Part shown: in pieces, positions 1 through 64,000 of the stretch
Position numbering within the stretch: the first letter of the stretch is position 1
Layout: each line of letters begins with the position of its first letter
IMG/VR virus record: IMGVR_UViG_3300025072_000003
DNA length: 64,000 nucleotides
Strand: one strand, 5' to 3'
From: an uncultured virus (IMG/VR IMGVR_UViG_3300025072_000003)
Taxonomy: Duplodnaviria; Heunggongvirae; Uroviricota; Caudoviricetes
Notes under the pieces: generated by a model
The model's input: only the letters and a program-made list of their open reading frames with translations
Database searches by the model: none
What the model was told of the DNA's origin: nothing
Made by a program: the position numbers and the translations under genes

Positions 1-431
1 GTCTGATAATTGTCAAGGTTGTTTTTGCCGCCCTTTGATTTTGGAACAATATGATCTTTAGTCATTAAGATAAGTTCATTATCAACGACAGAGTATAAAT
101 TAAAATGACACCCTCCATCTAAAACCCACTCGTCAAGGCTCATGTATTCTCCTTTTGCCCCACAACACATGCAAGATATACCTCTTGAGAACAAAGTATA
201 TCGTTGAGAACAAATTTTTACAGAATGTTCAACTTCATCTACAACAAAAACCCTTCTTGTTTTGCGATACTTTTTATCTGATGGATCATCAACAAGCAAT
301 AAGTGCTTAAATAATTCCTCTGGGTTGAAAAGTGCAAGACTGAAATATGGCATGTTGCCGTTACAGGAAATCCATGGAGCAATTCCAAGATCTTCTAACT
401 TTGAATATTCAATGTCTATGACTTCACTCAT
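1..431 (-). CDS. HNH endonuclease (3' end truncated by window edge)
   Basis: Hand translation from ATG 431: ...CMCCGAKG...HFNLYSVVDNELILMTKDHIVPKSKGGKNNLDNYQ; paralogous to 20472-21389. Confidence 0.75.
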   Translation of the reverse strand, partial: MSEVIDIEYSKLEDLGIAPWISCNGNMPYFSLALFNPEELFKHLLLVDDPSDKKYRKTRRVFVVDEVEHSVKICSQRYTLFSRGISCMCCGAKGEYMSLDEWVLDGGCHFNLYSVVDNELILMTKDHIVPKSKGGKNNLDNYQ

Positions 432-555
432 TGTGTTTCCCATTTCATTATTGATAAAATCAAACCAATTACCATCGTACTTGTCGCTATCAAAGAACCG
501 TTAAGTAATACAACGTCCATGTTGATTTCCCCCTAAAGTAAAATTAAAACGCCCC

Positions 556-897
556 TCAATCCCTTTCGTCATAGTCTCCATACGGAAGATTGTCATAGTC
601 CTGATTGAATTGTCTGCTAGAGTATTCCTGGTGGTCGTTTAATTTTTTATTTGAAGCCGCAAGTCTCTTTTTAAGAGATGCGATTTCATCCCTTTGTTCT
701 CTTAATTTTTCAAATACCAATTCTGCCAATGCGCAAGTCCGATGTTGCCAGTAATCATTTAGATGGAATTCGTATGGATAACACTCTTTCTCTAGTCCCC
801 CATAAGGAACTAAATTAAAACTGTTTACAAGATTCAATGGATCGTCTGTATCCAATGCTTCTCTTATTTCGTCTATTCCTGGCGTTTTCACAATCAA
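556..897 (-). CDS. hypothetical protein
   Basis: ORF in packed minus-strand operon, GGAG upstream. Confidence 0.6.
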   Translation of the reverse strand: MIVKTPGIDEIREALDTDDPLNLVNSFNLVPYGGLEKECYPYEFHLNDYWQHRTCALAELVFEKLREQRDEIASLKKRLAASNKKLNDHQEYSSRQFNQDYDNLPYGDYDERD

Positions 898-925
898 TTC
901 TCCAAAGGGATTCCATTAAAAAACT

Positions 926-1198
926 TCATTCAATCATCTCCATTCCCAAAACCCAAAATAACACACCTACAAAGTATGCAACTATGGCAATGAGTAGCGT
1001 TACAAAACTTCTAATGAACCACAGTAACACAAGCCAAAAAATGGCTGCGAATGTTAATTCATCTCCATTAATCATTTTAACAATGTCAAAAATTGCTGTT
1101 GCAATAACATAAATTTCGTAAACCACTCCACCGAATGCTCCAAGAACGAAACACGCAACAGACAAAACAAGTAGGCATACTCCACTAATGTTTTTCAT
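926..1198 (-). CDS. small membrane protein
   Basis: hydrophobic 90 aa ORF, overlaps neighbour stop/start. Confidence 0.6.
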   Translation of the reverse strand: MKNISGVCLLVLSVACFVLGAFGGVVYEIYVIATAIFDIVKMINGDELTFAAIFWLVLLWFIRSFVTLLIAIVAYFVGVLFWVLGMEMIE

Positions 1199-1560
1199 AA
1201 TCCACCTGTCCTTTTTACGTTCTTACGCTTAAGACTAATAGACACTACATCACCCTGACCTTCATTTCCAACGATGCGCCGCTGAGAGTTGGCTATTTTC
1301 TCTGCGTCTCCAAAATCTTTTGCAAAAACTTTAAACAGATGTCCACAAGGTTTTCCAATCAGGTCAGTTCCATCGCTTATAATTTCATATTCGTGAAGAA
1401 ACTTAAAACGTGGCTTAGTAATTGAATTAACCAATGATTCAAGTTGTTCATATGAAACCGTTTGTCCACCATATGCCAAGTCTAGACACTCAACTTGCGT
1501 TTCATTTAATGTCGCAATTTTGTCCCATAAAGCTTCTATTTGCTCGTCGCTTAAACTCAT
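1195..1560 (-). CDS. hypothetical protein
   Basis: ATGA-type overlaps on both sides. Confidence 0.65.
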   Translation of the reverse strand: MSLSDEQIEALWDKIATLNETQVECLDLAYGGQTVSYEQLESLVNSITKPRFKFLHEYEIISDGTDLIGKPCGHLFKVFAKDFGDAEKIANSQRRIVGNEGQGDVVSISLKRKNVKRTGGL

Positions 1561-2120
1561 GCTGTCACCATTGCCTTGTTCTTCCAGTAATTAAAAGACT
1601 CACGCATTTGTGACTCAAACTCTTCGGGAGTCATATTGGTTGCTGTTCCACCATCTGAGCCAAAATGGTTGTGCATGAGAGTCATAGTCGCAATGGGTGC
1701 CAATTCATCAGTAGGATGACCATTGATTGCTATGACTTCATATTCAGCATCAGTCTCAGCACCTTCGTCCTCTTCCAGAACATCATGACCGTAAAGAACT
1801 ACCTGAACACGCTTGGCAGGAATCTTTTTAGTTTCCCTAATTACATGTGTGCTTTTTCGTGGTTCTTCTCCCTCACTGCGCGACTTGAATTCGCCAACCA
1901 GCTTATCGCCTTCCTTCAACTCAACTACGCCAGTATAGAAGTTGTCTGGTGGGACTTCTACCAGAATCACTCCCTCACGATAACCGGGGGAGATACCACC
2001 TCTTCGTAGATCCATTGATAGCTCGATATGATAAAGCAAGTCTGCCTCGCTACCATCGTAGTGAGTGAATTCGCTCTCGGCTGTTTGTCGCCGTACAAAA
2101 CTGTTGATTGCTACTTTCAT
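1557..2120 (-). CDS. DUF3228-like protein
   Basis: FVRRQ..S.F.H, GYREGVILVEV and T(L)MHN motifs recalled for this family; start moved to MKVAINSF (GAGG RBS). Confidence 0.55.
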   Translation of the reverse strand: MKVAINSFVRRQTAESEFTHYDGSEADLLYHIELSMDLRRGGISPGYREGVILVEVPPDNFYTGVVELKEGDKLVGEFKSRSEGEEPRKSTHVIRETKKIPAKRVQVVLYGHDVLEEDEGAETDAEYEVIAINGHPTDELAPIATMTLMHNHFGSDGGTATNMTPEEFESQMRESFNYWKNKAMVTA

Positions 2121-2491
2121 TTTTCCTCCTCTTGATTCGCGCCCCAAGAATCTGGCGATTCCCACAATGGCGCACTTGAATTAGGAACGGACATTTTTTC
2201 TAATAGTTCATATCTAAAAATGCAAATAAATGTTTCGTATCGTCCAGGCTCAGAAAAAATATCGTTGTGCTTGAACCTTTCTGGCAACTTCATTTGGATC
2301 TCATCCATGCCTATCCAGACAGATTGAAACCCTTCATCAGTTGCCCCGCCATACTGGTCAACTGTCTTGTGCTTTGTGGACACATTAACGTGTAAGATGA
2401 TTACATCATCTGTCATTGTCACTAAGTTGACTGCTTCAACATGACCTGAGTTTCCACGTTCTGGGTGTCTCTTTACATTTATTTTAATCAT
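2117..2491 (-). CDS. hypothetical protein
   Basis: coupled ORF. Confidence 0.6.
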   Translation of the reverse strand: MIKINVKRHPERGNSGHVEAVNLVTMTDDVIILHVNVSTKHKTVDQYGGATDEGFQSVWIGMDEIQMKLPERFKHNDIFSEPGRYETFICIFRYELLEKMSVPNSSAPLWESPDSWGANQEEEK

Positions 2492-2757
2492 ATTTCAAAA
2501 GTCTCCCTCAATCCCTTGCTGGTCATACACTTTGATTGACCAAAGCTGTCAAATTCATACACACGAACCGTTTCATTAATCGGATAGCTATACTTAGCCT
2601 GTCGTGCATCAACCTTCTTTTTGACTCTTTTATAAACCTCTGACACCATGCTTGCTTCCACAAGAAACATATCGCCAGGAACAATGCTGCCCTTATTTGA
2701 ACGACAAACGATATAATTAGTCATGGATTTCTTCTCTGTATTCAGGGACAACATCAC
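2488..2757 (-). CDS. hypothetical protein (true start may be downstream)
   Basis: coupled ORF. Confidence 0.5.
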   Translation of the reverse strand: MMLSLNTEKKSMTNYIVCRSNKGSIVPGDMFLVEASMVSEVYKRVKKKVDARQAKYSYPINETVRVYEFDSFGQSKCMTSKGLRETFEI

Positions 2758-2992
2758 TAACTCTAGTTGTTACGTCTTTATTTTGCATGCGAATCTGAGC
2801 AATCGCCCATAAACGAGCATACCGTTCTGCTGAAATGTTGCGATACCAACATCTCCCATCTGGAGGATAGTCTGGGTCAAAAACGCATTGGTGATATGCG
2901 ACTGGCTCTCCACCACGTCCAAACTCTACGTGAAGTTCGTTCCAATCTTCGCCATTTCGATGTGCGATTGTCGTAACTGCATATCTAACCAC
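2717..2992 (-). CDS. hypothetical protein
   Basis: GGGGAG RBS before GTG. Confidence 0.55.
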   Translation of the reverse strand: MVRYAVTTIAHRNGEDWNELHVEFGRGGEPVAYHQCVFDPDYPPDGRCWYRNISAERYARLWAIAQIRMQNKDVTTRVSDVVPEYREEIHD

Positions 2993-3093
2993 AACTTAAA
3001 CTCCCCAATGAACCCAAACGGCAAATGCCATCAACAACACTGTGAACAAAACAAAAAATAAGTCTACCTTATTCATCGACTTCCTATTTGTAT

Positions 3094-3121
3094 GTTGATT
3101 GAGAATTGATTATCTGACAAC
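3094..3121. repeat. 28-bp dispersed element copy 1 (GTTGATTGAGAATTGATTATCTGACAAC)
   Basis: identical to copies at 3740 and 55905; supplies the last codons and TAA of the upstream gene. Confidence 0.95.
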
Positions 3122-3349
3122 TTTTTCATTGATTATAGCAGCAAGATCGCACGCCTCTACATACTTTGTGTTTTGAAAAACATGAACAGGCAGTCTTTCA
3201 AGAAGAATTTCAAACACTTCACTAACGCTGAGTTTTGAAATGGCGTCACGTTGACATAACGAAAACTGGTTGGCTTTATCTCCCAACAATTCTCGTAAAG
3301 CTATTTCATTCTTGTTTTTCGAATATCTTCCAATGTAAATTACTTTCAT
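3110..3349 (-). CDS. hypothetical protein
   Basis: start moved to MKVIYIG, coupled to upstream stop; ends inside 28-bp element. Confidence 0.55.
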   Translation of the reverse strand: MKVIYIGRYSKNKNEIALRELLGDKANQFSLCQRDAISKLSVSEVFEILLERLPVHVFQNTKYVEACDLAAIINEKVVR

Positions 3350-3693
3350 TTTTGACCTTTCGACACAAGACCCTTCAAGACCGTGAACCAACCAGGACCG
3401 TTTTCTCGCCAATGGTGGCGCACTGTCCGACAATAAGTGTCGCCCTTTTCAATACCTTCTCCATGACTCTTTTTAGCGACATAATTCTGTTGATCTACAA
3501 TTCGCATTCCGCCCTCAACAACTTCGGCATGACAACATGGAGATCCATTGTCATACAAATGCTCTGTGCCAAAGGCGTGATCAAAGCTGTTGTCAATGAC
3601 CACTGCTCGGCAACCTTCTCCGCACTCATTGCAAATTCCCTCGAATCCAATTTCGTTGCATTGGGAAATTTGCCGACTTGACATTTTAAGCAT
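3346..3693 (-). CDS. hypothetical Cys-containing (possible Zn-binding) protein
   Basis: CNECGEGC and SPCC motifs; start moved to MLKMSS. Confidence 0.55.
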   Translation of the reverse strand: MLKMSSRQISQCNEIGFEGICNECGEGCRAVVIDNSFDHAFGTEHLYDNGSPCCHAEVVEGGMRIVDQQNYVAKKSHGEGIEKGDTYCRTVRHHWRENGPGWFTVLKGLVSKGQK

Positions 3694-3739
3694 GATTATC
3701 CTTCCAAAAAAAAGCAAGCAAATGATTGCCTGCTTGTAT

Positions 3740-3767
3740 GTTGATTGAGAATTGATTATCTGACAAC
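3740..3767. repeat. 28-bp dispersed element copy 2
   Basis: identical to copy 1; last base shared with TAG of 3767-4213. Confidence 0.95.
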
Positions 3768-4213
3768 TATTTTCCAACAACTTGCTTCGGCATAGACAAT
3801 TTTGCCTTTCTTCTGTCGTATTCTTCTTTTGGCTCTATTCTAATCATGCACTTTGCTACACCTTTGGATTCTACTGATTTTCGAATTTTTTCAGCTAATT
3901 CATAAGCTCTATTCTTGGCGTCTTCTTCCAAACCTTCGATTTTGAAACTCTTCTTGTCTGCTTTCCCTCTTTTTGAAGCTGCCATAAATGTCAGAACCCA
4001 TTCTGTCACTGGCTTAGGCTTGCTGGCTTGCAGATTAGCTCTATCAAAGTACCAAATCAATGCAGCCATTCCAAACATGAAAATAAACATGAAGGCAATT
4101 AAAGCGTAAACAATTAGTTGTGGTTGTGTTAGATTTATGTTGTCTAACAATTCTGTGATCGGCATCTGTCTCATCCAATCAATGTAATGATCTGTATGAA
4201 TATAAAAACCCAT
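3767..4213 (-). CDS. membrane-anchored hypothetical protein
   Basis: single hydrophobic segment then basic domain. Confidence 0.6.
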   Translation of the reverse strand: MGFYIHTDHYIDWMRQMPITELLDNINLTQPQLIVYALIAFMFIFMFGMAALIWYFDRANLQASKPKPVTEWVLTFMAASKRGKADKKSFKIEGLEEDAKNRAYELAEKIRKSVESKGVAKCMIRIEPKEEYDRRKAKLSMPKQVVGK

Positions 4214-4783
4214 GCAATTACTGCAAAGACTTTGTTAATCGTTGAATCGTCCATTAAGCACTCTTCAAATGTTGGAGCGCTTTTTTCTCTTCCAAGACAC
4301 CCGCAAATGGCGTAATTGCAGAACCATGCAGGCCAATAAAATGCTTTTTTTAACATGTTGAGAATGATCGTCCATTTTTGTGGTTGTAAAAAAACACAAT
4401 AAAACGCTTCTTTCTTGCAGAGAATAACCAATGCGCTTTCCAAAATGATCGACGCAAAAATACATTAGTAAATTTACAAATCAATCGTATTGGCCAGTAG
4501 CTTATGTGGCTACTTGCGGTTCTTAAGTCGTACTTTGTCACATGCATACCCAAAGAAAGTAATCAACCCAGCAACTAAAAGCGTTACTTCTCCAACTCCC
4601 ATACACACACATGAAAACAACATTATTCCACCTTGCATTGTTCTTTCATGCTATTAGATTCTTTTATGCATGAATCATATAAGTTCCAATCCAAAAACCT
4701 TTATCATCCTTTTTGACGAATGACAAAGTATCGCCACCTCGACGAATGCAAATTGGAACAATAAATCTTTTCATGATGGGTAT

Positions 4784-4811
4784 ATTGATTGAGAATTGAT
4801 CTTCTGACAAC
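4784..4811. repeat. 28-bp dispersed element copy 3 (ATTGATTGAGAATTGATCTTCTGACAAC)
   Basis: 3 mismatches to consensus; shares base with TAG of 4811-5095. Confidence 0.9.
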
Positions 4812-5095
4812 TATTTTTTCAAGTCGTCCAATTCATTTTTGAAATCATCCAATGCATCGGCAAAATCATTTACTATTTCCAAACACTCTGAAATTTCTTC
4901 CCCTACAGAAACCGAATCTTCTTCGCTGATTAGAGGATCGCCATGCTTTTCCAAAAGATCAAGTGTGTGATCCATCACATTACATACTTGAATTCCAGTC
5001 TCTTTGATTTCTCCCTCAGGAAAATCCTCTATTGCTTCACGCAACTCTTTGAAATACGCTTCAAACTCAACTCTTTTTGAATAATCAAAACTCAT
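4811..5095 (-). CDS. acidic hypothetical protein
   Basis: coupled ORF. Confidence 0.65.
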   Translation of the reverse strand: MSFDYSKRVEFEAYFKELREAIEDFPEGEIKETGIQVCNVMDHTLDLLEKHGDPLISEEDSVSVGEEISECLEIVNDFADALDDFKNELDDLKK

Positions 5096-5619
5096 GGCGA
5101 TTCTCTTTTAATGTTTTCAACTTCTTCAAGTAGTTTTTGAATTTCTTCTACTTGACTACCCTTACTATCGTCTCGCTGCTTCTTGTCCTTCAAAGCAGTG
5201 CTTGCCCGCTTGCTCATTCTCTTCTGTTTCAGTTTCTCGCGTATTAAATTTCTTCGTTCAACACGCTTTTTGTCAATCTCAGCCGCGACCTCTTCCACAT
5301 ACTCAACATTAACTTGTTGTTCCATGTACTTTTCAGCTTGCTCTTTAACGTTCGACAAGCGGATCTCCTGCTGTTGCTCGGCAACTTCGTCTTCGAACAT
5401 GCCACGATCTCGTAACTGTTGTTTTACGGCTCGTGGGACTCTTACGTTTGCCATTTCGTGACGTAGAGAACCATTCAAGCTACGAAGATAGACGACGACC
5501 ATTGCTTTGGCAACATTCTCACCAAACGTCTCGACAACCTTGTCGTACCCAAACAAACCCTCTTGCTCCAATATTCTTGAAGCATGACTCAAATTTTGCA
5601 ATTCAAATTTAGATAGCAT
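5092..5619 (-). CDS. coiled-coil hypothetical protein
   Basis: 175 aa ORF, charged helical C-terminus. Confidence 0.65.
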   Translation of the reverse strand: MLSKFELQNLSHASRILEQEGLFGYDKVVETFGENVAKAMVVVYLRSLNGSLRHEMANVRVPRAVKQQLRDRGMFEDEVAEQQQEIRLSNVKEQAEKYMEQQVNVEYVEEVAAEIDKKRVERRNLIREKLKQKRMSKRASTALKDKKQRDDSKGSQVEEIQKLLEEVENIKRESP

Positions 5620-5628
5620 ATCAAATTC

Positions 5629-6228
5629 CTAATCCGTGTTGTGTGTCTCTTCACCAGTGTACTCATTCCAATTGTCCCACCAAGCTTCTGTTTCAGCATC
5701 AATTGAATTTTTGTCTTTTTCAAACAGATTTTCATCTTCCCACTTTATTTCCCCATCATCATCAAGAACAAAAGTGTCAACGTCGTCATCATCACTAAGA
5801 AATGAAAATTCTGAACTTCTGCTTTCTCCCCAATGAGTTTGTTTCGGTTTATGTGGTTGAGAAAAACCAGTTGGGGCAATTCCAACAAATGACCTTGCCT
5901 TCTTTGGACGTGTGCAATTCCCAGTTGCTCCAATCTGTGACGCCACAAGACCTTCTGGTGCCAATTCGTCAAAACAATATAGATTGTATAATGAACGGTT
6001 TGAATTTTGAACCTCAATACTCTTACCATCTGCACTAAAACGACCACGCATAGTTCTGCGATAAATCGAAAGTGTTCTCTGAGCAATCATTGTAGCAAAC
6101 AATCTAAAATGAAGCTCTCTCGCCTCATCTACGTCGTCTTTTAATTTCAGTGTAACTCGATTGCTGTTTATCGTAAGTCGATTACACTCGCCGCCTTTTC
6201 TTACGATTGTAACTTCTGGAATCTTCAT
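5629..6228 (-). CDS. hypothetical protein with acidic C-terminus
   Basis: 199 aa ORF, AGGT RBS. Confidence 0.65.
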   Translation of the reverse strand: MKIPEVTIVRKGGECNRLTINSNRVTLKLKDDVDEARELHFRLFATMIAQRTLSIYRRTMRGRFSADGKSIEVQNSNRSLYNLYCFDELAPEGLVASQIGATGNCTRPKKARSFVGIAPTGFSQPHKPKQTHWGESRSSEFSFLSDDDDVDTFVLDDDGEIKWEDENLFEKDKNSIDAETEAWWDNWNEYTGEETHNTD

Positions 6229-6240
6229 TTTATTTTACCT

Positions 6241-6765
6241 TTATAGTTCATAAACTGTAACTGGTGCGTATGGGCACCAAAGTTCTTCAATTAGTTCTAC
6301 AATAAATTCCCAAGTGCCCCCAGCGCGATCACTGCCAAATTTAGGACAATGAATTTCATCATCTTGATTGTGCCACTTCCCCTTCATTTCAAGTCTTCTC
6401 AACAATTGATCTCTTACCTCACACATGCAACTAATCAACGCTTCGTAACGAATAGGCTTTTCGATAGACCTGATTGTTTGGTGTTGAGCAATCATGTTGA
6501 CGACTGCAACTGTTGACAATTGATTGCTTTTTACGGGGTAAGACCATTGAACTTTTCCTAAGACCAAACCGTTCTGACTTTCATGCTCATTCCTATAAAC
6601 ATATTCAGGAGATTCAAACTCCAATTCCATAGGCCATTTTTCAGATACAGGAACAACAAATCCACTTCCCCATGCACCCTCATCATTTACAACGTGAGGT
6701 ATGATCTTGAAATTGTCGTCTTCTGGAAGCAATTTAAATAAATCGCCTTTGATATAATTTATCAC
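6241..6765 (-). CDS. macro domain protein (Poa1p-like)
   Basis: YIKGDLF, IPHVVNDEGAWGSGF, VVNMIAQ and IHCPKFGSDRAGGTW motifs. Confidence 0.85.
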   Translation of the reverse strand: MINYIKGDLFKLLPEDDNFKIIPHVVNDEGAWGSGFVVPVSEKWPMELEFESPEYVYRNEHESQNGLVLGKVQWSYPVKSNQLSTVAVVNMIAQHQTIRSIEKPIRYEALISCMCEVRDQLLRRLEMKGKWHNQDDEIHCPKFGSDRAGGTWEFIVELIEELWCPYAPVTVYEL

Positions 6766-7346
6766 ATTATATCCCTTTCAATGATTAGACGTTGGTGATT
6801 AAACATCCATCTCTCAACGGCTTTTTTGCTTTCTAATAACCCAGAACCAGTTCTTTCTCGGTACATTTTTATTGTAAGTATCTTTTTAAGATACTCGCCA
6901 TTTACGAGAATGTCTATTTCTTCGCCTGATAGATCATCTCCTTCAATAGGAGTTGGATAAGGTCCAAATTTACGACCAGCGGAATCTAACCCTACATCAG
7001 ACAAACTTGGAGGGGCGTTGTATTTTTCATAAATTGAACCGCCAACTCTTTGTTCTTCGACCTCCATATCCTTTTCGTTCCAAATAGGTGGAGTTCTGTC
7101 AGTCAAAGTACCCTTAAACGACTCCAAGTACAAATTAACAGCAGCAAGTGATTTAGACAAACTAACGCCCGTTCTGTTTCTGTAGTCTTTGACCGCTTTA
7201 ATCTTGTTCGTAGGGGCGTTATTTTTTTCACCATCTGCCAAATCTTCTCCAAGCATTGCGCCAAGTTCGTGAGATAGATTATCAACGTCTGTACCCATAT
7301 GCTGAGCAAGACGCAAAACAAGGTATTTGTAATCTGATGCTTTCAT
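6762..7346 (-). CDS. protein with two bL12 (L7/L12) C-terminal-like repeats
   Basis: KIKAVKDYRNRTGVSLSKSLAAV and KILTIKMYRERTGSGLLESKKAVE resemble bL12 KIxVIKxVRxxTGLGLKEAKxxVE. Confidence 0.55.
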   Translation of the reverse strand: MKASDYKYLVLRLAQHMGTDVDNLSHELGAMLGEDLADGEKNNAPTNKIKAVKDYRNRTGVSLSKSLAAVNLYLESFKGTLTDRTPPIWNEKDMEVEEQRVGGSIYEKYNAPPSLSDVGLDSAGRKFGPYPTPIEGDDLSGEEIDILVNGEYLKKILTIKMYRERTGSGLLESKKAVERWMFNHQRLIIERDIM

Positions 7347-7537
7347 TACTGCTTCCTTGAAATGAACTTCATATCTTCCATGCCACTAAACCCCCTAGTC
7401 GTATCCATCACTGTATCGCCCTCTTCAAGGGATACATAAGATTCTGCCTCTGATACAGTGGCAGCGATTACGGGGACTTTTCGAGTCCTTCGCTTTTCGC
7501 CATCAAAATTCTGAATTGTGACTATGTATTCTGGCAT
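7346..7537 (-). CDS. hypothetical protein
   Basis: GGAG RBS, first gene after promoter. Confidence 0.65.
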   Translation of the reverse strand: MPEYIVTIQNFDGEKRRTRKVPVIAATVSEAESYVSLEEGDTVMDTTRGFSGMEDMKFISRKQ

Positions 7538-7569
7538 ATTTTTTCTCCCAATAAATGATGCTTCATACC

Positions 7570-7598
7570 ATTATACTTCAAAAATGGCACATTGTAAA
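7570..7598 (-). promoter_or_regulatory. sigma70-type promoter TTTACA-N17-TATAAT with TTTTGAAG before -10
   Basis: near-consensus hexamers, 17-bp spacer, member of repeated family. Confidence 0.8.
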
Positions 7599-7660
7599 CA
7601 AAAATAGATTACCATTGTTCATATCACCCGCAAGGAACTAAAGTCCCTGTGTTTCTTTCA

Positions 7661-7933
7661 TCATTGCTCATTGTCAACTTCCTTCTCAATAGAAAATGGA
7701 GACTTAATCTCAAACAGCCTGTGATTCGTTCCCTCTGCTTCGTCTATGCGAACTATCGTATCAACAAAAAGCAAAGAGGTAATGACGAACAGACAAATAC
7801 CAATTAAAATTAAAACGCCCCGACGACCATCCTGGCGCTCCCAATAAGCAAATACACTCACAGTCAATGTAAGCGTAAGTAAAACGATTGATGCTAATAG
7901 CATTATGATTGCTGCTGATGTCATACCCACCAA
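7661..7933 (-). CDS. small membrane protein
   Basis: two hydrophobic segments. Confidence 0.55.
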   Translation of the reverse strand: MVGMTSAAIIMLLASIVLLTLTLTVSVFAYWERQDGRRGVLILIGICLFVITSLLFVDTIVRIDEAEGTNHRLFEIKSPFSIEKEVDNEQ

Positions 7934-8127
7934 GTTCCTGTGCTGTTTACATTTTTAATATAACTGAATATAACGAACATCCAAACTGCGAAAAATGCAA
8001 ATGGAACGATAATAAATCCGCCTAACACGCCCACCAATATCTCGCATCCACCAAAGTGGCAAAAAGCATGAGATATACATGCCCAAAGAGAACAATAATA
8101 AATAATATAAAGAACTAATTTATACAT
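7921..8127 (-). CDS. small membrane protein
   Basis: hydrophobic coupled ORF. Confidence 0.5.
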   Translation of the reverse strand: MYKLVLYIIYYCSLWACISHAFCHFGGCEILVGVLGGFIIVPFAFFAVWMFVIFSYIKNVNSTGTWWV

Positions 8128-8484
8128 TTAATTCGCCCTGTTATAAGCTGAAACGCCAGAACAAATCAAAGATATTGGCATAATGAAAAACAAAAGCATG
8201 TTGGCTGTTGGTTCTGGAAAAAATAGTGTTATGGACGTAAAGACTCCTACGTGCAATAAAAACCAAGCTGTTGTTCCTAAAAACGAAAATTCGTAGAAAG
8301 CAGAGTAATTGAAAAGCTGGTACGAATCAATCAACGTCATCTTAAGACTGTTGATTTTTTCACCAATGGTTTCCTTCCGAACATATGGATTGAATTTTTT
8401 ACGCTCCACTTTCGGCTTTTCTGGGGCGGTTGCCCATAGACAGGCTACAACCACAAAAATGATTAATATTATAAATGCAATCAT
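8128..8484 (-). CDS. membrane protein
   Basis: GGAG RBS, three hydrophobic segments. Confidence 0.6.
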   Translation of the reverse strand: MIAFIILIIFVVVACLWATAPEKPKVERKKFNPYVRKETIGEKINSLKMTLIDSYQLFNYSAFYEFSFLGTTAWFLLHVGVFTSITLFFPEPTANMLLFFIMPISLICSGVSAYNRAN

Positions 8485-8517
8485 GCCATATTCTCCAATG
8501 ATCTTTGTTAAGTAATC

Positions 8518-8740
8518 GAAGCACCAACCCGCTAAGGTTGGTGCTTCTCTTACATATTAACTAGGTGGCGCAGTTTATAAGGTTCTGCTACGTGACGAGC
8601 TACCCAGTGAACTCAGGCTTCATATCTTTAGGTTCTACTTATATAAAAGATATGTTGTTGCCCAAAATGGATTAAAGGTTGCGTCTCTTGTCCATTTTCG
8701 TCTAACCTACCATTGTTATTATTACGCAACAATAACAACA
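8518..8740. ncRNA. candidate structured multi-hairpin ncRNA / cis element
   Basis: ORF-free gap with inverted repeats at 8518-8547, 8570-8588, 8597-8614, 8621-8654, 8664-8698 and 8713-8738; AGGTT/AACCT recurs in four of them. Confidence 0.45.
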
Positions 8741-8909
8741 ATTGTGCTAAATTACACGTATACGTTGAAGACTTGCTATTGATTCCGCCAAGGCAAGTGT
8801 AGCCTTAACTTTCGCTAATTCAATAAGCATCTCTGCCTTTTTGTGGTTTTCAGCCTGCCTAGCAATGATTGCAAGTGCATCCTCCAACAATTCATTTGAC
8901 TCTGATCTG

Positions 8910-9221
8910 TTACTCATCTCTATCCTGCCAAGTTGATTTGTGTTCGTCTGGCGTTCTAAACCATTTTGCCAATCCAATGCTAGTTGCTTCCGACAAATGC
9001 TTTTTAGTCCCCATCCAATCTTCTATATTAATTGGAACTTCCACCTGTTCGATCTCTTCAGAAACAGCATGGAGCATTTCATTTACGACCCCCACCATTC
9101 TATCACGATCAACATCGCCAAGCCAAGATTCTATGCAATCCATCAACCTCTTTCTTAGCTTATCACCTTGCGTTCCATAAACGCCTTCGCCAATGTATTC
9201 TTTACTCATGTTCGCCCTCAA
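8910..9221 (-). CDS. hypothetical protein
   Basis: ORF in operon. Confidence 0.55.
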   Translation of the reverse strand: MRANMSKEYIGEGVYGTQGDKLRKRLMDCIESWLGDVDRDRMVGVVNEMLHAVSEEIEQVEVPINIEDWMGTKKHLSEATSIGLAKWFRTPDEHKSTWQDRDE

Positions 9222-9573
9222 AGTGTCTTTTGAAATTCGACCTCACAACCATATCCGCTTTCTTATGTTCGAATTCGCAAGGACAATTGCCACCCATGTA
9301 ACATCTAATTTCCACTTTGCCATTCAATTTGTCAGTAATGTGAGATTTAATTTCATCGTAACAAGATTCGCAAAAATAACATGAATGTTGCTGCCCATCT
9401 TTATTATTTGAGTCATAACCCCAAGTAGCACTCAAAAGTGCGAACTCTGGTCCGCAACGATCATTGGTACAACTGCTACCGCAAATGTCGCAGATAACGT
9501 CTGCAATCTCTTCGACCTTCTCTTGGATCGTCTTTTTAACAACTGTCATATATCCTCCAATTAATGTCGTCAT
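9202..9573 (-). CDS. Zn-finger-like hypothetical protein
   Basis: CDICG and CESC motifs. Confidence 0.6.
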   Translation of the reverse strand: MTTLIGGYMTVVKKTIQEKVEEIADVICDICGSSCTNDRCGPEFALLSATWGYDSNNKDGQQHSCYFCESCYDEIKSHITDKLNGKVEIRCYMGGNCPCEFEHKKADMVVRSNFKRHFEGEHE

Positions 9574-10033
9574 CGGCGGCAGTTAAATTATGAAACGAAA
9601 TGTCTGGAATCTTCTCAGTCTTTGTGGGTTCCGTCTCTTTCAACTCTCTTTTGTATTTTCCCAACATCTCAAGTTTTTCATCAAGTGTCAATCTGGAAAT
9701 CTGTTGGCGTCTGGAATCTACCTCTAGGACTATCTCTGGCTCTGGCTGAACAGGTTTTGGACGACGGACGAATCTTATCCAATCCCTATGAAAACAATGT
9801 TCATTACTATCTTCGAATCCTATGGGACGATATTGGGGAAGAGGATCTATGGGACTTACAACCAAGTGTAAATCTTCGTATAAATAGCCCTCGTGATTCA
9901 TGCCAGAAACTCCTCTAATGACAATTAGAAGACCTCCCTTGACAAACATACCGTCCACACCATCGCCAATAGCCTTCCAATAGCCGTTGTCGATTCGCAC
10001 TATGTCGCCCGCTTTAATCATTTTGTTCTCCAC
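9536..10033 (-). CDS. hypothetical protein
   Basis: first ORF after promoter at 10038-10066. Confidence 0.6.
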   Translation of the reverse strand: MENKMIKAGDIVRIDNGYWKAIGDGVDGMFVKGGLLIVIRGVSGMNHEGYLYEDLHLVVSPIDPLPQYRPIGFEDSNEHCFHRDWIRFVRRPKPVQPEPEIVLEVDSRRQQISRLTLDEKLEMLGKYKRELKETEPTKTEKIPDISFHNLTAADDDINWRIYDSC

Positions 10034-10037
10034 TACA

Positions 10038-10066
10038 ATCTTACTTCAAAATTGCCAATTTGTCAA
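10038..10066 (-). promoter_or_regulatory. promoter TTGACA-N17-TAAGAT with TTTTGAAG
   Basis: same family as 7570. Confidence 0.75.
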
Positions 10067-10172
10067 ATAAGATCGTAAAATATCTGAGTTTTAAGTGATT
10101 TTATGGCGATTTAGAGATGATTAGGCACGCTGGGGCAAGCATTTTTTTGCCATAGGCAAAAAAATAACGACC

Positions 10173-10358
10173 CTAGTACCCCTCAAGACCTTCAAATTCT
10201 ATTCCAGCCGATTCACATATTGCCTGTGCCACATTGTGCATTACCATATCAGGATGGTGATCATAATCAACTCGACATAATTCATTTTCCTGTTCATCAA
10301 CCAAGTACAAGTATGGCGAGTCATCATCTGGGCATACGATTTTAATTTTGTTGGTCAT
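10173..10358 (-). CDS. hypothetical protein
   Basis: GAGG RBS. Confidence 0.55.
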   Translation of the reverse strand: MTNKIKIVCPDDDSPYLYLVDEQENELCRVDYDHHPDMVMHNVAQAICESAGIEFEGLEGY

Positions 10359-10725
10359 TTTCTTGTTCCTCTAAATAAAGTTTAAGGGACTTCACGGCTT
10401 CTAAAAACACACCATCTCTTTCAATGTCATCTCTCAATCCTTTCCAAGAATCTCCGTATTCTCCGCGAACCAAGTCTTGATAATTACGAAGTTTATCTTC
10501 AAATTTGTCAACATCTATCTGAGAAGCAACATCAAACATCAAATCTTTAAGAACCGCTCCTTTTCCCCACTTAGGACTTTTCATTTCTTTAATACGTTTG
10601 CTTGAATCAAAACCTCCGCCTAATTCTTTCTCCACACCTCTAAGCTCTGCAACAGTGTCAACCTTAAGTGGCAAACGAATTGTTTTGCCCAACAATTCAA
10701 CTTCTACTGATTTAATTTTAGTCAT
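10342..10725 (-). CDS. hypothetical protein
   Basis: coupled ORF. Confidence 0.6.
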   Translation of the reverse strand: MTKIKSVEVELLGKTIRLPLKVDTVAELRGVEKELGGGFDSSKRIKEMKSPKWGKGAVLKDLMFDVASQIDVDKFEDKLRNYQDLVRGEYGDSWKGLRDDIERDGVFLEAVKSLKLYLEEQENDQQN

Positions 10726-11360
10726 CTTCCTTGCTCCCTACTATTGTCTTTGAGAATTTTAATTAGTTCTGGGTTCTCTTTAATTTTGACCTTCAACTCT
10801 TCAAGCCACCACTCAGTCTTAACCTTACGCATCCATTGTTTGTTCTTGTGCCATCCCTTTGCCACAACACCTTCAATATTTTGCATCTTGCGAACCTCTT
10901 CAACAAACTGTTTGTTGAGGTTGCCCTCGTAAATAACTGGCGCGGAGTCAAGATGACTAAAGTTACTAATAAATTCGCGAGGGGCAATGACACCTTTTTT
11001 ATAAATATCTACATCTATAAGGGTAAGAGTTTTGTCTTCATTCGGATCATGCCATCCGGCGAACGAGTTTTCTCCATAGTATTCAAAAAAGCACGTTGCA
11101 CGTTGCACTCCACGATAATCTTTGTTATCGGCAAACACTTGAGAAAGATCTTCTGACCACTTTTCCAAGAACAAAGGAATTGCTTTTCCGAAGTCTGGGT
11201 CGTTCTCGTCGAACAGACGCCATCGTGTGCCGTACTTGTTCCAACCACCCTTGCGATTCCATTCGAACCTAAGATTGCTCCCATCGAACTTGTGGAAGGC
11301 TATACAGGGGAGATTAGGCATCAACCGTGATGGACCGTCAATTTTTGGGTAGGTTTTCAT
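10722..11360 (-). CDS. RNA ligase-family nucleotidyltransferase
   Basis: YPKI, KFDGSNLR (motif I), FFEYYG, EGVVAK, KVKT motifs. Confidence 0.75.
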   Translation of the reverse strand: MKTYPKIDGPSRLMPNLPCIAFHKFDGSNLRFEWNRKGGWNKYGTRWRLFDENDPDFGKAIPLFLEKWSEDLSQVFADNKDYRGVQRATCFFEYYGENSFAGWHDPNEDKTLTLIDVDIYKKGVIAPREFISNFSHLDSAPVIYEGNLNKQFVEEVRKMQNIEGVVAKGWHKNKQWMRKVKTEWWLEELKVKIKENPELIKILKDNSREQGR

Positions 11361-11576
11361 ATTCCCTTTTAACTTCTCATGCCATGGAAAGAGAAATCGT
11401 TTACAAACTGATAATTCGCCTGTCCCTGGTGTAGAGAAAGTGCCGAATCATCATCTGCCTTAAACAGTAGGACGTTTTCAGATTCTTGGTCTAGACGATC
11501 AATGACATAATCAATTGATTCCTTTGACCCAAAAACAGTGTGGGCAACATCGCCCTCTTTCCAACACAATTTGTAA

Positions 11577-12092
11577 TTATTCATCGTTTTCATCTTTCTT
11601 TTTACGTTGCCAAATCTTCCAGTTAACTCCTTCGTAATCTTCATCATCTTTGTGCTTGTCGAACTTACTTTCTTTTTTCAGACCTTTAATTAATCCATCT
11701 CTTCCCTGAATGATCTTCTCCCCGACCCATTCTCCAACAATCTTAGATTTGTTGTAATCTGTCTGGACACGAACCAAATCGTCAACGTCTTCCTTGTCAA
11801 CGGTTCGATCATCTACTCCATCAGGTCCAAAAGACCTCACAGTATAGGTAAATAAATTCTCGCTCTCGATAGCATCTTCATACAAGAGTGGAGAACCCCA
11901 TAAATCTACTGCGGTTCCTTTTTCGTTTGTTTTGGCGTAAGATTTTGCTTCTGCATAAAGAAGATCTGTTGTTTCGTCCAACTGTCGCTTCTTCTCTGCC
12001 AATCGTCTGAATCTTAGCCCTGTCGTGACAACAGAACAAACAAAAACAACGGCAAGCAACCCAACAACTACATTTCTAGTGGTTTCATTCAT
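11577..12092 (-). CDS. membrane-anchored protein with GspG/T2SSG-like C-terminal motif
   Basis: N-terminal TM; DLWGSPLLY...YTVRSFGPDG resembles the DPWG..Y.Y...S.GPDG motif. Confidence 0.5.
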   Translation of the reverse strand: MNETTRNVVVGLLAVVFVCSVVTTGLRFRRLAEKKRQLDETTDLLYAEAKSYAKTNEKGTAVDLWGSPLLYEDAIESENLFTYTVRSFGPDGVDDRTVDKEDVDDLVRVQTDYNKSKIVGEWVGEKIIQGRDGLIKGLKKESKFDKHKDDEDYEGVNWKIWQRKKKDENDE

Positions 12093-12510
12093 TCTTCCAA
12101 TCCTCTCCTTCATCAATATTAAAATCTTCAAATTCGTCACTTATTGCATCCATAGCTTCCTCGCTAGCACGTTCGCCAATGAGTGACATTCTGGAACTAA
12201 CAACAGACGCATACACCATTGATTTTTTGATCATCCAAGGATTGTCTGAATAAATAACGATCAGTTTTTCAATTTCTTCGTCAGAATAAGCTTCTTCAAG
12301 TGCAATTCTAGTAATTGCATGCACATCGTCAAATAATCTTTTGTATGCTTTTTTAACCTCTTCAGAAAACCTATCAAAAAACCTTTTGGCTGTGGAGGGA
12401 GCATTTTTTTTGATAGCATTGACAACAACATCAACTCCAAAAGATGAAACTTCCTCCCAAGACTCTTCTGTGTGTATAATCCCTGTTAATTTCTCTGAGA
12501 TTTCACTCAT
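12085..12510 (-). CDS. helical hypothetical protein (DUF2059-like)
   Basis: EEAYSDEEIEKLIVIY segment. Confidence 0.45.
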   Translation of the reverse strand: MSEISEKLTGIIHTEESWEEVSSFGVDVVVNAIKKNAPSTAKRFFDRFSEEVKKAYKRLFDDVHAITRIALEEAYSDEEIEKLIVIYSDNPWMIKKSMVYASVVSSRMSLIGERASEEAMDAISDEFEDFNIDEGEDWKNE

Positions 12511-12658
12511 TTGATTTCCTTTATGCTTTTTACAAATTGATCGTTTTCCAGATACGCTCTTACGATTCGACTTTGTGCCGATTGGAGATTTCTTCCTGCC
12601 ACTGTCTCTATAAATTGCGTATCTCTATGGGTAACAACTTTGAATTTGAAGTCTTGCA

Positions 12659-13114
12659 TTATTTTGTCGCCTTGTGTAAAGAAAGAACTTGCTCTCCCTT
12701 ATCATATGCTTCGATTCCAACCACTCTATAGTTTGTTCCGCCTTCAATTTTAACATGCTGCTCGATGTAGTACACCTTGACCACATGCCACCCTTTTACA
12801 TTTTCGGAAATTTGATTAGCCAAAGTTTCGTCCATAACATTTGCATGCCAAGCGCCTCCTTCACCTTGCCCAGTCTTGCCAACATGGTTGCCAGTGCCGT
12901 ATCCAATAGTCCCTAATTCAATCTCGTAGGACTTTGTTCCTAGAGCGCCACTTTGCTTGTTAGAGATCTTATGCAAGTGACCCCATCTTTGCCCTTCGGA
13001 AAGCTTATTACCATAAATGATAGACGCTGGCGAGCATCCAGCCCAGCTAGACAAAACCAAAGAAGCAACAATTAATGAGCCAACAACCAACGCAATTACA
13101 ATCGCTTTTTTCAT
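12659..13114 (-). CDS. secreted/lipoprotein-like hypothetical protein
   Basis: signal peptide ending WAGC, GAGG RBS. Confidence 0.6.
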   Translation of the reverse strand: MKKAIVIALVVGSLIVASLVLSSWAGCSPASIIYGNKLSEGQRWGHLHKISNKQSGALGTKSYEIELGTIGYGTGNHVGKTGQGEGGAWHANVMDETLANQISENVKGWHVVKVYYIEQHVKIEGGTNYRVVGIEAYDKGEQVLSLHKATK

Positions 13115-13395
13115 ATCATCCTCTTGTTAAGGGATTTCCAGTAGCAAAAACAAAAAAGAATACAACTACGGCAAGAAGCATCATCCAACCAATAGGCGAT
13201 GCCAATACTGCAATAATAAATCCAACAACAAAAAACACTATCATTAGAATTGGAACTGCTAAAAACAAACCGCCCATAATCATGACCGACCAATACAATA
13301 AAATCAATAAAGGATTTTCCTCTTCCATCATTTTTGCCTTTCTAAATGGGAACAGTAGGTTATTGACCAAAATTCCGCTTTCTGACAGTTTTCGA

Positions 13396-13611
13396 CTAAG
13401 ATTCTTGAGATTCGTAATATTTCTTTTTTCGCCAAAACTGCAAATCTTCGTCAAGTTGACGTTTATACGAATACAAGGACGGTGGCAGTTTCCCGGCAGA
13501 TTCTAAAACTTCAAATAATTGTTGCCCGAAGTCTCCATTACACGCGAGCATCAATGCCCCGTCAATGTTAGTTTGATTAAATACTGGTACGTCATTTGCT
13601 GCTGTAGTCAT
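13396..13611 (-). CDS. hypothetical protein
   Basis: GGAG RBS. Confidence 0.55.
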   Translation of the reverse strand: MTTAANDVPVFNQTNIDGALMLACNGDFGQQLFEVLESAGKLPPSLYSYKRQLDEDLQFWRKKKYYESQES

Positions 13612-13678
13612 CTAGCTTCTCCAATTTATGATAGTATTTCATTAAATCCCTACGTCTCTGTAATAATGATTATGTCAT

Positions 13679-13870
13679 TTAATCGACTCCTAAAAAATTG
13701 CTTTTCTCAAACCTGACTTCTGCTCCTGTTCTAACGTCTGGATGGTATCCATATCCTCCATCAAGAGGGTGAGAATCAACTGCCCAATCTTTGTTGACGC
13801 TAAGGCTTAAAATAGCCTTGCACCCTGTTAACGGCAACAACAACAGCAATACGAACGTCCATGTTCTCAT
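13679..13870 (-). CDS. small lipoprotein
   Basis: lipobox LTGC. Confidence 0.55.
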   Translation of the reverse strand: MRTWTFVLLLLLPLTGCKAILSLSVNKDWAVDSHPLDGGYGYHPDVRTGAEVRFEKSNFLGVD

Positions 13871-14068
13871 AATGATTATCCCTTAAAAATTCTATTTATA
13901 ATTCCGCCTGCCATCGCATCAATGCTGTAGGCGAACAAAAGACCCAATGCAATTGGAATTATAAATGGCAACGCCAAAACGACAACAATTCCAATGCACA
14001 GTGCAATGAAAATACAAAAACATATTATTACTGCCTGTATAGCAAGAGTAATTAAATCGTCCATTTTG

Positions 14069-15220
14069 TTATGCTCCCAACAGTACGGTAATGCCTCGCT
14101 TTTCAAGCTCGGCAATCCCCGCATCTAAAATAGTAACGCCACGACTGCCAACACCAACCATACGGGATGATAACATTGGAGGAAGCAAGAATTTAGAAAT
14201 TTCCCTCTCCTTGCAACCGACCCCATTTTGGTATCCCAAGTTCTTCATTGACATTGGACCATTAATGAGCGCAATCAAAACAGACAGCCTCTTTTTGCTC
14301 ATTCCGTACTTATCAATGTCATTTCTCTCAGCAACTTTGTTGGCAATTTCTTCCCAGCCAGATTCACAATCCCTCTCACGCACCAGTCGCATTTCTCTGG
14401 CAAATGCCAATGCTGTTCTAGGAACGTGATCAGAATACTTAGCTACCAACTTGCACAAATCATACTTCCAATCATTGTTGTTCAATTGGACAATTTTAGC
14501 AATTTCATCATAATCATAAAGTGACAAATTAAGTTTGCCAGTAAATCGAGTAACGAAAGCATCAAATAGATCCCCAGCATCGGTAGTTCCGATCATCCAG
14601 GTCACATGCGAGCAATTTGCTGTATATCCCTGTGGAGTTGTCAAAATGCCATCATCGTACTCTGTTGCTTTGAGCAACCCCTGAACAACAGCATTTGGCA
14701 AATCATGGACTTCATCGAAAAACAGAACCATCGGAGGCAATTCAAAATGACCTTCACGATTCATGAAAACCAAAGGAAATCCATGCTTTCTTACAAGCAC
14801 ATCATTGATCTGTTGAAGTACATAATCGGTATTCTTACAAGCCGAACTACTGATTTCCACAAATGGTAAACCTAATGACTTTGCAAAAATTTTAGCCAAC
14901 GTAGTTTTTCCAGTAGATGCAGGTCCAAAAAGTGCCCATGCAATTTCACTACAGCGATGGTCATTTTTGCCCAATGCTGAATAAGCCGCATCTGAAAGTC
15001 TATCGACAGACGAACGATTTCCAATAAACTTAGAGAATGGCGACCCATCAATGTCTGGGTTGCACCACATATCTCTACCGAAATCATCTTCGTAGACCCT
15101 AAAAAGAAGCTTTTTCTGTTTTGGAAATTCATCACTTGCATATCCCCAAGCAAATTTAGGCTTCTGCTTCTTTTTTACAGCTTCTTTAGGCTCTGAATTG
15201 CCAAAAATACTGTTAAACAT
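14069..15220 (-). CDS. RuvB-like AAA+ ATPase
   Basis: Walker A GPASTGKTT, Walker B FFDEVH, IGTTDAG, RF, PRTAL and C-terminal RG.T typical of RuvB. Confidence 0.75.
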   Translation of the reverse strand: MFNSIFGNSEPKEAVKKKQKPKFAWGYASDEFPKQKKLLFRVYEDDFGRDMWCNPDIDGSPFSKFIGNRSSVDRLSDAAYSALGKNDHRCSEIAWALFGPASTGKTTLAKIFAKSLGLPFVEISSSACKNTDYVLQQINDVLVRKHGFPLVFMNREGHFELPPMVLFFDEVHDLPNAVVQGLLKATEYDDGILTTPQGYTANCSHVTWMIGTTDAGDLFDAFVTRFTGKLNLSLYDYDEIAKIVQLNNNDWKYDLCKLVAKYSDHVPRTALAFAREMRLVRERDCESGWEEIANKVAERNDIDKYGMSKKRLSVLIALINGPMSMKNLGYQNGVGCKEREISKFLLPPMLSSRMVGVGSRGVTILDAGIAELEKRGITVLLGA

Positions 15221-15259
15221 TATTATTCTTCTCCATTAAAAGAAACGTTACAATAGTAG

Positions 15260-15287
15260 GTTGACTGAGAATTGATTTTCTGACAAC
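15260..15287. repeat. 28-bp dispersed element copy 4 (GTTGACTGAGAATTGATTTTCTGACAAC)
   Basis: 2 mismatches; between sigma-like gene and RuvB-like gene. Confidence 0.9.
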
Positions 15288-15295
15288 AAAACCAC

Positions 15296-16333
15296 CTAAA
15301 CTTTCTTTGATGAATAATATGCTTCTTGGACTCTGATCCGTATGCTTGGCAAAATTTGATGAACCCACTGCCTAGTGTAGTTCTCTCCTGTTTTTGGATT
15401 AATGTTCCTTTCTGCAACATCAGATTGCCATCCCCAATATTCCTTCAGAGAAGTTGTAAATACATCCATCTCCGCTTTTGACAGCCCAGCATTCTCAACA
15501 GCATCAAACATATCTGGTTCCACAAGCTCCTTTTGTCTCCTATTATCAACGTCCAACGTTGTGTAGTCTGCGTAAAGTCCAGCCTCAAACTCTTCTCCAT
15601 TATTGCAAGCTGAGAACATTTGCGACTCATTGATAATATTCCTTGAAAAACCTTCAATGCCTTTTATTTTATCAATTTCAAACTCGCCACCTTTAACAGC
15701 AATATCAACAATTTCATCGTAACTTAACTCAGGATATTTTTGACTGATTTTATCAAATTTTCCAGAATTAATTAAATCTTGGACCTTAAGCCCTCCAAGA
15801 AGACTCGCTTTGGCTGTAAAAGTAATCATGCCATTGTTGACAACACTGTAAACATATGTTACAAATGTAACATTTTTTCTGTTTGCTTTATCCCCATTGA
15901 AGACTGAGTTTTTTGAAACACCATACGCAAAAATGCCATTGATGAAACAGATAATAGCCTCCTGTCCATAGTCCTCGGCGCAGGAACCTGTAGACGCTCC
16001 TGATCTGTTGTGCCATCGGCTTGCAATTTGACGAATTAGTCCAATACAAGATTGGATCATTGTCCATTCAATTTCCTTCACCGCTCGTATTTCTTTTGCG
16101 TCCTCTTCTGGGATGCAGCTTTCTTCTAGGTCAATCTTTCCATCGAAAAATAACTTTCTAAATGTACGTCTTTGACGAGGACCTAAAAGCCTGTCAGAGT
16201 GTGCAGCAAGTTTTTTGTTCCCTTTTCTCATTATGTTGGAATATTTTGTTTTTTCTTCTGCCGACAAATTAATTTGTGTAATGTATTCGAGCATAACCGC
16301 CGCTTTCCTAAGAGCAAATATTTGGCGGATCAC
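15296..16333 (-). CDS. divergent sigma-70-like factor
   Basis: region 2-like LIRQIASRW...EDYGQEAIICFI...FVTYVY; region 4-like YTRQWVHQI; start may be 16294. Confidence 0.55.
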   Translation of the reverse strand: MIRQIFALRKAAVMLEYITQINLSAEEKTKYSNIMRKGNKKLAAHSDRLLGPRQRRTFRKLFFDGKIDLEESCIPEEDAKEIRAVKEIEWTMIQSCIGLIRQIASRWHNRSGASTGSCAEDYGQEAIICFINGIFAYGVSKNSVFNGDKANRKNVTFVTYVYSVVNNGMITFTAKASLLGGLKVQDLINSGKFDKISQKYPELSYDEIVDIAVKGGEFEIDKIKGIEGFSRNIINESQMFSACNNGEEFEAGLYADYTTLDVDNRRQKELVEPDMFDAVENAGLSKAEMDVFTTSLKEYWGWQSDVAERNINPKTGENYTRQWVHQILPSIRIRVQEAYYSSKKV

Positions 16334-16372
16334 TCACCATTGAGTGACCCGCCATTCGAGAAGCAAATTTAA

Positions 16373-17380
16373 TTAAGCCGCTTCAATGACAGGCGCTAAT
16401 TCCACTTCGGCATCTGCAAGTCGTTTTCGACTATCATTGATTGCCTCTTCGATGGTTTCATATCGCATAAGATCGGCACAAGCGCCAATGTAACCAATAA
16501 GCTGGTTTCCATCAGCCCCTTCGTCAAGTGCATCAAAGGCACGAACCGTATCGTCAAGCAAATCCTCCGCTTGCTTAATTCCAACCGTCCTGCGACGATT
16601 TTCATTCTTCTGACCAACTGGACCAAGACCGCCAGCCTTCTTTTTGGCTTGCGTCAATCCAATCTTCCCGCCATCAAGATCAAGCAACTCTTTATGAGTC
16701 AACTGATGTTTGCCCGTCACCAATTTGAGCATTGATCGAACTTCTTGGTATGCCGCAGTTCCAGATTTGCGTGGATTGCCAGAAAAGAACATTTCAGCGA
16801 TGTCTGCAATCGACATTCCATCCGACTTGAGATCTTTGTACGTCAAAGCAACCTCAGATGGTGCTGGATTACGACGAAGAAAGTTTTCAGCGATCCCCAT
16901 GTTGTACGACTTGTCCTTAGTCGCTCTGACAACTGTTGCCAAAACAGAACTATACTTACGACCATACTTTGCAAACAAGTAAGCGGTTGCCAAAATTCGA
17001 CGCTCACCAAAAATAATACGGTAACGAACAATTCGCTTGCCAGTTTCGGGATCTTTTGCCTTAATTCGATAAGAGGTCAAGCAAACAGCTTGCAATTGAC
17101 CGTCTTTAAGACCAGGGACACCAGCGCCACCCTCGGCAAGAGCCTTGATCGAATCAAGACCTTCGGACTCATGCTCATCAATTAGAGCCACAAACTTTTC
17201 GCGATCCTCTGGACTGTCCGACAATGCAAGATCCTTTACAAGGTCAATAGGAAGAGGCAAATCGCTTTCATCCCTTGGATCAGCAGTGATTCCAGCCGCC
17301 GTCATATTCGGCAGTGGGTTTCGGCTGTTGTGAGAACTCGTAATGTCAGCCAACTCAATACTCGTGTCATCATTCTTCAT
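16373..17380 (-). CDS. ParB-like protein
   Basis: GQLQAV, YRIIFGERRILA, ENFLR motifs; GGAG RBS before ATG 17380. Confidence 0.7.
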   Translation of the reverse strand: MKNDDTSIELADITSSHNSRNPLPNMTAAGITADPRDESDLPLPIDLVKDLALSDSPEDREKFVALIDEHESEGLDSIKALAEGGAGVPGLKDGQLQAVCLTSYRIKAKDPETGKRIVRYRIIFGERRILATAYLFAKYGRKYSSVLATVVRATKDKSYNMGIAENFLRRNPAPSEVALTYKDLKSDGMSIADIAEMFFSGNPRKSGTAAYQEVRSMLKLVTGKHQLTHKELLDLDGGKIGLTQAKKKAGGLGPVGQKNENRRRTVGIKQAEDLLDDTVRAFDALDEGADGNQLIGYIGACADLMRYETIEEAINDSRKRLADAEVELAPVIEAA

Positions 17381-17448
17381 CAAAACTCTCCGCAATTATT
17401 AGAAGTGTCATCATTGTTGCTCCCAACGAGCAATCTTACACAGGGCAA

Positions 17449-17476
17449 GTTGTCTGAGATCGTTTTTTCTGACAAC
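17449..17476. repeat. 28-bp dispersed element copy 5 (GTTGTCTGAGATCGTTTTTTCTGACAAC)
   Basis: conserved arms, different centre. Confidence 0.8.
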
Positions 17477-17496
17477 CATTTTGAAAAATAATATGA

Positions 17497-17700
17497 TTAA
17501 CCCAAAAGAGGGGTTATTGCGAATCCAATTAGAAAGAGTATTGTAAATGCACCACAGATAAAAAACAAGCCTGCCGACTGATTTTGTTCAGTATATCGCC
17601 AACAATACAAATGAAAATAACCTACCAAAAATCGCAGGGAAATAGCCAATGGAGCGCCAACAATACAAATGAAAATAGCCCACCAACGCAAATTACTCAT
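17497..17700 (-). CDS. small membrane protein
   Basis: two hydrophobic segments. Confidence 0.55.
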   Translation of the reverse strand: MSNLRWWAIFICIVGAPLAISLRFLVGYFHLYCWRYTEQNQSAGLFFICGAFTILFLIGFAITPLLG

Positions 17701-17900
17701 TATCTTTTATGCCCTACATGAAACTTGCCACAAAATGGACAAGAATATACGTGTAAATTGTCTTCACCCCTTGCCCTCAACTCTTTGACGCCAGCATAGG
17801 CGCTTCTTTTGCTCAAATATCCAATTTTACGACCACATTGACCGTTTTTAATTGCTATATCTGACCTGCGCTTTGTGATCTTTTTTTTCTTTTTACCCAT
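17700..17900 (-). CDS. small basic Zn-ribbon protein
   Basis: CGRKIGY...YSCPFCGKFHVGH; start moved to MGKKKK after GGAG, downstream of promoter. Confidence 0.65.
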   Translation of the reverse strand: MGKKKKKITKRRSDIAIKNGQCGRKIGYLSKRSAYAGVKELRARGEDNLHVYSCPFCGKFHVGHKR

Positions 17901-17931
17901 GAAAAAAAACTCCAATTTGAATAGGTTTATC

Positions 17932-17960
17932 ATTATACTCTGCAAAACACTATTTGGTAA
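17932..17960 (-). promoter_or_regulatory. promoter TTACCA-N17-TATAAT
   Basis: shares ctatttggtaagtca with promoter at 37444. Confidence 0.6.
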
Positions 17961-18025
17961 GTCAAAAAAAAGAAAGATCACAAAAACACACTTTTGACAT
18001 AAATAGTTGTACCAAAGGAGGGGCA

Positions 18026-18772
18026 ATGAAATATGTAATCGCTCTAGCAATAGCAATAGCAATGACTTTCACAATGCCAGCACGAGCACAAACGTGGAGA
18101 AATGTTCATTCTTCCACAGCACGCGAAGGCGCATTGAGAGGGGCAGCATCTTTAAGAGCAAGCCAAGGATACTTCTTGAGAAATTTAGGCAGATACAACA
18201 TCTTAAATCAAGAAGCACACAGTTTAGCCATTGAAAACCACTTAAAAAGGGTACACACATGGTGGCAGCTTAGAGATGAAAACCGTGCCAGATGGCACAG
18301 AGACAATCCAACATGGCTCGAAAAAGAAAGTCATCGTTTGGATATGGCTGAACAAGCACACGCTTTAAAAATTCGTCGGCAAAAGCTGATAGAACAAGGA
18401 GTTTTGCCAAAGCCGCCAGAAAAATCTTTCACATACAATTATAAAACTTATAAATCATATGAAGATTTCAAGAAAACAAATGATTGGGTGAAAATGTCTT
18501 TTGGTGCAATTTTAAGACAAGAAGAACGTAAACTTGAACTTGAAAAATCGAGCACAAAAATTAGTGAGTCTTTAGAATTTCAAGCTTGGTACAATAGTTT
18601 ATCCTATGCACAAAAGAAACAGTATAGTGGCAGACTAAAAGAAGAGCACAAAAATTATAATGACAAAGACTACGTGCAAAAAAAGGCTGCTATAAAATTC
18701 TATAGTGCAAGACCTTATCTAAAGCCAATGGCAGGAAAAAATGGATTGCCTCCATGGCCTTTCGATGACTAG
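18026..18772 (+). CDS. secreted hypothetical protein, Planctomycete-type family
   Basis: AAGGAGG RBS, signal peptide ending ARA; STAREG...GRYN...IEN...TWW segment. Confidence 0.65.
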   Translation: MKYVIALAIAIAMTFTMPARAQTWRNVHSSTAREGALRGAASLRASQGYFLRNLGRYNILNQEAHSLAIENHLKRVHTWWQLRDENRARWHRDNPTWLEKESHRLDMAEQAHALKIRRQKLIEQGVLPKPPEKSFTYNYKTYKSYEDFKKTNDWVKMSFGAILRQEERKLELEKSSTKISESLEFQAWYNSLSYAQKKQYSGRLKEEHKNYNDKDYVQKKAAIKFYSARPYLKPMAGKNGLPPWPFDD

Positions 18773-19006
18773 TTTCACAAAACCGAAGACGCCACGAGCA
18801 CAAAATGCTTGTGGCGTTTTTTTATTGTTGAGCGCACAAACCACATGGGCGTTTTAATTTTAATTAATCGAGCACAAAAACATATAATTATCGAGCACAA
18901 AAATTCCAAAATCCCCATTATATAATTACATGTCTGAAAGAGTAAGCGTTTTTGAGGGCAAAACGCCTGTCATAATAATTGCTCCCCATTGTCCAGAGAG
19001 CACAAA
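18084..19006 (+). repeat. cluster of GAGCACAAA direct repeats
   Basis: exact copies at 18084, 18550, 18644, 18796, 18870, 18893 and 18998; variant at 18832. Confidence 0.75.
18789..18823 (+). terminator. intrinsic terminator
   Basis: ACGCCACGAGCA/TGCTTGTGGCGT stem followed by T run. Confidence 0.75.
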
Positions 19007-19631
19007 CACTAATTTCATTGCTGAGCAAATGATTAGTTCATTGGGGTGCTATGGAGTCATAAATCGTGGGTGGCGTAAAAGTGACACATTTAATTATGAC
19101 GAGGAAGAGGCAGACTGCAACAACATAGATCACATTCACAATGACGTAATTAAAAATGAATTTTTAATTCCAATCTTAAGATTTCATCAAAGAATCAGAA
19201 AGTCGCATAGTGAAGCGCACATTTTCATCATAAGGGGTGTTAAATCTGAAGCCAAACATGAATCTGGAGATCCATTTTTAGATATTATCTTAGGCTATGG
19301 TGCTGGCAAGCCACCTGCCTATAGTTTTGGTCTTTTGAAAAAAGACTTCTATGTTGATTATATTGAAAAAGGTGGTCTGATTGTGTATGAGGGAAAACCT
19401 CGCAGCAATCATTCGGCACGGAGCAAATTAAGCCTCAATCAACTATTCAACATTAGCTTTTGGTATCAGGACAAGATCACAAACTCTATGCAAATAGAAG
19501 TTATAAATGATTTAAGGGAAGATGAAGAAATATCAAGGATAACAGGCGAGTTTCTTGCTGACGGAGTAAAGTCACTCCTTAACATGAAGAATTGGAATCG
19601 TCCAATCAACAAGAAACAAAAACTCATTTAG
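18930..19631 (+). CDS. hypothetical protein, possible N-formylglutamate amidohydrolase-like fold
   Basis: PVIIIAPH, VINRG, DCN and MQIEV motifs; weak. Confidence 0.4.
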   Translation: MSERVSVFEGKTPVIIIAPHCPESTNTNFIAEQMISSLGCYGVINRGWRKSDTFNYDEEEADCNNIDHIHNDVIKNEFLIPILRFHQRIRKSHSEAHIFIIRGVKSEAKHESGDPFLDIILGYGAGKPPAYSFGLLKKDFYVDYIEKGGLIVYEGKPRSNHSARSKLSLNQLFNISFWYQDKITNSMQIEVINDLREDEEISRITGEFLADGVKSLLNMKNWNRPINKKQKLI

Positions 19632-20479
19632 TTTCTCCCAAACAATCCCCTTCTTTTGTACGTTGTCACTGGTTGTGGAGCAGGCTTCTTTGGTTCATCC
19701 TTCACAACTACTTGATCTTCTTTCGGCTGACTCAACAAAAGGCTGGCATCTTCCTTAATTTCCTTTCCATCACTGCTTTTTTCCACGTCTATATCTTTAT
19801 AAATTGGAAGGCTGTTAAGAAATTCCATATCACTTGGTGTCAAAGTCAGATGTCTTGGAGATCCAGTCATTCCCCATCTACGAGAAATCAACACAATATC
19901 GCTTCTGCTGTGTCCGTACCTGTACACCGAAGCGTTTTCATTTGTGATTAGTCCAAGAACTTGTATTTTATCTCTATTCTTGGCATAGTTGAACTTAATT
20001 TTTACTATTTCTTTTTTCAGAGCCTCGATCTCATTTTTTAATTCTTTAACACTTTCATCTTCCTTTGGAGGCTCATTGGGAGTTTCTTTGGGGGTTTCTT
20101 TTGGCGATGAGAACACAGGCTTTCGCACAACTTCTTTCCCAGCTTCCATCTTTTTATATGCCACAAAAGCTATAGTGCCACCAAACAAAATCACCATAAC
20201 AGCCAATAGAACAGGTATTGGTCCACCGTATTGATTCTGCCTTTGAGGTTGAGGCATATTAGGGTACAAATCTTCGATAGTTGGAACCTTTTTTGGCTCA
20301 ACAACCTCTTCCTCAACCTCAGCATTATCACGCCTACGGCGCTCCACAGTCTCTCTATTGCGTCTTTCCGCCTCAGACTCCACCTTTTCTATAGTAGGCA
20401 TCTCTTGAGCCTCTGGGGGCGTTTTAAATTCTTCTTTCATAACATCTTCCCAATCAAAGGGTTTTTTATTATCATCCAT
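19628..20479 (-). CDS. membrane-anchored coiled-coil protein
   Basis: central TM, coiled coil. Confidence 0.65.
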   Translation of the reverse strand: MDDNKKPFDWEDVMKEEFKTPPEAQEMPTIEKVESEAERRNRETVERRRRDNAEVEEEVVEPKKVPTIEDLYPNMPQPQRQNQYGGPIPVLLAVMVILFGGTIAFVAYKKMEAGKEVVRKPVFSSPKETPKETPNEPPKEDESVKELKNEIEALKKEIVKIKFNYAKNRDKIQVLGLITNENASVYRYGHSRSDIVLISRRWGMTGSPRHLTLTPSDMEFLNSLPIYKDIDVEKSSDGKEIKEDASLLLSQPKEDQVVVKDEPKKPAPQPVTTYKRRGLFGRN

Positions 20480-21389
20480 CTTCTTTATCTCCGACTAAAT
20501 TTTCATATAACACAAAATATGAGTCTCCAAACACGACTTTCACATTGCCGCCTTCTCTACTCAAAATTTTCAGTTCTTTTCCTGACTTAATACATGCCAT
20601 CCACTCTTCCCCATCTCCTGGGTGGTCAAACACAGATCTTCCATGATATGATCCGTCTGGCTTCACAAAGACGTTTATGTCTGAAGAGGCATGATCTTTA
20701 GTTAGTTCAATTCCCCTAATTTCAAAATCCGTATACGAATCTTTTATTGAGCGTATTCCACCACTAAATGTCTTTTTTGGAAGCTTATCTTTATTTTCAT
20801 TGTAATATTCACGCAACTTCTTTATTGCATCCAACGGAAGATGTTGGTCGCCTTTTAAGTTATTGCAAATAGAACACATAGTTTGATAATTGCTGTGTCT
20901 ATCTTTTCCACCACTTGCCTTAGTGTGAATGTGATCTTTGGTCATCAACACCAAAGATTCATCCTCTACACCATACAAATTAAAATGTGGAGTATCTTGA
21001 TGTGGATAGCGTTCCAAGATCATTCGTGTACCTTTCAATCCACAAGACACACATGACATATTGTTCTTGAAAACAAAGTACCTATGAGAATTAAGTCTCA
21101 CCTGATGGATTTCTCCATCAATTAGGAAATCTTGTCTTTCATCTTTTCTGCTAATCTTCTCAAGTATCTCGCTTGGATCAAATTCAGCAATCCTAATGAG
21201 TCTGGACTTCTTTTTCTTTATCTTATCAACTCTAACCGCAGAATTCACGCCTGGAGTGTTTTTAAAGAAAGTGTCAAACTCTTCTCTTGCTATTTCGATT
21301 GCCTCTTCTTGATCTATGTCATCTGGCAGATCTATTTCCCAAGTGAGTATGCCAATTGCTTTATATGTCTTGTGGTCACTGTCTTCCAT
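20472..21389 (-). CDS. HNH endonuclease
   Basis: CVSCG, TKDHIHTKASGGKD..SNYQTMCSICNNLK. Confidence 0.8.
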   Translation of the reverse strand: MEDSDHKTYKAIGILTWEIDLPDDIDQEEAIEIAREEFDTFFKNTPGVNSAVRVDKIKKKKSRLIRIAEFDPSEILEKISRKDERQDFLIDGEIHQVRLNSHRYFVFKNNMSCVSCGLKGTRMILERYPHQDTPHFNLYGVEDESLVLMTKDHIHTKASGGKDRHSNYQTMCSICNNLKGDQHLPLDAIKKLREYYNENKDKLPKKTFSGGIRSIKDSYTDFEIRGIELTKDHASSDINVFVKPDGSYHGRSVFDHPGDGEEWMACIKSGKELKILSREGGNVKVVFGDSYFVLYENLVGDKEDG

Positions 21390-21451
21390 GCCTGATCAAT
21401 CTTGTGAAATGCTCAATGATTACAGCATTCTATATTAAAATTTGATCAGTG

Positions 21452-22060
21452 TCAATATTCTTTGAGAAAATGCTTACAAATCTGTTTCCCACGACGATCT
21501 ATCTTCTTCCACTTGCTTTTAAAATTTATGGATTCAATTCCACCAAACATAATCGCATTGGAGTGAAGTTCAGAGATAGAAGCCAGCACAAGTGTAAACG
21601 CATCCTTTTTGGTCCACACATTTTCACAATAATACCCAACTTCATCGGCGCTGGCTGTGTGAATCAACATATCCCAGCCAATTAAATTTGCAACCTTTAT
21701 CTTATCACATCTATCAGATATAGCAAGATATGTCTTTTTTGACACATTGGCGTGATCTGGAAAGTGGGATCTACCATCTTCATCCACAACATGACAAAAA
21801 GGCTTTCCACAATCGTGAAATATTAAGTATTCATTAACTAAGTCTTTTGAATGAGAATCATTAATCAATTGTTTGCCATATTCTTTAAGCCATTTTGGAA
21901 TGCGCCATTCACAATGAGAATGACCCTCTTCTATTAGCTGCACAAGATCCTTGTAATAACTTGCAACTGATTGACCATGCAAATACACAGATTGGTTCTT
22001 AGTCTGCTTACATCTAAGCATCTCTCTGATAACTTCATCTTTGTTCTAGGTAAATCCCAT
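21452..22060 (-). CDS. HD-domain phosphohydrolase with in-frame TAG at codon 5 (22046-22048)
   Basis: H...FHDCGKP...HFPDH...DMLIH motifs; ATG 22060 overlaps the upstream TAA; reads ATG GGA TTT ACC TAG AAC in frame with ORF 21452-22021. Confidence 0.7.
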
Positions 22061-22431
22061 TATCTCTCTCCATATTTTTCTTTAAGTTCTTCATTTAATT
22101 CTTTGACTTTCACGCGAGTCTTTTCCACATAACTTTCATATTTGTTTCTGGAGTAATCATCATCATACTCCACAGGCAAATCTTCGTTGTTGTAAATTGC
22201 TGATTCAATACTAAGTGGCCTTATTATAATTTTGCGACCCTTTGACACAACTTTTGCACCCACAATGTTATAATACTTACAATCTTCATCACGAATCAAA
22301 ACCTCTGCACAACCGTCCCAGTAGGCTTCTTCACAAGCCACAAAATGTATGTCTTGATTGCCGATCACACATTCTTCTTCGCCAGATGGATCTGCCTCTT
22401 GAAGTCGTCGTATTAGTTCTTTAGTCTTCAA
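22060..22431 (-). CDS. hypothetical protein
   Basis: MKTKELIRRLQEADPSG, a common phage-type N-terminus. Confidence 0.65.
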   Translation of the reverse strand: MKTKELIRRLQEADPSGEEECVIGNQDIHFVACEEAYWDGCAEVLIRDEDCKYYNIVGAKVVSKGRKIIIRPLSIESAIYNNEDLPVEYDDDYSRNKYESYVEKTRVKVKELNEELKEKYGER

Positions 22432-22699
22432 ATGTTTCTCCTCTCGCTACAATCCCAAACACAGTCTGCATCCCTGCGCTCATTAAAGCTTCACGCTCTT
22501 TATCAGTAAGGGCATAAAACCAAGGGTCAAGTTCATCACAAAGCCTGTCCCACTCTTCGCTCTCCTCTTCTGTCCATTCTTCATCCTCTTTCACACTTCT
22601 TAATTTTGCACCATACTCACAAAGTAGGGCGTTATGTTTTAAATAACCGCCCATCCTAACGGAAGGATGCATCTTTTTAATCTCATCATACAATGTCAT
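22421..22699 (-). CDS. hypothetical protein
   Basis: GGAG RBS. Confidence 0.6.
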   Translation of the reverse strand: MTLYDEIKKMHPSVRMGGYLKHNALLCEYGAKLRSVKEDEEWTEEESEEWDRLCDELDPWFYALTDKEREALMSAGMQTVFGIVARGETFED

Positions 22700-22720
22700 C
22701 TTAATTTCTCCAAAAATAGT

Positions 22721-22758
22721 AAAAAAGTGCGATCCTGGGATTCGAACTTAGGACCGCA
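22721..22758 (-). terminator. terminator-like hairpin with tRNA T-loop-like loop
   Basis: TGCGGTCCT-AAGTTCGAATCCC-AGGATCGCA then TTTTTT. Confidence 0.6.
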
Positions 22759-22762
22759 TAAA

Positions 22763-23101
22763 TCAACATCCTTTCAATAATTGATACTTTTTAAAATATC
22801 TGCGCACAGAATTAGCCGCCACAGGTTCGGTGGCTAACGAAGTTAGCTCATCGCCTATGTCGGGTTCGGTGAATTCACAGAATTTGATACCAACGGTTTT
22901 TAAATACGAGCACACATTTTTAAGTGCTTTTTCCGTCTTTATACCGAAGACAATTACAGAAGGGTGTTCTTCTTCAACACCGCCAAGAAAGGCTTTGCAT
23001 GCCTCTATGGAAGCATGACAGGACTGTACGACCTGTTGAGGCACGCTTAGATCGCGCCTGATGAAAACGTAAACATAACTGTGGTTCTACGTGTGTGGCA
23101 T
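22763..23101 (-). CDS. peptidyl-tRNA hydrolase 2 (Pth2)-like protein with in-frame TAG at codon 5 (23087-23089)
   Basis: AGAGG RBS, ATG CCA CAC ACG TAG AAC then YVYVFIRRDLS-PQQVVQSCHA...FTEPDIGDELTSLATEP; Pth2-like motifs. Confidence 0.75.
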
Positions 23102-23137
23102 TTTTCTTTTCCTCTTAGTTAAAAAGTCTTACACTAT

Positions 23138-23166
23138 ATTGTAGTTTGAAAATGCAAGATTGTCAA
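23138..23166 (-). promoter_or_regulatory. promoter TTGACA-N17-TACAAT for the Pth2-like gene
   Basis: near-consensus, 37 bp upstream of ATG 23101. Confidence 0.75.
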
Positions 23167-23336
23167 AACATAAATCCAAATATTTTCAGGAACACAAGCA
23201 AACCAGTCAATGCCCCAATCAGGGAAAATAAGGTTCTTGCTAATTCCATCTTGTGATTGTGTTCGTCCAACCACCTTTCAAACCTTCCTCTTTTGTTGTT
23301 ATTCATATGCCTATTTTAACACACAAATAAGTAAAA

Positions 23337-23579
23337 TCAAGTGAAATATTCATAAAGTTGGAGATTGTCTGGATCTCTCTTCAATTCCGAACCTGTTTCG
23401 CCATTATAGACCTGAATCCAATGATCGTACAGCGATTCTCCATTTTCACTAACTTCGGCTAATTTTTGAATAGCCAAAGTTCGATCTGTCGTTACACAAT
23501 CTGGCCAGTTGTCGTCTCGTGATGCTGAGTCTGTTCTGACTACGTAAATTTTCATATCTTTACTGCAAAAATATAACAA
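23337..23579 (-). CDS. hypothetical protein (start probably MKIYVV)
   Basis: ORF in operon. Confidence 0.5.
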   Translation of the reverse strand: MLYFCSKDMKIYVVRTDSASRDDNWPDCVTTDRTLAIQKLAEVSENGESLYDHWIQVYNGETGSELKRDPDNLQLYEYFT

Positions 23580-23645
23580 TGCACATCATAGCCCAAAGAA
23601 CGAATGCAATGATTGCGATACAATCTCCTCGTGGACCACAAAGTC

Positions 23646-23909
23646 TCATTTTAATTCTTCCCACTCGCCCTGAATTTCTATCATCCGATCCAAACACCTT
23701 CTCGCATCAACAGTTTGACCCCTTTTTCTAAACAGGTCAAACGTTGATGAGAGATTTGATATTTGTTCATTCCTCTCTCCATTCCTGTCGCAAATTTTCC
23801 TCATTCGTTCAAGATTCTTTTTAGAGGCTGACAAATCTGACGTAATTTTGCGGTCAAATGCAATTAGTAAAACGGAAATAATCACAATGCCAAAACAAAA
23901 ATACAGCAT
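23646..23909 (-). CDS. membrane-anchored hypothetical protein
   Basis: N-terminal TM. Confidence 0.55.
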   Translation of the reverse strand: MLYFCFGIVIISVLLIAFDRKITSDLSASKKNLERMRKICDRNGERNEQISNLSSTFDLFRKRGQTVDARRCLDRMIEIQGEWEELK

Positions 23910-23916
23910 GATTCAC

Positions 23917-24420
23917 CTATGCATTTGGAATGTCGTTTAACTTTTGGTTCACGAAGTTTGAAAACACAACTCCAGTTCCAATCATGTGGGTGGAAAAATG
24001 ACCAAGCGTTTCATCTTCGGCTGCATCAATCCACTTCTTGATCTCTTCTCGCAAATCCTCTGAAGTCTGAGCGGACCTCTCGGCTTCCAATGCAAGTCTA
24101 GCAATGTTTTGTACTCTTTCATCAGATTGATCAGCCGCCTCTTGAAGCTTGATCTTTTTGTCTGGGTCGATGTCGTTTCCAACCTCGCCAAGCTTTTCTT
24201 TTAGCTCATGCACAAATTTGTAACCTGTGCCGATCATGTGAAGAGAGAAGTGAATCAAAGAATCTGCTTTGATAGCATCAACCCATTTCTTAATTTCATC
24301 ACGAAGGGCGTCACCAGCCTTGTGATCAACTTCTGCCTCCAAAGTCAAGGAAACCAATCTCTCAATTGTTCCTTTTGTGTTTTCTTGGACTTCAGCAAGC
24401 TTGTCAGTGGTTGCACTCAT
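23917..24420 (-). CDS. protein made of two internal repeats
   Basis: LEAE...LR.EIKKW.DA...L.HFS.HMIGTG occurs twice. Confidence 0.65.
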   Translation of the reverse strand: MSATTDKLAEVQENTKGTIERLVSLTLEAEVDHKAGDALRDEIKKWVDAIKADSLIHFSLHMIGTGYKFVHELKEKLGEVGNDIDPDKKIKLQEAADQSDERVQNIARLALEAERSAQTSEDLREEIKKWIDAAEDETLGHFSTHMIGTGVVFSNFVNQKLNDIPNA

Positions 24421-24590
24421 TTTATGCCTTTTGGTGTTGAGTGTGTTAGCTCTTGTCGAGCAATTTCAGTACGTTCTTCAAAAACAAAATAACGATTAGG
24501 ATGTTCCATGCTGTATCTCTTCTCATCATACTTTCTTGTCGCACATCCTGTCAATGTCAACAAAGCAACTAAAACGAAAAGTTTATACAT
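24417..24590 (-). CDS. small lipoprotein
   Basis: MYKLFVLVALLTLTGC lipobox; start moved downstream of the tRNA. Confidence 0.55.
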   Translation of the reverse strand: MYKLFVLVALLTLTGCATRKYDEKRYSMEHPNRYFVFEERTEIARQELTHSTPKGIK

Positions 24591-24611
24591 TGTTTCTATC
24601 CTTAAATTTAG

Positions 24612-24683
24612 CGGGCCTAGTGGGAATCGAACCCACATTGGACGTTTTAGAAACGCCTACTTTGCCAATTAAGTTATAAGCCC
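24612..24683 (-). tRNA. tRNA with CUA anticodon (amber suppressor)
   Basis: acceptor GGGCTTA/TAGGCCC, D arm ACTT/AAGT with GG loop, anticodon stem GGCGT/ACGTC with loop TT-CTA-AA, T arm GTGGG-TTCGATT-CCCAC, discriminator G, CCA not encoded. Confidence 0.9.
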
Positions 24684-24695
24684 TGGTTTCCCGCC

Positions 24696-25160
24696 TTAAA
24701 CAGCTTTTGAATTTTTTCCCATCCAGCCACAATCTTCTTCTGAACAGCATGGACAAATTCTTTTTCCATTCTCAATATGCCATACGTCTGGTGGCAATTC
24801 TGGCTTGTCCTCCAAGGAAAACTTCATAGGTTCTCGCTTGGGATCAAAATTTGAATATGCTTTAAGAGTGTCAGCAACATTGAACCCAGTTGTAGATCCG
24901 CCAATTTGATTAATCAACTCAACGCAATCATTTGCAGTTTGCTTAGGGACACCAAAGGCAACAGCCATAATCAAAGGTCTAATATCAAGTTGACCTTGTG
25001 CTGGCGCAACCAATGTACCAAAACACTGCACTGCTCGTCGTCTGTCTAGTTCGTCGCCCTCAAGATCATCCGTCTGCTTGACAGAATTTACATAATCATA
25101 TTGTGGAACAATTCCAACAAGACAACCATTAGGTCTATATGCTAAAATCAAATCAATCAT
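24696..25160 (-). CDS. hypothetical protein
   Basis: start moved to MIDLILAY; C-terminal CPCC..C. Confidence 0.6.
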   Translation of the reverse strand: MIDLILAYRPNGCLVGIVPQYDYVNSVKQTDDLEGDELDRRRAVQCFGTLVAPAQGQLDIRPLIMAVAFGVPKQTANDCVELINQIGGSTTGFNVADTLKAYSNFDPKREPMKFSLEDKPELPPDVWHIENGKRICPCCSEEDCGWMGKNSKAV

Positions 25161-25239
25161 TTTGTTTTCTCTTAAAAAATAGGAAGTGTGTTCTTGAATT
25201 AACAAGAACACACTTTCCTATAAGACCACTAGAACAAAT

Positions 25240-26142
25240 TTATTCTTCTTCGCTAATTCCAAGCAACTCTTCGAAGGAAGAAACAATACGATTTGTCTTT
25301 TCTACCGGAGTAGAACCTACAGCGTATTCTGCTCGACTCAAGTAGTATACAGGATTGAGCAAGCTAAGCATAGCGGACATATCGGAAGATTTTTCCGCAT
25401 ATGTATGAAGACGTTGAAAAACCCCAGGCTCTACTGAAATGTTTGGCTCAACATAGATAGCCAACGCACGTTCTTCGGCAGTTGGAGATTCCTCTTCGTG
25501 ACCCAACAGCCAGCGAAGAATCTTAGTTGCTACGGCTTTTTCCTCAGGGCTGGACTCTTCCCAATCCTTGCCGTTTTTTCTTCCCTTGGAAAGATGCGTA
25601 AAGCTATAAATTCCATTGATCGGCTTGAGAGTTAATTCCTTACTGACAAAATCTCTCGCTCGATCTTCGTCCATTCCCATATTAGTCAAAGAGTCAACAG
25701 CTTCTTCAACAAGATCTTCCTCAGATGGAGCATTGCCCTCATCATCAGCACTCACATTCAATTGTGGGTGAAACTTTTCTGACAGAATAAGCATGCACTT
25801 GCTGTCAATTGATCCATCATCATTTTTGACTTCAACATTTGGGTTGGCTGGCTTTGACTGATTTGTAAACCACAAGTCAACAAAAGATGCCCACACAGCC
25901 TGTTTTGCCTCATTTTTGATTTGCTTAAAAGGAGCATCAACCAACTTGTGTGCAGTTGACAACTCGCAAAACTCCTCAACAAGATCAATTGTTTGTTCTG
26001 GAAGGTTATCCAGAACCAATCGACTTTTTGTTGCTTTCTTCTTTTTTGCCTTTTTTGGTCCAACACTAAGTTGACCCATCAAATCATCAAGTGACTCTTC
26101 AGGCTTAACGGGCTTAACAGTCTTCTTCTTCATCTTAGCCAT
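25240..26142 (-). CDS. hypothetical protein
   Basis: 300 aa ORF downstream of 28-bp element. Confidence 0.7.
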   Translation of the reverse strand: MAKMKKKTVKPVKPEESLDDLMGQLSVGPKKAKKKKATKSRLVLDNLPEQTIDLVEEFCELSTAHKLVDAPFKQIKNEAKQAVWASFVDLWFTNQSKPANPNVEVKNDDGSIDSKCMLILSEKFHPQLNVSADDEGNAPSEEDLVEEAVDSLTNMGMDEDRARDFVSKELTLKPINGIYSFTHLSKGRKNGKDWEESSPEEKAVATKILRWLLGHEEESPTAEERALAIYVEPNISVEPGVFQRLHTYAEKSSDMSAMLSLLNPVYYLSRAEYAVGSTPVEKTNRIVSSFEELLGISEEE

Positions 26143-26238
26143 GATAAAAACTCTCTACAAAAAAGTAATTTAGGAAACTCTGGAAATTCTATTGCCATCG
26201 TGTTTCCTTGACGCTGGCGTGTTGTCGCTATATGGTCA

Positions 26239-26266
26239 GTTGCCTGAGAAAGGCTTGTCTGACAAC
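26239..26266. repeat. 28-bp dispersed element copy 6 (GTTGCCTGAGAAAGGCTTGTCTGACAAC)
   Basis: conserved arms, different centre; shares base with TAG of 26266-26736. Confidence 0.8.
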
Positions 26267-26736
26267 TATTCTAAATCTTTTTTGTCTTTATCCTTGCCAC
26301 CAATTTGACGAGGCTTGGTAGGCTTGGTAGACTTGGTAGAACTATCGTCTTTTGGTGCCTCTGGTGCCTCTGGTGGCGTCTCTTTTGGCGCATCTGCCCC
26401 GTCTTCTGGATCTCCATAAAACAAATCATCTGCAAGGTTATCCATCATTTTCCTCTTCATCAAGATAAACTTCGTATTTAGAAGTGTAGCCTGTTCTTGA
26501 CGCTCAACCTTAGTGTCTTTAGCCTTTTGCTCTCTTCCAAGCATCTCGCTTTTGAATTGAGTCCACGCTTCAAGGAATCCTTCCCCAGCAGTCTCCAAAA
26601 ACTCTTGAGGCGGATCACCAACTTGACGCAAATACCCGATAAAATCAAGAAAAGAATCTTCAGCGGATTCCCATTCCTTAATAGCATCTTGCATAGTGGC
26701 AATGTCTTCTCTGTTCAATTCTGTTGAAAATTCCAT
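26266..26736 (-). CDS. hypothetical protein
   Basis: AAGGA RBS. Confidence 0.65.
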   Translation of the reverse strand: MEFSTELNREDIATMQDAIKEWESAEDSFLDFIGYLRQVGDPPQEFLETAGEGFLEAWTQFKSEMLGREQKAKDTKVERQEQATLLNTKFILMKRKMMDNLADDLFYGDPEDGADAPKETPPEAPEAPKDDSSTKSTKPTKPRQIGGKDKDKKDLE

Positions 26737-26749
26737 GATTCAGTCCTTG

Positions 26750-27736
26750 TTAAATGTTTGAAAGTCTTGTAGCTATGTTACATAATACTTCAGAATCCTG
26801 CACTTTGTCAACAAGATTCTTTGGAATTTCCTCAATTCCATGCAAAGCGCCTACTAATGCGCCACACATTGACCCGTTTGTGTCTGTGTCACCCCCCGAT
26901 TCAATGGCATCGTACACACATTGAAATGTTGGATTTTTCAAAAAGTGCATGTATGTGAATGGCAATGAATTGTAAACATAACACGATCCTCCACCAAATG
27001 CTTCAATTACAGAATTAGGCTTATATTCCTGATAGCGATACAACTCTTTGAATCTTGTTGTTATGTTGTCTTCTCCATGCCTTACAGGAATAAAACCTTC
27101 TGCAAGCACGCTTCTGTTCACAATGGAATCAATAAAATCTTTATGATTAAAACTGTCTGGAGTGTTTCTCAAGCAATACTGGATAGCTACATCGTGCGCC
27201 AAGCCAGCAGAGATTGACATGCTGGTAGGATGTGTCATTTTTGTGAATGTCATCACTTCCGCAACTGTCTTCTTCCAGGGAGTTTTATTTACAAAATGAA
27301 ACGCTGCCAAAGGCGCAATTTTCATTGGCACGCCATTTCCAACACCTCTTGGCTTATTTGGCGATGACAGGCTTGCGCACTTGCTCCAATGCTCTCCCTC
27401 CTTCAACCTCTGAATTGCCTCTACCGTTGTCTTTCCCCATCCATTTGTGTTTTCAGTCATTGCCGTAACATGTTCTTCGGCAATTGCGTCCATATCAAAC
27501 GAATTTGATCTTAGTATTCCTTTAGCCACCGACAACGACAACTGCGTATCATCTGTGTATGTTCCTGGTTCACATCCATCAAACCAAATGTGTCCATCGG
27601 TTGAAACATAGTCTCTAATTCCATCAGGATATTTTTCTGCTATATCTTTTTGAGAGAACGTTTCAACTGGCATTCCAAGAGCATCGCCAACAGCCAGTCC
27701 AAGGAACATTCCTTTAATTTTACTCACTCCATCCAT
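26750..27736 (-). CDS. ADP-ribosylglycohydrolase (DraG/ARH family)
   Basis: GLAVGDALGMPVE, YTDDTQL, GNGVPMK, MTHP, GGDTDTNGSMCGAL. Confidence 0.92.
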   Translation of the reverse strand: MDGVSKIKGMFLGLAVGDALGMPVETFSQKDIAEKYPDGIRDYVSTDGHIWFDGCEPGTYTDDTQLSLSVAKGILRSNSFDMDAIAEEHVTAMTENTNGWGKTTVEAIQRLKEGEHWSKCASLSSPNKPRGVGNGVPMKIAPLAAFHFVNKTPWKKTVAEVMTFTKMTHPTSMSISAGLAHDVAIQYCLRNTPDSFNHKDFIDSIVNRSVLAEGFIPVRHGEDNITTRFKELYRYQEYKPNSVIEAFGGGSCYVYNSLPFTYMHFLKNPTFQCVYDAIESGGDTDTNGSMCGALVGALHGIEEIPKNLVDKVQDSEVLCNIATRLSNI

Positions 27737-28545
27737 GATGGACCCCCTTTATTCCTTTCTGACGTTTTCTTTATCATCTTTTTCTTTTTCTTTTCAGCCT
27801 CAAGCACACTTTCTACAGAATACTTAACAGGCTCGTCTTTAGGAAGGTTGCTCATAACATCAGAAAAAGCTTCTTGAAGAGACTTTTTATCTCTTTCATT
27901 TCTTTCATTTCTTTCCTTAGTTATCTTCTCTATCTCTTTCCTTTTCTTGGACTCTTTCTCATTTCTTCTCCTCCTAGTTTCTTCCGTAAGTCGCTCTATC
28001 TCAGCCTTCTTTTTCAGATACCTATCTTCATCTTCTTTCCTCTTCTTGGCTCTAGCTTTGTCCACCTCAGCTTGTTCTTTTCTTTTATTTGCCAAATACT
28101 CTATGCGTTGTTCAGCCTTTGCAGATTTATTTGACGACTCTAACTCATCTACCTCTCTTCGCAAAGAATCGACCGAAATCTTCCTCTCGCCAGCAACTTT
28201 TTCTATCTCGGCATCTTTCTTCCTTTTAAGAAGTATTTGCCTTTCGGCATTCAACTTAAGTTCTACCTCAGTAGGCGCAACAATGACTTCAAGTTCTGAA
28301 ACCAAAGATTCAACGTCAACTCCAAGTTTTCTTGAAAGCGAAACAATAACGTTCACACATCTAGTTTGAATGTCATGCGGCTCATGATGCTCTTGTTCCG
28401 CATAGCTTCCAGCGACAATGCTGCTTCCATCGACAATTTTATTTTTATTACGAAGTTTGTCAAAAATCGAAGGGTCAACTACATTCGGTCGTCCAGACAC
28501 CTGCCTTGGGGCATTTCTTTTATAGTCATCACTCATATCACTCAC
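27724..28545 (-). CDS. coiled-coil protein
   Basis: long K/E/R-rich helix. Confidence 0.65.
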   Translation of the reverse strand: MSDMSDDYKRNAPRQVSGRPNVVDPSIFDKLRNKNKIVDGSSIVAGSYAEQEHHEPHDIQTRCVNVIVSLSRKLGVDVESLVSELEVIVAPTEVELKLNAERQILLKRKKDAEIEKVAGERKISVDSLRREVDELESSNKSAKAEQRIEYLANKRKEQAEVDKARAKKRKEDEDRYLKKKAEIERLTEETRRRRNEKESKKRKEIEKITKERNERNERDKKSLQEAFSDVMSNLPKDEPVKYSVESVLEAEKKKKKMIKKTSERNKGGPSWME

Positions 28546-28982
28546 TCCTGACCAACAGGTGTTTTTTCATCCATCATTTTATCTAAAAGATTTTGAGCAG
28601 TTTTTTTCTTAGCCCTATCTTCTTCTAAGGCTTTATTTCTTTCATCCTCTTTTTCTGCCAGCATCTTTTGCACTTTGGCATCGGCTGATCCGCTTTTAAT
28701 GTTTACCTGTATGTTTTCCACCTTGATCGGCTTAGCATCAGACATTTCTTTTATCAAGTCTTGAGCGGTCGCCTTCTCTGGGATCATTTCATTTACAATT
28801 CCATCAAATGACTTGACAATGTTTGCGTCTGATTCATCGCCAAACAGTTTCTCAAATGCCACCAAAACCTGATTGACTGTAAGCGTGTGTTTGGTGGCAA
28901 TCGACTGGATCACATTAAAGGCACGCCTTTGATTGGCTCTATCCCACATTTTCTTCTCCTTCTTCTTTTTTCTTGCCGTCAC
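28542..28982 (-). CDS. hypothetical protein
   Basis: ORF in operon. Confidence 0.55.
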   Translation of the reverse strand: MTARKKKKEKKMWDRANQRRAFNVIQSIATKHTLTVNQVLVAFEKLFGDESDANIVKSFDGIVNEMIPEKATAQDLIKEMSDAKPIKVENIQVNIKSGSADAKVQKMLAEKEDERNKALEEDRAKKKTAQNLLDKMMDEKTPVGQE

Positions 28983-29538
28983 ATTTTCCTAAGTATTCAA
29001 GGATGATTAAATCGCCTTTTGTGACGCTTTTCTTAAGGACATCATCTCCATCAATTAAGTCAACACTATATCCATTGTCCTTGACAACTTTTACAACTTC
29101 AATTTTTGGATTCAACAGATCTTTTTTACAAATGGTGAGATAAAGCTGCCCTTCCATTTCTCCACGCTCGACAACAGGTGCGCAAGGAAGATCTGTAAGC
29201 AAAGTTTCATTGCCATCTACATCAACAACTGCCAAAAATACAAATTTATCTTTTTGCACGGATGTATGCATTGCCCCACTGGAATCAATTAAGTCAACAT
29301 TCCAGTTTGTCTCCTTCATGAACTTGACGATTTCAACCTTAGGCTTCATCAACTCTTCACGCCATAGGACCTTATAGCGAACGCCATAAGCCTTTTGCGG
29401 AATAGCAGGCTCACTTGTAATTCCAACCCCAGCAACTCTTTTTGGAATTAGACCTGCTGGTCTTACTGCCGGAGGGGTTGCTGTTTTTTGGAGGCTTTTG
29501 CCACCAATTTGCTTAGGTTTAAATGCCATCTTTACCAC
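28939..29538 (-). CDS. hypothetical protein with two internal repeats
   Basis: L.PK.E.VK..K...(W/Y).VDLID occurs twice. Confidence 0.6.
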   Translation of the reverse strand: MVKMAFKPKQIGGKSLQKTATPPAVRPAGLIPKRVAGVGITSEPAIPQKAYGVRYKVLWREELMKPKVEIVKFMKETNWNVDLIDSSGAMHTSVQKDKFVFLAVVDVDGNETLLTDLPCAPVVERGEMEGQLYLTICKKDLLNPKIEVVKVVKDNGYSVDLIDGDDVLKKSVTKGDLIILEYLGKCDGKKKEEGEENVG

Positions 29539-30089
29539 TTCTCCTGTTCAATGCGGATCAAAAACTCCACAGTCATTGCAAGGCGAGCGCCCATTGGCGC
29601 ACCACTATTTTTAAGGTTTAACAAATCTTGTTTGTCCATCAGGTGAATTTCAATATCCTCTGATGACTCTTGATGTTCTTTTGTAGGACTTCCCTCTACA
29701 TTTGCGAAGATAACAGAAACAGATTCATCTGTCATCCCGGCGGAGGAGAAAATATTTTCCGAAACTGATGTGATTTCGACAATCTCCATTCCAGTCTCTT
29801 CTTTAACTTCTCTTCGACCAGCTTGCTCAAAAGTCTCTCCATCGTCAATCAAGCCAGCAGGCAATTCATAAATAGCTTCTCCAATTGGCTTCCTGACCTG
29901 AGATATTACGAGCAACTTTTTTCGTCCGTCTGATCTGCGTCTTGGAATTTTTATCCCAACAACAACTACTGCATTTGCCTTTGAACGACCTGGACTAGCA
30001 ATTTCATCAAATTTATTTCTTGATGCAAAAAGCCACCCGTCACGGTCGTAAACATTCAACCATTTGGATGCAAAAAGTTCTTTTAGCAT
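29532..30089 (-). CDS. NUDIX hydrolase (ADP-ribose pyrophosphatase-like)
   Basis: YELPAGLIDDGETFEQAGRREVKEETG Nudix box; SSAGMTDE. Confidence 0.9.
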   Translation of the reverse strand: MLKELFASKWLNVYDRDGWLFASRNKFDEIASPGRSKANAVVVVGIKIPRRRSDGRKKLLVISQVRKPIGEAIYELPAGLIDDGETFEQAGRREVKEETGMEIVEITSVSENIFSSAGMTDESVSVIFANVEGSPTKEHQESSEDIEIHLMDKQDLLNLKNSGAPMGARLAMTVEFLIRIEQEKW

Positions 30090-30100
30090 TTTTCACTTTC

Positions 30101-30505
30101 TTAACTTTGCGAAACATTAACAACAACACAAACATACGATGCTACTATAAACGCAGTAACAAAACCCCACACAATTACATCTCTGTTTGAAGAAACCCAT
30201 CCATTAAATTTCTCCAACAGACTTTCTTCAAAGTAGATGACCTCATCTCTTGGAACTGGCTTCACAGCTTGAATTCCAGATGGTTCTCCACGCTGACCAT
30301 TGTATTTAATGTATGACTTTTGTTGCTCACTCTTTGCGCCGTACCAACTTGTCTTCACCACACGTTTGTTGTACACTTTTTCCATTACGTTTTCAGGCAT
30401 TGGAACATCGTTGAGCTTCAAGGCTGGACCAACACAACTCGCCATCTCTCTTTCGTCAAGCGTTTCTGTGTCTGACATCTCATCACCCTTGACTGTCTTG
30501 CTCAT
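30101..30505 (-). CDS. C-terminally anchored hypothetical protein
   Basis: C-terminal TM. Confidence 0.55.
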   Translation of the reverse strand: MSKTVKGDEMSDTETLDEREMASCVGPALKLNDVPMPENVMEKVYNKRVVKTSWYGAKSEQQKSYIKYNGQRGEPSGIQAVKPVPRDEVIYFEESLLEKFNGWVSSNRDVIVWGFVTAFIVASYVCVVVNVSQS

Positions 30506-30881
30506 TGTACGTTTTCTTTATCTCAGGATTAGAAAACACAATAATTGAATTGTCATCAACGCGAGTATAATAACTGTGAGCGATACGAGTTACTGCTATG
30601 CATCCACCAAGCAAACCCTTGTCTTCCATAGTTTTGCACCAAACATTGATTCTATAAAAACTCCCGCCCACAGGAAGAATGTCTGCCCTATACAAGTTTG
30701 GTGGATTTCCCAATTTTTCAAAAAGATTTTCTTTGATCAACTCAACATCATTTTCGATCTTCAGCTTTACGTCTTCAACTTCTTCTTCTTTGATGACCTT
30801 AGTGGAAGTCATAGTCATGGTGATTCTCCGTATATTGGTTAATGATTGTTGCCCGCCAAAATTGACGGGCAACAATTGCAC
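30483..30881 (-). CDS. hypothetical protein (start probably MTMTST)
   Basis: GGAG RBS before internal ATG. Confidence 0.55.
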   Translation of the reverse strand: MQLLPVNFGGQQSLTNIRRITMTMTSTKVIKEEEVEDVKLKIENDVELIKENLFEKLGNPPNLYRADILPVGGSFYRINVWCKTMEDKGLLGGCIAVTRIAHSYYTRVDDNSIIVFSNPEIKKTYNEQDSQG

Positions 30882-30885
30882 TTAA

Positions 30886-32829
30886 TTAAGACTTCTTCTG
30901 AGCGTGAACCGACACGCTCACCTTTGCTCTGTCAATATCATTTTTCTCGCAGAAATCTTCTACGTCAAAGTTATGATTTTGACCAATGTGACTACGATAA
31001 ACTTCTTCGACAGAATTTCTAAAATCCTGTGCTGTCACACCAGTTACGGCAGTGTCTTCGCTTTCCATATTTCTACGCATCGCCAAAGTAACGGCTTTTT
31101 GGACGATGCCTTGCACCATTGCACCAGAAAGTATGTCTCTCATATGCATGACATGATCTTCGGCACCGTTTTTAATTTTATACAAAGTTCTGCTTGAAGA
31201 AAATATGTCAGCAGTGGCTATTGCCGCGAAGTTTTGAATCAACTGATGACGTGCCTCAGAATAAGACTCATCACCTTTGTCTGGTTGTCCTTCAAGCGGA
31301 ACATTCTTGCTATGGATAATGAAATAATCCATGGCAGAATCCTCTGTAGGTCTGTCAACTTTGATGTGGGAATCGCAACGACCCTCACGGATTACGGCAG
31401 GATCTAACAATCCAGGTCTATTTGTTGCCAGCACCACGAACACATTTGATTCTTCCAGCCCATCCATTTCACTTAGAAACATTGGGACTGTCGTATCTGC
31501 AATATCGAATCCGCCCTCACGACGACCACGCTGAGGAAGAATGGCATCAGCTTCGTCAATAAACAGCAACGCTGGCCATCCATTCTTTTCGTAATGCTCT
31601 TTTCCTCTTGCAAACAAAGAACGAATGCTTGCTTCACTGTTGCCTACCCATTTACTCAAAAGTTCAGGACCTTTGACATAGATAAAGCCACTTGCCATAC
31701 CTTCTTCACTGCCATCGCCATGCAACTCGCAAAGCATGCTATGCATTGCTTTCCCAAGTAGAGTCTTCCCATTTCCAGGCGCTCCATGCAACAGCATTCC
31801 CTTTGATTGCTTTTTACCGTAAAGTTCATACAATTCTGCATGAGTGGTTGGATAAAGCAATGCTTCACGAATGGACACCTTAGCTTCCTCGCATCCAGCG
31901 ATGTCATCGAAAGTGACAGCTAATCTTTCAGAAACTTTATAACCATTATCTTCTGGAGGCAAGTGTCGAATCACACATGTAGCTGCCTTATCTAGTTGGA
32001 CTCTATCACCAACCTTTAATGGCACCTCCACAAGATTCATGCCATCAATAAGAGGCTCTACCTCAACTGCCAATTCAGCAACTTCTCCATCCTCAGATTC
32101 TACGTCTGGGATTTGCTCTGGCTCAACTTCCTCGTATTTTTTTGGTCCCGCAAGTACAATCTGCGTGTTACCATTAATTGCAACTTCGAGAGTGTTGTTT
32201 TCTAAAACTGCTGCGACGACTGCTATCTCTCCCATTCTGGAAACATCTGCCACACCAACAATTTGCTTAGACTTCATGTTGACTTTAACAGCATCGCCTG
32301 GGGAAATATCAAGACCAGGGATTCCGAAAACCTCGTAATGTTCTCCACCTGTGGCAACGACTACGTTTGTTCCGTCATCTTTCCCAATTAGTTTAATTTC
32401 CGCTTGCTCATCGACTCCAACTCTGAACAAACGACGCAATCCATTACTTAGCTCAACCTGGACCTTGCCTTCATCATCTGGCTCAGATTGCAAGACACCC
32501 AATTGCTGAAAGTATGCGCTTTCTGGATCAATGACAATGCACTTGTCTTCTGGAGTAAAACAACTTAGATCAATTTCGTTGTTAGCAGATACTACGTCTG
32601 CAATCAAACTTGCCTCGGTCATAAGAGCAATGATTTCATTGTTCTGCTTCTCAAGCTTGACTTGCATGTTCTCAATGTTGTCTCGCAATTCAGCGATCAC
32701 TCTATCACGAACATCAACTTCCTCATGATCTTGATCTTGCTCTCGCACTGGACCTTCATTTTCGTCCTGTTGTGCTGGGGGCATAGGTTGCTGCCAGTTT
32801 GGAATGTCTTGATTTTGTTCGTCGCTCAT
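30886..32829 (-). CDS. proteasome-associated AAA ATPase (ARC/Mpa-like)
   Basis: N-terminal coiled coil plus OB-like region, GAPGNGKT, KGPELLSKWVG, FIDEAD, FLSEMDGLE, ATNRPGLLDPA, SGAM. Confidence 0.75.
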   Translation of the reverse strand: MSDEQNQDIPNWQQPMPPAQQDENEGPVREQDQDHEEVDVRDRVIAELRDNIENMQVKLEKQNNEIIALMTEASLIADVVSANNEIDLSCFTPEDKCIVIDPESAYFQQLGVLQSEPDDEGKVQVELSNGLRRLFRVGVDEQAEIKLIGKDDGTNVVVATGGEHYEVFGIPGLDISPGDAVKVNMKSKQIVGVADVSRMGEIAVVAAVLENNTLEVAINGNTQIVLAGPKKYEEVEPEQIPDVESEDGEVAELAVEVEPLIDGMNLVEVPLKVGDRVQLDKAATCVIRHLPPEDNGYKVSERLAVTFDDIAGCEEAKVSIREALLYPTTHAELYELYGKKQSKGMLLHGAPGNGKTLLGKAMHSMLCELHGDGSEEGMASGFIYVKGPELLSKWVGNSEASIRSLFARGKEHYEKNGWPALLFIDEADAILPQRGRREGGFDIADTTVPMFLSEMDGLEESNVFVVLATNRPGLLDPAVIREGRCDSHIKVDRPTEDSAMDYFIIHSKNVPLEGQPDKGDESYSEARHQLIQNFAAIATADIFSSSRTLYKIKNGAEDHVMHMRDILSGAMVQGIVQKAVTLAMRRNMESEDTAVTGVTAQDFRNSVEEVYRSHIGQNHNFDVEDFCEKNDIDRAKVSVSVHAQKKS

Positions 32830-32870
32830 CTGTTTCTCCGAAATTCTTAAGTAGGTTGTTTGTTCAATTG

Positions 32871-32899
32871 ATTATACTTAAAATTGAACGATTTGTTAA
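32871..32899 (-). promoter_or_regulatory. promoter TTAACA-N17-TATAAT
   Basis: family member (TTTTAAG before -10). Confidence 0.7.
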
Positions 32900-33096
32900 C
32901 TACGTTTTCTAACTAATTTCTGAATCGCATTTTGTGCTTGTCTATCTTCGGCAGATCGAAGATCTTGATTTTGATTTTGCACTCGAACCCGCACCGGAAC
33001 TCGTGGTTTTGCAAACAACTTGAAAACCAAGAATATCGAAACGGCGAAAGCAATAAAAAATACTAATACACCCATAACACCTCTCCTTATGCCCTA

Positions 33097-33750
33097 TTAT
33101 ACTTCATTTTGACCCAATTGTAAACCATTTACAATAATTTGTTCATTCATCCAAAATTTACTAGTTTGCACATGGTCTTTTCTAACCATCTTCGCCACAG
33201 AATCGCTAAACTCGTCGTAAGGAAAGGAATTTGCCAGCCTAACCACGTACCCTTCTTGTTTCCCGCCAAACACAGATTCTCCCGTATAGCAATTCATCAC
33301 TTCTTTTTCGTCCCACAGACCCCTATACAGTGTTGGCGCTACTTCCAGATTGATTGAATTGCAAAAATCTACAGTTTCATCCCAAGACAGGCAGGTATTG
33401 TTTTCGTCATATGTTCCAAAAACATAAAAATAACTCGACAATCTTGAATAATGAATTGAATGCTTTGCGTAAACATTTTCTCCACAAACTCGCCATCCAT
33501 CGGGTATTGCATGTTCAATTGAACCGTGAATTCCCTTTACGAAATTTCGTGATGGGTGGTTTCTCGAATTCAATGAACGAGCATGATAATGACCGTTATA
33601 CATGCTCGAATTTTCTCCATCCAACTTTTCAGTTACTACAACCTCTTTGTTTTCAAAAACATTAATCGTTGGAAGTTTTTTGTCATCGGTGGTAACATGC
33701 TCGGACCATGGCAAATGAAGCGTTCTTGGATATTTGTGAAGATTCATCAT
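33097..33750 (-). CDS. RNA ligase family protein
   Basis: KYPRTLHLPWS, TEKLDGEN, CGENVYAKHSI, EGYVVR, AKMVR. Confidence 0.85.
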   Translation of the reverse strand: MMNLHKYPRTLHLPWSEHVTTDDKKLPTINVFENKEVVVTEKLDGENSSMYNGHYHARSLNSRNHPSRNFVKGIHGSIEHAIPDGWRVCGENVYAKHSIHYSRLSSYFYVFGTYDENNTCLSWDETVDFCNSINLEVAPTLYRGLWDEKEVMNCYTGESVFGGKQEGYVVRLANSFPYDEFSDSVAKMVRKDHVQTSKFWMNEQIIVNGLQLGQNEV

Positions 33751-34118
33751 CTAGCCTTAACTACACTTCCTGGCAAGCTGGATTTTATGCCTTCCACCAA
33801 AAGCAACTCTGGCAAAACTTTCATTTTAACTGACTTAATTTTCTTCCTCTTCTTTTTCATGTTTGCAACTCTAACCTCAGCTTCACGGATGATGTGATCC
33901 TCCATGGTCTTTGGGTTTTTCTTTAGTTGACCATTTGCAGAATCTTTAACTTTCTGTTGTCGCAATCGCCTTCGCTCTTTTTTTGACAATCCAACAAATT
34001 GCGTAATATCAGAATCTCTATCATCCTGTTTTTGCCTATTGCTTTGCTTGTCTTGCTTTTGCTGCTGCTGTTTAAGACGATTTCCTCTTTTCCTACTTCT
34101 TCCTTTTTTTCTTCCCAT
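33747..34118 (-). CDS. highly basic hypothetical protein
   Basis: K/R/Q-rich, coupled. Confidence 0.55.
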   Translation of the reverse strand: MGRKKGRSRKRGNRLKQQQQKQDKQSNRQKQDDRDSDITQFVGLSKKERRRLRQQKVKDSANGQLKKNPKTMEDHIIREAEVRVANMKKKRKKIKSVKMKVLPELLLVEGIKSSLPGSVVKAR

Positions 34119-34921
34119 TATTCTTCCTCTTCCTTATTTTCTAATATCGGGAACACTTCCACAATATCTTTGTATATTGAAGTCCAAGGACAATACGTAG
34201 CTTTGTATCCGCACTCTCTCAGAGAAGCCTCCATAGCCTTTCCCGCTGGATAGTTCAGTGAATGAACTACAATTTCATCAATTTTTGGTTTGTTGTCAAC
34301 AATCCAACGCACAACTTCACTTCCCGTATTCTTGTTTTTGGAGTCTACGTACACCTCTCCACCTAAATCATGATCCAAGAAAACCATATGCCACAATTCT
34401 TTAGTGCCAAGTGCTTCGATGCACTCTTCGGCAGTTTCAGCATATTTGCAATAAGGAACTTGACTTATAAACTTCTTTGTCCTGTTCATATCGTCATCTA
34501 AAAATAATACTTCCATCAAACCAACCTCGTATCTTCTTGGCAATTTAAAATTATAATTAGGCATTAGCTCAGCGACAAACCTTTTTCTAGCAACAGGATA
34601 ATTATCGAATTCACTAAATGCCTCAAGCAAAAGTCCGCTAAGGACAATTCCCATACTGTTGCATTTCATTTTAACAGATTTAACTGTTTCCTTTGACAGT
34701 TCTTCAATCGTGTCTATCCCAGCATCAGACAATTGATTGTAAATTCTCTCGGTAAGACCGATAGTTTCTGTCATTGTATATCTGTCTTCAAAAATATCAG
34801 TTTCGCTTCTTTTTGTGGAAATCACAAAAAACAACAATGGCTGAATTTCTGATACCATCCACCCTTCTTTTACCGCTAATTGAAAAACTTTTGATCCGCG
34901 AGTATTTTCTTTGAACATCAA
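34118..34921 (-). CDS. protein with C-terminal cyclic-phosphate-processing receiver domain
   Basis: LFLDDD..R, FLDHDLG, TGSEVVRW, IVVHSLN motifs. Confidence 0.7.
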   Translation of the reverse strand: MMFKENTRGSKVFQLAVKEGWMVSEIQPLLFFVISTKRSETDIFEDRYTMTETIGLTERIYNQLSDAGIDTIEELSKETVKSVKMKCNSMGIVLSGLLLEAFSEFDNYPVARKRFVAELMPNYNFKLPRRYEVGLMEVLFLDDDMNRTKKFISQVPYCKYAETAEECIEALGTKELWHMVFLDHDLGGEVYVDSKNKNTGSEVVRWIVDNKPKIDEIVVHSLNYPAGKAMEASLRECGYKATYCPWTSIYKDIVEVFPILENKEEEE

Positions 34922-35214
34922 TCTTCCACCTGAATTACTTTTCCAAAAATAGAATTTTCCCCAACCCAGCCGTTAATGCCTCCACGATTATTTCCAATTT
35001 GGTAACGACTTTTATCTTTTGCCTTAATTAAATGCACATAATGATTTCCTTTCACCTTACAAAAAACAATATCGCCAACAGATAGTTCGCCAATTTCTGG
35101 AGTTACTGTTATCAAATCTCCGCTATTAATCTTTGGCTTCATTGAATTTCCGCGAGGACGAAACTTTATTTCCTCACCATTACCAAGCTTCTCTACTTTT
35201 TCATTCCAATTCAT
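34918..35214 (-). CDS. S24/S26 peptidase-like protein
   Basis: RGNSMKPKINSGD, GDIVFCKV, IFGKV. Confidence 0.65.
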   Translation of the reverse strand: MNWNEKVEKLGNGEEIKFRPRGNSMKPKINSGDLITVTPEIGELSVGDIVFCKVKGNHYVHLIKAKDKSRYQIGNNRGGINGWVGENSIFGKVIQVED

Positions 35215-36017
35215 GAATTTCTCTCAATCCTAAAATCTATACTCCAGTGATTTGGAAAATACTTAGGTCGATTCCCTTCACACCTTTCAGTTGCAAAATC
35301 CCAAAAATGCTTTCTCCACACTTTTATAAAACTCTCAAGATCTTCTACGCTATCAATCTTAGAAATTACCGCTTGCCCTGGACGTATCACTTCTTTTAAT
35401 TTATGCGGAGGAATTAATGCAGTTCGCAGAGTTTCTTCTTTACAGTCGCCAAAAGCTTCACAAACAGCATCTTTCATGATACACAACCTATCTTCTGGTA
35501 TGGCGTCTCCATGTTTCATAATCGTGGCTGCATAACCTCTAGCCTTTCTAATTATTAGCGGTTCCAATATTCCGCTAATTCCAATCTCTTCAACAATGCC
35601 ATAATCATTATAAATTTTCTTCTTAAAAACCCCAGCAACTTTTTCATAATCATTATGACAATTTCCACAAAGCGGAAGTATGTCGTGATGGTTGCTTTGC
35701 TTTACGTGAGAAGGCATAAATCTCCTGAATCCATAAGGAACAACGTGATGAGATGTCAAGCCTTCTTCGCAACCACAACAAGAACACTGATTCTTTAATT
35801 CTTGTTCATAATATTCAATTCCACTATGCCCAGGTCCATTGGGTTCAAACTTCAATCTAATTGTCAAAGGGTCGTTTTTAATTACTTCAGCGAGATCTCT
35901 GTCTAAATACCATTTCGCACGTTTCTTTCCTATACGGCTCATAAATAAACCATCAGGGCGCAACATGACTCCGTTATCATAAACCACACCCCTTTTAGTA
36001 GGTCGTTTTGCGCTCAA
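35211..36017 (-). CDS. HNH-like protein resembling EXD2 C-terminal domain
   Basis: YDN..L.PDG, KRAKWYL, IRLKFEP, CSCCG, HHVVPY.FRR, NHHDILPLCGNCH. Confidence 0.7.
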   Translation of the reverse strand: MSAKRPTKRGVVYDNGVMLRPDGLFMSRIGKKRAKWYLDRDLAEVIKNDPLTIRLKFEPNGPGHSGIEYYEQELKNQCSCCGCEEGLTSHHVVPYGFRRFMPSHVKQSNHHDILPLCGNCHNDYEKVAGVFKKKIYNDYGIVEEIGISGILEPLIIRKARGYAATIMKHGDAIPEDRLCIMKDAVCEAFGDCKEETLRTALIPPHKLKEVIRPGQAVISKIDSVEDLESFIKVWRKHFWDFATERCEGNRPKYFPNHWSIDFRIERNS

Positions 36018-36874
36018 CGGCTCCTCCTATCGTACTTCGCCGTTCTTCTCAACAGATCCCTAGCTTGCTCGGCAGCTTGCGAACTACTCCTAACTACATC
36101 CACAGTCTTTTTAGGATATGCCTCTGCTGATCCTCCACGGATGAAGTCCTTGTTTTGTTGTTGATGTTCGTCTATTTTTTCCGATCTTTTTAATTCATTT
36201 TTGCCATGGAAAATCGAAAAGAACGTTAATATGCATGCCACCATATAACTTCCATTCAAAAAAGCAAAAATTGCAAGCGGAACCCCAACAATTAATCCAG
36301 TATAATATGTCACCTTGGCAGATTTGACGGCATGCATACCACACATCATTAAAATTGATTTAAGAATTCTACCTCCATCCATGGGAAATATTGGAAGAAG
36401 GTTGAACAGCAACAAAACGAGATTTATGGCAAAACACGCAGGGATCAAAACGCTTCCCACAAAGCCAGAAATCCCAACCAACATCAGTGACCCAAAAATA
36501 AAGCACCAGCCAACATTTGTCAATGGACCCCACGCAGTTATCCAAAAATCACGTTTGGGGTAATTGTACCTAGAGTCAATCTGTATGGTTGCCAAACCTG
36601 ATAGTGGATAAAGGACAATTGATTTTACTGGTATTTTATATCTTTGTGCAGATAACGCATGACCAAATTCATGGACCAAAACAAAAAAGTAAACCAATCC
36701 CAAATATCCAACAACCATCATCGCAGAACCAATACCGCTTGTCAATGATGTGTAAGCTGCGACTATAGACAAAACTATAAACATCCAGGGACTCAACGCC
36801 ACAGAAATTCCACTGTATGTGAAAATGTGTATAGGGTCTTTTTTAGTATTGAAAATTCTTGGAATATACATCAT
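36014..36874 (-). CDS. M50 site-2 intramembrane metalloprotease
   Basis: HEFGH, WGPLTN, FNLLPIFPMDGG, multiple TMs. Confidence 0.9.
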   Translation of the reverse strand: MMYIPRIFNTKKDPIHIFTYSGISVALSPWMFIVLSIVAAYTSLTSGIGSAMMVVGYLGLVYFFVLVHEFGHALSAQRYKIPVKSIVLYPLSGLATIQIDSRYNYPKRDFWITAWGPLTNVGWCFIFGSLMLVGISGFVGSVLIPACFAINLVLLLFNLLPIFPMDGGRILKSILMMCGMHAVKSAKVTYYTGLIVGVPLAIFAFLNGSYMVACILTFFSIFHGKNELKRSEKIDEHQQQNKDFIRGGSAEAYPKKTVDVVRSSSQAAEQARDLLRRTAKYDRRSR

Positions 36875-37422
36875 TTCACCAATTCTTCTAAGTCAATAGA
36901 TCCAACAAGATCTTCAACAGAATACACTGCTCTCTTTATCTTGTATTTTTCTGGGTTAGCATTAATGAAACCCTCAGCATGTTCTTGACTCTGGTTGTGG
37001 TAGATGTCATTAACGCTCGCCTTAAACTCTTTTAATTCTGGCAATCTCATCTCAGATTTAACGTCCAAAGGAGTTACCCAACCTATCCAATCACCATTGC
37101 CATCTAAGAAAACAGTGTCGGTGTAGTCTGAATATTTCCATTCTTTCAGATCGAATTCATCCTCACGAATGTAATCACGCCCCGCCATAAAAATTGATGC
37201 GCCACGGTGATGACCGTCATGGATGTAAATTTGACCATCTTCAAAAACAGATAATTTGAACAAAGGCGATGGCTCTATGCCTTTTGACTCTGCGTATGCA
37301 TCCAATACTTCACGAGTGAAAAATCCTCCACCCTTAACAAATTCTGTCATGCCAGGGATTTGCGCAAGATTGCGAGCATGGTCTTGTGTTACCATCAAAT
37401 CCTTCAATAGGATGTTATTCAT
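36871..37422 (-). CDS. ParB/Srx-like domain protein
   Basis: IYIHDGHHR motif; start moved to MNNILL, downstream of promoter. Confidence 0.6.
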   Translation of the reverse strand: MNNILLKDLMVTQDHARNLAQIPGMTEFVKGGGFFTREVLDAYAESKGIEPSPLFKLSVFEDGQIYIHDGHHRGASIFMAGRDYIREDEFDLKEWKYSDYTDTVFLDGNGDWIGWVTPLDVKSEMRLPELKEFKASVNDIYHNQSQEHAEGFINANPEKYKIKRAVYSVEDLVGSIDLEELVK

Positions 37423-37443
37423 GCATATCTCTCTTTCTCTTAC

Positions 37444-37472
37444 ATTATACTTCAAAATGTGCTATTTGGTAA
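37444..37472 (-). promoter_or_regulatory. promoter TTACCA-N17-TATAAT with TTTTGAAG
   Basis: family member. Confidence 0.7.
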
Positions 37473-37477
37473 GTCAT

Positions 37478-37507
37478 AAAAAAAAACGCCCCCTTTAGGG
37501 GGGCGTT
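37478..37507 (-). terminator. intrinsic terminator
   Basis: AACGCCCCC/GGGGGCGTT stem plus T run after sigma gene. Confidence 0.8.
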
Positions 37508-37531
37508 CAAGCAAAAAACATCCAATTTGTT

Positions 37532-38146
37532 CTAAAAAATCGCTTTTTCAAAAGAAGCAATCAGTTCCTTGTGTGTGTTTCTTATGTTTTCCAAAACTAC
37601 TGCTTCCAATTGTCGAATTCGCTCTCTTGAGAGTCCGTAAGAATCTCCAACTTCTTGCAAAGTCTTTCCTTTAAAAAATCTTTGCAACAATATATCTTTC
37701 GATCTTTCGTCTATCTTAATCCCCTCAAAAAGTCTTTCCAACAAACGATTTTTGTCCTTCAGAGAAATCCTTCTTTCGTTTTCATCCTCTAGAACCTCAA
37801 AATCATTCCCATTCATTGGATGCTCTTTATTATATCGTCTTCGAACCTTCCAACCTTTTATTATTTCATTCCTAACCACCTCATAAGCGTAGGTCGAGAA
37901 TTTAGATCCCTTATTCGGATCATAACCTTTATGCGCTCTAATAAGACCAATACAGGCATCTGAAAATTCTTCCGTGTCTTCTGTTTCAACCCCCTTAGGA
38001 GTAAACTTGTTTGCAATAAAAAAAGCAATCCCTAAATTATCCTCTGGTTTCGTTGATGCCGCTTCATTGACATCCTTCCATTCAACACTGTTTTTTCTAT
38101 ACTTAACTTCACGGTCTTCCGCCGAATCACAATATACAGCGCTCAT
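37532..38146 (-). CDS. sigma-70 family sigma factor
   Basis: IGLIRAHKGYDPNKGSKFSTYAY (region 2); KTLQEVGDSYGLSRERIRQLE (region 4). Confidence 0.9.
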   Translation of the reverse strand: MSAVYCDSAEDREVKYRKNSVEWKDVNEAASTKPEDNLGIAFFIANKFTPKGVETEDTEEFSDACIGLIRAHKGYDPNKGSKFSTYAYEVVRNEIIKGWKVRRRYNKEHPMNGNDFEVLEDENERRISLKDKNRLLERLFEGIKIDERSKDILLQRFFKGKTLQEVGDSYGLSRERIRQLEAVVLENIRNTHKELIASFEKAIF

Positions 38147-38167
38147 CTTTAGCTCCTTCTAAGCTTT

Positions 38168-38593
38168 CTATTTTTTATAATTTGCAAAAAATATTGCCAA
38201 GTCCCCAAATGCCAATTGAGCCTTTGGGTGCAAACTATCTTCTGGATGCACCCAAGCAATTGGGACGCCCATATCCATGTACTTAAGAGTCATATCAATA
38301 CGACCAACAGCATGTCTTACGCCAATGCCTTGATCTCTAAGAAAGTCTGGTGTTGTTTCCTCCAATCCAGGGAAAACAGTGAGTAGCAACTCTGGCGTCA
38401 ACGCATGATATGTCTGCGTTCTATCTGCATGATAAACGCAGACTTCAAGATCAAGCTTCAAATGGTTCGCATATTCAATGTCTTTTGTAAGGTTTGGATC
38501 TTTGAAAATCATAGTGATTGGCTTAGTTTCGATTTCCAAAACATCTTCACCCACAGATATTATTTCTTTATCGCAATTCATCTTAAACCCCAT
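38168..38593 (-). CDS. hypothetical protein
   Basis: HPEDSLHPKAQ resembles an ABC/AAA Walker B-D loop fragment. Confidence 0.55.
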   Translation of the reverse strand: MGFKMNCDKEIISVGEDVLEIETKPITMIFKDPNLTKDIEYANHLKLDLEVCVYHADRTQTYHALTPELLLTVFPGLEETTPDFLRDQGIGVRHAVGRIDMTLKYMDMGVPIAWVHPEDSLHPKAQLAFGDLAIFFANYKK

Positions 38594-38985
38594 ACAAACT
38601 CTGAAATAATTTCATGACCAATAACCGCCTCTTCATAAGTGCAATATCGTCTCTGATACTGATCGTATTCTCCATCACTGTCATCAAAAAACATTGTCTC
38701 AAACAATATTGGCTTTCCATTGTCATAACCATAACTCATCCCAAAAAAAACCGTGGAAAGCATCTTGCCCTGTTCAAAAATGTCCGACTTTACTGACTCT
38801 ATTCCATGCCAATCATTGCACCTGATAACTTCACCAGTTTCTTGATTCAATGAATAAAAATCTGGTCCTAGTGGCTGGTAGTCAGGGTGTCTAGCTGTTG
38901 TTGAATTAAATAAAACGTCCCTCGTTGAAGGGTCGTTTATTTTAATTAATTTCGCCCAATTTTCTATAATGTCCATCATTACCAT
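38578..38985 (-). CDS. phage hypothetical protein
   Basis: STVF...LFETM.F...QRRY.T..EA..GH, a common phage family motif. Confidence 0.65.
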   Translation of the reverse strand: MVMMDIIENWAKLIKINDPSTRDVLFNSTTARHPDYQPLGPDFYSLNQETGEVIRCNDWHGIESVKSDIFEQGKMLSTVFFGMSYGYDNGKPILFETMFFDDSDGEYDQYQRRYCTYEEAVIGHEIISEFVWGLR

Positions 38986-39177
38986 TCAGAAATCAAAAAA
39001 TGCCAGCCCGACAAACTATTTCCAATCGTTCCTTCAAGTTTTATTTTGTAAGTATATGAAATGAATTTTACAGTTTTGCTATGTGACGTTGTATTCACAA
39101 CCTTCTCTATCATTTCACAACCAACAAACTCATCTTCTTTCAGTTCAGTGGTTGAAGTTATTTCAAGAATCATTGTG

Positions 39178-39525
39178 CTACCATCTTACGTCTATCAAAA
39201 TTGTTTTTACGCCTGTCAAATCAATGTTTTGATCTAACATCCAAGCTTCAAACCCCAAGCCATATGCTTCTATGAATTTATCTAAATCACCATCGTAATT
39301 ATTTGTTTCTACTTGATCACGATGATAATCAGTTATACTTTGTCGGCTTAGAGTCTCGCCCCAGGTTTGATTATCTTCATAAGGCGTGAATTCACTTCCC
39401 AATCGTAATAAGCAATCATTATAGAAGTGGTCAAAATTATTCTTGATATATTCCTTCTGCTCTTTTGGCAATTTGATCCACTCAAATATTAATACTGTTT
39501 CCCTTCTGTGTTCAAACATTTTCAT
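39178..39525 (-). CDS. hypothetical protein
   Basis: ORF in operon. Confidence 0.6.
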   Translation of the reverse strand: MKMFEHRRETVLIFEWIKLPKEQKEYIKNNFDHFYNDCLLRLGSEFTPYEDNQTWGETLSRQSITDYHRDQVETNNYDGDLDKFIEAYGLGFEAWMLDQNIDLTGVKTILIDVRW

Positions 39526-39705
39526 TTCTCAAATCATTCTTAAGAAAACGCCTAGACCTTCTAGTGTGAATCTTCTTTAGAACTTTGCGTCCTATGCTTC
39601 CACTTCCCAACTTATCGCCTGTCTTACTGCATTGCACTACCTCAAGCGGAATTCCTTTGTAAGCTGAGTAGGTTCTATGCTCTCCACAGTGTCCGTTCTT
39701 AGTTC

Positions 39706-39999
39706 TCATCCTATGTTCCCATATGTCATAAAATTTTCAGTTCCTTCGAACGGCTCACACTCATTATACTTCATATCTTCCCATTTGTAAAAATGCAATT
39801 TCTCAATAATGGGGTGAATTCCTTCTCCTACAGACTCTATCACAACGCATGGATACCACCCAGCCTCATTAATGTCGCACGCATTATTCTCAACTGCCCT
39901 GCGTGCCTCATCTAAGTCGCGATAATATCCAAAAGTGCGGTCCAGATCTGCGCCATCATCATCACGCCATTGGTGCAACGCATTAATTGTGTAAATCAT
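39706..39999 (-). CDS. phage hypothetical protein
   Basis: RTFGYY...AVENNACDINE..Y..VVIE. Confidence 0.6.
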   Translation of the reverse strand: MIYTINALHQWRDDDGADLDRTFGYYRDLDEARRAVENNACDINEAGWYPCVVIESVGEGIHPIIEKLHFYKWEDMKYNECEPFEGTENFMTYGNIG

Positions 40000-40916
40000 A
40001 TTCCAACATCCTGCAAAAATGAATCAACAGCTTTCTTAACTCCTGCTATGCCTTTTACCTTTTTTGACGTATTTGCATCTAAAAATGAAAACATGGATTT
40101 GAAGCTTTTTTCTTTTGTCCAATCAACCTTCAATATTTCAATTGGGTTTTTAGACAATTCATCCCATTTCTCCCAAGTAGAAACTTGCCTTGGAATTGAA
40201 ACCAATCTTCCATTCCACTCACTTATGCCACCTTCAAATGTAGTTCCATAAAATTCTCTAATAGCCATTTGAAGAACGTCTTCGTTATTTAATTCTTTGA
40301 AGAATTTTTTACCAACATCATATTCATCAACATACCCTGCGTCATCGCCCATGCAAACTTTGCCATTTGGATATATGTTTGGCAATGTAGCCACATAAAG
40401 CATATCATCCATGCTTTTTAATGGTTTATTTCTAAAGAAATAATGAATTTCATATTCATAGCAATTTCCATGTTTTTTAACATGAACAAAAAATACTGAG
40501 TATGGAAATGCCACTCTGTATTTATTTCGATAAGAAGAGGCAAAGTCTGGGCTGTAGATTACTTCAACAGTCCTTATTTGAGGCTTTTCCTCCACCACAA
40601 ATATCTGCGAGTGCGTATCTTTACGCGAAAAAATAACATTAGATGGCGAAAAATCAACGGCGTCACTATAATCACCAACTAATGAATTAATGGATTGCCT
40701 AAATGTCTTTGTGGCTTCATTAGTCCTTTTTCTTATCTCTCTGAGATATGCAGAAGAAACTTTTTGAGACACCTTCCGAGATACAACTTCCATCAATTCC
40801 CTACTCGCTCTTTGTCCGTCATAATTTTTCATGACAGAATTGTAGGATTTTTCAAAAATCACTTCTTTTTCTTTTTTGGACAACATATCCATTTCTCCAA
40901 ATTGTGAAACAATCAA
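39996..40916 (-). CDS. protein with prokaryotic E2 family D-like domain
   Basis: VAFPYSVF...LYVATLPNIYPNGKVCMG motif. Confidence 0.5.
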   Translation of the reverse strand: MIVSQFGEMDMLSKKEKEVIFEKSYNSVMKNYDGQRASRELMEVVSRKVSQKVSSAYLREIRKRTNEATKTFRQSINSLVGDYSDAVDFSPSNVIFSRKDTHSQIFVVEEKPQIRTVEVIYSPDFASSYRNKYRVAFPYSVFFVHVKKHGNCYEYEIHYFFRNKPLKSMDDMLYVATLPNIYPNGKVCMGDDAGYVDEYDVGKKFFKELNNEDVLQMAIREFYGTTFEGGISEWNGRLVSIPRQVSTWEKWDELSKNPIEILKVDWTKEKSFKSMFSFLDANTSKKVKGIAGVKKAVDSFLQDVGI

Positions 40917-40947
40917 TCAATCCCACAATCTTACCGTATATTTCAGA

Positions 40948-40977
40948 AAAGTGCCAGACGAAATTGTCTGGCACTTT
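40948..40977. terminator. hairpin terminator after clpX
   Basis: AAAGTGCCAGAC/GTCTGGCACTTT inverted repeat. Confidence 0.65.
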
Positions 40978-40995
40978 AAAATATTCTAATTCAGC

Positions 40996-42330
40996 TTATG
41001 CCGCTCGTTCTGGAGGCTCTAGCATTTCCGCGATACCAGTAACAACTTCCTTGGTAATTACGCATTTCTTTTCTTTCCGCTCTGGAAGTTCGAATTGAAT
41101 ATCAAGCATGACTTCCTCAAGAATGCCTCTCAATGAACGAGCGCCAGTCTTTTTGGCAACTGCTTGCTTTGCAACTTCGATCAAAGCATCATCTTCGAAA
41201 CTTAATTCCACTCCATCAACCTTGAACAGAACTTCGTATTGCTTAACCAACGCACTTTTTGGCTCGGTCAGCACTTGAACTAACTGTTCTGCTGACAAAT
41301 CTTCCAACGTAGAAATTACTGGAAGACGACCAACCAATTCTGGGATCAATCCAAAATGAATAAAATCTTCTGTGGTGGCTTGAGCAAGCAATTCATTTTT
41401 GTCAGTGATTTCATCACCAGATGAATCTGGATTAGTAAAGCCAATTCTTTTATCTTTTCCAATCCTTGTCTTAACAATGTCTTCCAATCCTCCAAATGCT
41501 CCACCACAAATAAACAAAATGTTTGTTGTGTCGATTTGGATAAATTGCTGCTCTGGATGCTTGCGACCACCTTGAGGGGGAACATTAGCAACCGTCCCTT
41601 CAAGCATTTTCAGCAACGCTTGCTGTACGCCTTCGCCAGATACATCACGAGTAATCGAAACATTCTGAGAAGTCTTTCCAATCTTGTCGATTTCGTCAAT
41701 GTAAACAATACCACGCTCAGCAGCTTCTTTATCGAAATCAGCGGCTCTCAACAGCTTCAGAAGCATGTTCTCAACGTCCTCTCCAACATAGCCTGCCTCA
41801 GTGACCGTTGTGGCGTCACAAATCGCAAAAGGGACTCCTAGAGCGTCTGCCAACGTCCTAGCCAACAGCGTCTTCCCGCAGCCTGTGGGACCAGCAATTA
41901 AAATGTTGCTTTTTTCAAGATTGATCTCAGACTCTTCTGCAATCTTGGAAATTCTTTTATAGTGATTAGTCACTCCAACAGATAATCGCTTCTTTGCACG
42001 CTCTTGACCAATGACCTCTTCATTTAAAAGATCCAAAACACTTCTGGGAGTGGGGATGTCTTTGATAAGTGAATTTCTTGGCTTTTCTTTCCTGCTGGAA
42101 TCAATCACCTTTTTGCACGCTGGCAAACACTCCCCACAAACAAACACTCCAACTGGCGATGAATTATCGTCTATTCGACTTCCATTTTGTTGGCTCCCTT
42201 CTCCTTCAACCAAAGGTCCAACAACGTCATTTTTCTTTAGACAAAAATCACAATATCGTTCGCCAACCTTTCCTTTTTGCTTGCTTTTTCGCTTTCTTTT
42301 TTCATCGTCCTTATTGGTTTCGTCAGTCAT
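40996..42330 (-). CDS. clpX: ATP-dependent Clp protease ATPase subunit ClpX
   Basis: C4 Zn finger, [51 protein letters not shown] loop. Confidence 0.97.
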
Positions 42331-42382
42331 GGTTTACCTCGAAAAGTGTATCTCTATGTTAGCACAGAAGCATGCTACGGTT

Positions 42383-42411
42383 ATTTTACTTCAAAAACAA
42401 GCAATTGTAAA
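42383..42411 (-). promoter_or_regulatory. promoter TTTACA-N17-TAAAAT with TTTTGAAG
   Basis: family member upstream of clpX. Confidence 0.7.
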
Positions 42412-42443
42412 GCCTGTGGGGGGATTAAGCATAACTCTTTAGA

Positions 42444-42800
42444 CTAATAACATCCATTTTTGCGTTTGTTTGCTATGTCACTGGCAATTACTCTTGCATC
42501 ATAGGCATCTGATAGCAATAATCCAGCAGAAAGGGATACAACATCCCCCTCAATATAACGGGAATTGAAGTTGTCGGTGTAGAAGATGTTTGCGACCGAT
42601 CCACCATATGAACCAAAGATTTCATCAATTGTGACTTTTTTTATCGCAACCTTAGTCAAAATTCCGCTTTCAGCAAGTTTTTTGGGGTACACAATAGATC
42701 CAACAGAAAACTCCGTTATCCAAACTTTTTCTATAGAAAAGTCATCTGCGCAACCTCTAATCCTAAGCCCGCCAGTTCCTTCGTATGAAAAATCAGCCAT
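42444..42800 (-). CDS. hypothetical protein (possibly virion-associated)
   Basis: coupled to 42804-43202. Confidence 0.55.
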   Translation of the reverse strand: MADFSYEGTGGLRIRGCADDFSIEKVWITEFSVGSIVYPKKLAESGILTKVAIKKVTIDEIFGSYGGSVANIFYTDNFNSRYIEGDVVSLSAGLLLSDAYDARVIASDIANKRKNGCY

Positions 42801-42803
42801 TGA

Positions 42804-43202
42804 TCAATCCATTGTTATCTTTGGTGTAAATGTCACTGTCCCTCCACCGCTTCCAAGAGTGTAAGGTCCATCTGTGAAAGTTTCATACCAAACCAACCCT
42901 GAACTCAATGTGACGTAATATCCACGCAATGTAGCATCTTCCGTAAAGGTGAATGCTACATCAGTGTATTCAGCCGTTGTGATTTGAGTTCCTGTTTCTG
43001 TAGATATAACCCAAGTAGCACCAACTGTTGTTACTGAAGAGTATCCTGCCTCGGTAGCTTCTGTGAAATCAGAAAGAACGGTATCTTGTCCGTCTGGTAC
43101 AACATTTGTATATAAATGAACCACTAAATCAGCTTGAGAAGTCTGATTTACTAAAACTTTGAGCATTGTCTGCTCGCCAACATTAGGTGCTATTAATGAC
43201 AT
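42804..43202 (-). CDS. putative virion structural protein
   Basis: Thr/Gly-rich beta protein, HLYTN...DFTEAT..GY, typical of tail-associated proteins. Confidence 0.5.
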   Translation of the reverse strand: MSLIAPNVGEQTMLKVLVNQTSQADLVVHLYTNVVPDGQDTVLSDFTEATEAGYSSVTTVGATWVISTETGTQITTAEYTDVAFTFTEDATLRGYYVTLSSGLVWYETFTDGPYTLGSGGGTVTFTPKITMD

Positions 43203-43259
43203 ACATTATTTAGCCTTAATGGGGCGTTTATTTTTTATTTCTTTATCATAGATACATTC

Positions 43260-43604
43260 ATGCAATCATTTTCAGAATGGATAAAAGAAACGAACGTAAA
43301 CCACGAAAAGTTGGGTGGCGTTCACGGAATATATGGCAATGATATTCACGATGCAGAAATGCCTTTGGTTCATCTATTGTATCCAATAATAATGAAGTCA
43401 TTAAAATCTCGACCAAAAGTAGAGATGTTCGATGAACTTGTTGAAGCTTTGCCTGTAGCTTTCTCTATGGCAATCCCAGAGATTAAAGCACTCCCAGCGA
43501 TTTATGGGCAAGCAGCATTACGTGAATTGCGAAACAAGTTAGAAGAACTTGATGCCATTGAAGGTCCAGTTCGCCCTGATGAAGACGAATGGAATAATAG
43601 ATAA
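43260..43604 (+). CDS. hypothetical protein with MQSFSEWIKE N-terminus
   Basis: N-terminus resembles T4-type capsid-targeting leaders. Confidence 0.55.
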   Translation: MQSFSEWIKETNVNHEKLGGVHGIYGNDIHDAEMPLVHLLYPIIMKSLKSRPKVEMFDELVEALPVAFSMAIPEIKALPAIYGQAALRELRNKLEELDAIEGPVRPDEDEWNNR

Positions 43605-43605
43605 G

Positions 43606-44247
43606 TTAATTATCAAACCAAAATATAAATCTTGGCGTCACTCCAGACTCTTCAAGAGACTTCATTGCTAAATGTATGGCAGCAATTTCTAGTGGGCATT
43701 TCAAATTTCCAACTTCTTTTGATATTATAGCAGCCTTTTCTTTTTTCCATTTACTATCATACGGAAGACCATGATCGTCCCTAACCTTATATCCTTCTGG
43801 CATATCTGGCCATGTTCCATCTTCATTTCTTGACAGACACTTTAGATCTTCTGCTTTGATTTCACAATATTGATCAATTGCCTTTCCTAGTTCTTCTGTT
43901 GTCAGCCAAGAGTGCGAATGCCAATCTGGACCCCAAACACGCATTTTTGTGTCATCTACATAGTCGTTTCCCCAACGTTCTGCGTCACTACGACTACAAC
44001 ATCCTTCTTCACGATCATCTTCATCTTCTATGATAATAAGAGATGCTTCAGCAAGCGTCTTCCAAGACAATATATCTGGCAATCCCTTTTGTGGAACTAT
44101 TGGAGTTTGTCCTCCACGAACCCCTGCCAACACTCCAAACAACTCGTAATTTCTGTCGATTCTGAACGCTCCTAAATGATGAATTGAAGGATTTGTTCTT
44201 GAATTGTTTATTTTATAATCAACGTAACCGTGAATGTCGCAACCCAT
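43606..44247 (-). CDS. phage hypothetical protein
   Basis: MGCDIH...RNYELFGVLAGVR...HSHSWLT..EL...FWFDN, a common phage family. Confidence 0.75.
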   Translation of the reverse strand: MGCDIHGYVDYKINNSRTNPSIHHLGAFRIDRNYELFGVLAGVRGGQTPIVPQKGLPDILSWKTLAEASLIIIEDEDDREEGCCSRSDAERWGNDYVDDTKMRVWGPDWHSHSWLTTEELGKAIDQYCEIKAEDLKCLSRNEDGTWPDMPEGYKVRDDHGLPYDSKWKKEKAAIISKEVGNLKCPLEIAAIHLAMKSLEESGVTPRFIFWFDN

Positions 44248-44251
44248 TACT

Positions 44252-44572
44252 TTATCCCTGTTCTTTAGGCTCTTGAGACGAAAACTTCAAATTGCCTTTT
44301 TGTGGTTCAATACTGAATTTCAAAGTGGACACATCATACCCACGTCTTTCCATTTCTTTTTCAAACTCAGTGTCAAATATGCTGCACAAATAATGTCCAT
44401 CAGAATGAGTCGAATGCCCCCATGGATAATGGAACAACAACTCTTGTTCCTTTTTGGAATAGACTACACGTAGTTTGTCTTGCATTTTCATTCTACAATT
44501 AACCCCAACTGTTCTGGAGAATACTTCTTTGTGCTTAGAACATGCTCTAAAACTCTTAAACGAGACGCCCAC
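44252..44572 (-). CDS. hypothetical protein (start probably MKMQDKL)
   Basis: ERRGYDVSTLKFSIE motif. Confidence 0.5.
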   Translation of the reverse strand: MGVSFKSFRACSKHKEVFSRTVGVNCRMKMQDKLRVVYSKKEQELLFHYPWGHSTHSDGHYLCSIFDTEFEKEMERRGYDVSTLKFSIEPQKGNLKFSSQEPKEQG

Positions 44573-44982
44573 ATAATTTCTGATATTGTTCTAGCACTTT
44601 TAATTTCTGCGTTAAATTTGTTCTCTTTGAACTTCTTTAAAAAAGGGCTATCTACTCCAGCACACCACTCAGCCTCTCCCATTAATGTCAATTCAACGCC
44701 AGGAACATTCGTTGGAGGATGAAAATGAAATTCATCATGCACTCTATCAATTTCATAAAGATCAATTTCTCCGTCTTCGACATTAAATGGTCTAAGACCT
44801 TCCCAAGTTGGCTCTACATCAGAGGGACTATTGATGCTATATGTTTGCCATGGAAGAGTGTCATTATTATAACTCATCTCAATTCCAGAGTAATCACAAA
44901 TACAATCTCTAGACCTTTTCCACACTTCAATTGGATCGCCTGTGTTGGGGTCGTATTTTTTTACTTCTTTGAATAGGTACAT
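44488..44982 (-). CDS. hypothetical protein
   Basis: ORF in operon. Confidence 0.6.
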   Translation of the reverse strand: MYLFKEVKKYDPNTGDPIEVWKRSRDCICDYSGIEMSYNNDTLPWQTYSINSPSDVEPTWEGLRPFNVEDGEIDLYEIDRVHDEFHFHPPTNVPGVELTLMGEAEWCAGVDSPFLKKFKENKFNAEIKSARTISEIMWASRLRVLEHVLSTKKYSPEQLGLIVE

Positions 44983-45584
44983 TATTCTTCTTCTTTCAGT
45001 TCACGCAATTTATCACGCAAATAGTAATATTCAAGATCCTTATATGTAATCGAATTCCCTCTGTCCAATTTACCACATCGCGCATCCAGAAAAGTAAGCA
45101 TAATGCCCATTTCATCCTCATCTAGATTTAAGCTGTAGTTTTTCACCTATTAGTCCTTTCAAATCTTCCATCAACACCAAACTCTCTTAAGTTTGATGCC
45201 CATGTTCTGAGATCGCCTTGAACTTCGCGGTCATTCTCTCCGACAAGATCATCTTGACGATCAAGAACATCAGCTAATAGTTCTAGTAGCGATGGATCTG
45301 GCAACAAATGTTCTGGAATTTCTACCATTTTTTATCTTTCTTCAAAAGGCTCCAAACTAACGCTTCTCTTTAATATCCCTACCATAGCATCTTTTTGAGC
45401 CTTATTCCCCTTGCCATCGTTCGTCAAAAGTATGCAAAGCAACTCTGGGATTGACATGTCTTCTATCCCTTTTTTTGCCCACTTTTTATATGCTGCTGTG
45501 TCTTTATTTTCTTCGTAAGCGTAGTTCTCTACTTCTTTAATTAAATTCTCTATCATTTCTATCCTTTTGCCCCTATATTAAGAT

Positions 45585-46109
45585 ATGAGAATAGATCACA
45601 TTGCTTACCGTGTTGCTGATCGTGTAAAATCAGCACAATTTTTCATTGACGCTCTTGGTTATAAAATACAAACCACATTTGAGCTTGAATTCGATGATGG
45701 TTCAACCACATCCTGCATAGCACTGGCTCCTCCAGAAAAGCTTGATACACATCCTTGGACACACCTAATTGGTGGCGTAATGGAAATGCATTGCCCGCCT
45801 GAAGTGTTTGTCAGTGATGGTCCATCTGACTCTATCGTTGGCAAATGGGTTGCCGCTCGTGATGGGGTTGGAGGAATTCATCACATTGCATATCAAGTTG
45901 ACTCTGTTTCTGAAACAATGAAGGAATGGCGTGAAAAGGGCTATGCTGAATTTACAACTGATGAACCTTTAACTTGTCCAGACTTAGTTCAGTGCTTTAC
46001 AAAGCCAAGTTCTCTTACTGGCACAATATATGAATTCATTGAACGTGGCGCACATGGATTTTGTGTGGAAAATGTCAAGGATCTTATGAATTCAACTAAA
46101 GGTCTTTAA
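45585..46109 (+). CDS. VOC/glyoxalase family protein (HPPD C-terminal-like)
   Basis: RIDHIAYRV, GGIHHIAYQV, QCFTKP, YEFIERGAHGF. Confidence 0.8.
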   Translation: MRIDHIAYRVADRVKSAQFFIDALGYKIQTTFELEFDDGSTTSCIALAPPEKLDTHPWTHLIGGVMEMHCPPEVFVSDGPSDSIVGKWVAARDGVGGIHHIAYQVDSVSETMKEWREKGYAEFTTDEPLTCPDLVQCFTKPSSLTGTIYEFIERGAHGFCVENVKDLMNSTKGL

Positions 46110-46214
46110 TTTTCTTTTGGGAATATATCGCTTTTGCAATTCGGACATTCCCACGGTGTTTTCAAAAACTTAGCGCCTGCTTGAGTGACAAAAACCTTGC
46201 CTGATTCAACGTCT

Positions 46215-46526
46215 TTAAGTTTCATCACTCACCCCACAAACCCTATAATTGAAATCTGCCTTTTCAACTCTTGATCCTGTCGAATTGCGATACTCAACAT
46301 AGCATCTATACCACACTTCGCCACTATCTAATATTCCACCCATAACGTCACGGTTGTGATCATCCCACTTCTCAAAATCGTACTCAAACTCCATCTCATC
46401 AACACCTTCTGGAATGTCAATTTCTTTTGTTCTTCTTCCACAAGATTCAATGACTATTCGCCTATTTTTCTCCAAACGCTTAGCTGATGGAGTTTGAATT
46501 TTGATTTTGCACTTCATCAGTCGCAA
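46215..46526 (-). CDS. hypothetical protein
   Basis: ORF in operon. Confidence 0.5.
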   Translation of the reverse strand: MRLMKCKIKIQTPSAKRLEKNRRIVIESCGRRTKEIDIPEGVDEMEFEYDFEKWDDHNRDVMGGILDSGEVWYRCYVEYRNSTGSRVEKADFNYRVCGVSDET

Positions 46527-47449
46527 CCTCCACTGTCACAACCGCCGCCACTGTCGCTGCTGCCGTAGTCACTTCCGCCACTCCATCCACCACTTGATGG
46601 AGGATCATATGAGGGTGTTGGCGGCTCATACACTGGTGCTGGGGGGTCATACCTTTGATCATCTAAGCGATGGGACATTTCATCCAAAACTTCTTGGTTG
46701 CTGACAGATCGGATACCTTGTCCCTCCTCGACTGTTGGAACGGGCGAATCCACATTAAAATTTTCAAACTCTTCGGCTGTGTAGAAACCATCGACAAGAC
46801 CATCTGCATCACATGAGGGAAACACCTCTGAATAATAATCTAATGGTTCTACAAATCCATCAAATAAGAAATGGCAAAAGATCATGTCTTCCATCAAGTC
46901 GCTAAAGTCATAGATTGAATCATTGTTTTCGAAAAACGTTTGATTCAATCTCTGGCTAGACCTTCGATACTTAGATTTGACCAACTTAACCGGGACAGTG
47001 CCATTGCTTAGCTTGGGTTGCGTTTTTTCTTCGCACTTTGAAACTCTCCATGCCCCACGATCTCTTTGAAGCTTGTTAGCAACAGACTCAGAAAAATAAT
47101 TTTTGTCCCATTGAGCAGAAACTTTATATCTTGCATTTTCAAGATATAATTTTCCATCACCATGTTGAGATTTGGTCAACTTTTCTTGTGCCTCTAAATT
47201 AACCTCTTGCGGACCTTCTGGCGTAATTGCTGTCAGGTTTTTGAAATCAAATTCATCGGCAGGAACAAAATCCCACTTATTGTTTTCAGCAATAAATAAA
47301 AGTGGAGCACCAAGTCCATCACTGTTCGCAACTTCTGGGTTGCTATCGCATCCACCACAATCACCTGCACAAGAATTTGCAGATTTCGAAGCTATAAAAA
47401 CTCCAAGCACCAACAAAGACACAACAACTAAAACGACTAAAAATCCCAT
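46517..47449 (-). CDS. membrane-anchored protein with Gly/Ser/Asp-rich tail
   Basis: N-terminal TM, C-terminal SSDSGGGCDSGGCD. Confidence 0.7.
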   Translation of the reverse strand: MGFLVVLVVVSLLVLGVFIASKSANSCAGDCGGCDSNPEVANSDGLGAPLLFIAENNKWDFVPADEFDFKNLTAITPEGPQEVNLEAQEKLTKSQHGDGKLYLENARYKVSAQWDKNYFSESVANKLQRDRGAWRVSKCEEKTQPKLSNGTVPVKLVKSKYRRSSQRLNQTFFENNDSIYDFSDLMEDMIFCHFLFDGFVEPLDYYSEVFPSCDADGLVDGFYTAEEFENFNVDSPVPTVEEGQGIRSVSNQEVLDEMSHRLDDQRYDPPAPVYEPPTPSYDPPSSGGWSGGSDYGSSDSGGGCDSGGCD

Positions 47450-47487
47450 TTCATTTCTCCAATTGTTAAAAAATCAATTTCACAAAC

Positions 47488-47516
47488 ATTATACTTCAAA
47501 ACATTACATTTGACAA
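47488..47516 (-). promoter_or_regulatory. promoter TTGTCA-N17-TATAAT with TTTTGAAG
   Basis: family member. Confidence 0.75.
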
Positions 47517-47577
47517 CAAAAAAAACTAACCATCTTACTATTTTAGTGTAATCTAATCTCTAAAGACAGGAAGTTTT

Positions 47578-47742
47578 ATGCTCGTTTTATCACGAAAAAA
47601 GGACGAAAGAATAGTATTGAAAGATGGCGACAACAATGAAGTCGCTGTAATCACAGTAGTTCGCATTGACCAAAACAAAGTCAGAGTAGGAATTGAAGCT
47701 GACGATGAAATAGTCATTTTGAGGGAAGAGTTAGTTACTTAA
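47578..47742 (+). CDS. csrA: carbon storage regulator CsrA homologue (54 aa, absent from ORF track)
   Basis: MLVLSRKKDERIVL...ITVVRIDQNKVRVGIEADDEIVILREEL; AGGAA RBS. Confidence 0.85.
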   Translation: MLVLSRKKDERIVLKDGDNNEVAVITVVRIDQNKVRVGIEADDEIVILREELVT

Positions 47743-48246
47743 CTCATCCAATATAAGAGGTTTAATCCTATTTCTATATTCATCAGAATGTATATCCCAA
47801 AAATGTCTTGCATAATACACTACAGCTTCGGGCAATAGGATTCCTCCCTCTTTTTTATCGTACAAATCAATGCATTTATGCGCCCAAACAACAACATCTT
47901 CATCAGTTGGAGTGCTTTCCCATGGATCTGAAGATCTAATCCAAGGCGTATCAACTGAAGGCGTGTATCCATTTGGCTTGCAAGGAGGATTTCCAGCGGG
48001 CGTCAAAACTTTTGTTGAGAATACTGCGTCACGAAGAACTTTCCTCTCTTCTTTTCTTTCATCTACATCTTCTGCGCGATGCGATTCCGATTCAGTTTTC
48101 GTAACCTTTGGAATCGTCTCTTTGCGATGCGTTTCTGATTCCGTTTTCGTAACCTTTGGAATCGTCTCTTTGCTTTCATTGCCAAAAAGCTTAAACTTTT
48201 TTTTCTTAGGTGCTTGTGGCTTTTTGAAATCTGGTCCTTTTTCCAT
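47731..48246 (-). CDS. hypothetical protein with 16-aa tandem repeat
   Basis: KETIPKVTKTESE(T/S)HR twice. Confidence 0.6.
   Translation of the reverse strand: MEKGPDFKKPQAPKKKKFKLFGNESKETIPKVTKTESETHRKETIPKVTKTESESHRAEDVDERKEERKVLRDAVFSTKVLTPAGNPPCKPNGYTPSVDTPWIRSSDPWESTPTDEDVVVWAHKCIDLYDKKEGGILLPEAVVYYARHFWDIHSDEYRNRIKPLILDELSN
48076..48171. repeat. 48-bp tandem duplication
   Basis: two near-identical 48-bp units. Confidence 0.85.
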
Positions 48247-48255
48247 AGTAATATC

Positions 48256-49284
48256 CTATTTCAATAGATCGCTTATAGATGCGCCAACATGCGTTCTTCT
48301 TATCGCTTGCGCAAATAATTTAGCAGTTGATATTGTAGTCAAACTATTTTTGAGCTTCTCACTCAGCCTAAAGTCAGAGTATATTGTATCAGTAACAACC
48401 AAACGATCAATCCCAGCTAAGTGTTTATTTGCATCACCAACAAATAATCCATGTGTCGCACAAACCGCCCACACTTTCCCTCCACCAGATTCGACCGCTC
48501 TCTGTGATATTGCCACCGTTTTTCCGCTTCCAATCATGTCGTCAAGGATAATCGCGTATTTGTCCTTAATATCGCCAATTATTTTTTCGCCCTTGGCAAC
48601 TCCATCAATTCTACTTTTATCAACATAAACAACATCAATGTCTCTCTTTAGTCGATTAACCAATGCATTTCTAAATCTTTTAGCACGTCCCATACCGCCA
48701 GCGTCAGGTGCTAAAATTACAAAATCTCTGTCTGGCACATTTTCAACAACCCAATCAACTATTAGATTTTTGGCTTCTAGATTATCCGTTTGAATACGAA
48801 AGGCATTTTGAAATGCAGCTAAATTGTGAACGTCCATGGTCAAAACACGGTCAATGCCAGCACTCTCTATATATTTGGCTATATATTTTGTGTAAATGGG
48901 CTCACGACTCTTAACCTTTCTGTCTTGCCTAGAATAAGCAAGGTAGGGGATTACTGCTGTTATTTTGTCGGCAGACGCATCTTTAAGAGAATCAGCGAAC
49001 ATCAACATTTTAACAAATTTGTCATTTGGAGATTCGCCAACAATAGAAATCGAACCTTCATTCTGCAAACAACGCACATCCCCATAGAGGGATTGGATTA
49101 TATATACGTCACTTCCCCTGATGTTTTCCAATGCACGAAAATAAGGCTCTCCATCATCGTGAGTTGATTCTTCTATTGGAGATAGTGAAAAGTTTGGATC
49201 ATCTGTAACCTCCCTAATCCCTCGCTCAACTCTACGTGAAAAATCTACGGAAGAACCAAGACCAAATACCCTAATGTCTGACAT
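48256..49284 (-). CDS. prs: ribose-phosphate pyrophosphokinase family protein
   Basis: IRGSDVYIIQS, PYLAYSRQDRK, MDVHN, APDAGG, DDMIGSGKT, ATHGLF. Confidence 0.88.
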   Translation of the reverse strand: MSDIRVFGLGSSVDFSRRVERGIREVTDDPNFSLSPIEESTHDDGEPYFRALENIRGSDVYIIQSLYGDVRCLQNEGSISIVGESPNDKFVKMLMFADSLKDASADKITAVIPYLAYSRQDRKVKSREPIYTKYIAKYIESAGIDRVLTMDVHNLAAFQNAFRIQTDNLEAKNLIVDWVVENVPDRDFVILAPDAGGMGRAKRFRNALVNRLKRDIDVVYVDKSRIDGVAKGEKIIGDIKDKYAIILDDMIGSGKTVAISQRAVESGGGKVWAVCATHGLFVGDANKHLAGIDRLVVTDTIYSDFRLSEKLKNSLTTISTAKLFAQAIRRTHVGASISDLLK

Positions 49285-49338
49285 TTTGTGCGCCTATAAA
49301 ATGTTAAAACATGATTGTAACCAATCATCAGTTACATA

Positions 49339-49632
49339 TCAAACCACTAATCTAGAAATATGGAGATCGTTTAGTTTTTTAATAAGTTCATCATGCGACA
49401 AACAATCATCCAAAACATAAGTCTGAAGCATGTCAAAGACGTTTTCAGATAGTCTCAAATAACTCAACTCTTCAACGTAATTAACATGTCGTTTCCGTGC
49501 TGACCATGCCGCAGACAAAAGAGAGTTGTAATCACAACTATCAAATGGTCTGTTGCACTTCAAACAACTAGAAACTCCGTTTTCCAACCATCGTTCTAAC
49601 GAATGGCCGCAGTAAGGGCAATCACAAATCAT
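49339..49632 (-). CDS. Zn-ribbon hypothetical protein
   Basis: CPYCG and CLKC. Confidence 0.6.
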   Translation of the reverse strand: MICDCPYCGHSLERWLENGVSSCLKCNRPFDSCDYNSLLSAAWSARKRHVNYVEELSYLRLSENVFDMLQTYVLDDCLSHDELIKKLNDLHISRLVV

Positions 49633-49655
49633 TACCCTTATTTAGTTCGTTTTCA

Positions 49656-50480
49656 TCAAAAATCATTAACATATTCACTTTCTATTGCTTTAATCCTACG
49701 CCTCTTCTCTCTCTCTTTAGCAAACCCCTTCACAGGATCAATGCTTTCATCTTCTTCTTGATTAAGAATAATAACAAACGCATTTCCTACGGTTCCAAGA
49801 ATGCCACCATAAATAGCGAGAGCAAAGAAGAAAAATCCCATTGTTATAAGCCTGCCAGGAATCGTTACAGGAGACATATCTCCATAACCAACAGTAGTCA
49901 CAGTAACCATAACAAACCAAAATGAATTAAACAATGTAAAATCTTGGTTATTATGCCTCTCCGCTTCAAAAATCAAAATGGCTGTGAATGAACCAATAAT
50001 AACAAGCGCTAATGACAGTGCCTTAAGTTGTCGGAAGGCAGTGTAAAAGCCTAAACAAGTAAGTTGCAAAGAGCGATTATATCGCAACAACTTCATAAGC
50101 CTTAAGCACCGTGCGGCACGAATGTATGCCAACAAAGACACTGGTATCATAGCAATAGATGGGTGTGCAAGAAACCCAATCCAAAATGGAGCAATAGCTA
50201 TTAAATCTATCATGCCCATTGCAGAAGTTGGATATTCGATAATTGATGTTCCGCGATCCTTAACACCAATATACCAACGAAAAAGATATTCGAACGTAAA
50301 AATCAAAGCTACACAACGTTCGAAGTAAAGGAAATAAATCGACCCAGCCTCATGGCTGTGATCGGTTCCCATTGACAACTCTGCCATATAAGCAAAGAAG
50401 CTTGTCCAAATAAGAATCCGCAAAACCGTGTTGAAAACGTTCATGAAATTACGAACATTAGGACTTTTAATATACATCAT
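49656..50480 (-). CDS. voltage-gated-type potassium channel
   Basis: TVTTVGYGD filter, S4-like RAARCLRLMKLLR, 6 TMs. Confidence 0.92.
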   Translation of the reverse strand: MMYIKSPNVRNFMNVFNTVLRILIWTSFFAYMAELSMGTDHSHEAGSIYFLYFERCVALIFTFEYLFRWYIGVKDRGTSIIEYPTSAMGMIDLIAIAPFWIGFLAHPSIAMIPVSLLAYIRAARCLRLMKLLRYNRSLQLTCLGFYTAFRQLKALSLALVIIGSFTAILIFEAERHNNQDFTLFNSFWFVMVTVTTVGYGDMSPVTIPGRLITMGFFFFALAIYGGILGTVGNAFVIILNQEEDESIDPVKGFAKEREKRRRIKAIESEYVNDF

Positions 50481-50498
50481 TATCTTTCTTTAGGTTTG

Positions 50499-50526
50499 AA
50501 GTGGGTCGCATCATTGCGACCCACTT
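50499..50526. terminator. intergenic hairpin
   Basis: AAGTGGGTCGCA/TGCGACCCACTT; no clear U tract. Confidence 0.45.
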
Positions 50527-50541
50527 GATCTAACCGCAAAA

Positions 50542-51228
50542 CTACTTGGACGCTTCCTTGTCTTTTGCTCGCTTTGCCTTAATAGCAGCCAAAGCATCTT
50601 GAGCATCTAAATCTTCCATTTCCTCGCGAGAATCCAAATCATCGTCCATAAGTTCCATGGAAACTTCTGCGTTGCCTTCCTCAGCATGGATTGCACGTTG
50701 CATGTTGTCCATCGCATCACCAAGCAAGCCATTGCCTTGCAGATTGTCTTGCAAGTCTGCTGCCAAATCTGTCTGCTTGCTCATTGCCTTAGCGTTTTTC
50801 AACTGTACGCCCATTGTAGTGGCTCTGTCCTCAAGCTTTGAAAGATCCTCCTGATTCCTTTTCAACAAACTCATTGTTGACTCAACAGAGGAAGACTGTC
50901 TTTTGAGTTGAGACTTGTTTATTTTCAAACTGCTCTGTGCTGTAGCCAGTTTTCCAGACAACTTAACAGCCTTTGCATCATCATCTGCGTCTAATGCAAT
51001 GTTAACTCGTCTTTCCAATTGCCTAACTTCTTTTTCTCCATTCTTCACTTGCAATTTCAGATCTTTTTCCAAACCTACAATCTCTCCCATGGTCTTTCTT
51101 GCATTAGCAATATCATCTTTCTTTTGATCAATCGCAGCTTGCACAGCAGCAGATGGGAAAAACTTGTAGAAAATCCTGATAGGAATACTAAAAAACGCTC
51201 GCACTATTAGACCAAACTTCTTAAACAT
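50542..51228 (-). CDS. PspA/IM30 family protein
   Basis: amphipathic N-helix, long coiled coil, ALDADDDAKA, C-terminal LAAIKAK. Confidence 0.7.
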   Translation of the reverse strand: MFKKFGLIVRAFFSIPIRIFYKFFPSAAVQAAIDQKKDDIANARKTMGEIVGLEKDLKLQVKNGEKEVRQLERRVNIALDADDDAKAVKLSGKLATAQSSLKINKSQLKRQSSSVESTMSLLKRNQEDLSKLEDRATTMGVQLKNAKAMSKQTDLAADLQDNLQGNGLLGDAMDNMQRAIHAEEGNAEVSMELMDDDLDSREEMEDLDAQDALAAIKAKRAKDKEASK

Positions 51229-51248
51229 GATTTTTTCTCCTCAGAGAA

Positions 51249-51995
51249 TTAAAGTACAACAATATCTTTGGGATTGATTGGCATCCCTCGCCACAAACTA
51301 AACATTCCATTACCGTCCATTTCGACAAAAGCAAACTCCAAAACCGTGTCACCAATTTCGTCCTTCATCTCTCGCCAATAATCCCAATAACAGATTTCTT
51401 TTTTAACAACTTCTTCTGACTCAACTCGACCATCACGGTCTTTGTCCGTCATTTCATTTATTTTTGCTTCCCAAGCCGCATATTCACCATCATCAGTGAT
51501 CCTCCAAAATGTTTTATCAACATCTCCATCACTTTGTTCGTCTATGCAAAAGCCTCCTGCAAATTGTGGGTCACGAATCCAAATGTCCGTTCCTCCGTCA
51601 CCAGATGACGCCATTTGTCCTAACAACACCCCTTTATGGAAGTCTTCATCGTATGCGAACTTATCCACCATCTTCAGAATAAGAACATCACAAGTTGGCG
51701 CACCATCCTCTAGATCTTCTTTTGGGTTGAATCGCAGACGTATACGATTAGCTTCATCTCCAGATCTTTCTACCAAATCATAATCGGTAAACGTAAAATT
51801 ATCACCATCAACTTTTCTATTAACGTCACGAATTTTTTCAAGACGCCAAAAAGCATCACGATAATCTAAAATATCAATCTTAAATTCATCATGAACTTTA
51901 GCTCCAAGAGGATTGTCATAACGGGTTTCAACTCTGCCCGCCATCCTTTCCTTCAAAATCTGCCAACCCGTCTTTCCCTGATTCTTTTCCGCCAT
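51249..51995 (-). CDS. hypothetical protein (possibly YjfK/DUF2491-like)
   Basis: position next to PspA and K+ channel; similarity not verified. Confidence 0.45.
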   Translation of the reverse strand: MAEKNQGKTGWQILKERMAGRVETRYDNPLGAKVHDEFKIDILDYRDAFWRLEKIRDVNRKVDGDNFTFTDYDLVERSGDEANRIRLRFNPKEDLEDGAPTCDVLILKMVDKFAYDEDFHKGVLLGQMASSGDGGTDIWIRDPQFAGGFCIDEQSDGDVDKTFWRITDDGEYAAWEAKINEMTDKDRDGRVESEEVVKKEICYWDYWREMKDEIGDTVLEFAFVEMDGNGMFSLWRGMPINPKDIVVL

Positions 51996-52124
51996 TACTT
52001 TTGCCCTTATATTTTTCTGTTTCTTTTAACAACTTTTTAACATTGTCGTCAATACTTGACGTTGGAGGTTTCATTCATCCAAATCTATTTTGGTCTGTGA
52101 AAAAATATGGTTTTGGCTTTTTGC

Positions 52125-52409
52125 TCATTTGTTTTCTTCTCCATAATTGTAATAGTCGCGCATGGCTCGATCAATGTTGAATGAAGACTCTTCATCAAGA
52201 CCTAAAGCCTGTTTCGCTGTTGGCTGATAGATCACGGCAGCAGGACGGTCAAAATAGTCATAGTGGTTATGATAGCCTTGATAAACTTGTTCCGCCTTAG
52301 CTGCCGCTTGCCCATGTCTTTGATCATATTCTAAAAGAATTTTAGTTAGATCACTTTGTGGGCACTCCTCGGCAGCGGCAGCTACATCCTCTTTATTTCC
52401 TCTTCTCAT
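52125..52409 (-). CDS. hypothetical protein
   Basis: ORF in operon. Confidence 0.5.
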   Translation of the reverse strand: MRRGNKEDVAAAAEECPQSDLTKILLEYDQRHGQAAAKAEQVYQGYHNHYDYFDRPAAVIYQPTAKQALGLDEESSFNIDRAMRDYYNYGEENK

Positions 52410-52410
52410 T

Positions 52411-53319
52411 TTAATACTTCCGATTAAAACCGAAATACCAGATTAAACACGCCAAACATCCTAATCCAATTGTCCACATTACAATCCTTCCAAAGGACGA
52501 CTTTTTTGGCTGAACATCAATGTTTGCAACTGTGCGGACATGTTCATCATCGTACATAAGATCCCAATTATCTTTGTCCATTCCCTCAGGAACATACGAA
52601 GCATTAACTGGTTGCCCTTTCATAGCATTGACTTCTTCTTGAAGATCGGCATTCTTGGCATACAATTCGTTCAATCGAGCTTGATCCATTGACGAACCAT
52701 GATTGTGAATGTACGATGCTTGTGAATGAGAATTTCTCTCCATCATCCATAACCAAAAGAATGGACTGATGCCATCATTGTATCCGCCCCAAGAGCCAGG
52801 ATAACTTCGTCCGTAATAATTGTTGTACACAACTGTATTCGAACGGGTGCCTCTCGTTGAATAGCTTTTAGGACTGTAACTGCTTCCAGACAATCTTTGC
52901 GAGCTTGGCGAAGAACGATCAATTTTTACCGTACTCGTCTTCCCTGTCTTTGGATCAGTCTTGGTATAAGTTGACTTTGGTGGCGATGTTGCCTTCTTAT
53001 AAGTCTGCTTACTTACCTGCGATTTCTTTGATTTTGATGCCGCACTATCATAAGACCCACTTGGACGGGATGATGGCTTATTGGCAGACCCCATTGGGCG
53101 GGTAGGATTTGTACTTGGACGACTATAACTACTGCTTGGACGAGACGTACTTGGACGACTATAACTTGGACGACTGGAACTTCTGCTGGAACTTGGGCGA
53201 CTGTAACTACTTCGAGAACTGGAACGGCTTCCTTTAGCAAAAGCGTAATCTTCCAAAGATGGGCAAATCATGGCCGCAATGGCGACCATTCCAATAAAAA
53301 TCTTCAAAGTCTTCGACAT
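52411..53319 (-). CDS. secreted Ser/Arg-rich protein with C-terminal TM
   Basis: signal peptide AFA, SRPSSS repeats, PFFWLWMM, C-terminal TM. Confidence 0.7.
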   Translation of the reverse strand: MSKTLKIFIGMVAIAAMICPSLEDYAFAKGSRSSSRSSYSRPSSSRSSSRPSYSRPSTSRPSSSYSRPSTNPTRPMGSANKPSSRPSGSYDSAASKSKKSQVSKQTYKKATSPPKSTYTKTDPKTGKTSTVKIDRSSPSSQRLSGSSYSPKSYSTRGTRSNTVVYNNYYGRSYPGSWGGYNDGISPFFWLWMMERNSHSQASYIHNHGSSMDQARLNELYAKNADLQEEVNAMKGQPVNASYVPEGMDKDNWDLMYDDEHVRTVANIDVQPKKSSFGRIVMWTIGLGCLACLIWYFGFNRKY

Positions 53320-53372
53320 AACATACCCCTTTCTAAGGTTGTTAAAAAATTGGGAATTTCCAATTACTCCTC

Positions 53373-53401
53373 ATTATACTTCAAAAACTTTAAAGTGTAA
53401 A
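53373..53401 (-). promoter_or_regulatory. promoter TTTACA-N17-TATAAT with TTTTGAAG
   Basis: family member. Confidence 0.8.
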
Positions 53402-53462
53402 CGAAAAAGTCCCACCAATTTTATGATGGGACTTCTTGTTCTAATGGGGGGGCGTTAAATTT

Positions 53463-54716
53463 TTACTCATCGTAAAAATCTTTCCCACCGTCATCGTCAG
53501 CATCATATTCGGCAAGCAAGTCATCATTGACTTCAAATTCCTCTTCGCCAAAATTGTCTTTCAACGCTGCAATCAAATTCCTATTCCCATCACTGATTTC
53601 GGAAGCAACAAGCCTTGCAACTTTCAGCACATCAACAGAAGCAATAAATCCATCTTCATCATTTCCATCATTCTTAATGATTTCATCCAAAGGATCAAGT
53701 ATGTATTTTTGGATTGTTGGTCCTCTTAAACACGTATTTGTATCTTTTGGTTTTTTTCCAGTAACTTTCTGTGCTGCCGAAACCATGTCTCTTGTCTTAG
53801 CCTGTCTTGCGTTGTTATTGGCTTTTTGGACAATCCTCAACTTGGTTTGAACTTTTTTGTCTGCGGCCATTTGAACTTCTTCCGCTTTCTCAACAGCCTC
53901 TTCATCTTCTGCCATAACCACTTTGTTCTTGGCTTCGTCAGATGCCTTTACAGCCACATTCAGTTCTTTATCGGCTTTTTCAATTGCTATTTTTGCACGA
54001 TCCCGAGCAAATTCACATGTTGTTTTTAAAATCTCAACTCGTTCTTGCACATTTTCGATATTAGCCAATTGAAGTGCTACTGTCTGGTTGATTTCATTGT
54101 TGCAATATGCTTTTAATGTATCCTCATCCAGAGCGCTAATTACATCCATATGATGTATCCAGGCGACAGTTTTCTTAGTCATATCCATGATTTCTTGATC
54201 TGTGAAGCCATGCGAGCGCCAGTATCTAAACAGATTAAAATTAGCGCTTTCACCAATTCCTACTGCTGTACTGTTTTCAATAAACGCTATATTCATTGCA
54301 TCTTTATCGCTAAGGTCATCAAACAGATGACACTCAACATATTCGTACAATTCCGCACCGCTTTTCATTTCTTTGGTACGAGGATCATAACACTGTTCGT
54401 CGTCTTCGGCAAGTCTTGTGCAAGATCTAAATCTGCGCTCGCCAGCGACAATTTGATATTCTTCATCTTCCTCTGGAGAATTACGAGCGCACAAAGGCTC
54501 CAGCAACCCTCTTTGCTTTATTGCCTCTCGCAATTCTCGCATGGAATCACGATCAAATCCCTCTCCAGCGACTCCAGGCATTCCAGGCTTAAAGTGTCGA
54601 GGATTACTAAAGACAAAATCTTCTTTTTCCTCGGCTGCGAATTCTGCGATTTTAAGTGAAGATACTTTGATAAGGTAACGATCACCTTCTAAATGGATAA
54701 GATTTTCTTTTTCCAC
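53463..54716 (-). CDS. ParB/Spo0J-like protein
   Basis: NPR, LREAIKQRGLLEPL, YQIVAGERRFR, AFIEN. Confidence 0.85.
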   Translation of the reverse strand: MEKENLIHLEGDRYLIKVSSLKIAEFAAEEKEDFVFSNPRHFKPGMPGVAGEGFDRDSMRELREAIKQRGLLEPLCARNSPEEDEEYQIVAGERRFRSCTRLAEDDEQCYDPRTKEMKSGAELYEYVECHLFDDLSDKDAMNIAFIENSTAVGIGESANFNLFRYWRSHGFTDQEIMDMTKKTVAWIHHMDVISALDEDTLKAYCNNEINQTVALQLANIENVQERVEILKTTCEFARDRAKIAIEKADKELNVAVKASDEAKNKVVMAEDEEAVEKAEEVQMAADKKVQTKLRIVQKANNNARQAKTRDMVSAAQKVTGKKPKDTNTCLRGPTIQKYILDPLDEIIKNDGNDEDGFIASVDVLKVARLVASEISDGNRNLIAALKDNFGEEEFEVNDDLLAEYDADDDGGKDFYDE

Positions 54717-54792
54717 AATAAACTCTCCGTAATAATTCAGGTAGGTAACTAACTCCTACAAAGAGTATATGGATTGAAATCTTTTGTCAAGA

Positions 54793-55224
54793 TTAGTTCG
54801 GAACTAAATTTCTTTTTATTCTAGCGTTTTCGCCAATCAGCCCTATTCTATCAAATGGGTCCGAATCATCGTCAATCGCTGGGCAATAATTCGTTTTTGT
54901 TCTTTTTCGTATTTTTGTACAAACCCTCCTAATGACGTTTCCATCCCCCCAAACCATTTCATAGTATCCATTATTTGGATTTTTTAAAAGTTGCATACCA
55001 TCCTGTCTTACTCTAATCGCCTTGATATAGTAGCGATTTTCAAATTTATCATACTCCCAGAAGATAACTTGACGATATAGTGGTCCACCATCTTCGGGCG
55101 TCCATTCATTAAACTCTATAGCGTCAACATATTCGGTTACAACTTCACTGTCTTGAATTGATCCCATTAACAGCAACATTATCAACATTCTTAATCTCCT
55201 GTCCACATGAATTACACGCTTCAA
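54793..55224 (-). CDS. hypothetical protein, Planctomycete-type family
   Basis: VDAIEFNE...QVIFWEY motif recalled from Planctomycete hypotheticals. Confidence 0.5.
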   Translation of the reverse strand: MKRVIHVDRRLRMLIMLLLMGSIQDSEVVTEYVDAIEFNEWTPEDGGPLYRQVIFWEYDKFENRYYIKAIRVRQDGMQLLKNPNNGYYEMVWGDGNVIRRVCTKIRKRTKTNYCPAIDDDSDPFDRIGLIGENARIKRNLVPN

Positions 55225-55239
55225 TCATTATCTTTCTTT

Positions 55240-55884
55240 CTAAAAGCTATAATTTTTATGAGGCTTGCGACAACGAATGCACCAACTACATTCATATTCC
55301 TTTTTGCCCATATTATCAATTTTTGAATTAATGTTCTTCAACACAATGCCTTCAATTTCATTCAAATGAAGAAACCTTTTGTATTCATCTTCTATGCAAT
55401 CGTTAGAGAAGGATTGAGCCAACCAAATATTTTCAGTGACACTCAAAGCGATTCCATGCTTCGGCTCAAGATCAACTGGATTCCCGCAAATGTCATTTAG
55501 CATTTGCATTCTTTCGGTGTATGTTGGTCCATTGATCAGATATTTTCCAACGGTCAAAACATCAAAAAGAATGATCCTATTTTTGTAATGTGGATCATCA
55601 GTTTTGTTATGCATTACTTCGCTATCAAAAACATACTCTACCCCAGATTCTAGATTCAAAGACAAAATCTGATCTTCGATTCCCACACGTCCACGGCTTG
55701 GAATCCACTGCTTGTGAGACTCTGTGTGACGTGTAAAGAATTCAATCTTTCCATTTGGAAGAACATGAGTTACATTTCGTGTTCCATTAAACTTCCTCTG
55801 ACCAGCCCAATAACTCTTAGATGAGTACCTGGGTAATCTACGGGGCAAAATGGACGATACTGGGCGTGGTGGATAGAGTTTCAT
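55240..55884 (-). CDS. ATP-dependent DNA ligase-like adenylation domain
   Basis: QRKFNGTR, FDSEV, LFDVL, EGIVLK motifs; no OB domain. Confidence 0.75.
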   Translation of the reverse strand: MKLYPPRPVSSILPRRLPRYSSKSYWAGQRKFNGTRNVTHVLPNGKIEFFTRHTESHKQWIPSRGRVGIEDQILSLNLESGVEYVFDSEVMHNKTDDPHYKNRIILFDVLTVGKYLINGPTYTERMQMLNDICGNPVDLEPKHGIALSVTENIWLAQSFSNDCIEDEYKRFLHLNEIEGIVLKNINSKIDNMGKKEYECSWCIRCRKPHKNYSF

Positions 55885-55904
55885 GTCATACCTTTCAAGT
55901 GGTT

Positions 55905-55932
55905 GTTGATTGAGAATTGATTATCTGACAAC
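55905..55932. repeat. 28-bp dispersed element copy 7
   Basis: identical to copy 1, 52 kb away; supplies VVR-TAA end of BON gene. Confidence 0.95.
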
Positions 55933-56112
55933 TAAACTGTCAATTATTACAATCTCTTCACCAACCATTTTCTTTACCGTCTCTATAGCCATTTGTTTGT
56001 GGAAAAAACTATTTACAACGCCTCTCAAAACAACTTTGTCGGCTGCTTCCTCAACCTCAAGATTGTAGCCTCTCAGATATGGGCATGAATTTATTGCATC
56101 GCAAATTCTCAA
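55921..56112 (-). CDS. BON domain protein
   Basis: LEVE...VVLRGVVNSFFHKQMAIETV, typical of Planctomycete BON proteins. Confidence 0.65.
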   Translation of the reverse strand: MRICDAINSCPYLRGYNLEVEEAADKVVLRGVVNSFFHKQMAIETVKKMVGEEIVIIDSLVVR

Positions 56113-56115
56113 AAC

Positions 56116-56454
56116 TCAAACTCCATTCATGTAATCAATAAGACCGCCGCCGAAATTCCACTGTGGCGAAATTTCGTATTCTTCAATCAACCGGCTAATT
56201 TCCGATCTCACAAAATCGTGATTATCTCTGTCAACGGCTAGTTCTTTTAACTCTTCAAACTTTTCGTTTAACTGATTGTGTCTGTCATGAGCGATAAAGG
56301 GACGCTTCTCCTCCACCTCTCCTCTTACAACATTGATCTCTCTTGGAGCGTTTATTCCAAGTTTGACCCTATTTCCATTAATGGAAAGAACTACAACTTC
56401 AACGTTTTCACCAACTTTTAGGCTTTCGCCATCTTTTCTCGAAATTACCAACAT
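56116..56454 (-). CDS. csrA: CsrA homologue with C-terminal extension
   Basis: MLVISRKDGESLKVGENVEVVVLSINGNRVKLGINAPREINVVRGE. Confidence 0.9.
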   Translation of the reverse strand: MLVISRKDGESLKVGENVEVVVLSINGNRVKLGINAPREINVVRGEVEEKRPFIAHDRHNQLNEKFEELKELAVDRDNHDFVRSEISRLIEEYEISPQWNFGGGLIDYMNGV

Positions 56455-56479
56455 ATCACTTCCTTTCTTGTTATGCCCT

Positions 56480-56509
56480 ATTCTACTTCAAAAACGAACA
56501 AAGTGTAAA
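56480..56509 (-). promoter_or_regulatory. promoter TTTACA-N18-TAGAAT with TTTTGAAG
   Basis: family member, one half of a divergent pair. Confidence 0.65.
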
Positions 56510-56525
56510 CTAAATTCTTTCATAA

Positions 56526-56554
56526 GTGACAAATAGCACTTTTTGAAGTAGAAT
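56526..56554 (+). promoter_or_regulatory. promoter GTGACA-N17-TAGAAT with TTTTGAAG
   Basis: 20-bp perfect inverted repeat 56475-56494 / 56540-56559. Confidence 0.65.
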
Positions 56555-56585
56555 AGGGCGAACCCACAAACAAAAGGAAAATGAC

Positions 56586-57785
56586 GTGAGCATTATCGAA
56601 GACTTCATCCAAGCAATTCACAAATCACCAATCAGAGCATCGTTAGTCATTGTGGGGGGAGGAAGCGATGCAATTGGAATGCTTTTAAAATTTGGAAACG
56701 GCTCAGCTACATTGCTAGATGCACAAGTTCCATATCATATGGATGCTTTCTCAGAGTATATCGGCGGAAAACCAGACAGTTTCGCATCAGAGGTCGCTGC
56801 CAGAAATTTGGCAATGGCTGCATACCAACGAGCAACAAAGCTTCGTGACAGGCAAGGTGATGGAGATGTAGTTGGAATAAGTTGCACGGCATCTCTTGCA
56901 AAGCCTGATGGCGAACGAGAAGGAAGAGAACACAAAATTTATGTGTCTGCTCAAGGAAGCAAATTCACACTCACACATTCCATTGTCTTGCAACAGGGGA
57001 TGACTCGCCTAGAAGAAGAAAAACTTAGCACTCTGATGGTTCTAAACATAATCGGAAAGATTGCAGAAGTTGGTGAACTAGATTACAAAAAAATGGGCAT
57101 CAATTTCAAGAACAACGAAAACAATAAAATCGCCGTAAAACTAACAGAACCTCACCATACAATCAGCGATTTGATTCGAAGTCAGCCAAACCCTGACGCA
57201 CAATCAACATTCTATATGGTTGGAAATAACATTGGAACATTCAATCTCGGGACAGAAAGAAGTTGCAATGAGTTTGAAAAAGAAACAGACTTCTCAAAAC
57301 TTATTTTCCCAGGATCGTTCAACCCATTGCATGACGGACACAAAAAAATGGCCGACTATGCAGAACAACTTACAGACTCTCCTGTAACATATGAAATCTC
57401 TGTATCAAATGTCGATAAGCCATATTTGAATTTTACTGAAATCGAAAATAGGTTACAGCAATTTCAAGAAAATGGATTTCCTATGCTGTTGACTAAAGCG
57501 GCTACATTTTTGCAAAAAGCAAAAATGTTCCGCGACTGCACATTTGTTGTGGGATCTGACACATTTATGAGATTGGCAAATACAAAATACTACTCTTGCG
57601 CACTGTCAGAAGTTACCGATCAATTGAAAATGTATGGAGCTAAATTTTTGGTGTTCCAAAGAAAAGGGTCTACAATCGAAAATGTTCATGGATCATTTCT
57701 AGACATCGCACAAATAGTACCGGCGGAAGATTACGAGGATAGAGGAGAGTCAAGCACTGAAATTAGGAAGAAGAAGACTGTTTAA
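56586..57785 (+). CDS. CinA-like domain fused to NadD/NMNAT-like nucleotidyltransferase
   Basis: N-terminal GGG...G.SATLL...GISCTASLA; C-terminal FPGSFNPLHDGH, NVDKP, VVGSDT, SSTEIR. Confidence 0.75.
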   Translation: MSIIEDFIQAIHKSPIRASLVIVGGGSDAIGMLLKFGNGSATLLDAQVPYHMDAFSEYIGGKPDSFASEVAARNLAMAAYQRATKLRDRQGDGDVVGISCTASLAKPDGEREGREHKIYVSAQGSKFTLTHSIVLQQGMTRLEEEKLSTLMVLNIIGKIAEVGELDYKKMGINFKNNENNKIAVKLTEPHHTISDLIRSQPNPDAQSTFYMVGNNIGTFNLGTERSCNEFEKETDFSKLIFPGSFNPLHDGHKKMADYAEQLTDSPVTYEISVSNVDKPYLNFTEIENRLQQFQENGFPMLLTKAATFLQKAKMFRDCTFVVGSDTFMRLANTKYYSCALSEVTDQLKMYGAKFLVFQRKGSTIENVHGSFLDIAQIVPAEDYEDRGESSTEIRKKKTV

Positions 57786-58710
57786 ACCACTTAACATATT
57801 CACAGATACCGTCCTCAAACAAAATTTTAGGACGGTATCCTAAAATACGTTCTGCTTTAGTTAGATCTGCACACGTCATTGTCGCATCTTCCTCACGAGC
57901 AGGGCGTTTTTTTATTATTGCCTTCTTGTCAAAGCACTCCTCCAACAATTCAATCACTCTCTCCATTTCAATTGCACTGCCGTTTCCTAGATTGATTATT
58001 TCTCCTTCTATATTCTCCTCATATAATGCGGAAAATACTCCATCACAAACATCACTCACATGAGTGAAGTCTCGACTTGCGTTTCCATACAAGTTAATAA
58101 TCTCATCTTCGCAAATGGCTTTAGCAAACACTGACATAGCCAAATCTGGTCTTAATCTAGGTCCATATATGCTGAATGGACGAACGCAAACGACGGGAAC
58201 TCTGTGTAGTTTGTGATAAGTCAGACAGAACAATTCGGCGGCACGCTTCGTAACACCATAAGGACTCTCAATAGTCCCCAAAGGATTGTCTTCTACGAAT
58301 GGAGTTTTAGCATCTCCGTATACAGTAGATGAAGACGAAAAAACAAATCGTTTTACACCATATTTTCTAGATGCTTCCAACAAATTCAAAGTTCCATCCA
58401 CATTTGATTTTTGATACATATATGGATTTTCTACACTCCTCCTTACGCTGGCATAAGCGCCAAGGTGAACAATTCGTGTAAATGAATTTAATTGAAAAAG
58501 TTCATCAACAAATGCATTATCGCAAAAATCGCCTTCCACAACAGAAATTATGTCATTGTTCCAATGACATATGTTATTTCTTTTTATTGAAGAATCATAG
58601 AAATCATTAAAATTATCAATGCATACAATTTTATCTTCGACTTTTTCTGCCAACAATTCTACGAAATTGCTTCCAACGAAGCCTGCTCCACCTGTAACTA
58701 AGATGCTCAT
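57763..58710 (-). CDS. NAD-dependent epimerase/dehydratase (UDP-glucuronate 4-epimerase-like)
   Basis: TGGAGFVGS, SSSSTVYG, YGVTK, YGPRLRPDLA. Confidence 0.9.
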   Translation of the reverse strand: MSILVTGGAGFVGSNFVELLAEKVEDKIVCIDNFNDFYDSSIKRNNICHWNNDIISVVEGDFCDNAFVDELFQLNSFTRIVHLGAYASVRRSVENPYMYQKSNVDGTLNLLEASRKYGVKRFVFSSSSTVYGDAKTPFVEDNPLGTIESPYGVTKRAAELFCLTYHKLHRVPVVCVRPFSIYGPRLRPDLAMSVFAKAICEDEIINLYGNASRDFTHVSDVCDGVFSALYEENIEGEIINLGNGSAIEMERVIELLEECFDKKAIIKKRPAREEDATMTCADLTKAERILGYRPKILFEDGICEYVKWFKQSSSS

Positions 58711-58716
58711 TATTGT

Positions 58717-59202
58717 TTAATTAGGAACCTCTGTAATCAATCCCTTTACAGTCAAAGCAGAAACTCCAACATCACTTAGTGGATGCCAATTCTCTATTTG
58801 ATTGCTGTGGAATGGCTTTCCTCCATTGTCGAAATCAACCGCCAATGTAATGTGCTGGATCTTGTTGATGGTGTTTACTCCTTTGGCATCAACAGCTATG
58901 GCAGCAACTTTTTCTCCTACCCCTAAATGCGTTGCTTTCATATCTGCAACACTTCCTAAAGAAGCTGGTTCATTAAGGTTTGGATTCATCGGACCTAAAT
59001 TAATGGTCATGTGATGAGCAATAACTTTCCACTTTTCCGCCTCTGGCTTAATACGATTCAACGCTGGAATCACATTTGATAAAAGAAGAGTTCTAGACGC
59101 TTCATCTAAAACTACAGCCGTGTAAGAAATTGACTTTTTTGGCTCGCCTGGATCTCCAGGGGCATTGCCATCCATACTTTCTACAAAATCATTAAATTTC
59201 AT
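58717..59202 (-). CDS. 2H phosphoesterase (tRNA-ligase CPDase-like)
   Basis: two Hx(T/S) motifs HHMTI and HITL; GGKPFHSNQIENW. Confidence 0.7.
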   Translation of the reverse strand: MKFNDFVESMDGNAPGDPGEPKKSISYTAVVLDEASRTLLLSNVIPALNRIKPEAEKWKVIAHHMTINLGPMNPNLNEPASLGSVADMKATHLGVGEKVAAIAVDAKGVNTINKIQHITLAVDFDNGGKPFHSNQIENWHPLSDVGVSALTVKGLITEVPN

Positions 59203-59217
59203 TTTTACACCTTATTT

Positions 59218-59250
59218 AAAAAATACGCCCCATAAAGGGGCGTATTTTTT
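59218..59250. terminator. bidirectional intrinsic terminator
   Basis: AAAAAATACGCCCC/GGGGCGTATTTTTT. Confidence 0.8.
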
Positions 59251-59270
59251 TTAATTATGTTTATTCAACA

Positions 59271-59462
59271 TTAGCACAACTTTGCTGTGCTATCGCAGCT
59301 TCCTGTGTGCAAACTTTGAACACAAACAGTAATTGCAGGGACAAACGCCTTGCTCTTTCCGCTACACAGTTGATTAATTTTTGGGCAATTCGCGTTGAAA
59401 AGCTTCCAATACACATTAGTTATGGCAGTTGAGTTATCCGCCAAAGTTCTTTTACATCTCAT
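59271..59462 (-). CDS. small Cys-rich protein
   Basis: GGGAG RBS, 6 Cys in 63 aa, own terminator. Confidence 0.6.
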   Translation of the reverse strand: MRCKRTLADNSTAITNVYWKLFNANCPKINQLCSGKSKAFVPAITVCVQSLHTGSCDSTAKLC

Positions 59463-59506
59463 ATTGTTCTCCCTTGGAATGTAAACTAGCTAGTACATAT
59501 ATTTAT

Positions 59507-60400
59507 TCATCCGACGACATTTTTAAGATTCTTAATGTCTGCTATGCACTTTTCTCTATTCGCCTCCATAATATCTTTTATTTTGGAGTCTTTTTTCCAC
59601 AAACCCTTTACCGTAGCACTTCCATCATGAGATACCCACGATTTGCCAGAAACTCCTTGCTTAAATCCAAAAGATCCAAGTCTATAAGCGAATTCAAGGT
59701 CTTCATACCAAGTATAAGGATATTCTTTGAAAGGTCCAACATGACTAAAAAGTTCCCTATTCATGATTGCACAAGCCAGAGGAATATATGCAGAATCCTT
59801 CAAAACATCTCCCTTTAGCATCATATCACCTCCATAGCCTTTTTCCAATACCGAAGGGTAGCCATCACCTGGATTGTCAAACTTAGACGACACCATTTTA
59901 ACATTCAGTCTTTTCATGTTCGTCAAAGAATCCACCAATTGAATCAACCATAAGCGAGACTTTATCTCGCAATCTGAATGCATAATCAACACCAATGGAT
60001 TTTTGGTATTACTTATGCCAGCGTTAATCGCTGCGCCAAAACCTTTTTTGTTTTCCAAACGAATAGATCGCACCATAGGAACTTCTTTGTCCCCAACTTT
60101 CGCCATTAACTTCCTTCCTCCTTGGATTGCCTTTTTTGGAGAATTAATTATTTCTCCAAAAGACTTATTCGGAGAACAATCATCTACCAAAGTAATAAGA
60201 TATTGATGATCAGAGGTATATGTTAAAATGCTATTAATCAAAGTCGTTACTTTTTTGTACTCTCCATGAAATGGAATAATAATATCAACAGGACTCCTGC
60301 TTTGTACATGTCCTCTTCCGTGCTTATCTGTTTTCATCTGTCTTGTTGGCACATTTTCAACCTCTTTTGAAACTACACCATCATCATTAAAATCTTCCAT
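59507..60400 (-). CDS. glycosyltransferase family 2
   Basis: DIIIPFH, LVDDCS, GFGAAINAG, HSDC, YEDLEF. Confidence 0.85.
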   Translation of the reverse strand: MEDFNDDGVVSKEVENVPTRQMKTDKHGRGHVQSRSPVDIIIPFHGEYKKVTTLINSILTYTSDHQYLITLVDDCSPNKSFGEIINSPKKAIQGGRKLMAKVGDKEVPMVRSIRLENKKGFGAAINAGISNTKNPLVLIMHSDCEIKSRLWLIQLVDSLTNMKRLNVKMVSSKFDNPGDGYPSVLEKGYGGDMMLKGDVLKDSAYIPLACAIMNRELFSHVGPFKEYPYTWYEDLEFAYRLGSFGFKQGVSGKSWVSHDGSATVKGLWKKDSKIKDIMEANREKCIADIKNLKNVVG

Positions 60401-60408
60401 TTCACATC

Positions 60409-61032
60409 CTAATTAAAATCATCTATATTAATTTCTTTTTTCTCTACAGTCACTTCTTTTTTCTTTTTCTTTTTCTTTTTCTTTTCAACCATCAACTTTT
60501 CAACATCAACTTCTTTAACTGCCTCTACTGGCCATTTATGATCTGGCGATACAATCGACACCAACTTCTTTTTTAACTCGCCTGATTCCACGCAACAAAA
60601 ATTAACTCCATCAATGTTCAATTCCTTGCAGCCATCCAGACACACTAAGTGCTTGTCTATTTCTTTTTCTCTGTCAGCGCAAACCGCCTTCTTGCCACTA
60701 TACTCGCTGTCTTTATCTGCACGATTAGTGATAACAATTAAAGTCTTCTTAAATGTAACATCTTCATTATCTTCATGATTCATCACATAAACAGTTTCCC
60801 TCATAGCCACACCAAAATCATACACGCAATCATCAATGTTCAGAATGTGACTGATAACAGTTCCTTTTCTCTGAGGAACACAATCACTCTCTGGTGCGTA
60901 CACGTATGCCGTATCAGCGTGATTCTTTATCACCTCTACAATAGCACTCTGGACATCGCTTAAGCGATCTGCTGAGACATCTACAACAAACCCAACTAAG
61001 TGGTTTTGGAAGTTTCCATATTCATCTTGCAT
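60409..61032 (-). CDS. hypothetical protein (degenerate vWA-like)
   Basis: FVVDVS and LIVITN segments; Lys-rich tail. Confidence 0.45.
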   Translation of the reverse strand: MQDEYGNFQNHLVGFVVDVSADRLSDVQSAIVEVIKNHADTAYVYAPESDCVPQRKGTVISHILNIDDCVYDFGVAMRETVYVMNHEDNEDVTFKKTLIVITNRADKDSEYSGKKAVCADREKEIDKHLVCLDGCKELNIDGVNFCCVESGELKKKLVSIVSPDHKWPVEAVKEVDVEKLMVEKKKKKKKKKEVTVEKKEINIDDFN

Positions 61033-61808
61033 CTTATTTTCCTATTGTATTCTCTTATTGAATGGTCGTAATTTTTAATTGGGTGAAAAATTGAAGCTTT
61101 AGGGAAGTTCTCATCATCTCTCATATCAGGGCGGAAACGAATTGGATACTTCTCATAATCTCCTGCGGTCCATTTATCCAACGATTCGTTCCATTGTGAC
61201 AAACCACCTACTTTCCCCCCATAATGAGTTGCCAATGTTGGCAACAAATGCTCTGCCAAATCATAGTCATTAAATCCAGGGAAAAAACCTTGGGTAAATC
61301 CATTTGTTAAATTCATGAATTTTTCAAAAAATGAATGAAGCTGCCTTATGAATTCTCCATTATAAAAAACACAACATCCAAGAACATAACTCGCTTGTGT
61401 TATGGGAGAATCCAACATTTTCTCAAGCAAGGGCAAATTTAACTGTTTTTGACGAGGATCACTTCCAAGGCACCATATTCCATTAGATTCAGCCTCTTCA
61501 AGTTCGCTAACAAATCCATCAGATGCCACCAAGCAATCATATTCCATATAACAATACCAATCAGCATGTGGCCACTTCTTAGATAGTTCCCACATGCCCA
61601 AAATTACATTTCTGTAAGGGCTTCTGTGATAATTGTGGTAAAGTCCCTCTAATAAGTATGCATTAAAGTATTGTTTAGACATTTCCTCCCAAGAGGCACC
61701 ATCAACAATCACCAAAATGTCCTTAGTCATCCATGTACGAATTGAATCGAGCGTATCTCGAACAACCTTGGGATGATTGTGAGCGCTTAACAATGTAGCA
61801 ATATTCAT
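60996..61808 (-). CDS. glycosyltransferase-like protein
   Basis: LVIVDG, YMEYDCL, FHPIK. Confidence 0.55.
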   Translation of the reverse strand: MNIATLLSAHNHPKVVRDTLDSIRTWMTKDILVIVDGASWEEMSKQYFNAYLLEGLYHNYHRSPYRNVILGMWELSKKWPHADWYCYMEYDCLVASDGFVSELEEAESNGIWCLGSDPRQKQLNLPLLEKMLDSPITQASYVLGCCVFYNGEFIRQLHSFFEKFMNLTNGFTQGFFPGFNDYDLAEHLLPTLATHYGGKVGGLSQWNESLDKWTAGDYEKYPIRFRPDMRDDENFPKASIFHPIKNYDHSIREYNRKIRCKMNMETSKTT

Positions 61809-61825
61809 TAAATTAAATTAGTAAC

Positions 61826-62869
61826 ATGAAATACGATATACAAATTGTATTGCCTGTATCTGGCAAAAAACCTTACGAACAAAGACTAAAAGACTTCAAA
61901 AAATGGGGAGTCGCAAACGTTCAAAATAAACGAGTCCTAGTCACTCTTCTCTGTGGAACTGAAAAAATAAAAAACGCCCTAGAAGGATGGCCAGATGGAG
62001 TGGATGTTGAGACTGTAGAATTTAAATTAGACCATCTGACTCTAAAAACATACAATTACTTCCACCAATACACTAAAGAAATGGCGAATAAAACTAGGTG
62101 GATTGCAAAAATAGACGATGATAGCATTAACGACATATCAAATTGGGTTGACAATTTAGATAAAGAATATGATCACGAAGGCGAATTTTATATAGTTACA
62201 GAATTGCGAAATGACACTAAAAAAGAAGAATTAAACATTCTAGACGAAATGGGATACCACCACTGGATTCGTAACATCAAACAAAATGTACATCATGAAT
62301 GGGAGGGATCGGTTTTGTCCTCGGTGGCAATTAGAAAAATAATAAATAACTCCGATGCATCAGAATTCATACAAAAAAGATCTTTGGTCCCCTCTGGGGT
62401 TACAGATGTCGGGTTGGCTTACGCTGCTAGAATGGCAAAAATTTATCCTTCTAGCGCGTATTTCATGTCACCACAGGCACACTTTTGCAGCCATTCTATT
62501 TTAGGTGGAGACTTAAATCACATTCACTTCATGTCACGCGATAGGGGAGAGTCATATAATAAATTTTTGTATCTTGTTGAAGGCAACGCTACAAATGATG
62601 AACTAAAAATTCGCAATAAAGTTACAGACAAGCAATTTGTATTTGGAAAAAAAACGAAACCTTTAGGGATGTTTACGTTAGATAACTCAGGACAAATTAT
62701 AGGATCTAAACACAAAAATGAAACTTTATGGAAAATAAAAAACAACAAAATTCAATTTATAAGCAGTAAAGGGGTTATAACTTGTGAATTTGAATACAAA
62801 GAAGAAGAAAAAATGATTGGAAAATCTTCTATTCATAAAACAGAACTTTATCTATGTAAACTTATATAA
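61826..62869 (+). CDS. glycosyltransferase-like protein
   Basis: WIAKIDDDS (DxD) and DVGLA, GT-A-like. Confidence 0.5.
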   Translation: MKYDIQIVLPVSGKKPYEQRLKDFKKWGVANVQNKRVLVTLLCGTEKIKNALEGWPDGVDVETVEFKLDHLTLKTYNYFHQYTKEMANKTRWIAKIDDDSINDISNWVDNLDKEYDHEGEFYIVTELRNDTKKEELNILDEMGYHHWIRNIKQNVHHEWEGSVLSSVAIRKIINNSDASEFIQKRSLVPSGVTDVGLAYAARMAKIYPSSAYFMSPQAHFCSHSILGGDLNHIHFMSRDRGESYNKFLYLVEGNATNDELKIRNKVTDKQFVFGKKTKPLGMFTLDNSGQIIGSKHKNETLWKIKNNKIQFISSKGVITCEFEYKEEEKMIGKSSIHKTELYLCKLI

Positions 62870-63352
62870 TGGTGCGTTTTTGTCTTTTTCAGACAATATG
62901 TATTCATCTGCTTCTGGCCAAACAATATTAAAGTCGTCATAATAATAATACTTCTCCACATCTGGTCGATATACATCATTCTGGAAATACAACAAACATG
63001 AGTCTTCTTCCGCACTATAAAAACCATGCCCGCATCCTGGCGGTATATGCACTTGAGTTGGTTTATTTTCATCTAACCAAACTCCAATCCATTTTTTATA
63101 TGTCTCAGAATCGTCTCTAAGATCTACAATGACATCATACAAAGACCCTTTTATGCAAGTGCATACCTTAGAAAATGGAGCGCAATGCAATCCTCTGATT
63201 GCGTTTTTCTTAGACTTTGAAAGATTAATTTGTTGACAACCAAAATCATACTTGTCTGAAAAGATCTCCTGAAAAAAACCTCTTGAGTCCGAAAACCTTT
63301 TTGGTCTAAATAGTTTTACCCCAGGAATCGCCAACTCCTCACATTCTATCAT
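62852..63352 (-). CDS. rmlC: dTDP-4-dehydrorhamnose 3,5-epimerase
   Basis: DSRGFFQE, QINLSKS, IRGLH, DVIVDLR, IPPGCGHGF; start moved to MIECEE after GGAGG. Confidence 0.9.
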   Translation of the reverse strand: MIECEELAIPGVKLFRPKRFSDSRGFFQEIFSDKYDFGCQQINLSKSKKNAIRGLHCAPFSKVCTCIKGSLYDVIVDLRDDSETYKKWIGVWLDENKPTQVHIPPGCGHGFYSAEEDSCLLYFQNDVYRPDVEKYYYYDDFNIVWPEADEYILSEKDKNAPLYKFT

Positions 63353-63410
63353 ATTACCTCCATAATTACTATAATATGATAGAAAGAATTGCACAATTGA
63401 GAAAAACAAA

Positions 63411-64000
63411 ATGAACAAAAGTGCCATAATAATTCCAGCAAGGATTGACAGCACAAGACTTCCAAGAAAAATGCTTCTGAACAAAACTGGCAAACCATTG
63501 ATGCAACATACTTGGGAAAACTGCATGAAATCAAACGCCGATTGCGTTTACATAGCATCTAGCGACAAAGAAATATTAGATTCTGCATCTAGTTTTGGCG
63601 CAAATACAATTGAAACAATTAATTGCAAGTGCGGAACTCAAAGGGTGTTTGAGGCAAGTAAAAGCCTAGATTTAAAGTTTATAATTAATGTACAAGGAGA
63701 TAACCCACAAGCGAGTCCTTGCACAATAAATAAAATAATAAGCTCACTAGAACATCACAGTTACGTCTCTGCATGCCATTCTTGTGAGTCATCTGAAAAC
63801 GAAGTCAAAGTGTTGATAGACTCCAAAGGATTCGCAAAGTGGTTCAGCAGGAAGCACTACATTCATGCTGGAGTATATGGGTTCAGAAAGGATGCTCTAA
63901 AAAAGTTTTCTTACTTAAGTGATACAGAAGATGGAAAGCTAGAAAGCCTTGAGCAACTTCGACTTTTAGAGAATTGCGAAAAAATTTATATGGTCCAATG
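63411..64000 (+). CDS. kdsB: CMP-Kdo synthetase-like cytidylyltransferase (3' truncated)
   Basis: hand translation: IIPARIDSTRLPRKML, CGTQR, INVQGD, HAGVYGF, ESLEQLR. Confidence 0.85.
   Translation, partial: MNKSAIIIPARIDSTRLPRKMLLNKTGKPLMQHTWENCMKSNADCVYIASSDKEILDSASSFGANTIETINCKCGTQRVFEASKSLDLKFIINVQGDNPQASPCTINKIISSLEHHSYVSACHSCESSENEVKVLIDSKGFAKWFSRKHYIHAGVYGFRKDALKKFSYLSDTEDGKLESLEQLRLLENCEKIYMVQ

Follow-up and report, generated by a model that had tools for sequence, protein, structure and literature searches.

The locus examined here lies on the minus strand of a 64-kb stretch of DNA from a large marine phage (hereafter the window), and comprises a suppressor tRNA gene with anticodon CUA (24611-24683), a Pth2-like gene (22763-23101; 112 codons with TAG taken as sense) and an HD-domain gene (21452-22060; 202 codons, again with TAG as sense). 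The original prediction had described these three genes as lying on one strand within 3.2 kb, and each was found where it had been placed, on the minus strand. The tRNA, recognized by ARAGORN (which reads the anticodon as CTA), by its cloverleaf fold (MFE -23.9 kcal/mol, z -2.35) and by direct reading, is the only one that ARAGORN finds in the whole window. It is a class I tRNA with the anticodon loop UUCUAAA, a discriminator G and no encoded CCA, and its sequence is identical in contigs from other metagenome runs. A scan of the upstream sequences placed a Shine-Dalgarno-like GAGGA (23110-23114, minus strand) 8 nt 5' of the Pth2-like ATG, and a GGAG (22068-22071, minus strand) 7 nt 5' of the HD ATG. 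According to the ORF list, the Pth2-like and HD genes are separated by two small overlapping ORFs on the same strand (22060-22699), at 22421-22699 (92 aa) and 22060-22431 (123 aa), neither of which matched a family in Pfam or PHROGs; stop-start coupling joins the second to the HD gene, whose ATG overlaps the TAA of this ORF as TAATG. The list also includes, in the interval that separates the tRNA from the Pth2-like gene, small minus-strand ORFs (23163-24590; for instance 23917-24420, 167 aa), with no informative match in Pfam or PHROGs, which may be neighbours and at most candidate members of the module. The gene directly 3' of the HD gene (20472-21389, minus strand) encodes an HNH endonuclease (Pfam HNH and HNH_5), and is a neighbour, probably a mobile intruder.

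The Pth2-like frame reads MPHT*NHSYVYVFIRRDL..., with the ATG at 23101-23099, the TAG at 23089-23087 and a TGA stop at 22765-22763. Its translation matches Pfam PTH2 (PF01981) over residues 10-109 with 28.1 bits, against a cut-off of 23, the family profile matches the solved Pth2 structure 2zv3 from the first strand onward (E 3.3e-6, PDB profile search), and the protein aligns from residue 6 with the C-terminal domain of a fused homologue, L005 (E 1e-28). These profile matches, together with fold comparison, bear out the earlier Pth2-like assignment. The R-x-D-L and Q-x-x-H-A motifs are shared with archaeal Pth2 as presented in PMC7824862, whereas the Gly/Lys-rich loop and the D-A-G-x-T segment given there align to gaps or to other residues, and the phage gene further differs in being stop-gated and in its fusion or pairing with an HD domain. 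Since the profile alignment of the family does not clearly preserve the residues of the archaeal Pth2 catalytic loop, the hydrolase activity of the phage protein is regarded as putative.

The HD frame reads MGFT*NKDEVIREML..., with the ATG at 22060-22058, the TAG at 22048-22046 and a TGA stop at 21454-21452. The translated protein belongs with PHROG 14850 (E 7e-54), a family without assigned function, and gave no match to the Pfam HD model at E up to 0.01, while its family profile hits the HD part of an A-adding enzyme, that of Aquifex (3wfp; E 9.4e-5). In the structure model (pLDDT 96.4) the first helix spans residues 7-16, and the best structural match of the model is 3wfo_A, with an alignment that begins at residue 5 and covers 165 residues (VIA-align Z 13.3, rmsd 3.5; Foldseek probability 1.00 for 3wfo/3wfp). 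The HD domain of the Aquifex aeolicus enzyme is thus the best match in both sequence and structure, as the proposed likeness to the HD domain of CCA-adding enzymes had anticipated, and the H...HD...H...D metal-site residues are invariant. Unlike class II tRNA nucleotidyltransferases, the window protein is a stand-alone HD domain of 202 residues, without a nucleotidyltransferase head. The HD domain of the E. coli CCA enzyme has phosphatase and cyclic-phosphodiesterase activities.

Both window genes show the same arrangement of a Shine-Dalgarno-like motif, an ATG, three codons and then TAG-AAC at codon 5, the codon ahead of the TAG being Thr in each (ACG in the Pth2-like gene, ACC in the HD gene), and in both the predicted domain sequence begins right after the TAG. 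A mechanical scan of both window strands yielded 42 cases of a start, a TAG and a long open frame, among which these two genes are the ones that have a Shine-Dalgarno-like motif and ATG upstream and no nearby start downstream. The next canonical start past the TAG comes after 15 codons in the Pth2-like gene and 9 in the HD gene, neither with a Shine-Dalgarno-like motif.

In order to see how far the early stop is conserved, homologues of both genes were collected from viral contigs: 117 HD relatives (80 loci kept, 67 distinct) and 125 Pth2-like relatives (80 loci kept, 66 distinct). An ATG followed by 1-10 codons and an in-frame TAG was found in 56 of the 67 distinct HD homologues and an early TAG in 48 of the 66 distinct Pth2-like ones, two counts that are not independent because fusions and shared contigs place some loci in both sets. 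Two further HD homologues carry a TGA in this place, and three of the remaining nine have an internal TAG. In these 104 gated homologues the TAG stands at codons 3-12. It is also the stop that bounds the open frame on its 5' side in 56/67 HD and 52/66 Pth2-like genes, against 201 of 901 other same-strand ORFs of the same loci (22%; Fisher p 4e-24 and 2e-20, respectively). The predicted gated arrangement is widespread, and is kept in many large phages. In some relatives the Pth2-like and HD domains form a single fused gene, in either order, which carries the stop at its beginning, and in G005, ME3 and Arash an HD gene without a stop of its own overlaps a gated Pth2-like gene; judged by such comparisons, the two genes each supply one half of a single functional unit.

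In the annotation of cultured phages these genes have been taken as split or truncated, and the TAGs could be read as inactivating mutations or assembly errors in pseudogenes. The Pth2-like TAG is covered in four of four, and the HD TAG in three of four, independently assembled marine metagenome runs (a possible source run being excluded), with zero differing letters; no RNA run contains the stretch. The identity of the letters in these three to four assemblies, which answers the need for verification raised with the original prediction, rules out an assembly error. A pseudogene is already contradicted by conservation, as the early stop recurs in more than 100 diverged homologues (25-52% identity) whose downstream frames are intact and whose domain folds confidently, and we give this explanation next to no credence.

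TAG retains its function as a stop in this phage. It terminates 15 of the 61 window ORFs of at least 150 codons, TAG codons that link two long open stretches occur there no more often than TAA or TGA codons that do so, and in PRPP-synthetase-like and RmlC-like genes the Pfam domains end just 5' of a TAG. In the complete relative G006 it ends 91 of 566 long ORFs, and the five contigs G001-G005 show no enrichment of long frames joined by TAG. General recoding was seen neither in the window nor in six whole contigs, in line with the earlier view that recoding is not genome-wide, and mechanical scans of about 1.2 Mb gave no other convincing early-TAG gene. An active suppressor would, however, extend the proteins of the 15 TAG-terminated long ORFs of the window, at a possible cost.

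These results bear on whether the phage is partly TAG-recoded, the two genes merely falling within a recoded block in which the position of the stop has no meaning. A suppressor tRNA(CUA) is present, and block-wise recoding is described in preprints on crAss-like and other phages (Borges et al., 10.1101/2021.08.26.457843; Mgcod, 10.1101/2022.06.29.495998). The terminator use just given, the lack of enrichment of TAG-joined frames and the confinement of the gate to the first dozen codons instead of scattered positions make such a block very unlikely, for a phage known from 64 kb. In the code 15 phages (crAss-like, Lak and other gut phages), as outlined in the Borges preprint, TAG is read as Gln with the help of the phages' own suppressor tRNAs. 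As in those phages, a phage tRNA(CUA) would act in a host that presumably keeps to the standard code, and an in-frame TAG would tie expression to the tRNA. There, in-frame TAGs are scattered over many genes, especially late, structural and lysis genes, and TAG is abandoned as terminator, whereas in the window TAG is a normal terminator and just two linked accessory genes are gated, within their first dozen codons.

The base that follows the gate TAG is A in 74, G in 22, C in 8 and T in none of the 104 gated homologues, compared with A 41, T 22, G 16 and C 22 after 101 natural TAG terminators (p for T 5e-8). The conserved context of the predicted gate is a purine, never T, directly after the TAG. 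The Thr-TAG-Asn context pointed out previously does occur in both window genes but is not a conserved feature, Thr preceding the TAG in 29/104. A Shine-Dalgarno-like motif lies ahead of the leader ATG in 43 of the 104 (by a crude pattern), and the codon after the TAG is ATT in 37. These ATT codons might allow reinitiation at a rare start, though not at the AAC of the window genes, and thereby lend something to another reading, in which ATG to TAG is a separate leader ORF of 2-10 codons, translation of the enzymes reinitiates or uses an internal or non-canonical start shortly past the TAG, and the tRNA serves some other end. The Met that lies 9 codons past the window's HD TAG is nearly invariant in the family, and fits this reading as well. 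Because initiation at this Met would yield an almost full-length protein, the HD gate may be leaky; the HD residues between the TAG and the Met are nonetheless conserved and form helix 1. In the window Pth2-like gene the codons from the TAG to the first strand of the domain include no ATG, GTG, TTG, CTG, ATT or ATA, and starting at the next canonical start, a GTG at codon 20, would remove that strand. For a leader ORF, moreover, any stop would do, yet the one found is TAG, the rarest terminator here, and in several homologues a TAG falls well within the domain (at codon 47 in phage CBB and L148/L149) or a second one is present (L093). Leader translation is in our estimation improbable, although slightly less so than a recoded block.

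With respect to the tRNA, a same-strand tRNA(CUA) was found by ARAGORN within 3 kb at 55 of the 104 gated loci (25/56 HD, 30/48 Pth2-like), so that the proposed co-occurrence of early TAG and tRNA, with the TAG conserved in most homologues, is supported. Every suppressor tRNA listed shares the strand of its gated gene, and the two are often 120-300 nt apart. In the reverse direction, from 60 distinct loci seeded by the tRNA(CUA) pattern alone, 27 contain, no more than 4 kb away, a gene of the Pth2-like or HD family, in every case on the strand of the tRNA. The identity of the stop follows the anticodon, which counts further against a leader ORF: all five TGA-gated genes (L103, L130, L174, L176 and L182) are on contigs carrying a tRNA(UCA), while a local UCA tRNA was present in one of the 104 TAG-gated loci. 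Sixteen gated HD loci had no detectable CUA tRNA, 15 of them on contigs whose rated completeness is 2-83%. The other one lies on G001, a contig rated 97% complete, on which ARAGORN, Infernal and a structural scan found no tRNA(CUA), and its HD gene has two in-frame TAGs, a combination that speaks for a leader ORF. Conversely, a Pth2-like subfamily of about 93 residues has no early stop and yet directly adjoins tRNA(CUA), so gating alone does not explain the link between gene and tRNA.

We consider it highly probable that in this large marine phage, which otherwise uses the standard code, translation of two hydrolases acting on tRNA 3' ends depends on the suppressor in a gene-specific manner, with dose-coupling as the likeliest purpose. 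Each gene would begin at a normal ribosome-binding site and ATG and meet UAG at codon 5, where ribosomes lacking the suppressor would release a four-residue peptide, while the charged suppressor tRNA would decode the UAG to give the full enzyme. Both enzymes are probably made only when the phage tRNA overrides UAG. As the full enzyme would require the charged suppressor, output would follow suppressor activity, set by how far the tRNA is expressed, processed and charged while competing with RF1. The Pth2-like enzyme would hydrolyse the ester bond holding a peptide or amino acid on tRNA, and the HD enzyme would be a phosphohydrolase like that of class II CCA/A-adding enzymes; we infer these substrates, and the decoding of these UAGs by the tRNA, from sequence. 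The core of the original prediction, a gene-specific switch that needs UAG readthrough, finds strong comparative support in the conserved stop, the same-strand tRNA and the match of stop and anticodon. Most likely the hydrolases are made in proportion to suppression, and would clean up its by-products, the peptidyl-tRNAs that stall or drop off after readthrough, or alternatively restrain the suppressor. That the switch senses tRNA charging or RF1, or serves to counter host systems that target tRNA, is speculation.

Very short ORFs, the lambda bar minigenes, have been linked to peptidyl-tRNA drop-off and Pth, and in prfB an early in-frame UGA is autoregulatory, RF2 being made by frameshifting at this stop. 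As in prfB, a translation-related gene with an early in-frame stop could serve to report termination or decoding capacity, but the window genes stay in the same frame past the stop, and their partner is a dedicated suppressor tRNA.

The main alternative to dose-coupling shares the gating mechanism and differs in purpose only. Here the stop would act as a timer or leak-proof AND gate, expression needing both the mRNA and a matured, charged suppressor, which would delay and sharpen the synthesis of enzymes harmful to the tRNA pool if made early, with no feedback of the enzymes on the suppressor. The same conservation and gate evidence applies to it, and the common strand and short spacing are as expected for co-transcription. 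In synthetic feed-forward gates (PMC7969014), an amber codon near the gene start and a co-expressed suppressor likewise provide tight two-input control, and a circuit of this design is described there as removing leaky expression in E. coli; the phage module would be a natural, widespread counterpart of such engineered gates. The Borges preprint similarly proposes that stop-codon recoding regulates the translation of late and lysis genes. What an AND gate leaves unexplained is the gating, across so many lineages, of precisely these two tRNA-end enzymes, and the presence of ungated Pth2-like genes beside tRNA(CUA). We regard it as possible but clearly less likely than dose-coupling.

Our literature search found no description of stop-gated tRNA hydrolase genes with a suppressor tRNA. 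Gate and tRNA(CUA) are nevertheless both present in the eight cultured phages examined (8/8), which include the jumbo phages XacN1 (PMC5852040) and RsoM2USA (PMC8504454), where the same kind of tRNA(CUA) had been left unexplained. These papers sought, or took for granted, readthrough of natural terminators, and in the case of XacN1 the authors write that target genes for the suppressor tRNAs could not be identified. The gate, situated in early codons 5' of the annotated starts, was not noticed in either paper; the XacN1 ORF364 region reads MK-TAG, and the RsoM2USA_91 region reads MKS-TAG.

In the whole window ARAGORN predicts a single tRNA, at 24611-24683 on the minus strand, which has the anticodon CUA and folds as a normal cloverleaf. 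About 1.5 kb 3' of it, on the same strand, lies the Pth2-like gene (22763-23101), whose frame reads MPHT, a stop and then NHSYVYVFIRRDLSVPQQVVQSCHA..., and about 1 kb beyond, again on this strand, the HD gene (21452-22060), which reads MGFT, a stop and then NKDEVIREMLRCKQT.... In both genes codon 5 is TAG, with a Thr codon before it and AAC after it, and each ATG has a Shine-Dalgarno-like motif upstream, that of the HD gene overlapping the stop of the preceding ORF (TAATG). We call this arrangement of an ATG, a few codons and an early in-frame stop before the enzyme domain a gate. A mechanical scan of both strands for a start, at most 15 codons, TAG and at least 70 open codons listed 42 rows, among which only the Pth2-like and HD genes combine a good start site before the TAG with the lack of any other close after it. 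The contigs of four other marine metagenome runs show zero differing letters, covering the Pth2-like TAG in 4/4 and the HD TAG in 3/4 (those of run X5 do not reach the latter). The anatomy described in the original prediction, a tRNA(CUA) with two genes having TAG at codon 5, is therefore present, and the TAGs are identical in independent assemblies.

The early stop is conserved in the relatives of both genes. Viral contigs searched with an HD alignment yielded 117 relatives, from which 80 loci were kept, 67 of them distinct; in 56 of the 67 an ATG, 1-10 codons and an in-frame TAG stand directly before the conserved N-terminus, two have TGA at the gate position, and three of the remaining nine have a TAG inside the domain. 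The equivalent search with a Pth2-like alignment gave 125 relatives (80 kept, 66 distinct), with an early TAG in 48/66 and a convincing TGA in three, the two sets overlapping through fusions and shared contigs, so that the samples are not independent. The gate stop lies most often at codon 3-5 and never at codon 2. The codon-5 TAG, which the original prediction proposed to look for in homologues, is borne out there in the form of an early TAG. Some scripted calls were rejected: at locus L168, called as TGA, an ATG sits just before the domain, and two 'TAA' gates in the Pth2-like set, which stand 14 and 122 codons away from the matching region, look spurious.

As a control, the stop codon bounding the 5' side was recorded for 901 other same-strand ORFs of the same 160 loci. 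It is TAG in 201 of these (22%), against 56/67 for HD and 52/66 for the Pth2-like genes (Fisher p of 4e-24 and 2e-20, respectively). The base after the gate TAG (n=104) is A in 74 cases, G in 22, C in 8 and T in none, compared with A 41, T 22, G 16 and C 22 after natural TAG terminators (n=101). In E. coli a purine after UAG favours suppression, and the purine bias at the gates therefore fits selection for readthrough. The Thr-TAG-Asn context that had been singled out is only partly upheld: it is one common version, but Thr precedes the gate TAG in only 29/104 genes and AAC follows it in only 14/104, the commonest following codon being ATT (37/104). Pseudogenes and assembly errors are excluded by this conservation together with the independent assemblies.

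A phage using genetic code 15 was considered and, on the 64-kb window covered, rejected. The window shares with code-15 phages a phage-encoded tRNA(CUA), but their widespread in-frame TAG is absent from it. TAG terminates 15 of the 61 window ORFs of at least 150 codons (TAA 27, TGA 19), and among the codons joining two long open stretches it is no commoner than TAA or TGA, so that for the 64-kb window covered we agree with the earlier statement that there is no genome-wide recoding. The Pfam domain of the PRPP-synthetase-like gene ends at 359, with the TAG at 360 of the read-through frame, and for the RmlC-like gene the corresponding positions are 228 and 231. Five whole related contigs (G001-G005) likewise have no general TAG recoding, nor does the complete relative G006, in which TAG terminates 91 of 566 long ORFs. 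The label tRNA-Pyl, which ARAGORN gives to any tRNA with a CUA anticodon, was not retained either, since a Pfam search of 78 window ORFs shows neither PylS nor PylBCD. Gene scans of the window and of these six relatives revealed no convincing gated genes besides HD and Pth2-like, and TAG matches did not outnumber those of the TAA and TGA controls. A conserved ORF with the motif KNR-x-LVLNK-x-W ... QRAITLL, found in two distant phages (G005 at ~50197 on the plus strand and G006 at ~101179 on the minus strand), has in both an ATG, a leader and a TAG six codons before its Met, which may be due to chance or mark a further gated gene.

The gate is accompanied by a suppressor of matching anticodon in many loci. 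A tRNA(CUA) lies within 3 kb, by ARAGORN, in 25/56 gated HD loci and 30/48 gated Pth2-like loci (55/104 together), and every suppressor tRNA listed shares the strand of the gated gene. It is often the sole tRNA of the locus, and a distance of 120-300 nt from the gene is common. Of 32 HD contigs lacking a local CUA tRNA, eight have one elsewhere, as located by a motif search combined with ARAGORN; four more have cloverleaf-like CUA tRNAs in which ~8 additional bases separate the acceptor stem from the D arm, and two further contigs a minimal tRNA-like element of ~59 nt, made of acceptor and T arm only. In the complete G006 a CUA tRNA is present, though the motif search missed it. The TGA-gated genes behave in the same manner with the cognate anticodon, since all five (5/5) have a tRNA(UCA) in their contig, either local (L174, L176) or elsewhere (L103, L130, L182), and a local UCA tRNA was found in 1/104 TAG-gated loci. 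There is one clear exception to the gate-suppressor link, the contig G001 (that of loci L002 and L093, rated 97% complete), where no method detected a tRNA(CUA) among 34-37 tRNAs; its HD gene (L002, 5977-6579) has two in-frame TAGs, at codon 7 and at ~47, and the contig carries a tRNA(UCA).

The link was also examined in reverse, using as seeds 60 distinct viral loci chosen by the tRNA(CUA) motif alone and confirmed by ARAGORN. A Pth2-like or HD gene is present within 4 kb in 27/60, in all 27 on the strand of the tRNA. Inspection by eye divided the 27 into 15 with a leader and TAG, 10 belonging to a subfamily of ~93 residues without an early stop, and two weak HD matches. In this ungated Pth2-like subfamily (L189, L194, L208, L212, L218, L377, L395, L402, L410, L417, L420 and L425), the tRNA(CUA) follows directly, ~280-300 nt from where the gene match begins, which hints at a tie between enzyme and tRNA beyond gating.

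The 102 distinct CUA tRNAs are heterogeneous, with best matches spread over many phage tRNA types and 27 having no match, and that of the window matches a 23-nt stretch of a tRNA-Lys and nothing else; we therefore claim no amino-acid identity for the suppressor. Unusual CUA tRNA-like genes occur in L281, L294, L283, L280 (~1455-1545 of the locus), L285 (1486-1544), L278 and L003 (5868-5939), 250-450 nt upstream of gated HD/Pth2 genes. Because ARAGORN and Infernal miss or under-score such forms, one of which scores 21 bits as a tRNA, counts of phage suppressor tRNAs may be underestimates. Running ARAGORN with introns and a low threshold gave mostly implausible intron-containing predictions, which were set aside, and the matches to the CUA tRNA pattern in six contigs (G008, G016, G017, G028, G032 and G034) are not tRNAs, as judged by ARAGORN or by eye.

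The best-supported reading of these sequences is that translation of the gated genes depends on the suppressor. Ribosomes would initiate at the Shine-Dalgarno-preceded ATG and, on reaching the UAG, either RF1 would release a peptide of 2-10 residues or the charged phage tRNA(CUA) would insert a residue, allowing the enzyme to be made. The core of the original prediction, a readthrough-gated tRNA-rescue module, gains support in this way from the conserved early stop (56/67 and 48/66) and from the match between stop and anticodon. It is also conceivable that some HD protein is made ungated, starting at a Met located 9 codons after the TAG, which is nearly invariant in the family. A separate leader ORF, with reinitiation downstream, is unlikely in view of the near-exclusive use of TAG, the rarest stop, the agreement between the type of stop and the anticodon of the suppressor, the TAGs that certain lineages have far within the domain, and the absence of any start codon between the TAG and the first strand of the domain in the Pth2-like gene of the window.

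As to the purpose of suppressor-dependent translation, the main alternatives differ in what the early stop is for. It could act as a pure timer or leak-proof switch, with no enzyme feedback on the tRNA. However, the link between Pth2-like genes and CUA tRNAs persists in the ungated subfamily, which suggests that the Pth2-like and HD enzymes either cooperate with the suppressor or act on its account, and for this reason we favour a dose-coupling, in which the output of hydrolase is scaled to suppression, for clean-up of the by-products of readthrough or for restraint of the suppressor. A more elaborate version, which we put forward as tentative and rather doubtful, is a self-tuning circuit with the early stop as sensor: hydrolase output would be proportional to suppressor activity, and the hydrolases would act back on the suppressor tRNA itself, or on the peptidyl-tRNAs or damaged tRNA ends resulting from readthrough, letting a standard-code phage run a controlled level of stop-codon suppression. 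If true, this circuit would give the suppressor tRNAs of jumbo phages, long unexplained, both a target and a governor, and would be a natural case of translational feedback via a dedicated tRNA.

To judge by their arrangement, the two genes are one functional unit. Relatives have the two domains joined within one reading frame, in the order HD, Pth2-like in L003, L005, L105, L114 and L119, and in the cultured phages XacN1, RAS14 and Xoo-sp13, and in the reverse order in L086, L091, L101, L104, L107, L113, L125, L131 and L142, the last being Tenacibaculum phage pT24. In the related contig G004 they adjoin, and both carry an early TAG just as they do in the window. The HD gene of G005, Acinetobacter phage ME3 and Salmonella phage Arash has no early stop, and its start is overlapped by a Pth2-like gene that is gated.

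Comparison with NCBIfam gave sub-threshold matches only. With the TAG read through, residues 10-109 of the Pth2-like protein match Pfam PTH2 (PF01981) over profile positions 3-115 of 115 with 28.1 bits (curated cut-off 23). A search of viral contigs with this single sequence retrieved no relative, and the relatives were found with a four-sequence alignment, whose profile matches the solved archaeal Pth2 2zv3_A from its first strand (E 3.3e-6). From residue 6, directly after the TAG, the protein can also be aligned to the L005 fusion, in the C-terminal domain of the latter (E 1e-28). The catalytic residues of archaeal Pth2 are a Lys in a Gly/Lys loop and the Asp and Thr of D-A-G-x-T. In the alignment to 2zv3, weak in this region, a gap stands opposite the G-K-G-K loop, and D-A-G-H-T is paired with E-P plus a four-residue gap, whereas R15, D17, Q26, H29, E79, T87 and R100 are invariant in the phage family. 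As the loop and the motif are not clearly kept, we name the protein Pth2-like, a predicted member of the peptidyl-tRNA hydrolase family.

For the HD protein no Pfam family was matched at E up to 0.01, HD-domain models included, nor was PolyA_pol, and its only family match is PHROG 14850, labelled function unknown. The family (41 sequences) has the H...HD...D metal-binding motif, with H82, H103, D130 and H134 invariant and H28, D83 and H99 at least 90% conserved. With an eight-member profile, the best solved relative is the A-adding enzyme of Aquifex aeolicus, a class II tRNA nucleotidyltransferase, which is matched in its HD region (3wfp, chain 252-344, E 9.4e-5). An AlphaFold model built from the 41 sequences (mean pLDDT 96.4) places 3wfo_A at the top rank in Foldseek (probability 1.00, TMq 0.57, E 3e-3) and first in an exhaustive VIA-align comparison (Z 13.3, with 165 residues aligned at an rmsd of 3.5, between positions 5-200 of the model and 251-448 of the chain), where the best 50 entries include many HD-domain proteins, such as PPX/GppA C-terminal domains, PgpH, YfbR and OxsA (Z 7-11). 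The protein is predicted from this model to have the HD fold of the metal-dependent phosphohydrolase superfamily, and its likeness to the HD domain of CCA-adding enzymes, noted at the outset, is supported by the Aquifex enzyme being the top match in all three comparisons. It is not itself a CCA-adding enzyme: its 202 residues are all HD-like region, resembling the HD/body region of class II CCA/A-adding tRNA nucleotidyltransferases but lacking their nucleotidyltransferase head domain.

Bacterial and archaeal genome records contain few members of the HD family (11 loci). An early TAG is seen in four MAG contigs with an HD gene, three of which have a CUA tRNA. Homologues without an early TAG occur in Pseudomonas records and a Sphingomonas contig (L347, L348, L349 and L351); two of these Pseudomonas records are labelled plasmids of ~1 Mb, and three Pseudomonas loci have an ordinary tRNA gene ~1.2 kb upstream of the HD gene.

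Among phage records, tblastn finds the HD gene in 29, and all of the cultured phages examined (8/8) combine an in-frame TAG in an HD, Pth2-like or fused gene with a tRNA(CUA). The leader is MKS-TAG in Ralstonia phage RsoM2USA, MK-TAG in Xanthomonas phage XacN1, Stenotrophomonas phage RAS14 and Tenacibaculum phage pT24, MKK-TAG in Xanthomonas phage Xoo-sp13, and, in front of the Pth2-like gene, MT-TAG in Acinetobacter phage ME3 and ML-TAG in Salmonella phage Arash (L152), whose tRNA at 4997-5071 is annotated as tRNA-Phe and has the anticodon CUA by ARAGORN. In Pectobacterium phage CBB (L151) the TAG is at codon 47 of the HD gene, which is split into two CDS at this point, and the tRNA(CUA) is annotated 3 kb downstream. 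The gate affects the public annotations of the cultured-phage loci L151-L156; the Arash record gives the Pth2-like gene as a fragment of 50 residues, and annotated starts lie downstream of the gate in XacN1 ORF364, RsoM2USA_91, pT24 gp293 and ME3 gp266.

Judged by these sequences, the gate is much more widespread than the original prediction, made from one genome, could tell. The XacN1 paper reports two CUA suppressors and states that target genes were not found (PMC5852040), and the RsoM2USA paper names one CUA suppressor without a target (PMC8504454). Iyer et al. report PTH2 in jumbo phages and propose a role in ribosome rescue, leaving the stop unmentioned (PMC7824862). A preprint by Borges et al. 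(10.1101/2021.08.26.457843) and a 2026 survey of jumbo phages treat suppressor tRNAs within genome recoding. The full-text literature covered, apart from subscription journals and supplements, contains no account of Pth2 or HD genes gated by an amber codon. New with respect to published work is this form of suppressor-dependent phage gene expression, which acts on single genes, at their start, in phages of standard code, and concerns two enzymes of tRNA ends. Many large phages of standard code carry suppressor tRNAs of unexplained purpose, for which the gated genes would be concrete and conserved targets, overlooked because gene callers place starts after the stop codon. The findings point to a natural two-part translational switch, consisting of a dedicated tRNA and an early stop, which is distinct from whole-genome recoding but may be an early step toward it; they connect it with tRNA-end-repair and ribosome-rescue enzymes, and they correct the annotation of gated genes across many published genomes.

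The window has a GC content of ~39% and almost all of its genes on the minus strand, and its Pfam matches indicate a very large phage. They include, all on that strand, a ClpX-like ATPase (40999-42333), a sigma-70-family factor (37448-38611), an ADP-ribosylglycohydrolase (26753-27748) and a CsrA homologue (56119-56487), these four being accessory genes typical of very large phages; further matches are to other AAA ATPases and to NUDIX, PRPP-synthetase-like, PspA, ion channel, ParB and sugar-nucleotide enzyme families. The nearest HD homologue is in a complete contig of 572 kb that has terminal repeats, and a DNA search of a phage collection gave a single weak match of 112 bases, in an uncultured phage of 595 kb. 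Every run sharing at least half of the sampled words of the window is labelled marine metagenome; no RNA run is listed for the window, which has no bearing on expression. An HNH endonuclease gene (20472-21389, minus strand) lies directly 3' of the HD gene, and a similar Cys-rich HNH-like ORF (3-500, minus strand) stands at the start of the window; both are probably homing endonucleases. By blastn, window positions 49-107 and 20851-20993 map to one place in G006. An RNA ligase gene (PF09414, 33100-33756) and a gene encoding a cyclic-phosphate-processing receiver domain (PF20274, 34121-34972), both by Pfam and on the minus strand, are ~360 nt apart and form a second RNA-repair pair, ~10 kb from the gated module.

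Follow-up and report, generated by a model that had tools for sequence, protein, structure and literature searches.

The window, that is, the whole 64-kb stretch of viral DNA analysed here, carries on its minus strand a reading frame that starts at ATG (23101-23099), meets a TAG after four codons and remains open from there to TGA (22765-22763), and whose read-through translation is MPHT*NHSYVYVFIRRDLSV... (Table 1). The codons following the TAG are AAC CAC AGT TAT GTT TAC GTT TTC ATC AGG CGC GAT CTA AGC GTG, the last of which lies at 23044-23042. An initial annotation of this DNA had stated that no ATG, GTG or TTG is present in frame between the TAG (23089-23087) and GTG 23044, which was borne out by a codon-by-codon reading, and that the motif of the first strand falls within this gap, in agreement with the AlphaFold model wherein strand 1 comprises residues 3-10 after the TAG (SYVYVFIR). 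The ribosome-binding site that it had placed ahead of ATG 23101 could be recognised as AAGAGG, and its promoter ahead of the leader matches 11 of 12 consensus positions, in a region whose total promoter count is not above that of shuffled sequences. On the 3' side of the gene, a hairpin looks like a terminator; the terminator scan gave no call at this position because the loop is longer than 8 nt, and neither ARAGORN nor Rfam called it as a tRNA. The TAG is letter-identical in contigs from four of four other marine metagenome runs (4 studies) and is thus not an assembly error. Among 50,697 phage records, Megablast found nothing that matched the 5 kb surrounding the gene. The source is a large marine phage.

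Table 1. Features of the Pth2-like/HD-like locus and its tRNA in the 64-kb window
Feature	Position	Strand	Basis
Phage amber-suppressor tRNA, anticodon CUA (predicted)	24611..24683	-	ARAGORN + Rfam RF00005
Sigma-70-like promoter (candidate) TTGACA-17 nt-TACAAT, 5' of leader	23138..23166	-	consensus match only, 11/12
Shine-Dalgarno-like AAGAGG, 9 nt 5' of ATG 23101	23111..23116	-	sequence; RBS score 5
Leader mini-ORF ATG CCA CAC ACG (MPHT) + putative gate TAG (23089-23087)	23087..23101	-	sequence
Pth2-like domain, 107 codons post-TAG, + TGA stop	22763..23086	-	Pfam, AlphaFold model, Foldseek, conservation
Hairpin GCGGTCC / GGATCGC, 15-nt loop containing GTTCGAATCC, then T-run	22721..22757	-	sequence
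Second leader mini-ORF ATG GGA TTT ACC (MGFT) + TAG (22048-22046)	22046..22060	-	sequence
HD-motif partner protein, 197 codons post-TAG	21452..22045	-	phrog_14850, alignment, model

The protein encoded 3' of the TAG is confidently modelled with the Pth2 alpha/beta fold (pLDDT 91.3, pTM 0.85), and the Foldseek ranks 1-12 are all occupied by Pth2 or Pth2-like chains, such as 2zv3, 3erj, 1q7s, 1wn2, 1rlk and 1xty, with TMq of 0.64-0.81 and E values from 3e-6 to 1.5e-4. When the TAG is read through as X, as the initial annotation had proposed to check, the Pfam PTH2 profile (PF01981) matches with 28.1 bits against a cut-off of 23, and the alignment reaches upstream of 23044, with residues 10-109 covering positions 3-115 of the 115-position profile. 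A start at GTG 23044 would drop strand 1 plus R10, D12 and L13, and the resulting 93-aa form scores 22.7 bits, under the same cut-off, over profile positions 19-115. Thus, on the model, the segment from the TAG to the GTG is structurally needed. All invariant and nearly invariant residues of the family are retained in the window copy, including the Q-x-x-H-A motif, of which Q21 and H24 are invariant in the alignment. In work on the Pth2 of S. solfataricus, a Lys in the motif GK-x-x-AQ and an Asp in the motif D-A-G were reportedly found to be catalytic. In HMM alignments to 24bt_A and 2zv3_A, the position of this Lys is taken by the nearly invariant Gln17 (P-Q-Q) and that of this Asp by the invariant Glu74 (E-P-D), and hence hydrolase activity of the Pth2-like protein is not assured.

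The tRNA with the anticodon CUA is the sole tRNA in the 64-kb window and is located on the same strand as the Pth2-like gene, 1.5 kb upstream. ARAGORN labels it as tRNA-Pyl with anticodon cta, and the Rfam RF00005 match at 24612-24683 has an E value of 3.5e-12 and reaches 62 bits, above the gathering score of 29. Elsewhere in the window TAG is a normal terminator, since 20 of 112 ORFs (~18%) end with it and, in RmlC, Prs and PspA, the Pfam domain is complete at such an end. An efficient suppressor would be costly with this share of genes ending in TAG. The coding coverage is 0.90 under the standard code as well as with TAG as sense, differences between codes being within noise and the controls with TGA or TAA as sense rising equally, so that this test shows only that nothing like a global recoding is visible locally. 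Two features mark alternatively coded phages: a phage-encoded suppressor tRNA cognate to an in-frame TAG, which the window has, and the fragmentation of many genes with the stop unused as a terminator, which the 64 kb seen do not show.

A second gene with the same arrangement lies 0.7 kb downstream of the Pth2-like gene, its MGFT leader overlapping through its ATG the TAA of the gene upstream (TAATG). In other phages this HD-like gene frequently lies next to the Pth2-like gene or is fused with it. The product matches phrog_14850 with an E value of 8e-54; Pfam HD (PF01966) gives no match to it, and two of its homologues stay below the cut-off of 22 bits at 17.6 and 16, with H77, D78, H98, D125 and H129 being invariant in the alignment of the family. 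Its model (pLDDT 97.2) has residues 2-11 in helical conformation and is similar to the tRNA-binding body of class II tRNA nucleotidyltransferases (CCA/A-adding enzymes): the top ten chains in the structure comparison are all from 3wfo-3wfs (TMq 0.51-0.60), generic HD proteins are found at E values of at least 0.1, and residues 260-344 of 3wfp/3wfo match the HD-like protein at E 0.0018. Its TAG is identical in contigs from three of four independent metagenome runs. ATG 22021, inside the gene, corresponds to the invariant Met9, which could act as an alternative start. The case for gating of this gene rests on the conservation of 5-12 residues upstream of Met9 and on their high model confidence. 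When the best 80 of 144 relatives were reduced to 67 non-redundant genes, a leader stop 5-16 codons 5' of the invariant Met was found in 46, namely TAG in 44 and TGA in two, and both TGA-gated genes have tca tRNAs in the same records. The one exception is L126, whose HD-like gene has one TAG in the leader and another inside, but whose suppressor is tca, which is the only suppressor among 37 tRNA matches in a record that is 97% complete. A profile search for the HD-like gene in five large records with a gated Pth2-like gene, carried out without a positive control, matched none of the five.

A single-protein scan of viral contigs for Pth2-like relatives returned 21 pattern matches, none of which was confirmed, and an alignment-based scan returned 246 relatives, the best 80 of which, together with the window, gave 65 non-redundant genes. 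In 47 of these 65, no ATG, GTG or TTG occurs from the nearest upstream in-frame stop to strand 1, the gate codon being TAG in 40, TGA in five and TAA in two. An ATG lies 2-10 codons ahead of the gate stop in 45 of the 47, and 36 have a mini-leader of 2-4 codons, as in the window with its four codons; two (L001, L019) have leaders with a double TAG. With the HD-like genes considered alongside, the putative gate architecture is conserved in two protein families.

One of the main features of these loci is the correspondence between the gate codon and the suppressor. Within loci of 10 kb, cta tRNAs accompany TAG in 33 of 33 cases, tca tRNAs accompany TGA in 5/5 and a tta tRNA accompanies TAA in 1/1. 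In whole records the counts are 37 of 40, 5 of 5 and 2 of 2, respectively, with zero mismatches. The second TAA-gated gene (L022) was predicted to have a tta tRNA before this was checked, and it was found 5.3 kb upstream, just beyond the limit of its 10-kb locus. Seven TAG-gated loci have no local suppressor; for four of them, a cta tRNA is present in another part of the record, and a pattern search for one found nothing in the other three (L010, L014 and L060), whose records are 5%, 39% and 6% complete. The suppressor is the nearest tRNA in 46 of 61 loci that contain any tRNA and 62 of 63 suppressors lie on the strand of the Pth2-like gene. Thus, the gate codon and the predicted anticodon of the suppressor covary for all three stops. 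Among 64 unique suppressors compared with 154 other tRNAs, the nearest neighbours by isotype were Leu (17), Arg (8), Asn (5), Thr (5) and others, and no shared acceptor signature was found in their alignment. Eighteen of the 65 relatives are ungated, and 15 of the 18 still adjoin a cta tRNA, so that gating by itself does not account for the linkage to the suppressor; a pattern search for a cta tRNA in the ungated L036 found nothing.

These data suggest that translation of the Pth2-like gene is very probably gated by the phage's own suppressor tRNA. Ribosomes would start at ATG 23101, synthesize Met-Pro-His-Thr and arrive at the UAG, which the phage CUA tRNA (24683-24611) would decode to give the full Pth2-fold protein of ~112 residues, and when the UAG is not decoded termination would follow after four residues. 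Synthesis would hence need both the strong promoter and an active, charged suppressor tRNA, and these two requirements would constitute a translational AND gate or a feed-forward delay, with MGFT-UAG as the same lock on the HD-like gene. Programmed read-through of the TAG had been suggested in the initial annotation. Decoding of the stop is strongly supported by the covariation across relatives, from which we infer that UAG readthrough truly occurs; the agent, overlooked at that time, would be the phage CUA tRNA.

Among other explanations, a general reassignment, in which TAG specifies an amino acid throughout the genome or in late genes outside the window and the TAG at codon 5 is one of many, survives best and is still improbable. 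In its favour are the presence of a suppressor tRNA and the extra TAGs inside the Pth2-like gene of five relatives (L005, L008, L015, L066 and L076); moreover, the genome measures at least 164 kb, of which the window covers 64 kb, and its late genes elsewhere may use TAG heavily, and published recoded phages, according to the available part of the source, have early regions that remain readable under the standard code (10.1101/2021.08.26.457843). However, the window ORFs that terminate at TAG have complete domains, neither the window nor most of the 65 loci gain in coding density with TAG taken as sense, and the gate is also found in cultured phages annotated under the standard code. In addition, gate stops cluster in the first 2-10 codons, with at most six gate-type stops in the ~98-codon bodies of the 47 genes as against at least one per leader.

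Expression without the suppressor, by termination at the mini-ORF followed by reinitiation or by a non-canonical start, be it at GTG 23044 or at the codon that follows the stop (ATT, ATA or GTT in many cases), is very unlikely. The leader is indeed very short, and in 16 of 47 genes the stop is followed by ATT, ATA or ATC, which are rare bacterial starts. In contrast, the codon at this place is AAC in the window, and in 31 of 47 genes it is not a start under any reading; neither the double-TAG leaders nor the TAG situated ~47 codons within the HD-like domain of the phages GAP32, CBB and fHe-Yen9-04 can be restarts, and the GTG form is without strand 1. Furthermore, reinitiation should be indifferent to the type of stop, yet the type of stop tracks the suppressor anticodon.

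The remaining two explanations are more improbable still. According to the first, the gene is a pseudogene inactivated by a CAG-to-TAG or similar nonsense mutation, with the GTG ORF as its remnant. The initial annotation had named orthologues with a sense codon, together with other signs of decay in this copy, as pointing in this direction, and gene callers report the 93-aa form alone (P0001). Such orthologues exist, as the closest homologues P0003, P0005 and P0007 (64-66% identity) have ordinary sense N-termini, which makes the gate dispensable and labile in evolution; however, signs of decay are absent, as the conserved residues are all kept, no further stops or frameshifts occur in the gene and the same allele was recovered from all four independent runs, and the same 'defect' is found at the same place in 47 of 65 diverged relatives, matching the anticodon of the local suppressor. 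The second invokes leaky readthrough by near-cognate tRNAs of the host, as for the A1 protein of Q-beta, with a fixed low yield and the suppressor irrelevant. A purine after the stop, which counts in favour of the suppressor gate, also favours near-cognate readthrough. The base 3' of the gate is A in 29 genes (including the window Pth2-like gene), G in 15, C in three and T in none, so that a purine is present in 44 of 47, whereas purines account for 58% of first codon positions in these genes (binomial 6e-8, lineages not being independent), but near-cognate readthrough leaves unexplained the suppressor as nearest tRNA on the same strand and the codon-anticodon covariation over three stops. All four of these alternatives were rejected on the evidence given against each.

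Decoding of in-frame TAG or TGA by a suppressor tRNA is described, in the available part of a preprint, for crAss-like, Lak and other gut phages, wherein 26-71% of genes have in-frame stops, mostly structural and lysis genes, and such stops were proposed to delay translation until the suppressor is made (10.1101/2021.08.26.457843). The gated module shares with these alternatively coded phages a phage-encoded suppressor tRNA cognate to the in-frame stop. It differs from them in that the window otherwise follows the standard code with the stop in the 2-10 codon leader of one module, and in that the gated design extends to TAA with tta tRNAs. To our knowledge, no reassignment of ochre (TAA/tta) by a phage has been reported. 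An early in-frame stop is also known from prfB, encoding the translation factor RF2, where it senses the balance of termination and decoding; the escape there is by +1 frameshift and not by suppression. In lambda, the bar minigenes are ORFs of 2-3 codons whose peptidyl-tRNA drop-off burdens Pth. The gate leaders resemble such minigenes, in architecture only, by having, in 36 of 47 genes, 2-4 codons followed by a stop, in the window with AAGAGG as start signal. To this extent they fit the feedback loop suggested in the initial annotation, in which the MPHT minigene would generate the peptidyl-tRNA that the Pth2-like protein would then clear. A synthetic counterpart is the suppressor-tRNA feed-forward 'leak dampener', in which, as outlined in the available text, an amber codon is combined with a co-regulated suppressor and expression needs both (PMC7969014). 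Unlike this engineered device, the phage gate is natural, conserved and tied to tRNA-end enzymes.

The jumbo-phage PTH2 was treated by Iyer et al. 2021 (PMC7824862) without description of a gate or of a link to suppressor tRNAs, and the word 'suppressor' is absent from that text; the gated Pth2-like family is a divergent paralogue of it. The terms 'hydrolase' and 'Pth' are likewise absent from the preprint on alternatively coded phages (10.1101/2021.08.26.457843), and a link of the Pth2 or HD-like gene to suppressor tRNAs was not found in the openly accessible papers searched, supplements aside. The phages XacN1 (PMC5852040) and Summit (PMC9022506) have a tRNA-CUA with genomes that are not recoded, and in the accessible parts of both papers the authors state that the target genes were not identified, those of XacN1 referring to read-through of 18 amber codons at gene ends. 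ORF364 of XacN1 is an HD-like and Pth2-like fusion preceded by ATG AAG TAG and is therefore a candidate suppressor target at a gene start. Hence, the module provides a concrete candidate target for the orphan suppressor tRNAs of standard-code phages and may explain their presence.

As to the purpose of gating, the Pth2-like and HD-like pair is predicted to act on the 3' end of acylated or peptidyl-tRNA. In the preferred, though tentative, reading this tRNA-recycling pair would be made in proportion to stop suppression, so as to clear the peptidyl-tRNA and the by-products of stalled translation to which suppression gives rise. As the main alternative, the pair may exert negative feedback on the suppressor itself. 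A doubtful further proposal is that the suppressor tRNAs of large standard-code phages mainly operate a closed loop of suppressor, Pth2-like and HD-like proteins, which measures and sets readthrough and represents the ancestral controller of phage stop recoding for all three stops; such a loop would set readthrough by acting on the 3' ends of acylated or peptidyl-tRNA. The module would connect enzymes of tRNA-end quality control with the regulation of how stop codons are decoded. It may also show how phages tolerate or tune suppression while about one-fifth of genes end in the suppressed codon. For genetic-code engineering, a natural AND gate with interchangeable codon/anticodon pairs for three stops would offer parts and contexts.

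Several carrier phages are in culture. Gated Pth2-like leaders are present in the jumbo phages GAP32 (MAQ-TAG), CBB (MAQ-TAG), fHe-Yen9-04 (MSH-TAG), ME3 (MT-TAG) and Arash (ML-TAG), with a cta tRNA 0.4-3.7 kb from the gated gene in all of these except fHe-Yen9-04. In the GenBank records of cultured carriers the Pth2-like gene is truncated or unannotated, so the family is mis-annotated there, and the 77-residue PHROG profile appears to have been built from truncated forms. In CBB, a PTH2 distinct from the gated CBB_406 is annotated as CBB_392.

Translation of the Pth2-like gene is probably gated by a suppressor tRNA encoded by the phage itself. The frame opens at ATG 23101 with a short leader closed by TAG and translates as MPHT*NHSYVYVFIRRDLSV..., and reading of the minus strand located no in-frame ATG, GTG or TTG between this leader stop, hereafter the gate, and GTG 23044, as the initial annotation had stated; sequences matching the ribosome-binding site and promoter that it assigned to ATG 23101 are present as well (see the table of coordinates). 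With the TAG read through, the product matches Pfam PTH2 at 28.1 bits (cut-off 23 bits) over profile positions 3-115 of 115, a coverage obtained only in this way, while the 93-residue GTG-started form scores 22.7 bits, below the cut-off, and enters the profile at position 19. The suspicion that this shorter form skips the first strand was likewise borne out by an AlphaFold model of the 107 residues following the TAG (pLDDT 91.3, pTM 0.85), in which SYVYVFIR constitutes strand 1. The residues directly behind the gate are thus needed by the fold, since the GTG form would lack a core strand together with the nearly invariant R10, D12 and L13 (numbered from the codon after the TAG). The predicted fold is that of Pth2, as Foldseek ranks 1-12 are all Pth2 or Pth2-like chains (E <= 1.5e-4, TMq 0.64-0.81); in alignments with solved Pth2 sequences, Gln17 and Glu74 take the places of the Lys of the GK motif and the Asp of the DAG motif. 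The best PHROG, phrog_34073, is a 77-position profile covering residues 40-106 only and appears to have been built from truncated gene calls. The product is also recorded from a 163,853-base contig, and marine metagenomes contain this stretch, with contigs identical to the window in four runs of four studies, covering the Pth2 gate in 4/4 runs and that of the HD-like partner gene in 3/4. Directly 3' of the Pth2-like stop lies a hairpin followed by a T-run, whose 15-nt loop holds the tRNA T-loop-like GTTCGAATCC; this could be a terminator or else what is left of the 3' half of a tRNA, and neither ARAGORN nor Rfam calls a tRNA there.

Coordinates of features in the window and in loci of relatives (L numbers)
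Record	Feature	Position	Strand	Remarks
Window	Promoter TTGACA-17-TACAAT	23166-23138	minus	11/12 positions matching
Window	AAGAGG	9 nt 5' of ATG 23101	minus	
Window	Pth2-like leader ATG CCA CAC ACG	from 23101	minus	
Window	Pth2-like gate TAG	23089-23087	minus	
Window	AAC CAC AGT TAT GTT TAC GTT TTC ATC AGG CGC GAT CTA AGC GTG	after TAG; GTG at 23044	minus	
Window	TGA ending Pth2-like frame	22765-22763	minus	
Window	Hairpin GCGGTCC/GGATCGC	22721-22757	minus	
Window	HD-like leader ATG GGA TTT ACC TAG	22060-22046	minus	ATG overlaps TAA of preceding gene (TAATG)
Window	HD-like ORF	22045-21452	minus	phrog_14850, E 8e-54
Window	tRNA, anticodon CTA	24683-24611	minus	ARAGORN; Rfam 62 bits
Window	TAG-split ORF pairs	49284-47731, 38593-37532, 6228-5092	minus	Prs + 171-aa ORF; 141-aa ORF + sigma-70-like protein; 199-aa + 175-aa ORF
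Window	RNA-repair-type genes	58717-59202, 55240-55884, 34118-34921, 33097-33750	minus	Cyclic phosphodiesterase-like protein, two RNA/DNA-ligase-like proteins, cyclic-phosphate-processing receiver domain
L075, L088	TTA tRNAs	5306-5380, 1471-1543		
L027, L028	tmRNA	3737-4076, 3107-3446		Tag peptide VANDNDIVDFALAA
L087 (Arash)	tRNA, anticodon cta	7310-7384		tRNA-Phe in record; cta by ARAGORN
L084 (CBB)	CBB_392, PTH2	1-279		
L004	tRNA, four-base anticodon (tttt)	2378-2451		ARAGORN
L032, L035, L088, L188	CAA tRNAs	3665-3740, 982-1056, 1310-1390, 1486-1563		75-81 nt

The gate recurs among relatives. Homology was found for 41 of 43 candidates, and the closest homologues (64-66% identity) have ordinary N-termini, e.g. 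MKPDTQNNHSYVYVF. An alignment-based scan of viral contigs yielded 246 relatives, whose best 80 loci, many on 100-530 kb contigs, gave together with the window 65 non-redundant genes at 90% identity. A gene was counted as gated when no ATG, GTG or TTG occurs from the nearest upstream in-frame stop to a point seven residues ahead of the R that opens the R-x-D-L motif, and this holds for 47 of these 65 (TAG 40, TGA 5, TAA 2). An ATG lies 2-10 codons 5' of the gate stop in 45 of the 47, with leaders of two (n=23), three (n=8) or four codons (n=5) represented; L001 and L019 have a longer leader with two TAGs. The remaining 18 genes possess a usable start; some of them (L003, L011, L043) are fusions or combine a leader-like ORF with an ATG further on. 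Purines following a stop codon favour its suppression, and in the 47 genes the gate is followed by A (29), G (15) or C (3) but never by T; against a purine share of 58% at first codon positions in these genes this gives a binomial p = 6e-8, which overstates independence because the lineages are related. After the window's 20 true TAG terminators the next base is A in six, T in seven, G in six and C in one.

The identity of the gate codon covaries with the anticodon of a phage suppressor tRNA. Inside the 10 kb loci the agreement is complete (TAG/cta 33/33, TGA/tca 5/5, TAA/tta 1/1), leaving seven TAG-gated genes and one TAA-gated gene with no suppressor in the locus. For the latter (L022) the predicted tta tRNA was found 5.3 kb upstream, just beyond the locus, and for four of the seven (L004, L006, L015, L020), in records of 62-100% completeness, a cta tRNA turned up outside the locus. 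Matches thereby total 37/40 for TAG, 5/5 for TGA and 2/2 for TAA, and no mismatch was found among the 47 gated genes, the three in which no cta tRNA was found (L010, L014, L060) lying in records 5%, 39% and 6% complete. Of the 204 tRNAs within the loci, 63 are suppressors, 62 of these on the strand of the gene, and in 46 of 61 tRNA-holding loci no tRNA lies closer to the gene than a suppressor. A cta tRNA also stands beside 15 of 18 ungated genes, and therefore the link between protein and suppressor is wider than the gate. The TTA tRNAs (ochre suppressors) of L075 and L088, two unrelated huge-phage contigs, are each paired with a TAA-gated Pth2-like gene. In L027 and L028 a phage tmRNA lies directly 5' of tRNA-cta and an ungated Pth2-like gene.

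The simplest account is that the leader stop would be decoded by the phage's own suppressor tRNA with insertion of a residue, so that Pth2-like protein would be made only with this tRNA present and charged; the HD-like partner is probably under the same control. Programmed readthrough, as initially proposed, thereby stands as the likely route, with the suppressor tRNA, which had gone unnoticed, as its putative decoder. The only tRNA of the window carries the corresponding anticodon and lies 1.5 kb upstream of the gene. Global recoding of the window is rejected: in a simple ORF call on its minus strand TAG ends 20 of 112 ORFs, in three of which a Pfam domain extends up to that stop (profile 2-166 of 168 for RmlC-like, to 183 of 184 for Prs and to 215 of 220 for PspA), and ORF coverage is 0.90 with the standard code and equally with TAG as sense. 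TAG is therefore an ordinary terminator, to which the Pth2-like gene is an exception. The window is phage-like in content, its genes lying nearly all on one strand and including ClpX, a sigma-70 family protein, PRPP synthetase, CsrA, PspA, RNA ligases and ADP-ribosylglycohydrolase, along with a set of RNA-repair-type genes. Three same-frame ORF pairs, each split by one TAG plus 3-7 codons, could be readthrough fusions given a suppressor.

The same architecture occurs in cultured phages. A tblastn search with the Pth2-like protein retrieved 37 GenBank phage records, and the seven examined are locally annotated with dense standard-code CDS.

Gate and suppressor in seven phage records
Phage	Start of Pth2-like gene	cta tRNA	Annotation
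GAP32	MAQ-TAG-NEKTWIYVFVRTDLP	2.8 kb downstream, annotated Sup-tRNA	CDS truncated
CBB	MAQ-TAG	3.7 kb downstream	CDS truncated
fHe-Yen9-04	MSH-TAG	none seen in stretch examined	gene unannotated
ME3	MT-TAG	~0.4 kb upstream	CDS truncated
Arash	ML-TAG	1.3 kb downstream	CDS truncated
RaK2	ordinary start, ungated	none within 6 kb	full CDS
XacN1	ATG AAG TAG before ORF364 (HD-like + Pth2-like fusion)		annotated start is ATG 5 codons after TAG

According to its genome report, XacN1 has two tRNA-CUA in its terminal repeats (PMC5852040). In Pectobacterium phage CBB an additional PTH2 with normal annotation, CBB_392, lies 6 kb upstream of the gated CBB_406, and the gated family is therefore a distinct paralogue. 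The tRNA-Phe label of the cta tRNA in Salmonella phage Arash is either an annotation slip or a hint at suppressor identity.

A second gated gene accompanies the first. When the window was scanned for leaders of no more than 10 codons after an ATG, closed by a stop with 70 or more open codons behind it, an SD-like motif was present in only two of 10 TAG rows, namely the Pth2-like gene and the HD-like gene. The latter adjoins the Pth2-like gene in L008, L009, L054/L058, GAP32, CBB, fHe-Yen9-04, ME3 and Arash, and is fused to it in XacN1 and L003, with both orders found in the homologous proteins P0151 and P0155. Its alignment shows invariant H77-D78, H98, D125 and H129. Matches to Pfam HD are weak, two homologues reaching 17.6 and 16 bits where the cut-off is 22, and in the model (pLDDT 97.2) residues 2-11, upstream of the internal Met9, belong to helix 1. 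Among 144 relatives in viral contigs, the best 80 reduced to 67 non-redundant loci, of which 46 are gated (TAG 44, TGA 2), defined by a stop in the leader that lies 5-16 codons ahead of the invariant Met and has an ATG no more than 10 codons upstream of it; one is ambiguous, in six an ordinary start comes after a plain stop, and 14, several of them C-terminal parts of fusions, lack a leader stop. Records of both TGA-gated genes contain tca tRNAs. In GAP32, CBB and fHe-Yen9-04 a TAG lies ~47 codons inside the domain and the gene is annotated as fragments. The exception is L126 (record G013, 97% complete), with a leader TAG and an internal TAG, but whose 37 tRNA matches include no suppressor other than tca; the gene may be a true exception or else a dead copy.

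The function of both proteins is less certain than the predicted fold. The sole clear structural and profile relatives of the HD-like protein are class II tRNA nucleotidyltransferase entries 3wfo-3wfs (profile E 0.0018; structure TMq 0.51-0.60), so that it resembles a tRNA-acceptor-binding body with an HD motif, and this likeness and the Pth2 fold point to the acylated 3' end of tRNA. We tentatively favour a coupling role, in which output of the pair would scale with suppression and would serve to recycle tRNA that perturbed termination leaves trapped as peptidyl-tRNA; in some relatives (L027/L028) a tmRNA adjoins the module. The main alternative, a negative-feedback loop acting on the suppressor, draws its appeal from the fact that TAG still terminates 18% of the phage's genes. 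For the initial suggestion that an MPHT minigene may generate the peptidyl-tRNA which the product would remove, the leader size fits. A counter-defence role at tRNA 3' ends comes third.

Suppressor-tRNA-dependent expression is already known in alternatively coded phages, as described in 10.1101/2021.08.26.457843, PTH2 is known in jumbo phages (PMC7824862), and orphan suppressor tRNAs are a stated puzzle in the XacN1 (PMC5852040) and Summit (PMC9022506) reports. No literature joining suppressor tRNAs, phage PTH2 and gating was found in a search whose scope excluded supplements and subscription journals. What appears new here is a stop gate that sits in the leader and is dedicated to a module of tRNA-end enzymes, matched codon for anticodon to the phage suppressor across all three stop codons, in carriers that, unlike alternatively coded phages, otherwise use the standard code. 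Among other tRNAs of these loci, one with a four-base anticodon in a phage tRNA array (L004) is possibly of frameshift-suppressor type, and CAA-anticodon tRNAs that lack the long variable arm usual in bacterial tRNA-Leu recur near suppressors.
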